From Vitrella brassicaformis CCMP3155 (taxonomy: Eukaryota > Protista > Chromerida): DNA of 51,897 nucleotides. The stretch is from assembly GCA_001179505.1 (NCBI GenBank), contig CDMY01000558.1, positions 1 through 51,897 of the forward strand, written 5' to 3'. How positions within the stretch are numbered: the first letter of the stretch is position 1; every line of letters begins with the position of its first letter. The position numbers were made by a program, and so were the translations under genes. Below are positions 1-51,897 of the stretch, in pieces. Under the pieces are notes generated by a model. The model was given only the letters and a program-made list of their open reading frames with translations, ran no database searches and was not told where the DNA came from.

Positions 1-98
1 TCAAAATCAGTCCCAGTGTGAAGGCCCCTCACGCACAACGGCGAACAGAGCTCGGGTGAGAAACACACCCACGCCGCCTCGTCATTGGCTCCTCTGAA

Positions 99-375
99 GG
101 GCAAGGCACCGTGCTGACGGGGACATTGCTGCAATTGCATTGCTGTCGGGGCGGCTGGAGGTCGGCCAGAACATCGTCATCTACCCACACGCAGTGCAGA
201 CGCGCACGAGGACCATTCAAGTGCCAAGATGGGGCAAGGAGGTGTCTTCTGATGGGTGAGTGATTGTGTTTTGTGTGTATGTGTTCGGAGTTTCAAGTAG
301 GACCTCGCTAGTGCGTCGCAGACCGTGTGTCCATCTGTGCCCCGGCAATCGGAGGCGAGGAGCTGACGGACGGTC
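99..375 (+). pseudogene. Degenerate fragment of a translation-factor GTPase domain II, most like selenocysteine-specific elongation factor eEFSec/SelB
   Basis: 99-131 reads GQGTVLTGTLL. After a 14-bp insertion, 146-220 reads SGRLEVGQNIVIYPHAVQTRTRTIQ. 289-340 reads SFK*DLASASQ, then DRVSIC after a frameshift. This resembles the remembered eEFSec pattern GQGTVxTGT..SG..xG / MF....A.QGDR.xIC. Lesions: two frameshifts and TAG at 298-300. Confidence 0.55.
124..145. repeat. 8-bp direct repeat CATTGCTG (124-131, 138-145) flanking the palindrome CAATTG; candidate transposon excision footprint
   Basis: Read directly: cattgctg-caattg-cattgctg. Removing 14 bp restores GTLLSG in frame. Confidence 0.6.
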
Positions 376-1008
376 GGTCGGTCACTGCCTAAGGTGCGAG
401 ACGGTGTGTTTCATGGCCAATCGGCGTGCATATGAGACAGACGTTCCAAGAAACATTCACGGGCGAACAGAGAACGACAGAGGACCCAGACGAACATGTA
501 GAAGAGAACACAGACAACACCATGACAAACATGTACGAAAACACGCAAAGACACGCAACAGAAACCATCGATTGTCAACACGCCAAGACACCGAAGCATC
601 TGGACATGCACATCGTATCAAATCACACGCAAAAAGGTGAGAACAGTCCTGGCGATCAATAGAGAGACACATACGGCACAGGCACGAATGCAGACAGAGC
701 ATGAGCATTGTAAGACAACAGAACGACAAGCACGACACCTAATGGTAAACCGATACATATCCACATGCACTGTACACAGATACATAAAAGGAAGGACAGT
801 GAGGCCTACTGAAACGGGCAGACATGTGTGTCGAACACAGCGAGGACTTGATGGGCGGGCAGCCTCTCTATCAGGGCCTCGACATGTGATCGTGACAGCT
901 TCCCCACCTGCACACAAACGCCACACACACACACACACACACACACATTCACCCACGCCTCCCACACAGCGACGCCTCTCTTTCTCTCTCTCTTTTCTCT
1001 GTGTGCAG

Positions 1009-1178
1009 AGTTCAGCGACGCCATCGACGCAAACGACAAGGACGCCGTCCAGCTGTGGGCTGCTCTCGCCAAGGCCAATGACCAGTCGGCTCTCGGCAAG
1101 CTCCTCAAGAGCGTGGCCCCCAACAAACTCGACATCAAGAAGGCCAAGGAGATCAAGAAGAAGCTGGACAAGAAGTGA
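1009..1178 (+). CDS. Terminal exon of an unidentified gene (EFSDAIDANDKDAVQLWAALAKANDQSALGKLLKSVAPNKLDIKKAKEIKKKLDKK*)
   Basis: Preceded by the acceptor ctctgtgtgcag (ending 1008), strong G/C third positions, TGA at 1176-1178. Upstream exons not resolved. Confidence 0.6.
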
Positions 1179-1779
1179 TTCCACACACACACACACACAC
1201 ACACACATATCTCCTCCTCGGTCATTTTGTGTTGACGCCCTGACCTGCCATCGTTTTAGTCTGCGCCTCCCGGCCACACCACACCTGCTCTGCCTCTTCA
1301 TGCCTGCTCGTGCTGCGCTGTGCTGTGCTGTGCTGCTGCGTGCGTTCTCTGCCTGTGTTCTGCCTGTTCGTGTTCGTGCTACACCACACACACACACACA
1401 GACACACACAGCTGCATGACCTGTGATGTGCCGTGCCGTGTTTTCTTTATTCAAGCCACTCACTCACCTTCATGCTGTTCCATGATGACATGCTTCGTGT
1501 ATGTGGACACACCTCCCCATTCTCCTTCAACAGCGCTCTCACCTGCGGGGGTCGTGCATCGCGCTCAGCTCGCTTGGCGCCTTACTTGTTTGCCAACCTC
1601 AGGGTCTGGGGCTTAGGGTTTTGCGAGCTGGGAGGGACGATGACGACGGCTTTGAGAAAACCAGAGCGCTTCGAAGCTAGTGTGCCTCTGCTTACCTTCT
1701 TCCAAGAATTGGGCGCCACAGCGAACGTCGCCATCTCACAGCGGTCTTGTGGTGACGCCTGAGCTGACGAGGCATTGCG

Positions 1780-2230
1780 ATGGAACTCGGAGTGTGCTGC
1801 GCAAGCTGCTGCCAGATTCTTTCAGTCGCTGGCGTCATCCTTCTGGTATGCAGACGGCTCAGCTGAGGAAGGCAGACAGAAGTAGAGCCGAATATATGTG
1901 TAAGTGTGTGTGTCACTGGTTCGTCAGCTCATATGGGGTTCTCTGTTGCGAATCGAGTCGCCCGTGATGGAGGTGCCCAATGAGTTTAAGAAGCCCGCCG
2001 CCACAAGCTGCTTTATCGCCGCAGGAGTGAGTGAGACCTTCCCACAGAGCACCACACGAGCTAGGTGCTGCATGCGCCCTCTCTTATGTGTGTGTCAGTT
2101 TTACGTCGTGACTTTCCTGCTGAGTTTCTTCTATCTGCGGCGCAAGGCCGCCCTGTCGGCCCGCGCCATGGAGAGGGACCCGCCCGCCTTCCAAATGCGC
2201 TCAATGAGCCAGGCGGCCGCTCGGCAGTAG
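1780..2230 (+). CDS. RNASEK: RNase kappa / V-ATPase subunit f family small membrane protein (98 aa, 3 exons: 1780-1845, 1928-2026, 2099-2230)
   Basis: Spliced product MELGVCCASCCQILSVAGVILLLIWGSLLRIESPVMEVPNEFKKPAATSCFIAAGFYVVTFLLSFFYLRRK... has two hydrophobic segments, an N-terminal Cys cluster and the CFIAAG motif. Both introns are GT-AG and phase-consistent. Confidence 0.8.
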
Positions 2231-2897
2231 CCAATTCACATCTACCAGCGCCCCTCACCTCGGCTGACCAAGCTTGCAAGCAGAATGAATGGGATGCATG
2301 TTTTGGCGTCTCTGGCCGGCTGGCTGGCTGTGTGAGTGGGTGGTGATGCATGTGTGAATGTCCGTTCCCTTTTTTCTGTTGGCGATGGCTGGCTGTCGTG
2401 ATAGGTACCGGTCTGGTCTGCGTGGCCATGTGAATACACAGTGACTGATTGAGTGACAGACACCGACCGGCTGTGCATGCGACTGACTGACTGACTGGTG
2501 TGCCTCGAGTGTGACGATTGACTGGCCGGCTGATTGACCCCAAAATGCGTGTGACGCAACCAGAAGCTCTCCCATCATCAGCTCTTTTACCCGTTCACGC
2601 CACATGCACCGCACTTGTCAGTCTATTCTCACGCGCACACACATATTCGCGACAGGAAAAGCCTAACAGAACCACGGGCGATTCTCACGTTGCCTTGGTT
2701 ACTGATGAAAGTCACACACTTGCCTTGCCTTGCCTGCAGCCGAACCTACTCACTCACTTCTTCCCACTAGCTAGCTGTACATTCCTGCTCTCACTCTCTC
2801 TGTAAAACAGCCTGCCTCCATCTTCTCTCAACAGACAAGGAACCGCACGCGTTGCTGACAGCATGCACGGCTCTCTATCGACAACCCACCCACCCAC

Positions 2898-4155
2898 TCA
2901 TGCCTTGACAAACAGGCGGATTTCGCCCCTATCGCCCCGTGTGACCCTCTTCTGCCCGTCTGCATAGATCACGTCGAAGAAGCCGCTCCTCGCCTCCCGC
3001 TGGCCTATCGGCAAAGACGCCGTACCCAGTGGCAGGTCAAGGTCAGGCAGGTTCTTCATCAGAAAGCCCTCCAGCCCCTCCCCGCCCATCACACCCTCAG
3101 GTGCCCTGCGAATCCGCGGCCGCGAGAAAGCTGTCTCGGCATCGAAAGACGGGTCCAGGGCGATGTCGATGTACGATCTCGGCGAGATGGTCGTCCTGTC
3201 TTGGAAGATGCGGAAGCGTGACGGGTACATCTGTGGGTCGCCCATCTGTGCCTCATGGTAAAGGACGAGTGTCGGCAGGGGTGGCTTGGGCAAGGGGATC
3301 GACTGGACCAGATTTGAGTACTGCAGCTCCACGATGTTGTCGATGCGGTCGCCTCGAGAACCGATCCGCTGAAAGAGACCACACAGGAGGTGCAAGGCCG
3401 TGAGAGACCCACCTGGCTGATGGATTCGTCCGTCCATCAATGACCCACCTGGTAGACCCGCTTAACACGGAACGGTACTGCAGCTCCCAGCCTGGGCCCT
3501 GGACGCATCCCGCCGAGACTGCCCGACGCGAAACCAGATGAATAAATCAGCTTCCAAAGCCCGGAAACGTCTGCCAGGTCCTCATACAGATTGGGCGTCA
3601 TCTGAGCGTCCTGCACAGATGACTCGAACTCGCTCACCAGCTGACACACACACGACACACACAGGAAGCCTGTATGTATGATGCATAGCAGGCTCACAAG
3701 TGAGTGAATGCTCACCCGCCCGATCTTGTTGACGTCTTTTTCAGGTGCGCCCAAGCCAAAAGGGTGTGAGGCTGTCACATCACTGACGGCGTCGAAGAGC
3801 TCCTGCAGACAACACACCGTCACCGACGCATCGATGGGTGCAGGCGCGTGTGTCATGCTCTTGTCTGTGAACGCCTCACCTCTCTCTTTTGGTCCACGAT
3901 GCGCTTCGCTGCCTCGAATGACTCGTCAGACTGATACGACACATCCACAGTCTGCGAATGCGACATCGCGTCGCCCTCTCCGCCGCCCTGGTCATCATCC
4001 GCGGCATGCAGCCGTGTGCTGCTGCTGACGCATGGCTGCTCACTCCTGCGTTTGTGCCGAGTCAGATGAGCATACAGGTGGAGAGATCTGGGCTGCAGAG
4101 GGGCGTGGAAGGCGTGCAGAGCGCCTTGGACGAGGAAAAGCAGCAGAAGCTTCAT
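2898..4155 (-). CDS. PAP/fibrillin (plastoglobule lipid-associated) protein with a bipartite plastid-type leader
   Basis: Start MKLLLLFLVQGALHAF; internal GLWKLIYSS; C-terminal FDVIYADGQKRVTRGDRGEIRLFVKA* matches the fibrillin Y.D..RI.RG..G..F pattern. Multi-exon. Confidence 0.85.
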
Positions 4156-4355
4156 CTTCTCCTTTTGGTTGTTCTGCTGCGAGCTGGAAGTGCATGCGGA
4201 TCTCACACTGACTTGTTAATTAGTTAGTACCAGAAAGACGGACACGGTCGGTCAATGTACACAAGCACACACATCAAAACCACCGCCAGTACAAACAAAT
4301 GCACAGACAAGCCGGGAGGGACACACTCTCACTCACTCACTGGAGGGACACGCCG

Positions 4356-6338
4356 TCACCTCCCCCACCGCTGTGTCGTAATGGCATAACTCTTAAGACC
4401 TCTGGACCACACACACACACACACACACACACAAGTGGCTGCAACATGTCTGTCGCCTGCCTGTTGTTTTGAGCGTGATGAATCAATCGGATGCACGTAC
4501 CTTCTCAATGGCGCATCGCCCTCGCCCCAAAACTCGCTGCAAATACGCACACACGCACAGCAGGGACATCACCCAGCCACACAAAGGAGTCGAGTATATG
4601 TGTGTGTGGCCAGCTGGCGCTTACTAGATCTCAGCCGAAGTGAGCAGATACGGCGGCAGGCCTCTGAGTGGCTCGACCACAGTCAGCACGTCAGCGGGCG
4701 TCAAAATGTGCATCACCCAACCCTTGAGCCGCCTGCGCCAGCGTGAGAAGGCTGCCAGCGATGACCGCATCGACACCAAGGACCGCAGCACCAGCCTCAC
4801 AGTGTGTCGGAGAGCGGCCGAGAGGGACCATTTCGACCAGAGGGATGATGGGAATGGGGGAGGCCGCACGACCACGATCATGTCACAATAGGGAAAGTCT
4901 CCTGAAGGAAGCGAAGCAGACAGACAGTTACAATGAATGCAGTCGGTCGGCCCTGTCTTTCATTGCTTACCTCCACATCTGAGCCGCCCGTAAGTGTCGT
5001 CATAGCTGGCCGTGAGCTGTGCCTTGAGCTTCCCCCACTCGCCCCTCACGCCACCGTCCCTCCCTGGGCGGCCCACCACGGCCTCCTCCGGCCCACCTGC
5101 ATCCGTGTCAGGTGTCCGGGGCCTGTCGGGGCCGGACCCTCCCCCACCTTCACGTGCAGCCCTCCTCATGTCGTCCTTCCCGTCCTCTCCTGACAGTATC
5201 CGCACCCGCAATGGCCTCACCGTCGACTGCGTCGTCGCCGCCACTGCCACTGCCTCTGGGGGCAGCTGTGTCGCCCTCTTGTTGTTGCTGTTGCTGTGGC
5301 TGCTGCTGCTGCTGTTGTTGGTGTGATTGTTGTTGCGTCTTGTGAGTGTGTCTGTGACGGTGTCGGCTGATAGAGTGCTGACGGATGGCGTGTTGCTGGC
5401 GCTGCGTAGATGTGAGGCGGTGGTGGGTGTGGAGGGCGGGCTGGAGGTCTTGGATGAGACGTAAGTGTGTGAGGTGGGGGAGGGGAGGTCGCCGTCTGTG
5501 ATGGGGCAGCCGCATGAGGAGGGCGAGAGGGAGGGGACCGTCACAGAGAGATGCTGCCGGACGGGCTTGGGGACGTACACATACAGGGAAGAGGCGTACG
5601 GCTTCAGCAAACCTGCAGACAGATGGATGAGTAGTCAAGACAGACACTCATGCTTCCCGATTGATGAATGGATGGATGGCCATCAGATGAGATGTGTGTG
5701 CATCGACTGTTACCTCGTTCATCAAAGAGGGTGACGCACTCAATGTGCGTCTCCCAACAGACGCCCAACATACGACAGCAGTCCTCAAGCAGCCCCGGCA
5801 CATGCTGGCAGGGCAGCCACACAACAAACATCACAACACAACACAATCCATACACACACATGTTAAGGAACCATGCCATCTGTTCCACCGATGCACCCAC
5901 CGACCTGCAGCTCATCTGACTTGAAGACCAGGGCGATATGCTGCGGCCGTTTCCTGGCCTCCTCCTTGGCGGCACTCATCCGGGAGCCAGACGGGCGGCC
6001 CGGCGGCCTGGTTGAGCGCCTCGCACAGGCCACCTGAGCCGCCCATCGCTCGAGGACGACAAGTCGGAGCAAGAGATAGGACAACAGTCGCCAGGGCAGA
6101 GATGTGACGGCCTTGACAGACCGGTGGATGGACGGGTGCAGGCGGAGGATGCACGCCTGCAGTGCACAGGCACAATGACAAGTAACAGAAGGTGTCGGTC
6201 GTTTGTTTTGTCTATAGATTAATTGCGCGTGTGTGTGGTCATCTCATCTGTCACCTTGATGATCAGTGCAGCGATGAAGATCCGCCGGAGCAGCCACCCT
6301 GCCATCCTCTGCATCACTCCTTCCACTGCTCCAGCCAT
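4356..6338 (-). CDS. NUS1: Dehydrodolichyl diphosphate synthase complex subunit NUS1 / Nogo-B receptor homologue
   Basis: Hand-spliced: hydrophobic N-terminus (MAGAVEGVMQRMAGWLLRRIFIAALIIK), KRPQHIALVF, IECVTLFDERGLLK, LRVRILSGEDGKDDMRRAA, GLPPYLLTSAEIY and the C-terminal RGLKSYAITTQRWGR* (RxG tail). The motif order matches NgBR. Confidence 0.8.
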
Positions 6339-6537
6339 CCCGTCTTGTCAATCGGTAATCCCTTGCTGGTCCGCAACCCGTGGTCAGCTTGCCACGGCGA
6401 TGACAGACAGAGCTCCCACTCCACTCACGGCTCCAGCCTCAGGTGAGATAATCTTAGGCCGCTGAAGTCCAATTTCTTGCTCAAGTCACACTGTATGCCT
6501 GCGTGCCCTCTTTCCCTTCTTCGCCTCTCCATCCCGA

Positions 6538-6554
6538 AGCTCGCATGAGCTCGC
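6538..6554. promoter_or_regulatory. Tandem AGCTCGC motifs in the NUS1 / LNR-TLDc divergent promoter (example of a recurrent 5' motif)
   Basis: aagctcgca-t-gagctcgcc. The same heptamer occurs in most 5' regions of this window; function is inferred. Confidence 0.35.
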
Positions 6555-6616
6555 CTCCCAATGTATCTTTTGTGACAGGGGGAAAACGCATTTTCAAGCG
6601 GCATTCTTAGCACCTG

Positions 6617-9448
6617 ATGCGCTATAAGGTCACGCTGGTGAAGTTGGCTGCATTTCTCTCAGTCGCCCTGGCTGCCTTGCTCTCCGTCGGCGTCGTCGAC
6701 ACTGACGCAAAGAGGAGGAAAGCGAGAAGGTTGCAAGGTACGTGAGTGCCTGCCAATGGCTGACGACAGACAGACAGATCTGCCGTGCCAGACAGAGGGA
6801 TGTGCCACATCTGATCCACATCCGGCTGCATGTCTGTGTTTGTGGCTGTGTGTTGGATGGGGTGGGTGCAGTTGGCTCCTCGGTAGAAGACAGGGGAGAG
6901 ATCCCGCCGGGCTGCCAGGGGCGTTGTCGTGAAGAGAACTTCTGGAACGACGACGTGTGCGACTTGGAGTGCTACAACCCCGAGTGCGAATGGGACGGCG
7001 GCGACTGCGACCCAGGCACCAACACTTACACACACACACACACATCTTTACACTTGCCTGCCTATACGCTTGCTTACTCACATAGACGCACTCACATAGA
7101 CGCACTCACATGGACGCGTCTCTGAATGCACATCTGTTTGCTCGGTGCCTGCCTGCAGGTGTGTTTTGCGAGGACTTGGCTTCGTATTGCAAGTGGAACG
7201 AGACCTGTGTCCAGGACGGTGACAGAAGGGCCTGGTGCGTGAGCTTGTGCGCACAGAAGTACTGCCCAGGAGAAAACCAAAAGTGCGAGGTGCGGACCTA
7301 CTCACACACATTCAGACATGGACCCATTCCTGCCTGTCTGTGTGTGTGTGTGTGTGCGTGCGTGTGCCTGCAGGTGCGGCGGCCTGATGATGGTGACGGT
7401 GACAGCAACGAGGAGACAAAGGGCGTTGCTGAGTGCGTGTGCAAGGCAGGATACACACGAACAGACGACGGCAGCTGCCAAAAGGAAGAGGAAGGTAAGC
7501 CGATCGACAAACGCGTAACACAGACAGCTACATCCATCCATCCATCGATCTGTTTTGCTTTGCTTGTGTGTAAATTGCATATATTCAGAGCCCCCAGCGA
7601 TAACCCAGGCAGTGATGAGAGGAGGAGAGCGGCCCGAGCGGACCGAGCGGCCAAGAATAAGACACGCAGAGCTCCCGCCGATGCCTCAGACAACGCCCCC
7701 ATCCCCGACAACTCCCCGGACAATGCCCCAGACGACAAGCACAACAATACCGCCCCAGACAACAACAACGGCACCGCCACCACCACCAACGATGCCTCCA
7801 ACAGATCCCCCAACAACAACAACAACAACTACAACTACGACAACTCCACCGCCGCCAACGACTACAACTACAACTACAACTACGACAACTCCACCGCCGC
7901 CAACGACTACAACAACAACAACACCAGCGCCGCCGCCCCCGGCTGTAAGTTCACGAGAGAATCCACATAGACAGATAGACAGATGAGATGACGTGATGTC
8001 CGTCTGTCCGTCTGTCGGTGCTGTCTGTGCTTACTTGCAGCCAGCCGGTCCGGTCCCCGGGAGTGATCTGACGGCCGCCCAGTACTACCGGCTCCTTGCC
8101 TGGTTCGGCGAGGCGGCCGGCGGGGGTAATAGGAAACTCGACCTTCTCTACAAGTACATAACACAGACACATACATTTACACACACATATCCCCGTCGCA
8201 TGTGTGCCTTTGTTTGTCGGTCAGGTCGGATCGCGACGGCACCTCACACGGCGACATGCTCGACAAAGTCAAAGACACAAGTAAGGGAGTGAGCAGCCAT
8301 GTCTTCCTGCCTGCCACCGACTGACACACATGACACGTGTGAATGAATCTAGGGAATATACATACCTGCGTACCTACCTACCTACCTGGCCGTTTCTCTC
8401 TCTGTCTGTCTGTCTGTCTGTGTGTGTGTGTCCCACCTGTCCACCCACAGGTGGTGTAGTGTTGATAGTGAGGAAGGGCGAGTACGTCTACGGGTGTTAC
8501 TTGGGCAACACCCTCCAGGTGCCGGGGAGCAGAGGAGCTTCGTCCACTTGCGGCTCCACCACCGTCACCCGCACCACGCCGGCGACGTCAAGGTGGGCGA
8601 CGTCAAGGTGGACGCCGCCCTGGCGGCGGCAGCCGGTGCAGACGGTGCAGACGGTGGAGACGCTGCCCTGCGGGTCGACGGTGGGCGCCACTCCCATACC
8701 CTATGTCAAGTACTCTTGTGCCGTCTGGCTCTTTTCGCTCAACGGTAGGTGGGTTAGGTAGGGCGTCGGGTGGGCGGGGTGGGGTGGGGACAGGACACAG
8801 ACAGACAGACAGACAGACACAGAAAGGGCGGGTTGGGTGGCGCATCGCATCCATTGATATATATCAGTCTGCATTGATTGAATGCGGGAGTAAAAGTGTG
8901 CGTGTGTGTGTGTGTGTGTTGCTGTGGATGGATCAGGTCACTTTGCCCGGCCGACGAAGATCCGACTGCCGCCAGGTACCTACCCACCCCGTCCGTGTGC
9001 ACAGATGCATGTGCCGGCTTCCTTCCTTTGAGTGAGGTGTATTTGTTGCCTGCCCTGCCTGTGTGTCTGTGTCTGTCAGATATTCAGGGCTTCACTGTGG
9101 CGTCGCGTGACAGCGGGGTGCCCCTCGAGTGGGGCAAGGCCAAGATCAGCATCCCACACAGCGAGTACCTGCTCTTCGGATGGGACGACCCTGAACAAGT
9201 GAGCCAGCCGTCACGTCACACCCACGGCCACCCACCCAGCACAAGGATCGATCACACACAAATGAATGGTGATGGTGTGGTGTGTATGTCAGAGTGACAA
9301 TCTGCTATCGATGAAGCATGCCCTCGGCAAGGCCCACCTCCCCGCTGGCTACACGGGGCCAGTTGACGATGAGGGCAACGCGCTGCTGGGGGGCGAGCAG
9401 CAGTTCACGGCGGACTGGCTCGAGATATTCCACGTCAGTGACACCTGA
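6617..9448 (+). CDS. Predicted secreted protein: signal peptide, LNR (Notch) repeat, EGF-like Cys modules, Pro/Thr mucin-like stalk and C-terminal TLDc domain
   Basis: MRYKVTLVKLAAFLSVALAALLSVG; CREENFWNDDVCDLECYNPECEWDGGDC (LNR); ECVCKAGYTRTDDGSC (EGF-like); PPPPTTTTTTT repeats; LDLLYKSDRDG...VVLIVRKGEYVYGCY...VWLFSL...LLGGEQQFTADWLEIFHV (TLDc). About ten introns. Confidence 0.75.
7780..7942 (+). repeat. Coding tandem repeat (ACA/ACT triplets and a recurring CGACAACTCCACCGCCGCCAACGACTACAAC unit) encoding the Thr/Pro stalk
   Basis: Visible directly; splice phase selects the PT-rich frame. Confidence 0.8.
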
Positions 9449-10560
9449 CTGCCTGGCTGACTGACTCCATTTTTGGCTGACTCCATCTATTTTTTTGCCG
9501 CGCGTCCGTGCTGCTGCCTGCCTGTCCGTCCGTCCGTCTGCATTGCATGCGTTTGGTCCATCGCGTTTTTCGAATGCATATGCATTGATATCATGAAGGG
9601 TGTCAGGCAGTGTGTAGTGTAGTGTGGATATGTAAATAAGCAGGAACGTAGTCGTCTCCCTCTCTCTCTCTCTCTGTCCGTCTGTCTGTCCGTCAGTCTG
9701 TTTGTCCGGCTGTCTGGGGGTGTGGATGCCCTCTGTCGTCTTTCTCGCCTGTGTGTCTTTATTTTTGGCGTCAAGTCAGTCAGTCTGCCTTATGCGTTCC
9801 GTTGGTAGGTGTCAGTGAGGCCCGGCGGCTCATGTCACGAGGCACCGGGCCTGACCGACAGTAAGTGGTTCATCCCTCTGCACTGCACTGCTCGGCGATA
9901 AGTCAGTCAGTCAGTCAAGACATACGTCTGTCAGTCGGTGTGTGTCCGTTTTGTATCTTCGTGTCTGTGTCTGCCTACTGTAGGGAGAGCATAACCCATG
10001 CACCGGCATATGCGCCGAGACGTGGGACGGGGCGGGGCGGGACGGGACGCGGCAAAAAGGCCGTCAAACGGGTCAGAAACGCAGTCAGCTATTGAGTGTC
10101 TTCTAAGCAGGCCTTTTTTTCTTGTCCCTCTCACGCTCAACCAATTGCAAGCGTTCTGTGCGCGAGGGATCAAGGAAAAAGCAGCCGTCGTCCAAACAGA
10201 CAGATCAGTTGTAATCTGCCGCTGCTTGCCCTGTATTCGACACGCTGCGCCGCCGGCTCCGGTTCACGTTGCGGTCGGCCCTAACTCACATCGGGAGAGG
10301 GACTGGAAAAAGCTCGCACGTGTCGACAAGCCAAAAAGGAAGGAAAGGGAAGAGGGAACCGAAAGAAAGGCCCTGTACACCGCCGCAGCGACTCGTGAAG
10401 ATGCCTTGAAGCAATGATGACGTCTTTCTTGCCGCACGCTCGAGATTGGTCCGTTGAAACGACGCCGATAGGCTGCTGATGGTGGACGTACGTCGGCAGG
10501 CCATTCAGCACACCAGCTGAGGCGCTGTGGACCAATTTTGAACCCGGCTGGCGACCTGGC

Positions 10561-13500
10561 ATGAACCAACCCTCTTCCCAGCCTCCGCAGCCGTCGAATG
10601 GCGTCCGCTCATGGGACTCTCAGGGTGTGGGAGGCGTCCCACCGCTGCCCTTCCCAGGCTGGGTGACCCATCCTGGGCAGTATGGGCCGTTCGGCAGGGA
10701 CGGTCCGATGCCGCCGCCACACTCGTTCCCCCCGCAGATGCCCATGAACGGGGGCATGGGCCACCCTGGCGCCATGCGGCCGCCCTTCAGCCGCACGGGC
10801 AGCGAGAACGGGCTGGGAGGACCGCGGGCACAGTCGCCCCCCGCTGTCAACATGAGGTGAGGTGTCTGCCTGGGAAGCTGGTTGGTTCCTCATGTGCACA
10901 CGGTGGTCTGTCTGTCTGTATGTGTCTGTCTGTCTGTGTGCATCAGGCCGTGGACTCCTGCAGAGGACGAGCGGCTGCACGAGTTGGTTCAGCAGTACAG
11001 CGGCGGCCACTGGAACAGCGTGGCTGCCTACTTCGAGGGGCGCATGGCGGCAGAGTGCATGAACAGGTGGCACAAACACCTCAAGCTGGTCGACCGTAGA
11101 ACCGACCCCAAGGTAGTCAGCTGACAAGACAGCACACAAAAAGGGACCACATGTCCATTCGGTATCCGTGTGTGTCGTGTGTGTGTGACTTGGCTTTCAA
11201 CAGGGTGCTGCTCCCCGGCCGACGGATGCTCCTGAGCGGCCGAGTGCCAGCGCCGCGGCAGCACCACTGGAGCTGGATGCGCAGCACAGCGCTGGTTTGA
11301 TGGGCCCTTGCGGGATGATGTATGGGCAGCGATACGGCCCGGGCAGCTCTGACGCAAACTTCAAGTGAGGATGGGACGAGAGAGAGATGGGGATATATGC
11401 CAGCGGACACACCACTAACTAACTATGTCGTTCGTGTGCCTTGTTGGTCATTGCAGTGGGTACTGGAGCAATGGGATGTCTGTGGCTCCACCCGCAACCA
11501 ACGGCCCCTACCTCGCCCAAGGGTACGCACGCATCACACACAACACACAACACACAACAACACATCACCCTCTCCCCCACATGACATGAGGCGCCCCCCT
11601 CTCCCTGTCGGTTTGCACAGGCCCCCGGGCTGGATCGGCCAGGGAGGCCCCTTCCCCCCTCCCCCTTCCTCAGTGTTCCCACCCCGAGGCCCACCACACC
11701 CATCGCGGCCAGCAGATCACAATGGCGGCGGCGGCGGCGAGGCGGTGTCGCCCACCAGTGCGAGCAACACCAACAAGCGGGACGACAGCAGCTTGACGCC
11801 GAGTCCGCACCCCTCGCGGCCACTGGGGCGGGAGGGTGGGCCGTTCGCTTATGGGCTGTCGTTCGATCTGCCTGGGCAGAGCAATGCCGAGGTCAGGCCC
11901 GAGGCGGCCGGTGAGGGGGGTGGTGGGTCGAATGGCGAGTCCAAGACGCGTCGCGGCAAGAAGAGGAGAAAGGAGGAGGAAGCACAGGAGGGCGAGACGG
12001 ACCAGCAGCGAGGCGTGCCCGCCCCACTGCCGCTGCCAACGTTCCCCGGCTTCTTGGAGCACTCGCCCTCCTCTCTGCTGACCCTCATGGACTCCACCAC
12101 CTGCGGCAACGCACCCACCATGCCCCTCGACTACTCGAGCATCTCTCTCCCCGCCCCATCCACCAAGAGCCTCTTCACCCTACCCAATCCGGCCATCCTC
12201 AAGCCACTGGACGAGGAGCAGCCCGACCCGCTCGCAGCCACGGCCACAGCAGCATCGGTTAAGAGGAAGGGCCACCAGCCAAAGGCCAAGGCGAAGGGCG
12301 GTGCGGCGGCAAAGCGCAAGGGGCGACGAAAGAGGGCGAGCAAGAAGGAGGAGAGGGAGGACGAGGAGGTCGACATGGATGAGCTGGCGGCGCAGGAGGA
12401 CTCGGACGACGAGCCTCTCGCTGCTCCCACTAGGAGAGGGAGGGGCAAGGGCAAGGGGCGAGGCCGCAAGAGACCGTCGCGGCAGAAGGCCTCTGAGTCG
12501 CCACCCGAGTGCGAGCAGGAGGCGGCTGAGACCCCCGTGGCCGACCCTTCACAGGAGGACGTCATCCGCATCGGGCAGGAGCTCAGGAGGCTCAGCGAGC
12601 AGCTGTTGGCATGCCGGGGAGTTTCTGCTCTCTCGGACGAGCAGCGGCAGATGCTCAACTTCCACCTCACCCACACCCACGCTGCCGACGGTCAGAAGCA
12701 TGACAGCGGCGACGGGCAGCCCGTGCAGAAGCGGAGGAAGAGCGCCGGTCTCGAGTGCCACCCTGGCCTCTACATGGGCGAGCCCAACGCAGCGCCTCCC
12801 GCATCTACATCACCTTGGCGTGGCCTGGTGGCAAGCCAGCAGGATGCGGACTCATCTCTGCCAAAGGCCAGCCCTGCTGCTGACCACCTCGGGGGTGCTG
12901 GCGACGGCAGCGGCCACGGGGGCGAGGAGGAGGAGGAGGAGGAGGGCATGGACGGTATGGAGGGAAACGAAGAGGGAGCCGTGGCCAATGACGATGCGGA
13001 GTGGGTGAAATGGATCCATCCCAGTGCCGCTGCTGCCCCCCCATCCAATAACCCCTCCTCTCGCCCCTCCTCCGCCATGGCCGTGCGGCTGGCCGTCCGC
13101 GGCGGCCCCTGGCAGCCCTTCTTTGACCCCACACACATGGAAGAGGAGGAGGAAGAGGAGCGCGATAACCCACAACGGCTGTTCCTCGACTTCAACGACG
13201 AGCGACTGCTGCAGCCCAGTGCCGGCGACGGCTTCGTGAGGGAGGACGACCCCATGGACATCGGGCAGGTCGCACTGCCGCCAAAGGTCCCGTCATTCAG
13301 CGGACTGCAGGTCCACCGCCCTGCTTCCTCGTTCGTCGGTCGGCCGTCGCCCTCGTCCTCCTTCATCGGCAACCGGAGCGTCAGCATGAGCAGCGCCAAT
13401 GTAGCGCCGGACAACATGGGTAGGCCGCGGCCGTCCAACTCGCCCGAGCCCGAACCGCCTGTGGTGCCGTCGCCGCCAAGTGAGGTGCCGGAAGGGCTGC

Positions 13501-16466
13501 TTGGCCCAGACGACGGCAGCGATCGGGGTGGCGCACGACGTGCAGACCCTGGAGCTGATGGTCGGGCAGCAGGCAAGCAGGAGGGCGAGAGGGGCAGGGA
13601 GACGGCGGTTTCGCGGCCCCCCGCTCCCCACGCGTCAAGCATGGACCCTCAGGCGTCCCTTTGTCAGCTGTTGGAGTACCAGCAGCTGGACCGCGCGCGG
13701 CTGATGCAGTACCAGAGTCTGCCGTCGATGATGCCCATGCGGATGGGGTCGGCCATCTACAGCATGCACGGCAGCGACATGCATGCTGGCGTCCCACAAC
13801 TGCACCACCGCTCATTCACCGCCCCCGAGCTCCCCTCTGAGCCGCCGGTGGCCAGCCAGACCACCCCCCCTGATTCGGGCCAGGTGCAGCTGCAGAGCCT
13901 GTTGCAGCAGCGGAGCGAGCTGGAGGAGCGCATCACACAGCAGAGGCAGCAGAATCTCACCTACCCTCCATCATCACCCTTGCCCTTCTCATACCCCGCC
14001 ACAACGAGCCAGTCCGACCGGCCGGCGACTGATGCGGACGCGGTCATCCCGCGGCTCTCTGAGGCACTGAGGTCTGTGCAGTGGCAGATAGCCAATCTTC
14101 GAGCCAGCCTGGGCAACCAGCCGCCGAACCATGGGAGCGGTAGTGGTGTTGCTGCCGGCCCTCAGCCGTCGGAGAACCACACCTCTCCACGCTCGGGCAT
14201 CCCGGGTGCCCCGCCTTCTAGCCCTAGTGATGTGATGGCAAGGGGACCACAACAACATCCGACACAGCCAGCAGGTGGCCTGTCGCTTAGCCCGTCGGTG
14301 CGGCCCCCACCCCAGCTGAATCTCGCCGGTTCTGGAGGCTACCCGCCACCGTTTCAGTACGGAGGCCGCGGCAACCAGTTCTCGCCGTATCTGCCGCCAT
14401 CGGGTGTCCCGCATACCCCTCCCATGGGCGCGTCACAGCCGCCGCATCATCCATGGAACGGCCACCAGTTCAACAATCCTCCATGCCAGCCCCCTTGGCC
14501 GATGCAGCCGCCACAACCACCACCCGTCATGATGGGCTCCCCAGCCCTCAGCCCGTCCGCTGCAGCTGCGGCATCCGAACAAGCAGCGGCGGACAACGGG
14601 CTTTTGTCGCCACGCGTATCGGTGAGAGGGGGCAGTCGGCCGCCGTCAACCGATGGGAGACAACAAGACAGCGGCAGCGGCAGTGGCAGCGGCAGCGGCG
14701 AGGGGCGTGGAGTGAAGAGGGATGTGTCCCAGCCGATCAAGGACGAGAAGCAAGCAGCGGGCGATGGCGATGGCGAGAAGGGTGGCAAAGGTGGTGTGCG
14801 GCAGCAGGGCAAGGAGGGGAAGATGTCGCGTGCGGCGCTGTTTGACGGGCCGTTTCCCATCAAGTCCCAGTTTCTGTCGATGTCGCCCGGCGAGCTGGAG
14901 ATACAGGAGCGGCTCACCACTATCAAAGAGGTCCGTAGCGCAACACACACAGAGGAGACAGGCCAGGCCGTGGTTAAATTGATTTGTCGTGTGTGTATAC
15001 AGCTGTGGCAAGGCAAGACGACCTTCACGTCGACCACCAAGAACAAGCGAAGCGAGCCACCCAAAGACAAGCCAGCCCCTCCCACTCACTCATCAGCACC
15101 AGTACCAGCAGCGGCATCGACTGACGCTGCTAGCTCTACCGATCCCCCCCAGTCAGCGGACCCGCCGCCTCTGACGCGGCCCCTGTCAGCGGACAAGGCG
15201 TCATCCCCCTCTGCAGCCCCCCGCTCGCCCCTCCTGGCCTGCCCGGGCAGCGCACCGGACATCATGGTGTCGCGGTCCAGCAGCAATCCTCCGCTCATGC
15301 CGAGTGTCCCGGAGGACGCCGAGGTCAAGGGGGAAGACCAGGAGGATCTCCCGGTGCCTCATTCACCACCACCGCCGGTCGGCGCCAGTGGACCGATGCG
15401 GCCGCTGACGGCCCCCCCTCCCTTGGTGTGGGGCACAGGGCGATTGGCTACCGTTGGCAGGCCGCCGGCGCTCGCCATGCCCAAGTGGCAGCAAGACAAG
15501 CTACAGCAGCAACAGCAGCAGCAGCAACAGCCACAGCCGAGAGCAGAGGAGGCACCGATCGGCGATGACAGCGGCAAAGGCAGCTCCACGAGCGCCCCGG
15601 AGGCAGAGAGAGGTCCAAACGGCCTTCCCAAGGCGCCGACAGAGATCCTGGCGGCATCGCTGACCGAGTTCGACCCCTACAAGCATCTCAATCTGCCGCA
15701 GGAGCGTATGCCGAAGCCTGACCTCGTGCCGGGGAAAGAGGTGATTGTCAGCTCAGCGCCGCCGACGGCGCGGCCCCCCTTCGGCTCTTCCATGCCTTTT
15801 CAAGGCCAGTTTACCATGCCGCTGGCAGCGGCAGGGTCGCCCCCTCTCGTGAACGCTGCGCTGGGGCTCGCGAGACAGCTGGAGGCCAAGGGGCTGGGCG
15901 GCCAACAGGGGGGCGGTGGCAATCGACGTCGTGAGGAGAATCCAATTGCGCCGTCTCAGCCATCATCAGTCGGGCCGCTGACCTTCTCGCCGTCCAACCC
16001 GGCTGCCACATCCCGCTTCCCTGTCTACAACTATGCCTATAGACCCCCCCTGACGCCGCCCTTTGCCTACCGATTCGGCCCCGTGCCGCCTTTGTCCTTT
16101 ATGTACAACGTCGGCATCCCCCCGCCCAGATACACACACATGCACAGCAGCAACACGGCCGTCGAGACTCAGAGCCAGGCCAGTTCGGAGGGCCGTGCTG
16201 TGTCGGGTCGTGCGGCGAGCGAGGGTCGTCCTGCCCGTCAAGAGGCAAAGGTTGCGGGGGATGTGCCGCCCAAGGGCGATTCGCTGATGTCTGGGTCGGG
16301 TAGGGGTAAGGTGCTGTGGTTTGGCGACCCGACGCCGACGCCGGCGTTGAAGCAGCAGCTGGCTTTGCTGCGTGAGGCGCACCAGGAGAAGATGCGGGGC
16401 GGGGAGGACAAGGATAGGGAAGAGGGCGAGGGCAAGCCAGAGGGAGATGACAGCATGCAGGGATGA
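10561..16466 (+). CDS. Large Myb/SANT-domain protein with a long disordered Pro/Ser/Gln/Glu-rich C-terminus
   Basis: Exon 2 encodes PWTPAEDERLHELVQQYSGGHWNSVAAYFEGRMAAECMNRWHKHL (W-x19-W-x18-W Myb spacing). Reading continues in phase into the frame that is open from about 11620 to TGA 16466. Probable in-frame intron near 14931-15002. Confidence 0.8.
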
Positions 16467-18053
16467 ATGCGTAGACGGCTGAGGTGAATAATGGAAGCAA
16501 TGCAATGCACGTAGACAGAGGAGAGGGGTGGGTTAGCTAGCGATTGGTTGATTGGTTTGTCGGGGTAGCTGGTGGCTGGGCTGGGGCGAGGCGGCGTTGC
16601 TCTTTTGATCCTTCTCTCACTCACTCTCACTCTCAATCTCCCTCCCTCTCTCTCTACTGAGAAGCTTTCCTTCCTGTCTCCTTCCTCGTCTGTTTTTCTC
16701 GATTGCCTTCCATGCTGGTTTTTCCCCATCCATCCATCCATCCATACGTCTGGGCTGAGGCGGGATGGGATCAGTGTGTTGTGTTGTGTGCATGGCTTCT
16801 TGCTTGACCTGACTTGGCTGCGTGATATGAATGAAGGAAGCCCTGTCTACACACACACATGCACAATGCATTCATTCATTCATTCATCCGTGTCTGCGTG
16901 TGCCCCCTCTCTGTCTGTCTGTCTGGGCATCGACTCATCGAGTTTGTGTGTGGCCGGGTGTGCATGCCTTGCCTTGCCATGCCTGCCTAGCGCTATGGAT
17001 ACGAACGTATCGTGCACGTCATGTGTATGTCTGCAAATCCAATGCAATGCGAGTCAGTGTGTGGCTTTTTTCCGATGGCTGAATGAATGAATGAATGGCT
17101 GGATGGATGGGTAACCCAGGTATCTATCGCTCATGATAAGGTGTGTGTTTGTGTGTTTGTAAGTGTATGTCGGATGGAGCGACACGGTAGAGACCCTCTC
17201 TGTATTCATGCTGCTTTCATTGTTTTTTCGACGAGGCCGCATCCATCATGTCGTTGATCAAGCACACCCAAAGAGTCCCACACACGCTCACGCACGGTCG
17301 TCACCCATCCACACGCACGGCATGCACACCTTACAAAGCACACCACACCCGACCGAAGCACTGACTGACCTCAGACAGGAAAAAGGAATACGTATGAGGC
17401 GTCTGTATGTATGTCACATCTTAAGACGCACTTGAAACCCGCCCAGGATATGAATGTCCCCCGACGCGTCGTAGTGGAATATGATCCATCCAAGGAGGGG
17501 ATGGATAAACGACCACAGCATGCTGTGCTTACCTACCTACCTACCTAGCCTACGCACCGCATTCTCCCTACATGTATGTATCTTGGGTGCGCGTGTGTGT
17601 ATTGATGGCTACGGTACAGGTCGACCGACCGACCGACCGACCACACATCCACCGCACCGCACCGCACCGTACGATGGACTTAGGTCACTGGAGAAAAATC
17701 TGCACAAGAAACACACTCACTGGCTCTCAAAAATCTTATAAAGGAAATGAGCCAATTGACCCACTCACTGCACAAACACAGACAAACACGCCATCCCCCG
17801 TCCTCTCTCCCCGTCTCCTGTGCTTCCTCCCGGGTCGCGAGTAGCCCTGCCGCCATGCAGATAAACGGTGCGGCTCCGCTCCATACACTGTTTATCAGCA
17901 TGACGGTCGAAAGCGTCATACGAAAGGAAGCCCGGCTGATGGATGAAGCGAGTCATTTAGTCAACAACACGACACCGCGATGCATCCCATCCATGTATGT
18001 AAGTACTTAGGCATGCAATTCACCCCTTTCCCACGCCCGCACCCATTCATTCA

Positions 18054-19733
18054 TCACTCCCCCTCTGCAGCCTCCACGTCATACACATCGCCACTCTGTG
18101 CGGGCGGCATGCCGTCGTTTTCCCCGAACTGCTGGTCGAAGAAGGCGATCTGCTTGAGGTAGTGCTTCTTTTGGTCGGCCGACAGCCAGGAGGCCTCGAT
18201 GCTGTTGATGGCCACCTGCAAGATCTCGCCACGGGTGAAGCCCAGGTGCGTGGCAGCGGCCTTGTAGGCAGCACCGATCCCCGCCCAGTAGGCACTGATG
18301 ATCGCCGGACCGCTGCACACACACATATAACACACACATTTGAGCACACACATGAGCTGCCTGATGAGGAGTGCTCTTAAGCTGCTCACTTGTATGGTGG
18401 ATCGTCGCTGTTGAGCGTTATCTTCAGACCTGACAGAGAGAAGGAAAACAAGAGCGTCGCGTCAGCGGGCTGTAAAGATATTTATGTGTGCAGTGGGATA
18501 TACCGGAGTGTAGCATGTCTCTGGCAGGGTGTTCCTTGAGCGAGGGCACCACTCGGAGCGCGGCGTTGGATATGGGGCAGACGGTAAGGGGTATTTTCTC
18601 GCGCACGAGCCGCTCCAGCAGCTGCCGGTCCTTGATGCACTGGATGCCGTGGTCAATCCTCTCGCAACCCAACACCTGCAGCCACCAATCAAAGCGCCAA
18701 TCGATGGTCTGCCTGCTTGTGTCCATGTGCCTGCCTTGTATGTATGCTCACGTCGAGCGACTCGGTGATGTTCTGAGCACAGCCCTCCTCCTCGCCTGCC
18801 GATAACACACAGATGGATGCACATCTTTCATACGCTCGTAATGCCATTGACGATGCGCTGTGTGCATCTATCCAATCAGCTGTGTGCCTACCCTACCAGC
18901 GTGTGCAGTGCATCTGAGGCCCATGGCCTTGGCCCTCCTGAACACCTCGCGAAACGGTGCGGCAGGGTAGCCGGCCTCGGCGGAGTCGAGGCCAACGCCA
19001 GAGATCCAGGAGGCATACGGACGGACCTGCAGACAGACAGACCCACACACCCATGGCATGGCGTCAATCAATCGCTTTGTGGCTTTCCCCTCCCTCAGTC
19101 CCTCCCTCTCTGACTGACCTTGTCCAGGCATGCCAGCGCATCCCTGGCCTCCTTGTCGCGGTGGAAACACATGATGAGCATGGTGCTGATGCCGTACTTG
19201 CTCTTCCCCTGTTTGAGTCCCTTCCGCAGCCCATTCAGCACCGTCTCGAGGCTCACCCCTCGCGACAGGTGCGCCTGGGGGTCGAAGGAGATCTCCGCGT
19301 GGCAGACGCCGTCGTTGTATGCGTTGGCCATGTAGCACAGGGCCAGCTCCCTGAAGTCGTCCTCCGTCACCAGCACCTTGGTCGCCAGGTAGTACGAGTC
19401 GAGGAAATCCGAGAGGGACGTGAACTGGTAGGCTTTGTAGGCCTCCTCGATGCTGGCGAAGGGCAGCCTCACCCTGTTCTTGGCAGCCAGCCGGAACAGC
19501 AGCTCCAGGGAGAGGCAGCCCTCGATGTGCACCTGGTCAGATCCACGCACACACACACACACACACACGTGACGCACAAAGGTGCATCCATCTCATCCAT
19601 CTCGATGGGAACAGATCTGTGCATCTGTGTTGTGCTCTGCGCTTACGTGCAGCTCCGCCTTGGGGATCTCGGCCGCATACACCGCCCTCTGGCTCTCCGT
19701 AAGATCTGGACGGCCCTCTTCAGCAAGGTCCAT
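18054..19733 (-). CDS. Adenine deaminase (adenosine/adenine deaminase family, Aah1/PA0148-like subtype)
   Basis: PKAELHVHIEG, EISFDPQAH, GVGLDSAE, AHAGEEG, ERIDHG, PLTVCPISN and NSDDP appear in the expected order, so the metal ligands are present. Adenine versus adenosine specificity is inferred from overall motif resemblance. Confidence 0.85.
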
Positions 19734-20214
19734 GACTGCAGCTCGCGTCGGGAGGAACGAGGGAAGGCCGCGCCTTGTTGTTGGTGGGTGTCGGCGTAGC
19801 CGCTGAAGCTCCTCAGCTGCTCTGCTCTGCTGCGTGATTTCGTCGGTTGGAAAGCGATCGCAAATCTCAGCTCGCAAACTTTTCGGAAGTAGCCGACATC
19901 AAAACACGGCAAGGAGGGGCTGGTGTGTGCGTCAGTCAAGGCAGCTGTAACGTCATCGCGGGCGCCCCTCTGCAGAACACAGCCGTAATACTCCCATCGC
20001 TCACGGCCTCGTCTGTTGCGTCCGTTAGGCGGCTGCACGGGCGACGGAGGCCCTCCGAGAGGCCTGCTGCCTCCAAGCCGCTCTTTTTTCGGCTCTCTAA
20101 AGGGATTGAGGCCTTCGGTGGGCCGGCCGTTGGAGCTTGAGGGAGCCTTTCCTTTGCGGCGGGCGCATAGCGGATTTGGTTTGATTTGTGGTGGTCGTTA
20201 GCGAGTCTACCGCG

Positions 20215-22227
20215 ATGGGTCAGTGTATGTGTATCCACCCCGAGGCGGAGAAGGAGCGTCAGGATGAGGTGGAGCCCTTCCCACAAGTCACTGTCAAATC
20301 CACACCACCAGGTATATGCGGTGCCTACCTTAGTTAGTCAGACCAACACAGAAGGATTCAGGGGGCAGAGGGAGCAGACAGACAGGGGGACGGACTGCTG
20401 TTAAGATAGCCAGCCAGGCATTAAGGGTGGCAGTCTGTCTGGATGTTTGTGCTCAACGTCCCGTTTGGTGTGTGTCTGGCTGCCTGTGGTTGGTCTGTGC
20501 TTTGCTGGTTGAATCGGTCAGGTCCCGGAGGTGACGACATTCTGGAGGAGAGGCCTCGGGTGGTGCTCGAGAACGGCGTGACCTATACAGGACAGTGGAA
20601 GGTAACGTACACAAAACACAATCACACGCAGGCAGGGAAATAGAGAGTACTAAATGACGCTCATCTGTTCTTGTGTGTCCCTCCCTACTTGTGTGTGTGT
20701 GTAGGGCAACAAGCGTCACGGCTACGGCGTGCAGGAGTGGCCCGATGGCGCCAAATTCGAGGGACAGTGGGTCGACGGACTCGCCAACGGTAACCAAACC
20801 AAACCAATACACCACACACATGTATACACACCGTTGGTGTGTGTGTGTGCAGGTCAGGGGAAGTTCACTCACAGTGACGGCGATGTGTACGAGGGCGAGT
20901 GGAAGAACGACAAGGCCAACGGACACGGAACCTACTACCACGCTGACGGATCAAAGTACTTACACCACACACTCACGGAGAAAGATACAGAGATACAGGA
21001 GGGGCGCCTGCAACTGTACGTTCATTGCTCTGTTGGTGTGTGGTGTGTTGTGTTGTGTTGTCCACCATACCTGCCACCCACCCCCAGGTATGTCGGTCAG
21101 TGGAAGGACGACCAGAAGCACGGGCAGGCCACCGAGGTCTGGGCGGACGGATCCAAGTTCGAGGGAGAATACAGGTACCTAACACAACACGCCACAGGTG
21201 TAGTTGACACATAGTATGTGTCGTATGTGTGTGTGCCAACGAGTAGGATGGGCAAGAAGCACGGCAATGGTCAGTTCTGGTGGCCCGAGGGCTCATCCTA
21301 CGAGGGAGAGTTCGCCGACAACGAAATCCACGGCATCGGCACCTATCGCTGGAGTGACGGACGCGTCTACAAGGGAGAGGTCAGAAACAACACCGCCCCC
21401 CCCCCCCCCCNNNNNNNNNNNNNNNNNNNNNNNNNNNNNNNNNNNNNNNNNNNNNNNNNNNNNNNNNNNNNNNNNNNNNNNNNNNNNNNNNNNNNNNNNN
21501 NNNNNNNNNNNNNNNNNNNNNNNNNNNNNNNNNNNNNNNNNNNNNNNNNNNNNNNNNNNNNNNNNNNNNNNNNNNNNNNNNNNNNNNNNNNNNNNNNNNN
21601 NNNNNNNNNNNNNNNNNNNNNNNNNNNNNNNNNNNNNNNNNNNNNNNNNNNNNNNNNNNNNNNNNNNNNNNNNNNNNNNNNNNNNNNNNNNNNNNNNNNN
21701 NNNNNNNNNNCCCCTCACACACACACACGCCCCTCTCCCTCGTCATTGTTACTTTTACTGTCTGCAATCCCATCACTGCCTTGTGTGTTGACATCCATCC
21801 ATCCATCAGTGGAAGCACAATCGCATGTGCGGCGAGGGTCGGTTCGCGTGGAAGGACGGCCGCAGCTACGTGGGCCAGTACGTCAACGACAAGAAGGAGG
21901 GCGTCGGCACATTCACATGGCCGGACGGACGCCAGTACAAGGGCGACTGGAAGGACGGCAAGCAGCACGGCATCGGAGAATTCAAAACAGCAAAGGGCGA
22001 ACTCAGGAGAGGTCAGTCAGTGAATGAAGGGCAAAAGCAGGACGGACAGACGCATGACACGATACCACACACACGTGTATGTGTATGTGTATGTGTGTGG
22101 CTGGTTGGTTGGTCGATGGATGGATGTATGTGCAGGGGAGTGGAAGGACGGCGTGAGGATAAAGTGGATATCGGAGGCCTACCGACAGGGCGACGAGCCG
22201 CCCGCCAACGCCGACAAGATCGGATGA
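20215..22227 (+). CDS. MORN-repeat protein with a predicted N-terminal acylation signal (MGQCMC)
   Basis: Repeated YxGxWxxGxxxGxG units ([60 protein letters not shown]) across GT-AG exons. The gap at 21411-21710 falls in an intron. Confidence 0.9.
21411..21710. other. Assembly gap (300 N)
   Basis: Run of N following a poly-C tract. Confidence 1.
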
Positions 22228-22229
22228 TC

Positions 22230-24490
22230 CATACCATTCACACACCACACCACACCACACCGACTCTGACTCTGACCCACTTACTCCCTGCATTGCATGC
22301 CGCTCTGTGTGTGTGTGTGTGCATGAGATGAGTTGGGGGGTGGGGGAGCGGAGGATGGACGGCTCGGCTCAGCTCTGCTCAGCTCAGCAAGGCATTGATT
22401 GTAGGGGGCGGGAAGGAGTCACAGGTAGGCGGCAGCAGGCAGGCAGACAGACACGCAGGTGTCTGTCTCTGCTACAAAGGCGAGACGGGTGCAGCGAGCG
22501 AGATTGGCTGGCTGGCTGAGTGCGTGCGTGGTAGCGAGTAAGCAGAGCTGAGCGAATGACTGAATGAATGAATGAATGCACACGCAGCGTTCCTTTTGTA
22601 GACTTTGCACACAGACACACACACACACACACACGCCCCCAGTGTTTTTCCCACGCATGCCGTGTCTGCATGCCATATGTCTGTGTGCGTGGCGTGGGGT
22701 GGGGTGGCGACCTGAAAGGAATTTGTGTTTTGTCAACCTGCCGGTGGTGTTGTTTTTGCGCCGGCCATTTTCTGCCTGCCAGCCTGCCTTTCTGTCTGCC
22801 CGTCTGACGCTCTCTCTCTCTGTGTGTGTGTCTTTTTGTGTGTCGTTGTGCGTCCTTGTGTGCCTGCCTGTCTGTGTACCAAGTATGTGAACAACATACA
22901 ACATTTGATGATGTCTGGCTGTCTGTGTGTGTGCATGGAAGTGGTGTGCAGCTGTATGTCCGTCTGTCTGTCTGTCTGGTGTGGGTTCTTTTGCCACACA
23001 ACACACTGCAGCCGCAGCCAGCCCAGCCGGGCAGTCCACGTCACATTCATTGTGGTGTCGAGACAGACACGGAAGAGAGCACGAGTATCCTTCTCACTCA
23101 CCTCGCTGCGACAATCCCCGCTCTTCCCTCCCTTGGCTGCTGGTGGTGGTGGTGGTGGCAGTGGTGGTACGGCTTGCAGTGTTAAGTCATGTCATGCCTC
23201 GCTCCATCTGCCCGTCCAGTCGTTTCGTAAGTGTTTGGTCGGTGACGAGAGCACCCCGTGGGTGGATAGACGTGGCTTGACACGACGCATGCGGGCGGGC
23301 TGGCTGGCTGGCTGCGTATTTTCTGTAAGTATTTTCTTCTTATTTTCTGATCATTGACAGACCTCCCTCCCTCCCTCCTTCCCTCCCTGCCTCCCTGCCT
23401 CCCTGACTGCCTTTGCTGTCTACACACATCCACCATCCATCCATGCATTCATGGGTTGGTCCTTTCGTACACACAGTCATGCACCATATGACTTACACGA
23501 CACAGGGAGGGACAGGGGGGGAGGGGAGGGAGAGGAGAGGGAGGGAGGGGGAGAGGGAGAGGGAGAGAGTGCAAGAGAGAGGGCGTCCACTCACCCACCA
23601 CCCACCACTGACTGACTGACTGACTCACTCACTCAGCTTGCATGGATGGCTGCTGATATGTTGTTGTTTATATGTGCACACTGACTAACTAACTAATACG
23701 GTACGCTACACTACACTACCTACTGCCGGCCGACTGCCTGCCCGACACCACCCTGGCTGACGGATGAATGAATGGATGGATGGTCGATGGACTATTGTAC
23801 GTCTGTAGTATGTATGTGGCGAGCGGAGCACGCACACTAATCCAATTGAGTCAAGTCAAGTCAACGAACCGACAAAAGGGCTGGCTGCCAAAGGATGCGC
23901 GGCACACAGAATAGGATAGGGAGGGGGGAGAGGAGAAGGACAGAACAGGACAGGAAGGAAAAGGGTGGTCGATGACGGACGGACGGCGGATGGCATGGCG
24001 GACATGTTTGAGTGTTTTCTTGCACATGGCCGCCTGTCCATCCATCCGTCCGTCTGTGTCGTGTGTGTATTTGGTGCCTACAGGGTGGATGGTCTGGTCG
24101 ATGGTGTCGTGGTGCGCTGCAATGCATTGCAATGCGTGCTCCTAAGCGCGAGCGGGCGAAGAGAGAGTCGACTGAGGGCGGACCTGCAGGGGGGGCTCTC
24201 GGTCTATGTGTAAGTGGGCGTTTATGATCCATCTTTGTTTGCTGCGGATGCGCGCGTGTGTGTGAATGGCGTCTTCGTGTTATGCTTTCCACGTGGTGCT
24301 GCGGTGTGTGAATGTGTGTGTGCGTGTTGTGTGCGTGTTGTGCGTACCTAAGGACTAATTCGCCTGATGGATGGATGGATGCCACTCACTACTGCCATTT
24401 ATCAAGTAAAGGGTGCATGGTGGAAGAAGCGCAATGGGTCAGAAGGTGGCTCAAGACGAGACGAGACAGGCGTTGACATCACACGAATCC
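22230..24490. repeat. Intergenic region rich in simple repeats: (CA)n, (TG)n, (GAAT)n, (GGCT)n, (ACTG)n and a polypurine tract near 23505-23582
   Basis: Seen directly; no convincing coding signal. Confidence 0.75.
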
Positions 24491-24790
24491 NNNNNNNNNN
24501 NNNNNNNNNNNNNNNNNNNNNNNNNNNNNNNNNNNNNNNNNNNNNNNNNNNNNNNNNNNNNNNNNNNNNNNNNNNNNNNNNNNNNNNNNNNNNNNNNNNN
24601 NNNNNNNNNNNNNNNNNNNNNNNNNNNNNNNNNNNNNNNNNNNNNNNNNNNNNNNNNNNNNNNNNNNNNNNNNNNNNNNNNNNNNNNNNNNNNNNNNNNN
24701 NNNNNNNNNNNNNNNNNNNNNNNNNNNNNNNNNNNNNNNNNNNNNNNNNNNNNNNNNNNNNNNNNNNNNNNNNNNNNNNNNNNNNNNNNN
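24491..24790. other. Assembly gap (300 N)
   Basis: Run of N. Confidence 1.
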
Positions 24791-25039
24791 TCGCACGCAC
24801 ACCGACGCACCCGCACTCACTCACGCACTTCTTGACACAGTCAGTCTGCCGTCATCATTTCTGTCCCCCCCTCTTCGCCCCCTTATAAGACTCTATCCAG
24901 CTACCTCTCTGGCGGGCCAGCCGTCCATCAAGGCAGCGATTAGCAATGGCCATGACTGCACTACTGCCACAGCCCCACAGGCTCCAAATTCGCGGCCGCG
25001 TTAAACATCTTCCATATCACTGCTTGATGCAGTTCAAGT

Positions 25040-25861
25040 TCACAAGCACACACCAGCCAAACGGTCAATGCGTGGTATTAAATCCTCCTTAATGCCTTGG
25101 CTCTCACCTTGCGCGGCGGTGGGCGACGCCGTTTCGTAACTCTGAGCCTCCTTCGCCTCGGCGGCTGTACTATCATTCTCGCGGCAGCTCCACCTGACGC
25201 ACACGCACACAGAAGCCATGCATCCCCGCCCAAAATATCCACAGAGATGCCTGTGTGTTATACCCTCCCTCACAGGTAAAAGTCGAAGCATCGAAAAAGG
25301 GTCCTGCCGTCGACAGCTTGCCTGAGGCAAGGATTGTCCTCCCTGCTCAGACACCGCCGCACCGAGTTGCACCGCCCCTCACACCGGGCCGCGCTGAAGG
25401 ACGTCCCCGCCGTCCACTCGGCGCACTTGCTGCCGCAGTCGATGGACGGTGCGTGGTCGAGGACGCACGACACCAGCCGCTTTCCCTGCATGGGCGCGTT
25501 AACCCCGCCGTAGGGACACGCGAGGAAGACGCTGTCTACTGCCCTCTTGGTGAACTTGACGCACTCGGCAGCAACGCTCGCCGCCTTCGGATCTGCGGGC
25601 GCGCTGCTCACATCTGCATATACACCCACAGCTGCACGAGTGTTGGTGTTTCTTTCGCCCACCGGTCCACTCTGAGCAGAGGTCCACCAGTTTCCTCAAA
25701 GCGGCCCGGCTGGTTTGCGCGTGGCCTGAGAGCCCCGAGTAGGTGTCCAGCGCATGGACGTGGTGTGACGCCGTGGCCCGGGTGCTGCTGCTGCTGCTGG
25801 TGCTCGGACATCTCCGCACCGCTAAAAGGATAGTTAGAAGCATGCCTGAAGGGCGCCTCAT
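25040..25861 (-). CDS. Hypothetical Cys-rich protein, possibly secreted (3 predicted exons)
   Basis: Hand-spliced: MRRPSGMLLTILLAVRRC...LVDLCSEWT / DVSSAPADP...AECVKF...LACPYG...VSCVLD...IDCGSKCAEW...ARCEGRCNSVRRCLS...NPCLRQ...FRCFDFY / LWSCRE...AGVCL*. Splice sites are phase-compatible. No family recognised. Confidence 0.5.
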
Positions 25862-26111
25862 TTTGCCACGTGTTTTTACATCGCTCTGTAAATTAATGCA
25901 TCTTCGTTCCCAACAAATGTCGTTTCCCCCTTCCACAATTACTCGGCAGACCAGTGGCGGTCATCGCCCGTATTTGAGAGGCAGCGTCCGACAAAGCACT
26001 TCACTCGCTGGCGGCATCCGCCAGCAAACACAGCACCAGCACCGACAGGCCGATGCCGTTGCTGCGAAGGATGGAGATGGGGCTAGTAGAGGTGGCAGTG
26101 ATGTTGGTGGA

Positions 26112-28593
26112 ATGGCCGTGGAGAGGGTAGCTAATCGGGAGCTGGGAGTCCTCACGCCAGCCAAGATGGTGCTACATCCATCGGCTTCGGTAAGGAAAAC
26201 GGTGGATAGATGGAACGGATGTGGCACCGAACAGGTGTTTGTGTTCTCCATGCGTGGTCCAGGGTAGCTCTATCGGCACGTCTGACTGCACCTGTGGCTC
26301 CTCCCAGGAGCTGCACGACATCAGACAGCGCATCCGGGACAAGGGAGATGCACTGCAGCACCGACTGCAGCAAGTACAAAACGACACTGAGGTGACATCT
26401 ACCCACAAAACGCACCACCTCAACGCCACCACACACACCTATCCTTTGCCCTCCTTTCGCTGTAGCGTGCCAACGCCCGTCTGCATGAGATCGACATTCG
26501 GAGTTCCCGTCTGGCCCACGACAAGCTGCAGCTGCAGCGGCAGGGCCAGGAGCTGGACCGGCGTGTCAAGAAGACCGAGGAGCTCATCCGCGCCAGTGGT
26601 GAGGAGGAGCGCCGCATCGCGTCGCAGGAGAGGGCCCTGCAGGACCGCCGGCGGGACGTGGGGGTGCTGGAGCAGGAGTGGCAAAAGAAGCGGGACGACC
26701 TGAGGGAGCGGGAGACCGTCAACCTGCAGACCAGGGGCGCACTTGAGGACAGACGCAAACACACACAGGAACAGGTAGAGGCGTAAATGCCAAACAAGGA
26801 GGGCGCCTTCGCACTCATTGCACATGGATTCTTCTGCAGTTGCGGTCTTTGTCTGAGTCTGAGCGGTGTTCGTTGGCGGATCAGACGGCCCTCAAGGAGC
26901 AGCGGGATGGCCTCCGGGACCGACTCGCCAAAGCGAGGAAGGCATACCAGCAGCTCAAGCAGAAAGCAGAGACCCAGACACAACGCGAGAAGGTCCGATG
27001 CCCAAGAAACGTGTTCCATGGGCGGCTCACTCCGCCGTCAATGGACCTTGATGTGTGTGCAGGAGCTGGACGAGGAGTGTCGCGCATTGCGGACGGTCGA
27101 GGAAAGCCAGAGGTAAAGGGCCCACCAACTAGGTCTCTAGGCTATGCCCCGCCCCATCTCCCTTTCTCGCAGGGCCAAGCTGATGACGGCTCGCGAGCGG
27201 CTCGCCGATGCCGGTAACCGCTCTCACTGATGGCCTCCTTGTCCTTGGAACATATAATCCTTGATCCTTGTTATGTCATGCAGAGCGTCAGCTGGACCAG
27301 GAGACCGAGATGGAGGCGCTCAACCAGCGCCACATGCACCTGTCACACAAACAGGTACAGCAGCCAGCGCATTGCGGCAACATCACACAGACCCCACAGA
27401 CACAGCACCATTCACCCACTGACCCGCCTCTCGCAGGCCGAGCTCGATGACGCCAGACGCCTCCGGCAGGACCGAACACAGGTGACAACACAGGCAGATA
27501 GATAGATGCACATGCGCAGATGACCTTCCTCTCTTGAATGCGTATGTGTGTGTGCGGATGTCTTTCAGAGGCATGGGTACTGGAAAATGACCCTGGAGGG
27601 CCGCATGAAGGCCCTCGACGAGTGTGAGCAGCGGGTGCGGCACCTGCAGACCGCCGCAGAAGAGACACAGGAGCGGGAAGAGGAATACACACGCAGGTGA
27701 AATGAAAGTAGGACAGGACAGAGACCAACCAGCCACCCCTGCATATGTATGGGGGGGCCTGTGTGCCGTGCCTGTCTTGTGATGGTGGTAATTTGTCAGG
27801 TTGTCGGCGCTGCAGCGGCGTGAGGCATTGTTGCAGAAGGAGCAGGCACAGCACGACCTACGGATGCAGGAAATGCGCAGAATGATACACGTCAGCACAA
27901 CACGGACAGAGACACTAACATGGAATAGTAGCGTCATGATACGTCTCTGTCTGTCTGTCTGTGTGTGTGTGTGTGTGTGTGTAGGCGAAGGAGACGGCCC
28001 TCCGCAAGCTCAAGACGAGGACACAAGCCCCCATTACCAGCAGCACTCCCCCTGCCCCCCAGCCCCTCAAGCCATCATACCCACACCGGGCCAAGTCCTC
28101 CGAGCGCCTCACCACCAAACAGGCCTCTCTGCGGCTCTCCGCCCGGCCGCATTTCCGCCCCCAGCCCCTCCCTCTGCCCATCCCCCTCCCCTCCCTCGCA
28201 CACACGTCATCGCCAGGCATCAGAAGCCCACCATCACCACCCTCCAGTGGTGGTCAGGAGCAGGCCAGCGATCCCTCGACGGCCAGATACCCATACAGCA
28301 TGATACCCAAGGGTGCGCCGAAGGGGCTGCCACCGGTGGGGCGGGAGGGCCCGGCTGACGATCCGCATGGCGGGAGCCCAACGGAGAAGATGCCGATCCC
28401 GCCGCGTCCCCATCCGTACGATAGTAGTAGCGGGGCCAGTGGGGTGGAGGCGTATGAGGGGGCCAGTGGGGATGTCGATGGCGTGTTTGAGCCGCTGCCG
28501 TCGCTGTTGAGTCCAGCCAAGTCGAGTAGAGGTGGTGAGGGTGAGGGTGACAGCACGGCGGGTGCGGAGGAGGAGAGGCATGGGGCTGGCTGA
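26112..28593 (+). CDS. Hypothetical coiled-coil protein with a Pro/Gly-rich C-terminus
   Basis: Successive exons rich in E/Q/R/L/K (LHDIRQRIRDKGDALQHRLQQVQ; LQLQRQGQELDRRVKKTEELIR; LEQEWQKKRDDLRERE) with GT-AG introns; stop at 28591-28593. The start is tentative. Confidence 0.7.
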
Positions 28594-28891
28594 GGGAAGG
28601 AGAGAAGGGGAAGGAGTAGTCTAGAGGTTGGATGAATGTGATGCGCCTGCGGGTGGTGTGATGACCCCTCGAGTGCATATCAATCATGTGTGTGCATGCT
28701 GACTGAGTCGAATTGATTGAATCAGATCATTTCTTAACCCGGAGCATAAGCACTCGGACGCTCGCGTTCAATATGCAGAGTCCATGCATCCGACACGACG
28801 TCAGTGAGTGAAGTGTCTGTCTGCACGTTCCGACCATACATATGTACGGACACTCCCTAGCCAACCCAACACCACACCACACACACTTCAT

Positions 28892-30214
28892 TCAGAGCTT
28901 CGCCCTAACTTGCGACATGACCTTCTCGCTCGTCACGAGAGCACTGCTCATGGCACCCTCGACAGACGCGGCCACCATGAAGTCCCCCGCCACGTACACA
29001 CCGATCTTCTCATCCCCCACACACCCCCGCCCCCTCAGTCCGTCAGGCACACCCACGGGGAAGCAGCTGCCCCACCTGTGGGCCTGCACGGCGGCAGGCG
29101 AATCCATATCCATCTTGCTCGCCGCCTCCTTGGCCACCGTCTGCAGGACCATCTTGAGGTGGTCTGCCATCGTCTTGGCCAGCCTGTCCAGGGCGTCGGG
29201 ATCGCTCGACGCCGACACGCTAATGTGCTCCTCTGCGAATGCGGGAGTGGAGTGGGCGACGAACGACACGTGAGAGGGAGAGGGGGAGTGGCCTGCTGAG
29301 GGGGTGGGAAGGGGCATCTGCACCACCTTGGAAAGCATGCCGTTCTCGATGAGCAAACAATCAAAAGGCAGAGAGGGCGGGGCGTCGCTGACAGGGTAGG
29401 TGACCATGAGGCTGAAGATGGGGTCGCTCTTGACCTCGCCCATCATGGCGGCTACCCTCTGCACAGCATCCGACACCTGTGCGGCAGCCAGCCTGTCGCC
29501 GGCCACAGTCAGGGGCGGGGGCAGGCCGAACGTCTTCTGGAACCGGGGGTGGCCGTTGGTGACGCTCGTGATGATCAGGTAGTCATAGCCGGCATATTCC
29601 TTGGCCTGCTTGTCCACCAGCCGCCACTGCTGGGTGGTCTTGTCGAAGCAGTACTCGACTATCATCGTCTGCTCCCTCTTGGTGATGTTGTCGCCCTCAA
29701 GCAGCGCCGAACACAGGCTGGCCATGTGCGGCACCCCTCTGTAGATCTTGCAGGTCTCAGCGTCGCCGGACGACCCGTGGCTGGCCCGCGTCGTGTCGGC
29801 CTGCCGCACCCCCTTGGTGGCCCAGTCTATGCTCATGACCTTGCCCTTGTACTCCTCGATGCACTGTTTGCCGGCCAGCGACTCGATGAAGGCCGTCACA
29901 GCAGGGTCACACACATGGAAGCAGGGGGCGCCGTGGTTGTACCACACCCCAGGGAGCTGCCGAGTGAAGCGAGTGGATGCCCGGCCGCCAGGCCCACGGC
30001 CCATCTCTGCAGCAGGAGCCGCACACAAGACAAGACAGCCAACAGACAGACAAAGCGATGGATGAATGATCATCGAACTGGTTGGTTTATCGACAGACGG
30101 ACCGAAAACGTCGATAGCGATGGGCAGGCCTGAGCGGGAGAGCTGGTGGGCGATGGTGCTGCCCGTGACTCCTGCACCTATGACGGCCACACGTTGGTGC
30201 TTGAAAGCCGCCAT
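28892..30214 (-). CDS. Renalase-like FAD-dependent oxidoreductase
   Basis: RVAVIGAGVTG (GxGxxG), EMGRGPGGRASTR, NHGAPCF, AHRWG and AGDFMVAASVEGAMSSAL. One in-frame 96-nt intron near 30010-30105. The frame is open upstream to about 30301, so the start could be earlier. Confidence 0.85.
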   Translation of the reverse strand: MAAFKHQRVAVIGAGVTGSTIAHQLSRSGLPIAIDVFGPSVDKPTSSMIIHPSLCLSVGCLVLCAAPAAEMGRGPGGRASTRFTRQLPGVWYNHGAPCFHVCDPAVTAFIESLAGKQCIEEYKGKVMSIDWATKGVRQADTTRASHGSSGDAETCKIYRGVPHMASLCSALLEGDNITKREQTMIVEYCFDKTTQQWRLVDKQAKEYAGYDYLIITSVTNGHPRFQKTFGLPPPLTVAGDRLAAAQVSDAVQRVAAMMGEVKSDPIFSLMVTYPVSDAPPSLPFDCLLIENGMLSKVVQMPLPTPSAGHSPSPSHVSFVAHSTPAFAEEHISVSASSDPDALDRLAKTMADHLKMVLQTVAKEAASKMDMDSPAAVQAHRWGSCFPVGVPDGLRGRGCVGDEKIGVYVAGDFMVAASVEGAMSSALVTSEKVMSQVRAKL

Positions 30215-31066
30215 CCTGACTGCCGCGGCAGTGCACAGGAAAGCAGCGAACAATCTGAGCCTCAAAACGATGGCAGTGACCTCACAGATTGAGATCTGCA
30301 CAACTTGGAAACGGAAGAGAGGTTTGCCATGCGTGGTCTCCGCATTGGCGCTCGGCCGCTGACGTTCCGACGGCCATCACGAGTCGAGGTGTGCGCGCGT
30401 CTACAGAAGGGATCATCCTCCTGTCCGCCCCGATCGGCACCCCGGCCTTCATCGAGCGCATCGTGAACGAGGTCGTCGCCAAGTATCAGCGCCTCCTCGA
30501 CGCCGTCGTGGCCTTTGCTGTCGACGATTGGGACCATGCAGTGCAAGGGGCGAACCTGCTCCTTCGCTACTGTGAGTCCCCTCGCTTCCTCTACTGGTGC
30601 CGCCTCCTCGCCCCCTCCCCGCCGCTCTTGGCGGCCGCCCGTGCACATGATGCTGCGAAGGTCACCGCATTCACCAGCATCCACCGCACGGGCGCCCTGT
30701 CTACTTCGGCACACCGGCAGGTGCAGCTTCCCATCCGGTTGGGGGGCTTTGGGCTGGTGTCGTCTGCGCGTGTCGCACCGGGTGCTTATTTGGGGTCCGT
30801 GGCCGTCACCGTGGGGGATGTGTGGGATCGTTTCCATGGGCAACCCTGAATGCCCGAGTCAGAAGCCTCTCTTCTCCAGCTGGAATGGCTCGTCTCGGCG
30901 GCATCCGCCCGCATCGATTTCTCCGCATCCCTCCCCTCTGTCGCTATCCCCCCCATCGCGCACCTCATCGCGCGCCCGCAGGCCCGCCTGCAGCAGAAGA
31001 TCTCTGCCGCCCTTGCGCAGAAGGACTTCGACACCCTCTTCGAGTCTTTCCCAGCTGGCAGCCGTG

Positions 31067-31366
31067 NNNNNNNNNNNNNNNNNNNNNNNNNNNNNNNNNN
31101 NNNNNNNNNNNNNNNNNNNNNNNNNNNNNNNNNNNNNNNNNNNNNNNNNNNNNNNNNNNNNNNNNNNNNNNNNNNNNNNNNNNNNNNNNNNNNNNNNNNN
31201 NNNNNNNNNNNNNNNNNNNNNNNNNNNNNNNNNNNNNNNNNNNNNNNNNNNNNNNNNNNNNNNNNNNNNNNNNNNNNNNNNNNNNNNNNNNNNNNNNNNN
31301 NNNNNNNNNNNNNNNNNNNNNNNNNNNNNNNNNNNNNNNNNNNNNNNNNNNNNNNNNNNNNNNNNN
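31067..31366. other. Assembly gap (300 N) within the retroelement block
   Basis: Run of N. Confidence 1.
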
Positions 31367-33185
31367 CATTGGATGCAGTCCGAAGGCGAGCAGCGGCACG
31401 CCTTGTCGGCCTGGGCGAGCTCTCGCGCGCGGCGAGTCGCCTCACATCGGCGCCCGTTGCGGCGGCGAATCAGCAGACACTCGATCAGCTGCGCGCCCTC
31501 CACCCCGACGCCGCTCCCATCGACAGGCCCGCTGCGCCGGCAGAAGACGCCCCTCGCCTGGAGACCAAGCGTGACTTCCTTTTGGCTGCACTGAAGACCG
31601 CGCCGCGCGGAGCAGCCGCCGGACCGACCTGCTGGCGATATGAGCACCTCCAAGTGCTCCTTGGCGAGGCCCACACCAACGCCGAGGCTGTGCCCGTTCT
31701 CAAGTTCGTGCAACGGATGTTAGACGGCGACTTGCCCCCACTGGTGACGAGACTACTGGCCGCCGCCCGCCTGTTCGCATTGGAAAAGCCGGGGGGAGGA
31801 GTGCGGCCGATCGCCATTGGCGACGTGCTTCGTCGGTGGGTGACTCGCGCGCTGTGCATGCAACACAAGCTGGAGTTCGAGGAGGAGTTCCGGCCCCACC
31901 AGTTTGCTGTCGGCATGTCGGCTGGCGGGGAGAAGCTCTTCCGCGCGGCGCAGACCTACATCCAGACGCAGGACCCCGGAGGCTAAGATGGAGACCGGCC
32001 GTCCACCACTCGCACCCTCCTCTCCCTCGACTGCCGCAACGCCTTCAATGAGATCAGCCGCCAGCGTATCATGGACGAGCTCGCCGTCAAGCACTTGGCT
32101 ATGGTTGCATTTTTCTGGCAGTTCTACGGTAAAGCCGCGCCACTGTGGTACACTATGGAGGACGGGCGTGTCGAGACCATCTACAGCCGTCAAGGCGTAC
32201 AGCAGGGCAATGCGGCGGGCCCTTTCCTTTTCTGCCTCGCCTTTCAGCCGGCCCTCCGTCGATTGCAGGAGCAGTTCCTGGCCGCACTTGTCGGAAGCTT
32301 TATGGATGACGGGCTGGGGGGTATGGATGAGTGGAACGTCCCCTTCTTTCTGACGGCCGCCGCAGTTGAATTCCGCACCATCAACTTGGTGCTGCGGCTG
32401 GATAAGTGCCATGCGGGGTCTCCGCATTGGCACTCGGCCGCTGACCTTCCGACGGCCATCACGAGTCGAGGTGTGCGCGCATCTACAGAAGGGATCATCC
32501 TCCTGTCCGCCCCGATCGGCACCCCGGCCTTCATCGAGCGCGTCGTGAACGAGGTCGTCGCCAAGCATCAGCGCCTCCTCAACGCCGTCGTTGCCTTTGC
32601 TGTCGACGATTGGGACCATGCAGTGCAGGGGGCGAACCTGCTCCTTCGCTACTGTGGGTTTCCTCGCTTCCTCTACTGATGCCGCCTCCTCGCCCCCTCC
32701 CCGCCCCTCCTGGCGGCCGCCCGTGCACATGATGCTGCGAAGGTCACCGCGTTCACCAGCATCCACCGCACGGGCGCCCTGTCTACTTCGGCACACCGGC
32801 AGGTGCAGCTTCCCATCCGGTTGGGGGGCTTTGGGCTGGTGTCGTCCACGCGTGTCGCACCGGGTGCTTACTTGGGGTCCGTGGCCGTCACCGTGGGGGA
32901 TGTGTGGGATCGTTTCCGTGGGCAACCCTGCATGCCCGAGTCAGAAGCCTCTCTTCTCCAGCTGGAATGGCTCGTCTCGGCGGCATCCGCCCGCATCGAT
33001 TTCTCCGCATCCCTCCCTTCTGTCGCCATCCCCCCTCTCGCGCAGCTCAATCGCACGCCCGCAGGCCCGGCTGCAGCAGAAGATCTCTGCCGCCCTTGCG
33101 CAGAAAGACTTCGACACCCTCTTTGAGTCTTTCCCGGCTGGCAGCCGCAATCGATGCCGCCTTCTCTCCTGCCTGGGGCCTCTGT

Positions 33186-33485
33186 NNNNNNNNNNNNNNN
33201 NNNNNNNNNNNNNNNNNNNNNNNNNNNNNNNNNNNNNNNNNNNNNNNNNNNNNNNNNNNNNNNNNNNNNNNNNNNNNNNNNNNNNNNNNNNNNNNNNNNN
33301 NNNNNNNNNNNNNNNNNNNNNNNNNNNNNNNNNNNNNNNNNNNNNNNNNNNNNNNNNNNNNNNNNNNNNNNNNNNNNNNNNNNNNNNNNNNNNNNNNNNN
33401 NNNNNNNNNNNNNNNNNNNNNNNNNNNNNNNNNNNNNNNNNNNNNNNNNNNNNNNNNNNNNNNNNNNNNNNNNNNNNNNNNNNNN
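33186..33485. other. Assembly gap (300 N) within the retroelement block
   Basis: Run of N. Confidence 1.
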
Positions 33486-34944
33486 ACCCCGGCCTTCATC
33501 GAGCGCGTCGTGAACGAGGTCGTCGCCAAGCATCAGCGCCTCCTCAACGCCGTCGTTGCCTTTGCTGTCGACGATTGGGACCATGCAGTGCAGGGGGCGA
33601 ACCTGCTCCTTCGCTACTGTGGGTTTCCTCGCTTCCTCTACTGATGCCGCCTCCTCGCCCCCTCCCCGCCCCTCCTGGCGGCCGCCCGTGCACATGATGC
33701 TGCGAAGGTCACCGCGTTCACCAGCATCCACCGCACGGGCGCCCTGTCTACTTCGGCACACCGGCAGGTGCAGCTTCCCATCCGGTTGGGGGGCTTTGGG
33801 CTGGTGTCGTCCACGCGTGTCGCACCGGGTGCTTATTTGGGGTCCGTGGCCGTCACCGTGGGGGATGTGTGGGATCGTTTCCATGGGCAACCCTGAATGC
33901 CCGAGTCAGAAGCCTCTCTTCTCCAGCTGGAATGGCTCGTCTCGGCGGCATCCGCCCGCATCGATTTCTCCGCATCCCTCCCCTCTGTCGCCATCCCCCC
34001 TATCGCGCAACTCATCGCACGCCCGCAAGCCCGGCTGCAGCAGAAGATCTCTGCCGCCCTTGCGCAGAAGGACTTCGACACCCTCTTCGAGTCTTTCCCA
34101 GCTGGCAGCCGTGATCGATGCCACCTTCTCTCCTGCCTGGGGCCTCTCTCGTCTGGCTGGCTGTCGGCCATCCCCGCTATACCCGAGGTGACAAGCGCAA
34201 GTGCCTGAACAACTACGCCTACCGCCTCGCTACGGCCCTCACCCTCGGCATCACTTTCCCCCTCGCCAGCCTCGCACCGTCATGCCCGTGTGGAGCGGGC
34301 ATCGACACCCTAGGCGACCACTTCTTCCTCTGCAGCCGCGCGACGGCGGAGCGCGTGTTCAAGCACAACACCCTGCTGGACGTCTTTAAGGCAATCCTTG
34401 CGGAGGTGGGCATCACGGCTGTCACCGAAGTGCCCCTGCGGTCTCTCAACATCACCCCCCCAAACGCCCAGCCCAACAGTCAGCGCATGGACCTCTTCTT
34501 CTCCATCAACGGCGAAGGTGTCCTGTGCGACATCACGGTGGTCCATCCGTGTCGGCCCGAGAACTCAACCGCCCACCACACCCAGGTCAACCGCAGCAAC
34601 GCACGTCGGCCGGGCGGTTTTGCAGCTGCAGGGGCGGAGCGCGACAAAGATCGCAAGTACGGTGCCAACTGTCGGCAGAAAGGCTACACCTTCGTGCCCC
34701 TAGCAGCGGAGACATTCGGCCGTTGGGGTGGCGAGACCCTCACTCTGCTTCGCCGTCTGGCGCAGCGGCGCGTCCTCCCACCCGCCAGCTCTGCAGAAGA
34801 CCGTGCATTTTTTCATGAGGGTGTCATGAACCATTGGGGGCAGTGTTTGTCGGTCGCGCTGATGCGCTGGAATGCTTTTCAAGTGTCCTGCCGCGCTCAT
34901 CATGCGGCCGATGCTCGGACACAGCAGCGGGCGGGTCTGTTTCC

Positions 34945-35244
34945 NNNNNNNNNNNNNNNNNNNNNNNNNNNNNNNNNNNNNNNNNNNNNNNNNNNNNNNN
35001 NNNNNNNNNNNNNNNNNNNNNNNNNNNNNNNNNNNNNNNNNNNNNNNNNNNNNNNNNNNNNNNNNNNNNNNNNNNNNNNNNNNNNNNNNNNNNNNNNNNN
35101 NNNNNNNNNNNNNNNNNNNNNNNNNNNNNNNNNNNNNNNNNNNNNNNNNNNNNNNNNNNNNNNNNNNNNNNNNNNNNNNNNNNNNNNNNNNNNNNNNNNN
35201 NNNNNNNNNNNNNNNNNNNNNNNNNNNNNNNNNNNNNNNNNNNN
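34945..35244. other. Assembly gap (300 N) within the retroelement block
   Basis: Run of N. Confidence 1.
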
Positions 35245-36694
35245 GACGCGCACAGCGTGCGGGTGCTTATTTGGGGTCCGTGGCCGTCACCGTGGGGGAT
35301 GTGTGGGATCGTTTCCATGGGCAACCCTGAATGCCCGAGTCAGAAGCCTCTCTTCTCCAGCTGGAATGGCTCGTCTCGGCGGCATCCGCCCGCATCGATT
35401 TCTCCGCATCCCTCCCCTCTGTCGCCATCCCCCCTATCGCGCAACTCATCGCACGCCCGCAAGCCCGGCTGCAGCAGAAGATCTCTGCCGCCCTTGCGCA
35501 GAAGGACTTCGACACCCTCTTCGAGTCTTTCCCAGCTGGCAGCCGTGATCGATGCCACCTTCTCTCCTGCCTGGGGCCTCTCTCGTCTGGCTGGCTGTCG
35601 GCCATCCCCGCTATACCCGAGGTGACAAGCGCAAGTGCCTGAACAACTACGCCTACCGCCTCGCTACGGCCCTCACCCTCGGCATCACTTTCCCCCTCGC
35701 CAGCCTCGCACCGTCATGCCCGTGTGGAGCGGGCATCGACACCCTAGGCGACCACTTCTTCCTCTGCAGCCGCGCGACGGCGGAGCGCGTGTTCAAGCAC
35801 AACACCCTGCTGGACGTCTTTAAGGCAATCCTTGCGGAGGTGGGCATCACGGCTGTCACCGAAGTGCCCCTGCGGTCTCTCAACATCACCCCCCCAAACG
35901 CCCAGCCCAACAGTCAGCGCATGGACCTCTTCTTCTCCATCAACGGCGAAGGTGTCCTGTGCGACATCACGGTGGTCCATCCGTGTCGGCCCGAGAACTC
36001 AACCGCCCACCACACCCAGGTCAACCGCAGCAACGCACGTCGGCCGGGCGGTTTTGCAGCTGCAGGGGCGGAGCGCGACAAAGATCGCAAGTACGGTGCC
36101 AACTGTCGGCAGAAAGGCTACACCTTCGTGCCCCTAGCAGCGGAGACATTCGGCCGTTGGGGTGGCGAGACCCTCACTCTGCTTCGCCGTCTGGCGCAGC
36201 GGCGCGTCCTCCCACCCGCCAGCTCTGCAGAAGACCGTGCATTTTTTCATGAGGGTGTCATGAACCATTGGGGCAGTGTTTGTCGGTCGCGCTGATGCGC
36301 TGGAATGCTTTTCAAGTGTCCTGCCGCGCTCACCATGCGGCCGATGCTCGGACACAGCAGCGGGCGGGTCTGCTTCCTGAGGACCTCATCTCTCGAGGGC
36401 CCTACAGGGCACAGACCCGCTCGTTTGCCGTCAGGACCGGCCGTGAGGGATTGATTTGGGGACGTGTTGTTATGGGTCGGGCTTGGGTTGCATGGTGGTT
36501 TTGTAGGGCATGTGATAGTCGCTTGTGTGATTGCGTTTGATGGGCTGTTTGGTTTATGTCAGACTGCTGCTATCATCCATGTCGTATGGTGCGCATGTCT
36601 TTCTGCGATTGTTTGTGTCTTTGCGTGTGTGCAAATCCGTACCGACTCTAGATCAGACGTGCTGGTCGCCCATGCTTCCGTGTAAGTCAACCAC

Positions 36695-36705
36695 AAGAGA
36701 GATTT
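36695..36705. repeat. Candidate target-site duplication: AAGAGAGATTT here versus AAGAGAGGTTT at 30315-30325
   Basis: 10/11 identity. The left copy abuts the first base of retroelement homology (the T at 30325 is shared). Confidence 0.45.
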
Positions 36706-36829
36706 CCTACGCGAGCTTAAAGGCTCAGGCAGTGAGAGGGGATGAACGGATCTGGGAAGATGCAGAGGTTATTTGAAGAGCAGCAGATCTCCTGAGAGTC
36801 CCCTTTGCTGAACGAGGCCCTGCGATGCG

Positions 36830-38070
36830 ATGATTCGTCAGCCCGCCTCCCGCCTGTCATCCCTCCCGCGCCCTCCCCGCCCCTGCGATAGGCCGCCGTC
36901 GCGCTCCTTCGCTCACCACCGCAGCTCGCCAAAGATCATGAAGATGCCCGGCCACACCAACAGCTCCACGCGAAAGGAATACAACTATGCCGGCGATGAG
37001 AGGGCCAACGTGGTGAAGCGGCTGGACCCGGGCGACGTCTTGTATGGGATGACAGTGCGGCACATCGACTGGTACGGCAACGGCGTGGTGCGGCTGGCCG
37101 TGCGGCAGTTCCGCATGGACCATGACTTCGCCTTTCCCCGTGCGCTGCCCGGCGAGAAGCTGGCGCTGCGGGTGGACGATGCGCGCAAGAGGCACTGGAA
37201 GGACTACGACATTTCCCTCATCGGCACCACCCAGCGGAGTGAGGACGAGGTCGAGATACCCTGCCCGCACTTCCTCCAGGTACGTCAGTCAGTCATGTGG
37301 GCTCTTCATCGTCCTGTTTGGTGCGGTACATCCATCGCTCTGTGTGTGTGTATATGTGTGTGTGTGTGCAGAACTGCGGCGGGTGTGCGTTCCAGCACTA
37401 CAGATACGACAAGCAGATCGAGCAGAAGACCACCCTCCTCAAGGAGCTTTTCCGCGACTACAACATGCCCTACATTGAGGACGTCCCCACAGGCAAGAGG
37501 AAGAAGGGCCTCTACGTCGAGGGAGAGACCAACCAGGCCCTCCTCATCGACGCGCCACCGGCGCATTCACAGCAGCACATCACGGGCGGCGAGTGGGCCG
37601 CACTGCCCGAGGGCGATCGGCCGCTGCAGATCGGTGCTCCGTCAAGTGGCGAGAACGCTCTGTTGGAGATGGGGTCAGGGGGAGGAGAGGTGACGGAGGT
37701 GGGCGGTGGTGCAGTGTACAGTGGCAAGGTGGAGAGGCGGCCTCTGTCAGGCGGCAGGCGTCGTGACGTGACGCCATGCCTCCTGCACACCTTCATTCGG
37801 TCACCGAAGCCATTCAGGTCGGTACCACCTCACATGACCATGACCATTAAGGCGCCTGTCCACCTACCTCTCCTGTTTGCTGTGTGATTGTGATTGGATG
37901 GATGTGCAGGTTTCGGAACAAGCTTGATTTCGCGTTTCAACACCGCAATGTGCCGATGATAGGCCTCTTCCATCGGCAGGCGCCCTCCGTGCTGCCCATC
38001 GACGAGTGCCTCCTGGCGCCCTCTGCAAGTAGGGCGGGAAGAGGGCCGCGGGGGATGGCCTGTTGTCGTG

Positions 38071-38103
<33 letters not shown>

Positions 38104-40784
38104 ATATATGTGTGTGGTTGTCAGTTCAGGAGACGTATGAGGTGTGCAAGGAGGCGTTTCGGGAGCTCTTGGCGAATGACGGCATGACCATCTACTCACT
38201 CCGCACGGGCCTGGGCATCCTCAAGAACCTCACCCTCAGATACGCTAGTGAGCCACCACACCCACGCCCTCGCGAGCGCATCTTCTCTTCTCCTGTCATC
38301 TATCCTATTAGCCAATCTGGACGGCAAGACAGAGATCCTGGTCAATGTGGTGACGGGCAGCCCTGTGGATGCGGAGCGGCTGCTGCCTCTGGTGGACCTC
38401 CTGAGCGCCAAGGTGCCGCAGGTGGTGGGCGTGGTGGCCAATGTGTCGCGGACCAGGTGGGGCGAGGTGCACACCGAGGGCGTGCTGGGGCAGGGGCAGT
38501 ACGGCCGCGACGAGCAGCTCCTGTATGGCCGCAACTACATCCTGCAGCGGGTCATGGGCCAACAGGTCTTCCGCATCACCGGTAGGCGGACAGGTGCACT
38601 GCACCGATGGCTGTGCTGTGTGGGCGGGGGGATGGATCTGTGTGTGTTCCTCTGTGTAGGTTCTTCGTTCTTCCACACGAACATGTTGCTGGTGGACCGG
38701 CTGTGTGAGGTGGTGCTTGAGATGGCCGACCCCTCGCCGGATGACGTCGTGTGGGATGCTTACTGCGGCTCGGGCATGCTCGGCATCCTCTTCACCAAAC
38801 GATGCAGACACGTGAGCCAGTCCACACACAGCGCACGAGTCGACGCGTGGACGCTCCTGTGTGTGTGTCTGTAGGTGGTGGGTGTGGATTGGGCGCCGCA
38901 GAACATGAAGGAGTGCCGCGAGAACATGAAGCTCAACAACGTCCCGCCGAATAAGATGCGACTCGTACTCGCAAACCTCAGCAACAGGTCGGCCAGCCAG
39001 CCACCTAGGCCCACACCATCGGCATCGCATTCATTGCACCAGTTCTCCGTTCCCCGTGTGTGTGTGTGTGCTGTGTGTTAAGGTTCACATTGCGTCAGCT
39101 GGCGCTGCACGTCCGTCGGTGGGCGATCGAGCAGGTGGACCCCGATGTCATCGAGTCCATCAACGAGCGAGTCAGGAACGCATGGCTGGCCGGCACCAAG
39201 ACGTCACGCGTCATCGAACGAAACGAAGTGAGTCAAGCAAGACACACACAGCCACCCTCGACACCCGCTGCACACGTATGTGATGCTTTGAACGCAGATG
39301 GGCCCTTCCCCCTTCCTCAACCTGCCCCCGCCCCAGCCCCAACCCGCTGACACCGACACACCATCGAGTGACACTGACGCCGACCTCCCCCCCTCCCCGC
39401 CTCCTCGGTTAGAGTGGGACACTCCGAGCGACCCACAGTACCACGTGGAGATGCAGCTCAAGGCCCTCAAGCTGCTGGCCAAAGAGGAGGAGGACGAGGT
39501 CATGCGGGCGCAGAGGGAGGCCGCCATGCGGGTGCTCAACATCAGCGACCCACTCGTGGGGCCAGACCTCACCGATTTCGACGCACACACCACCGAGGGG
39601 CTGAGGAAGGGTGAGGAGAAAGGGAGAATGGAATGGAATGGAAGGAAAAGGAGGTCCTGACACGGACTCGCGCCTTGTATGTGTGTTGTGTTGTGCTTGG
39701 CTTGTCAGACAAGAAGCCCAAGTTGACCCCCAATGTGTACCTGGCCGACAGCGAGGGAGCCAGCAGGTACCTCGCCGAGGCTGACGTGGCCATCAGTGAG
39801 CGCAAAGAGGAAGACGAGCTCGTCCCTGCAACAGGTCGCCCAGCCACCCCACCAGGCCACGGACTAACCCACCCTGCACGAGACACCTGCACCTTTTCAT
39901 TTTCTTCCTTGGCCGGCCATGAATGGCTGCAGGCACGAGCGACGACCGTCTGCTGGAGGCGCCCGATGACGAGTCAGCGGATGACTCGGTGGAGGCGGTG
40001 GCGAGCGAAGCGGACGATGAGCTGTTTGAGGATGAGAGTGAGGGTGACATTGAGGAGGAGGGAGACGACAGCAGCGAGGTCACCATGGGCCGCCGGGAGG
40101 AGGAGGATGCGGTGGGGCAGCCACGAAGGGGAGGCCACTACACCATCCCGCCTCCAGACATCCTCGTACTCGACCCTCCAAAGGACGGATGCCACAAGGT
40201 GACGCGCGCACACACACGGACACGCACAGACGCGGGCATTGCATACATACGTCAGGGCACGTGTGTGTGTGTTGTGAACACAGGTATTTAGGCGATGGCT
40301 CCGCTCTCTTGTGGTCAAGAAGGTGGTGTACGTGTCCAACAGCCCCCGTCGGGCCATCCGTGACGCGCAGCACTTGATCCTCATGGGCTATCAGATCGAG
40401 CGTGTGCAGCCCATCGACATCTACCCCCACACGACGCACTTCCAAATCGTCATGCTACTCACCCTGCGAGACCCACCTGCACCGGTGCACCAGCCCGGCC
40501 AGGGGCCCATCAGGCAGGCCGGAAGCAGCCAAGAGACAGCAGAAGAGAGGCTGACGGACGGGAGAGGGGAAGGAGCGGAGGGGAGGCTGGAGATTGCCGC
40601 GTCGCTGGGGCTGCCGATAGCCAATCCGCTGACCACGCAGTCGATTCCGGTCAAGAGGGGGGAGAATGTGCGGCCGCCGACCACTGCTCGCATGTACAAG
40701 GGCATCAGGAGGAAGTACAGGCGGAAGGGCGGCCTCACTCTGGCCAGCGATGAGGCACCCAGGACACGGCACAAGGTCTCTTAG
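36830..40784 (+). CDS. TrmA/RlmD (RumA)-family RNA m5U methyltransferase-like protein, predicted catalytically inactive, with an Arg/Ser/Pro-rich organellar-type leader
   Basis: TRAM-like N-domain, CPHFLQNCGGCAFQH, FRNKLDFAF, IDECLL, SSFFHTN, VVWDAYCGSG, VVGVD, ILVLDPPKDG, VVYVSNSP and PIDIYPHTTHFQ in family order. About 12 introns. Confidence 0.85.
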
Positions 40785-41569
40785 ACTGGCTGGGGGTAGC
40801 TGTGTGGATGTGTGTGGTGTGTCGATGGATGCTCTGTGGATTTCGGTCGTTGAGGCTGTGTCATCGCTTTATGTGTGGATGGACCAGACGAGAAACTTCA
40901 TGTCCTATGTGCGCATCAGTGACTCGCACTTAAGGAGGGGTCATTGTCTTGCCTGCAAACACTCGTCATCGACACAGATATCCAGACAGATAGACAGCGA
41001 GAGGGATAGATAGATTACACACAAAAATACCCACCCAGTGGGCATTCGTTCGTCCATCCTTACGCACACGACACGGCCTCACTCACTGATCGAACTCCTG
41101 TATGTCACAATCACCATCAGCCCACAAGAAGGAAGCCGCAGAGAAGGCAGAGAGGAGATGGGGAGACTAGGGAAGCGGTCGAGAATAGGCAGGTAGGGTA
41201 CAAGGGAAAAAGAGGGCGGTGGAGTCGCCCCCACCCTCTCTCACTCTCACTGGCTCTCGCTCGCTCGCATCACGAACGTCAATCGGCAGCCAGCCAGCCA
41301 GCCAGCCAGCCAGACGGCGAAGTACAAAACTGGGCAGATGCCCTCCCCCCTCCGCCTCCTCTCTCCTCTCGTGTGTCCGTCTGTCGGTCCTGCTGACTGC
41401 GTTGCGTGAAGGCGCCAAGAACCACCCTGCCCCACCCTCCCCCTCTGAATCTTGTTTGCCATCCTGTATGAGGAGGCCCGGCCTGACTGACTCACTGACT
41501 GACGACGTTGACACTGTCCCCCCCTCTCTCCCTCCCTCCCTCTCTCCCCCTCCCTGCTGCGTCACTCTC

Positions 41570-42936
41570 TCAGTCCCTCGGCTGCCGGAGCTCCTGGTTC
41601 ATCTCGAGTTCTCTCAGTTTGTAGCCGATGGCGATCTGCCACAGGCACAGCTGGGCCAGGCTGGTGCCCGTCTGCTGCAGGATCGTCTCGGCCCGTGCGT
41701 CGCGAGACCGAGCCCCTCCCATCCCCAACAGGACAGACTTGGTCAGCTGGCCATTCAAAACACACACACACACAAACATGAGGCGACTTGGCGCATCCCT
41801 GCGACACGTGTGTGTGAGTGTTTGCATGTCATCACCTGTTTGATGGCTTCTACAAGGTCGTCTGGGAGGTTTGTGACCTCTGCGGAGCGCCGCTTGAGAT
41901 ACATCTTCATGTAGGCCATCAGCTCGGCCGCCTCGCTGCCCTTGCCGTACTCACCCGATCGCCTCATCACCACCCGACCCTCCTCGTCGGCCTTGCTCAG
42001 CTCCCGCTGCCGATCTATCCGCCGCGACAGCCGGGACAGACGCTGCTTGAGGGCATCGCGCTCGGCCTCCAGCTCCCTCACGTACTCGGACACATCTGCC
42101 TCGACCGTCCGCCCGTCGGAAGTGGTGAGACTGATGGTCCCAGTGGCCTCGCTGGCTGGCTCCTTGCCTCCCCCCTTCTTCTTGCCCGAAGATGAAGGCC
42201 CTTTCTTTTTCTGCGCTTTGGCCTTTGGCCTGCCCTCGGCGACGTCGGCCTCCTCCATTGCTCCAGACAGGCGATAACGGTACTCGGCATGCTTGAGGAT
42301 GTAGCCGGCCATGCACACCTGCCAGATGAGGGCCGCCAGCCTCTCGCCCGTCGTCAAGACTGTCGTCTCGAGTGAGAACTTTGGGATGGTCCCCAGAAAG
42401 CCACGGACAGTCGAGATGGCGACCTCCTTGGCCTGCGGCGACGCCCCCGCCATGAAGCTCTGCGTGAGATCCCGAGGGCTCCACTGAGCGATCTGCCGAA
42501 AGAACTCATTTTCAGAATCCTCGAGGGAAAGAGGGAGGTCAAACTCGCCAGCCGCCTTGCCCGCGAAAGACCCTCCGAACACCGTGTTGTTGTCGCCTCC
42601 GTGTGCACCAGCCAGGGGCAGGTCCCACCGCACTGGCTGAGATTGCGACATGAGCTCGTCCAGCAGGTTGCCCTCCTCCTTCTCGTCGTCCTCAAGCCCC
42701 TCATCTGAGAACTTAAAGCTGGCGTGAGGCGGCTGCCGTGTCGGCCGCCGCCGCCTGTCAGCCTGAGAGCCAGCTGAAGACGATGAGAACGCTGAGAGCG
42801 ATGGGAGGGGAGGGGAAAGGAAGGATGAGGGCGAGGATGCTGCCCTTGACCATCTCCTCCGCGGCAGGGCGCTCCTCGCAGATGAGCAGATCACAAGAGA
42901 TAGAGAGCCGAGGACGAAGCAGATGAGGAGGCGCAT
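41570..42936 (-). CDS. DUF760-family protein with a bipartite plastid-type leader
   Basis: MRLLICFVLGSLSLVICSSA followed by an R/S-rich stretch. TVRGFLGTIP..TTGERLAALIWQVCMAGYILKHAEYRYRL, plus a second repeat LAQLCLWQIAIGYKLRELE. One intron. Confidence 0.8.
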
Positions 42937-43176
42937 CTGGCGTGTGAGTGAGCAGCGGCGATTCAAGATGCTATGTTCATCCCGCGGAAAGGCTGACAAA
43001 GGTGGCCGGGTGGCAGCGGACGGAGTGCCTCTTCGCTGTTGCGTCATCATCATCAAACCGCCCTTCTTCCAGTTTCACGTAATGTCCTAGGCTCTGCGAG
43101 CTTAGCGGGGAAAGAAAGAAGGTTTGCGTGTCAGCGACCCCATCGCGGCGCTTACTCATCCCACTTGCAGGAAGAG

Positions 43177-44506
43177 ATGCTCAGATCAACTGTTCCATTC
43201 ATCTCTCGCCTCTGCCTGATCTCCGCCCTCACTGCACACAGTCATCTCACCGCGCAGCCCATCGCCAAAGCCTCACGTCCCAACGCTTTCATCATGAGGG
43301 CCCTACAACGATTCAGCCAATCAAGACGGCCATCGGCCTATCGGTCTTTTGCCGCTTCTCCAGTGCTGAGGCGGCCGTGTTCCCACGCCAGCGGCACTGG
43401 TGGAGGCGGCGGCAGGCCGCCAGGAGCGCAGATGGAGGCTGCAAGTGGGATCAGGAAACCGGGAGCACCCGCACTGCATGGTTTGGGTCATGTTTGCTTG
43501 TATGTTTGTGCGCAGCTGCCGAGTTGTCTCCCAGCGAGTCATCATCGCCTCTGTCAAAGATCTGGGGGGCCTACTGCAGAGAACTGGAACTGTAAGACGG
43601 CCTTGAGGCAATCTCGATCTGGCGGTCTCTCGTGTGTGTTTGCAGTCGGCCATTGGTGACGAAGGTGTGGAGCACGGCACTTGTGTCGGGTCTGGGAAAT
43701 GCCATCTGCCAGAACATCGAGCGCAGACAGGCCGAGAGCGAGGGCCGGGAGCCGAAGCCACTGGACCTGGAAAGGCTGCTCGTCTACAGCCTGTGAGCAC
43801 ACAGAGACACTCTCATGCTCACGCGTTGAGGGGCAGCCATCCGTATCTCTGTGAGTGTCTGCAGGATGGGCGGGCTGTACGTGGGTCCCGTTCTGCACTT
43901 CTGGTTCTTCATACCGGAGTGGTTGATACGGCAGCCCGGGGTGAAAGGGTTGCCCAAGGTGGGCAAGACCATCGCATCCGTGGGGATCGACCAAACTGTC
44001 CTCGCCCCTATAATGAACGGCGTGTGAGCCGACACACACACACACACACACGCAAGCACACAGAGGGTAGTGGATGCGTTGCGTCTGCGTATGTGTGTGT
44101 TTCAGCGCGTATTACGCCTACAAGCTGATCGGCGTGGGTGTTGCCGGTGCGCGTGGGGTTCTGAGGGGCGACAGTGACGCCAAGACCGCCCTCTCGCTGA
44201 GGTCGGTCTCCCAGGGTGTCACCGATGCCGTCAACGAGACCACCGAGCTGCTCAAGACGGAATATGTGCCGATGATGAAGGTACGTCGCAACGAATGGAT
44301 GGATGGATGGATGGGCACTCCGCCCATTCGCCCATTGTGCTGACTGACTGACTTTGTGTGTGGTTGGCGTGCAGATGCAGTACACGATATGGCCCCTGGC
44401 GGCTGTCATCAACTATTCCTTTGTCCCTGTGGATCTGCGGGTGCTCTTCGTCTCGGCCATGTCGGTCATCTGGAGCGCATACCTGTCGGGATCGGTCAAC
44501 AAGTGA
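43177..44506 (+). CDS. Mpv17/PMP22-family membrane protein with an N-terminal targeting extension
   Basis: YCRELELRPLVTK, GLGNAICQ, YVGPVLHFWF, IDQTVLAP, IWPLAAVINYSFVPVDLRVLFVSAMSVIWSAYLS. Confidence 0.9.
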
Positions 44507-44959
44507 CCGCATGATGCATGCGTGGAGGCGGTAGATGCCTACCCTTGTGGGTGTGTGTGTCGGCAGACGGTGTTGGGCTCCTTGCCTTGTGTGTCTTGGG
44601 TTTCTCTCGTTACTTGATGATTTCTCGTCTGCGTTTCTGATGAGCTGGTTTTAGGGGTACTATCTATATGTGTTTCTCGATGGACGATGGGAACATTCTG
44701 TATTTAAGTCCAGCTTTTCGCACAGACCTTGCCTGGTCGTGGGGGGGCGCACAGAGTCCGCCACATGCGCACGTACGGAGGCACACACACACACACGTTC
44801 TCAACACTCTGGCTTGGCAGCAAAAAGCCCCCGCAGGACGCTGGCCTCCCTCAGCACCCACCCCTGCTGGTGCCCCTCTAAGAGTATGTATGTACACTGA
44901 TCTCTCCATATCTTTCGAACATTTGACCCGAATGGACCGCAAAAAACGGCTTCCCGACG

Positions 44960-46227
44960 CTACTTGCTCTTGCCGCCCCGCATGAGTGTTGACGCCACCA
45001 GCATTGTGGTTGCACCCGCACAGGCGAGGATGGCCCAGCCCAGCAGCTGGGCCATCAGCAGCTGCTGGGCGTATTCGTCATGGCTGCCGACCCTAGGGAA
45101 GGGCTGGTCGGGCTGCTCACACATCAGAAACTTGCACAGCGGGCCCCAGCCTTGTTCGATCTGTATCAGGGAGGTGAAAGTGAGGACGGATGGATGGATG
45201 TGTGGGGTAACTAACTGCCCACACGTGTGTGTGTCGGTGACCTGGTAGAATAGAATGGCTCTGCGAGGGTTGATGTGCTGTATGATGGAGTCGAGGTGGC
45301 CCCTGTGCCGCTCGATGGTCTTCTCGCGGTCGATGATGCCGCGACGACGGTCGCCCTCAAACCACTACCACCATACACACACACACACACACACACACAC
45401 AGAGGGGGGTGGATTCATAACCGTCTGCAGACCATCCCACCAGGCTCTTCTCCCTGCTGGCTGACCTTGCGGGCCTTGTCCAGGGCCAGGTGCATGGAGA
45501 CTAGGGCATGTTGGTGGAACACGAGTGTGCTGAGGTAGGCAGGGAAGGACAGCAGGACCGACGGCAAGCGGAAGACTGTCCTCTCAGCCGACTCAAACCA
45601 TCCATCGAGGCCGCGTGTGGTCACTATCACCTGGACAGGCGCAACACACACACTCGTGTCATGACTGTGCCCGTGCATTGCCATCCACCCATCGTATGCC
45701 TCACCCACCCTCGCGCCAGGGTATTTCCTCAGCAGCTCTTTGTAGTAGAGGGCAGCGGGGTACCCGACGGCAGCTCTGTAGCCTGAAGGAAAACAGGAAT
45801 CGACTCATCCGAACACACCCGCACGAGCCAGCCACGGGCCCATGCACCCACCACGGAAGACGCCATCCCAATCGACCGCATGAATGGACTCGGGAGAGGC
45901 AACCTGCTCGCACAAACGAAGCGGACAGCACAGAGCTGACGGTGCCTGAGTGGTTTTCATGGAATGCAGCCTCCCTTCCCTCACCCCATCTTCAGCGATT
46001 TTCCGCCACAGCTCCGCCAACTTGGGCTGCCGCTCGATATCGTACACGTGGAGGCTGGAGATGCCGAGCGCCTCGAGTGCAGCCTTGAGGCTCAGCGTGC
46101 CCGTGCGTGGCAGACCGACAGCTATCACCTCGAGGCCTCGCCAATCTGAGTCGTTTTGGCTTTCATTTGGGGTGCTTTCAGAGATGCCAGGCTTCCTCTC
46201 CTGGGTCTTCGGGCTGGAGATGCGAGG
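44960..46227 (-). pseudogene. Sulfotransferase-family (P-loop, Sulfotransfer_4-like) gene copy 1: intact spliced frame but no in-frame ATG
   Basis: LEVIAVGLPRTGTLSLKAALEALG, VDWDGVF, YRAAVGYPAALYYKELLRKYPGAR, VIVTTR..DGWFES, EQGWGPLCKFL..PFPRV and a C-terminal hydrophobic tail. The frame runs upstream into TGA with no Met; homology to copy 2 stops exactly after the ATG position. Confidence 0.7.
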
Positions 46228-46268
46228 GGAGCAGCGGTTTCAGGGAGCACCCTAGGCTGAATTTGAGC

Positions 46269-46307
46269 TTGCGGCGAGAATTGCGGCGAGAATTGCGGCG
46301 AGAATTG
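46269..46307. repeat. Perfect 12-bp tandem repeat (TTGCGGCGAGAA)x3 + TTG
   Basis: Read directly. Confidence 0.95.
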
Positions 46308-46336
46308 TTGACCAGTTTATCGCTGCGTCCGTACAG

Positions 46337-48740
46337 ATCAATGTGCGCAAGAGGGGGGATGGTGCTCCGCCGGCAGTGGATGTCACGGCACCCACCAAGA
46401 TCATGTCTCTGCTGCCGTATGCCGACACGCTGATTGTGGACGGCATTCGCATCCGACCGCACAACCTCATCATGCACCAGCGCGTGTGGCGTTACGGCCT
46501 GGAGTTTCCCTATTTCGAGTACGCCACCGTCGACGCCAACGACTTCTGGCTGCTCGGAGGGGGGCTGGGCGTGTCCCTGGGCAACCTGACCGTCAGTGAC
46601 GCGCCGGTGGCCTTCCAGCCGCACTTAGGCAATGTGCCGACTGCCGAGCAGGTCGAGCTGCAGTACTACAACGTGCCGGACTCGTTCATCAAGTAAGTCG
46701 GACACCAGACAGACGACACACAGATTGAGGGAGGGGTGCCCGTCGCTCATGTGTGTCTCCCTGTGTCGTTGTGTGTTCCTACAGGTACACCCGAGGTCCT
46801 GATGGCATGCCCCAGCGCGTGATCTTCGACCGCCGCGACCAGCCCCCGTTCCTGCGTGGCGCACTCAAGTTCGTCGATGCGGGGGCCAGCGTCACGGTGC
46901 CTGACGGCTACGTCGCCGAAGGCACCGTGCTGCTCGATGGCGGCATGCGGGGCGAGCGGGTCGGCGGCTTCCGCCACAGCACGTGCACCTGGTGGATGCC
47001 ATCTCTCGCCCACTTCAGCAGGGTCGAGGTCACCATCATCCGCCAGGACGACATCACGGCCAAGAAGAAGGCCAAGGCGGACCGCACGCGGCGGATGTTG
47101 CCAGTGGCCGAAGGCGAGGAGCTAGCCGCCGATTCTGAGGAGGACGAGCCAACCCACGCCGCCGCCGCCAGTGCCGCCCCCGCCCCAGCCTGTGTGAGCG
47201 AGAACATGAGCTCGGACCCACCTGCAGCTGCTAGGCCCGGTCATGCCAATCATGGGCATTCTGGGTGAGGGCAAGTTCGCCACCACATACCAAGTCCGCC
47301 TTGACGGGCGCCCCGTTGCCGCCAAGACCTTCCTACTGCCGTCCCCGGAGGAGACTGTCCTGATGGCCAACATAGAGAGGGAGCGGCTGGCGATGGTGCA
47401 GGAGGCCGTCGAGGGGATGAAGCACCCGCCATTCGTCCGACTGCTCGAGGAGGGGACGACCACCGACCGTCTGAAGCCCGCGTGCCTGTATGAGGGCCCG
47501 AGCATGAGAAAGTGCCTCGTCGTCTGCATGGAGGAGCTGCCGAGTGAGCAGGAGAGAGAGAGGGGGAGGGAGGGAGGGAGGGATGTTGGCTATTTTCCTT
47601 TTTTTTGTCTGTGCAGAGGGCCAGTGGGTGCCGCTTTACGACTACGTCGAAGACAACGACCTGTACAGAATCCTCTTCCGCCACCAAGGCAAGACCAGGG
47701 AAGCGCACGAGGGCATCCGCAGGGAGCTCCAGCAGCTCATCAAGGCCTTCATCATGGCCTACCGCGCCCACCACTCGTCTCTGCTGCTGCGAGGCGGCAG
47801 GCGGGGCTGGACGAGGGCAGGAGGATGATCGACAAGGTCGACGAGCAAGCTTGACAGAAGAAGGTATATATGGATGGAGGAAGCAAGATAATAAACGCTC
47901 ATTTCTGCCTGCGTCTCTCTCTGGCTGGGTGGTGTGCAGATCGCTGGCTACATTCTATATTCGATCGAGGCCGATGACGACTTGAATCCCAGTGCATCGT
48001 GTAGCCGTTTTCACGTCGAAGGTGAGCTGTTGAAATATGCTATACTGATCAACTCGCGTGTACGTGTCTCCTCTCTGTGTGCAGAAGGGTCCCTGGCTGC
48101 ATCTCATATCTGCGGACTTATACGCCTGCGAGGCGCCTACTTCATCCGCGTCTGCGCCCGGCGGCCCGGCAGGTACGAAAGTGAGGGAGAAAGGAAGACG
48201 CTGTAGGCATTTCATCGTGTCTCTTTTCGTCTGTGTGCTAACGCCCGGCGGCCCCCGAGAGACGTATGTGCAGTTGGCCAAGCTGCACGACGACTACGGA
48301 CCCCAGGAAGACGACTACGGACCAACCAAGTGCATTTCTTGCAAAGGTTCATCTGCACACACACAAGGGACTTGTTTCGCTGTGTGGGTCTTTTCGATTT
48401 GCAGATGCACTTCGACGATATCGACATTGAGAAGAACACGATGTCGAGGGCACGAGAGAGCTGCCGGTGAGCAACATGACACATACACACACATACGGGA
48501 GACGCACAATGTGTGTGTGTGTGGGTATGTCAACATCACGCTGTCAGTCAACATCACGCTCTCCATGCTGCACGTCCACCGCCACCATCAGCTCACACAC
48601 GAGGATGTTGTGTGTCGCAGCGATCTCATTTTGGTATCGTTGCCTACAGTTTATATCAGTTGGCATGTGACTCGGATTCTCATCGATCAGTGGAGATGAA
48701 ACGAGACATCGACACATTGACCAAGAAGCAACAGCTCTGA
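46337..48740 (+). pseudogene. Probably degenerate multi-exon gene: unknown N-terminal domain followed by a protein-kinase-like N-lobe
   Basis: The first exon begins at an acceptor (gtacag, 46336) with no 5' exon before the breakpoint. ILGEGKFATTYQV..VAAK (Gly loop and Lys) lies in a different frame from the upstream exon (shift near 47235). A further shift and TGA occur near 47810-47855. No clear HRD/DFG was found. Confidence 0.5.
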
Positions 48741-48984
48741 GTCAATCTTGTTCTCTCTACGCACACGTGTGACACGCCACCCACCAGACTACACGAGGTG
48801 CTCCATAGCAGCAATACTCCACATACGCGGCCATGAACCTCTCCTTAGGCAGTAGATCCAACCACGCCTTTCCAGCGTCTTGATGTCGTTGGGTGTGGGT
48901 GAGCCTCTCTCACCCGGTCAACTATCACCAACACGGCCAAACCACGCACACCGTCCCCCAGCTAGTCAAGTAGTGCATAGAGCC

Positions 48985-51574
48985 CTACGGTACGACCACC
49001 ACCACGACTCTACGGCTCTCCACTACGTCCCCATGGCTGCCCACCGTCGCCCTCTCCAGCCAATCATTCGCACTCGACAAGGACACATAGTCAGCCTCCC
49101 TCCACCACTGCTGCAAGTCGACACGCACCCCTGCACCTTCCTTGTCCGTCGATGGCTCGTCTTTTGTGGCCTCCTCGTCTTTTGGGGCCTCCTGCGGCTG
49201 GTCAGCAGTCGAGGGGACAAGGGCGGCCATGATCCTGCGGACGGCTGACAGCGTCAAGAGGCCATCTATCGACGACTCAGCTGCATGCCGAGGGTCCACC
49301 GGCGGGTCGCTCGACGAAGAAGAGGGCATCTCGTCACTTGACGGCGAAGGACGAGTCCACTCCCCCCAGCCGACAAAGCGGAGCTTCGCTGCTGGGCGTG
49401 ATGCCGGTGTCGTGGGCGCCAGCTGAGGTGTTGCCATCGACCTGGCCGACTGCTCGCCTTCCGTCAAAAAGTCAGGAAGGGACATGTCGACCCAAATCTC
49501 CACACTCAAGACGCTCCTCACGGCATCTTCATCCGTCATCGCCGCGCGCGCTCGATCCTTCAGGGCACCAGCAAGCCCGTCGATTGCCGCAAAGCCCTCC
49601 AGCCGCACTTGCAGCAGTTGCAGTGACGGAGGCAAGGCGATGTGTCGCACTGCATGCCCGTCTGTCACTGGGGCACCGCGGAGGTCCATCCATCTTAGCA
49701 TGCAGGGGACCGTCAGCACAGGGGTGCGAAGAAGACGCCCCCGCGTCGCTGGCTGCAGCGGGGTGAAGAGGCCCTGGACCGATCGATGACTCGTGGCAAA
49801 GCTGCGCAGCTGAGGGCCCAAGACGTGCATCGACTCGAGCATTGACGGCGGAGCCAGCCATGGGGATGTCCAGAAGCGACGGCTGGGCAGCGGGTCCTTG
49901 TCGGTCGGCTTGGGGTCTTTCTTCTTGTCGAGAGGGACTGGTGACGGGGGGTCGTGGCTGTCAGTCGCCTCATGCAGGTTGATGAAGTTGGCACACGGCT
50001 GGGACAGGTAGAGGCGACGCAGCGACACCTTCCAGCTCTCGGACCAGTACTGCAAGCAACAGGCAATCAGGTAGACAGACACAAATGGCATACGAATCAG
50101 ATGTGACACGCATTCGTGTGTGGGTAAATGCCTTACCAGTCTCCTTCTGCCGTTCATGGCCGTGTCGCCCTGCAGGTCCAGGTCAGCAGACAGCAGGTCC
50201 TCCAGCTCCCCATCCGCCGCAACATCCATACCCGCCGTGCCACATCCGCCCACTCCGCCACCCACTTGCAGGTCCAGCAGCAGCTCCTTCACGGCCGGAA
50301 ACATGTTGGCCAATGCCACAAATCCGCCGTCGCCGATACGTGCGCGAGAGAGGCCGAGTGTGTGCAGCGCTGCGTGACTCTGGTACTGCACGGCAGCCGA
50401 GCGCCTGGCAGTGGGCGAGACGGTCTTGTGAGTGGAGCGGAGGATGTCCAGGGCATCGATTGGTCGGAAGTAGAAGTGGCTCAGGAAGAGCGTGTGTAGC
50501 CGAGGGAAGGGGAACGACCCTCTCACACACTTCGACGAGCCGGAAGGGCCCGCCGCGGCGGTGCTCGCCTCAGCTGCATCGCCCGCTGCAAGTCGCTGGG
50601 TGCGGAATATCGCCCGCAAGAGCATGGCCAAATCGAGCTCTCTCGACCCCGTCTCCAGTGCTAGCTCCTCGAGGAGCGGCAGCTGCGTGAGAAGGCAACA
50701 CTCGTTGTTCCTCTGCAGCGATATGTCCACGTTGAGGAGATGCAGGCACTGGAGCGAAGAACACGACCACAGCACTGGAACGAAGGTGGGGAGTGACAGG
50801 CTCTCGCCGGAGACCAGGTTCTTCCGCCAGATGAACGTCTTGAGGCCGAAGGGGGTAGGGGACGGGGGGACGGATGACGACTGGCAAACGTAGGGCATGG
50901 AGCAGCGACTGATCTCCAGCTGCTGGAGCGAAGGGGTTCGCGAGGGATTGAAGTAGGTCGTCAGATCCGGCGACACCTGTGGCCACAAAAAAGGACAAAG
51001 GTAATGAGAACACTCCTCCCTCGTTGCCTGAGCGTTTCGCCTCTCTCACCTGGACGAAGTGGCTGATGGTCACCGACTGGAGCTGCCTGCCCACATCGCT
51101 GCCAATGATGACCGCCCGAAGCACCGCCGTCGCCACAGCAGGGTACACCCTCTCATCAGGGTCCAGCACAAACGACCCGAAAGTCGACTGCGCCCACGGC
51201 GACTCACGGATGACCGTCCAAGGGTCGTACCCAGCCATGTCGAGCGACCAAGATGACCCATCTCCATTGTTGTCGAGCAGTCGAGGGAAGCTCTCCACGA
51301 CAGTCTCCACCTGCTGCTCGCACTTGATGCGCGTCCGTCGGTCATTCATGCGGAAGTTCAACAGCGCCACTCGATGGCACTTGCTTAAAATCTGCTGCAG
51401 CAGGGGCGATGGGTGCCGGTCGCACTTGACGGGCAGATTGAGTGCTGAGGCCTTGAGGAGTGGCACGCGGGACCATATGGGCCTGACGAGAGTGAAGGCC
51501 GTCTTCTCGGGGCGTGTGAGCTGGTCATAGATCGGCAGCAGGAGCTCGGGGCTGTCCAACACTGCTGCATCCAT
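48985..51574 (-). CDS. F-box-like / leucine-rich-repeat protein
   Basis: N-terminal VLDSPELLLPIYDQL..TLVRPIWSRV is F-box-like. LRR-type units: LQQLEIS, LQCLHLLN, LEELALE, LHTLFLS, LHTLGLS, LRRLYLS, LRWMDLR. Two predicted introns (~50066-50152, ~50991-51049). Confidence 0.65.
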
Positions 51575-51654
51575 TGCGGCAGGTCGCTGGCCCTCTTCCC
51601 TTCTCCCCGCAAGCTCAGATCTTCAGCCAAGCTTGCAAATGGCTCGCACTCACG

Positions 51655-51897
51655 ATGCCTCGCATCTCCAGCCCGAAGACCCAGGACAGGAAGCCTGGCA
51701 TCTCTGAAAGCACCACAAATGAAAGCCAAAACGACTCAGATTGGCGAGGCCTCGAGGTGATAGCTGTCGGTCTGCCACGCACGGGCACGCTGAGCCTCAA
51801 GGCTGCACTCGAGGCGCTCGGCATCTCCAGCCTCCACGTGTACGATATCGAGCGGCAGCCCAAGTTGGCGGAGCTGTGGCGGAAAATCGCTGAAGAT
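51655..51897 (+). CDS. Sulfotransferase-family gene copy 2, 5' part (runs off the window end)
   Basis: MPRISSPKTQDRKPGISESTTNESQNDSDWRGLEVIAVGLPRTGTLSLKAALEALG... It is the inverted counterpart of 45988-46227, with two substitutions seen. Confidence 0.85.
   Translation, partial: MPRISSPKTQDRKPGISESTTNESQNDSDWRGLEVIAVGLPRTGTLSLKAALEALGISSLHVYDIERQPKLAELWRKIAED

Follow-up and report, generated by a model that had tools for sequence, protein, structure and literature searches.

A Putative RlmD/RumA-Type Pseudo-Methyltransferase in the Chromerid Alga Vitrella brassicaformis

Background

In enzymes of the RumA/TrmA type, a cysteine attacks C6 of the uracil, a glutamate removes the C5 proton and a glutamine holds the uracil. 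To our knowledge, it has never been settled what the [4Fe-4S] cluster does in RumA-type enzymes. Like E. coli RlmD (RumA), the 23S rRNA m5U1939 methyltransferase (PDB 1UWV, 2BH2), the Vitrella brassicaformis protein described here has the four-cysteine motif C-x6-C-x2-C plus a distant cysteine, an FFxxN motif, and SAM motifs I, II and IV, and it matches the rumA model collinearly. Unlike RlmD, it carries Asn in place of Cys389, Gln in place of Glu424 and His in place of the Gln of FFQ, contains two insertions of ~110 and ~270 aa, is extended by a leader at the N-terminus and by a basic tail of ~105 aa at the C-terminus, and is encoded by a eukaryotic, nuclear gene with 11 introns.

Catalytically dead rRNA methyltransferases have already been described, and the Vitrella clade is a variant of such proteins. 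That rRNA methyltransferases can have roles independent of catalysis is known from diplonemid TFB1M and human MRM2 (PMC10325924). The principle in these two and in METTL15 is that an rRNA methyltransferase is retained as a binding protein or chaperone once its chemistry is lost or dispensable, in lineages whose mitochondrial rRNA is reduced or fragmented (PMC10325924; PMC11197891), and the Vitrella clade would follow it too. These proteins belong to other methyltransferase families that lack an Fe-S cluster, however, and experiments link them to ribosome assembly, whereas for the Vitrella protein we only infer such a link.

Gene Structure and Expression

The window analyzed is the whole 51,897-nucleotide (52-kb) stretch of V. 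brassicaformis CCMP3155 DNA, in which spliced transcript contigs define an RlmD/RumA-like gene of 12 exons and 1007 codons at positions 36830 to 40784 on the positive strand. Contigs from runs X5 and X6 (3.6 kb) have all 11 GT..AG introns spliced out with no mismatches, and contigs from run X1 support five exon joints, including the last; the contigs derive from at least two studies. The joined exons form an open frame of 1007 codons and the gene span contains no assembly gap. This is a real, expressed, nuclear, 12-exon gene of a chromerid alga, as expected from the first-pass annotation, which had described it as cleanly spliced. The 5′ UTR (36728 to 36829; contig starts at 36728 and 36747) includes a 17-codon upstream ORF at 36742 to 36795 in a frame different from that of the main ORF.

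Three ways around the altered catalytic motif encoded in the last exon were considered and rejected. RNA editing back to Cys at position 860 is contradicted by transcripts that match the genomic letters throughout, and no second match to the family was found in the 52-kb window that could represent a nearby gene copy. A different last exon with a YVSC-type motif, which the first-pass annotation had named as evidence that would count against its reading, was found neither in the 52-kb window nor among the transcripts.

Family Assignment and Domain Architecture

Exons 2, 6 and 12 match the NCBIfam rumA/RlmD model collinearly at model positions 63–92, 266–316 and 387–431, with each single exon scoring below the whole-protein cut-off. 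The PDB matches of the Vitrella exons are RumA (1UWV) and RlmCD structures, and the tree position of the protein is within the RlmD/RumA (COG2265) family. By sequence, the protein is of the RlmD/RumA type, a putative descendant of a bacterial-type 23S rRNA m5U methyltransferase. Pfam scans of individual exons returned nothing useful, and a representative search with the exon 5–6 piece did not have the Vitrella protein itself among its matches.

The RlmD layout of a TRAM-like domain, a central four-cysteine [4Fe-4S] domain and a class I SAM-binding domain appears to be kept. Exon 1 (36830 to 37279, aa 1–150) encodes a leader (~1–60), the TRAM-like domain (~61–140) and Cys145; Arg and Ser each make up 15% of the N-terminal 60 residues, in line with the Arg/Ser-rich leader reported earlier, as does Pro, and the net charge is +8. 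Exon 1 alone had no Pfam match and only chance PDB matches; it is 51% identical to residues 173–262 of the Hammondia orthologue. From its residue 177 onward, the Atlas model of this orthologue can be superposed on RlmD models that belong to TRAM-bearing clusters, and it reaches TM scores (by target) of 0.90–0.91 over ~450 residues against full-length bacterial RlmD models. The predicted three-domain fold of the Vitrella protein is thus supported via the model of its Hammondia orthologue rather than directly.

Exon 2 (37372 to 37817, aa 151–299) encodes the CGGC motif (37375 to 37386), which aligns with RumA Cys87/Cys90, and then ~110 aa of inserted Gly-rich sequence with no counterpart in relatives; exon 3 (37910 to 38028) encodes an FRNKLDF motif and the fourth Fe-S cysteine. 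Cys145 (TGC, 37262 to 37264), Cys152 (37375), Cys155 (37384) and Cys332 (38007 to 38009) align with the four Fe-S cysteines of the family, so that all four predicted cluster ligands are kept. The central domain continues through exons 4 (38125 to 38247) and 5 (38312 to 38581), and exon 6 (38660 to 38811) encodes FFHTN and SAM motif I (DAYCGSG, residues 502–508). Motif II (VGVDW, Asp525) and the motif III region follow in exon 7 (38875 to 38987). An acidic, Pro-rich insertion begins in exon 8 (39083 to 39227), continues through exons 9 (39298 to 39610) and 10 (39709 to 39834) and ends in exon 11 (39933 to 40198), where it is followed by motif IV, DPPKDGC (DPP, residues 833–835; Asp833, 40172 to 40174; Cys839, 40190 to 40192). 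The last exon (40284 to 40784) encodes YVSNSP, HFQ, the basic tail of ~105 aa and the stop codon. SAM motifs I (WDAYCGSG), II (VGVDW) and IV (DPPK) are all intact, and the retention of both these and the cluster cysteines agrees with the first-pass annotation. The insertion before DPP, previously estimated at ~250 aa, measures ~270 aa (558–826) with a net charge of −36; no Pfam domains were found in it or in the C-terminal tail.

Catalytic Residues

Gln, Cys and Glu are invariant in all 20 canonical members of a 40-sequence alignment, and each is replaced in the Vitrella protein. Asn860 (AAC, 40338 to 40340) aligns with the nucleophile of RumA, Cys389, and Gln895 (CAA, 40443 to 40445) with the general base, Glu424 (1UWV); the position of the uracil-binding Gln is occupied by His475 (CAC, 38674 to 38676), FFHTN aligning with FYQVN of RlmCD. 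The C>N, E>Q and Q>H substitutions recorded earlier therefore all lie where they had been placed, and the alignment to 1UWV puts Asn rather than another cysteine at the nucleophile position, the latter being a finding that would have spoken against the original proposal. With these three replacements, the Vitrella protein is predicted to be unable to form m5U by the mechanism of its family.

Distribution and History of Loss

The Vitrella protein falls in a clade (support 100/99) that is represented by 16 rows in the tree and contains myzozoans only, with Vitrella adjoining the coccidia (81/76). In the residue-state table of 40 sequences, all three catalytic residues are lost in five coccidia, including Toxoplasma gondii TGME49_247740, and Gln and Cys are lost in 12 dinoflagellate sequences. 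The profile search with A1 returned matches in dinoflagellates and bacteria only. As judged from these alignments, catalytic loss is not peculiar to the Vitrella gene and recurs across the myzozoan clade.

TGME49_247740 is annotated as a "TrmA family RNA methyltransferase" and forms the sister group together with orthologues from Hammondia, Neospora, Besnoitia and Cystoisospora. These coccidian proteins are like that of Vitrella in keeping the four cysteines and lacking the three catalytic residues; in both, motif IV is preceded by an insertion and has a Cys next to its Gly. They differ in that the replacements are Pro or Leu, Arg, and Met, that the motif IV Asp is lost (QPPR) and that motif I has weakened to SGSG or ASSG. 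The dinoflagellate members, from Polykrikos, Gymnodinium, Polarella, Effrenium, Cladocopium and Breviolum, likewise keep the four cysteines and motif I, lack Gln and Cys, and have an acidic insertion before motif IV. Unlike the Vitrella protein, they mostly keep a general-base Glu or Asp, read DPGR at motif IV, have a remodelled motif VI (G/S-x-G) and carry shorter insertions.

The best match to the Vitrella protein, at 357 bits, is P0066 (transcript GHVT01014404), which we take to be from Eleutheroschizon duboscqi on the basis of the accession prefix GHVT01, and which passes Pfam PF05958 with 69.5 bits. The two proteins have in common the motif II Asp, DPP-x-DG and KVFRRW(I/L)RS before motif VI, but P0066 keeps Gln, Cys and Glu (FFQTH, VYVSCNP, HIECV) and is presumably an active enzyme. 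Because Eleutheroschizon still has the full residue set, the clade ancestor was probably active, and the loss would have come later, perhaps on several occasions. The first-pass annotation had proposed to see whether the Vitrella substitutions are conserved in alveolate orthologues: the losses recur, the replacement residues differ between lineages, and Eleutheroschizon is intact. No paper describing this myzozoan clade, or the TGME49_247740/TGGT1_247740 protein, was found in the literature.

Selection and Localization of the Coccidian Orthologue

Between Toxoplasma and Hammondia, dN/dS is 0.20 (0.13–0.31) for the folded parts, across which it ranges from 0.04 to 0.23; it is 0.04 for the C-terminal methyltransferase half and 1.3 for the leader. 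The dN/dS calculation suggested by the first-pass annotation, made on this coccidian pair, thus indicates purifying selection on the coccidian orthologue. The same loss across a conserved clade and purifying selection on the coccidian orthologue argue against decay.

In proximity-labelling data from T. gondii, TGME49_247740 has no unique peptides in controls, two in mitoAPEX (p 0.089) and four in mitoBirA* samples (p 0.0028), and thus appears in mitochondrial-matrix labelling samples only, below the authors' cut-off (PMC6156079). There was no entry for it among the hyperLOPIT supplement rows listed. The basic N-terminus of the Vitrella protein (net +8) is noted beside this mitochondrial hint; the 19-residue stretch of highest hydrophobicity is in the middle of the protein and not at the N-terminus. 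With a phenotype score of 0.31, TGME49_247740 is dispensable in tachyzoite culture (PMC11652630). In pull-downs with uL4m and other mitoribosomal baits its log2FC is 2.0–2.65, which is not significant, compared with 7–8 for true components, and it is missing from the final list of mitoribosomal proteins (PMC11652630); nor is it listed in a second mitoribosome structure paper. In these data, which cover the mitoribosome proteomes where the first-pass annotation had proposed to look for the orthologue, TGME49_247740 does not appear to be a stable mitoribosome component. Its phenotype score, the non-significant pull-downs and its absence from the mitoribosomal list count against an essential role in rRNA assembly. 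Assembly of fragmented rRNA is still a candidate role for the Vitrella protein, though a somewhat weakened one.

Proposed Role

The first-pass annotation's view of the Vitrella protein as a pseudo-methyltransferase, an RlmD/RumA-type protein with its catalytic residues replaced, is supported by the intact, expressed gene, the three replacements, the clade-wide loss and selection on the coccidian orthologue. Since the residues are lost in Vitrella and in its parasite and dinoflagellate relatives, the protein is probably an RNA binder that leaves its RNA unmodified. Our main reading, to which we give a probability of about 55%, is that it is an inactive RlmD/RumA descendant acting as a non-catalytic binder of organellar RNA, accessory and non-essential, and most likely mitochondrial. 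An active enzyme in the ancestor of the clade would have lost its catalytic residues in Vitrella, coccidia and dinoflagellates, while its fold would have been retained under purifying selection, together with the cluster cysteines and the glycines of SAM motif I. The resulting protein would bind RNA, and probably also SAM and an Fe-S cluster. It may attach to the organellar rRNA targeted by its ancestor, or to what is left of that rRNA, with the mitochondrion as the most likely site, and would serve there in an accessory, non-essential capacity as an RNA chaperone or as an assembly or quality-control factor.

A protein that still methylates, through another nucleophile such as Cys839 after motif IV or by N- or O-methylation of RNA without covalent catalysis, seems very unlikely. 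Vitrella does retain SAM motifs I, II and IV in full, and the Cys after the motif IV Gly is found in Vitrella and coccidia. This Cys is, however, lacking in Eleutheroschizon and dinoflagellates; among 116 canonical enzymes with the true nucleophile, five also have Cys here and the others A, L, M or I, which points to ordinary variation and makes Cys839 an improbable substitute. Vitrella has moreover lost the uracil-binding Gln and the general base, the motif IV Asp is also lost in coccidia and motif VI is wholly remodelled in dinoflagellates. N-methyltransferases have a motif IV of the form D/N-PP-Y/F, and that of Vitrella is DPPK. We give equally little weight to a recently inactivated Vitrella gene, transcribed and spliced but functionless and drifting to loss. 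The dN/dS figures are those of the coccidian pair, the flanks of the lost residues are near canonical (VYVS-N-SP, PHTTHFQ), compatible with recent change, and the Toxoplasma orthologue is dispensable; yet the 1007-codon frame is open over 12 exons with 11 of 11 introns removed precisely, the four cluster cysteines and SAM motifs are all present, and the inactive state is kept both in 12 dinoflagellate sequences and in coccidia, where dN/dS over the folded parts is 0.04–0.23.

Slightly less improbable, though still unlikely, is a non-catalytic RNA binder of the plastid or cytosol rather than the mitochondrion, for example on plastid 23S rRNA, the natural type of RlmD substrate. Vitrella has a plastid and coccidia an apicoplast, and canonical eukaryotic RlmD-like clusters are mostly of plants, whose proteins are expected to have a plastid role. 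Import into complex plastids needs a signal peptide, however, and the hydrophobicity scan revealed no strongly hydrophobic N-terminal segment; the clade also includes Polykrikos, which we take to be heterotrophic, and the Toxoplasma orthologue was detected in mitochondrial-matrix labelling samples only. A more specific and tentative extension of the non-catalytic reading, which we consider doubtful but more plausible than any of these, holds that inactivation occurred independently three or more times (in the chromerid, coccidia and dinoflagellates), with the [4Fe-4S] site and SAM pocket kept each time and Eleutheroschizon representing the ancestral active form. The cluster-bearing scaffold would then have a catalysis-independent job of its own, possibly as a redox- or SAM-sensing RNA chaperone for fragmented mitochondrial rRNAs.

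Significance

Organellar rRNAs of myzozoans are extremely fragmented and the factors that handle them are poorly known; the Vitrella protein is a new candidate among these factors, and the uncharacterized Toxoplasma gene TGME49_247740 gains a testable identity. Within one clade, a presumably active orthologue (Eleutheroschizon) can readily be compared with inactive ones. By dropping methylation and keeping the cluster cysteines and SAM site under selection, the clade may serve as a natural experiment that parts the role of the cluster from catalysis and, if repeated inactivation with these sites kept is true, would indicate that the cluster-bearing scaffold has a conserved, catalysis-independent job.

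Gene Structure and Genomic Context

Contigs from four public sequencing runs were aligned to window positions 36700-40900. The transcript contigs define 12 exons on the positive strand (36830-37279, 37372-37817, 37910-38028, 38125-38247, 38312-38581, 38660-38811, 38875-38987, 39083-39227, 39298-39610, 39709-39834, 39933-40198 and 40284-40784), separated by 11 introns that are all GT..AG; a local script that joined the exons recovered an uninterrupted 1007-codon reading frame. The introns are absent from two contigs of approximately 3.6 kb from different studies (X5 and X6) and from several X1 contigs, and are present in X7 contigs, which are collinear with the genome, indicating that both a spliced RNA form and a DNA form exist. 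No differing letters or indels were reported in contigs over the gene, excluding RNA editing at the catalytic codons in the runs examined. Three runs support the final splice joint (40198 to 40284), and no alternative exon coding for a catalytic motif was found anywhere in the window, ruling out the different last exon with YVSC that the first-pass annotation had raised against its own proposal of a pseudo-methyltransferase.

The transcribed 5′ UTR contains a 17-codon upstream ORF, MNGSGKMQRLFEEQQIS (36742-36795), in a different frame from the main ORF. Introns 1 and 3 carry (TG)n/(TA)n microsatellites (37327-37373 and 38061-38121) that were skipped as repeats in read alignment. Loose ends at 40804 in X1, X5 and X6 transcript contigs may reflect a second transcript abutting the 3′ end of the gene. 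Elsewhere, the window encodes a neighbouring negative-strand ORF (41758-43056) with a DUF760 domain (PF05542, E 1e-14), a negative-strand ORF (28895-30301) with Rossmann NAD(P)-binding and FAD-dependent oxidoreductase matches, and, where G+C is 64-67%, a single positive-strand open frame of 1714 aa (11322-16466) that matches nothing in Pfam. Low-GC dips in the composition profiles are not real sequence; they correspond to five assembly gaps, each exactly 300 N long (21411-21710, 24491-24790, 31067-31366, 33186-33485 and 34945-35244), none inside the gene.

Loss of Catalytic Residues

Database queries were individual exons or the stop-free reading frame that runs from exon 5 through the intron into exon 6; the joined 12-exon model was used for the frame check, local BLAST, MAFFT alignment against fetched proteins, and the tree. 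Exons 2, 6 and 12 match NCBIfam RlmD models in collinear order. A phmmer search against solved structures aligned exon 12 to RumA 382-429, placing Asn860 (YVSNSP) at RumA Cys389 and Gln895 (HFQ) at RumA Glu424. In exon 6, FFHTN (His475) lies opposite FYQVN of RlmCD and is followed by motif I, while CGGC of exon 2 lies opposite RumA Cys87 and Cys90. All residue positions in the first-pass annotation were confirmed. In a 40-sequence alignment, 20/20 canonical members have Gln in FFQxN or variants, S-C-(N/E/H/D) and H-x-E. The chemistry of COG2265 enzymes needs a thiolate (PMC7226160), and with Cys, Glu and Gln all missing the window protein is predicted to be incapable of making m5U by the family mechanism. 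Cys839 (40190-40192), directly after the motif IV Gly, is an unlikely replacement nucleophile: Cys also occupies that position in 5/116 canonical enzymes, which already have the true nucleophile. It is also present in 5/5 coccidia and is Leu, Met or Thr in Eleutheroschizon and dinoflagellates; its occurrence in both Vitrella and coccidia could be chance or a synapomorphy.

Relatives and Possible Independent Erosion

Searching the full library by HMMER with the exon 5-6 piece gave 64 proteins, the window's own protein not among them. The top matches lack the family motifs, and word searches seeded with these matches recovered further clade members. In the Vitrella window protein, Gln, Cys and Glu are replaced by His, Asn and Gln, and motif IV reads DPPK. 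Coccidia (Toxoplasma, Hammondia, Neospora, Besnoitia and Cystoisospora) have Pro/Leu, Arg and Met at these positions and QPPR at motif IV. The 12 dinoflagellate proteins, including those of Polykrikos, Gymnodinium, Polarella, Effrenium, Cladocopium and Breviolum, replace Gln with Arg/Pro and Cys with Gly/Ser/Ala/Asp/Met/Val/Thr, mostly keep Glu, and read DPGR. The single Eleutheroschizon protein, P0066, keeps all three residues and passes Pfam PF05958; its accession prefix, GHVT01, is that of the apicomplexan Eleutheroschizon duboscqi (PMC10304595). All full-length clade members in the 40-sequence alignment retain all four cysteines as well as the glycines of motif I. As to whether the C>N, E>Q and Q>H changes are conserved, the loss itself recurs, with Gln and Cys also replaced in coccidia and dinoflagellates, but the replacement residues differ and Glu mostly persists in dinoflagellates.

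P0033, a distant clade member of 909 aa (L001:129-2858) from a transcriptome (Logan SRR25679400 and two sister runs), has lost Gln, Cys and Glu as well as the motif IV Asp. Its insertion, located likewise between motif III and motif IV, contains a DnaJ (J) domain that includes an HPD motif. The Cladocopium (Symbiodiniaceae) models P0070, P0071 and P0073 (1105-1305 aa) also contain protein-kinase Pfam domains, which reflects either a genuine fusion or the erroneous joining of two adjacent genes during gene calling.

An IQ-TREE tree (LG+C20, 36 proteins, 458 columns), from which Neospora and P0001 were excluded as partial and P0071 and P0073 as fused or duplicate, united the 16 myzozoan proteins in one clade (100/99). 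Its lineages are Eleutheroschizon, Vitrella with coccidia (81/76), and P0033 with dinoflagellates (87/89), the fork among the three being unresolved. The placement of the window protein beside coccidian proteins is in keeping with a chromerid source. Because the clade holds an intact member and all outgroups are intact, its ancestor is predicted to have been active. If the genes are orthologous, the species tree would place Eleutheroschizon with coccidia, a grouping not rejected by the AU test (p 0.14), and the chemistry would then have been lost separately in Vitrella, coccidia and dinoflagellates. The gene tree read literally is compatible with a single loss, allowing an old active paralogue to persist only in Eleutheroschizon. 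Independent erosion of the catalytic residues is favoured, though not proven, by the differing replacement residues, the Glu retained in dinoflagellates, and the nearly canonical Vitrella sequence flanking the lost residues.

Selection and Fold

Toxoplasma and Hammondia coding codons were taken from genomic loci and compared by Nei-Gojobori dN/dS with bootstrap 95% ranges. The ratio was 0.20 (0.13-0.31) over all folded parts, arguing, for the coccidian orthologue, against the relaxed selection considered in the first-pass annotation, and 0.04 (0-0.18) in the C-terminal methyltransferase half containing the dead motifs; the insertion gave 0.27 (0.08-0.79) and the N-terminal leader 1.3 (0.71-2.57). 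In coccidia at least, the low values indicate that the inactive protein is being kept. When the ESM Atlas model for the Hammondia orthologue was superposed on bacterial RlmD models of full length, TM was 0.90-0.91 by target across approximately 450 residues, a predicted structure suggesting that the three-domain RlmD architecture survives in the myzozoan clade.

Putative Localization and Function

Hammondia and Toxoplasma share gene numbering, and this, together with 87% identity between Toxoplasma protein P0126 and the Hammondia protein, is the basis on which HHA_247740 was equated with TGME49_247740. Unique peptides of TGME49_247740 occurred only in the mitochondrial-matrix APEX (0 vs 2, p 0.089) and BirA* (0 vs 4, p 0.0028) samples (PMC6156079). 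In Toxoplasma mitoribosome pull-downs it was present, but its log2FC of 2.0-2.65 was not significant, true components reaching 7-8, and it is not on the mitoribosomal protein list; its phenotype score is 0.31 (PMC11652630). Together these data suggest a non-essential factor of low abundance, probably located in the mitochondrion, that is not a core assembly component. The Vitrella leader is basic (net charge +8), and the protein is at its most hydrophobic mid-sequence, so that the leader would resemble a mitochondrial presequence more closely than the signal for a complex plastid.

Our literature search found no paper on the myzozoan clade or on TGME49_247740. Known examples already exist of methyltransferases whose retained role in mitoribosome biogenesis is non-catalytic: diplonemid TFB1M has such a role and lacks catalytic residues, the activity of human MRM2 is dispensable (PMC10325924), and the title of a paper on METTL15 indicates the same kind of role (PMC11197891). 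What is new here is an RlmD-type Fe-S member, spread across Myzozoa, with a presumably active relative inside the same clade.
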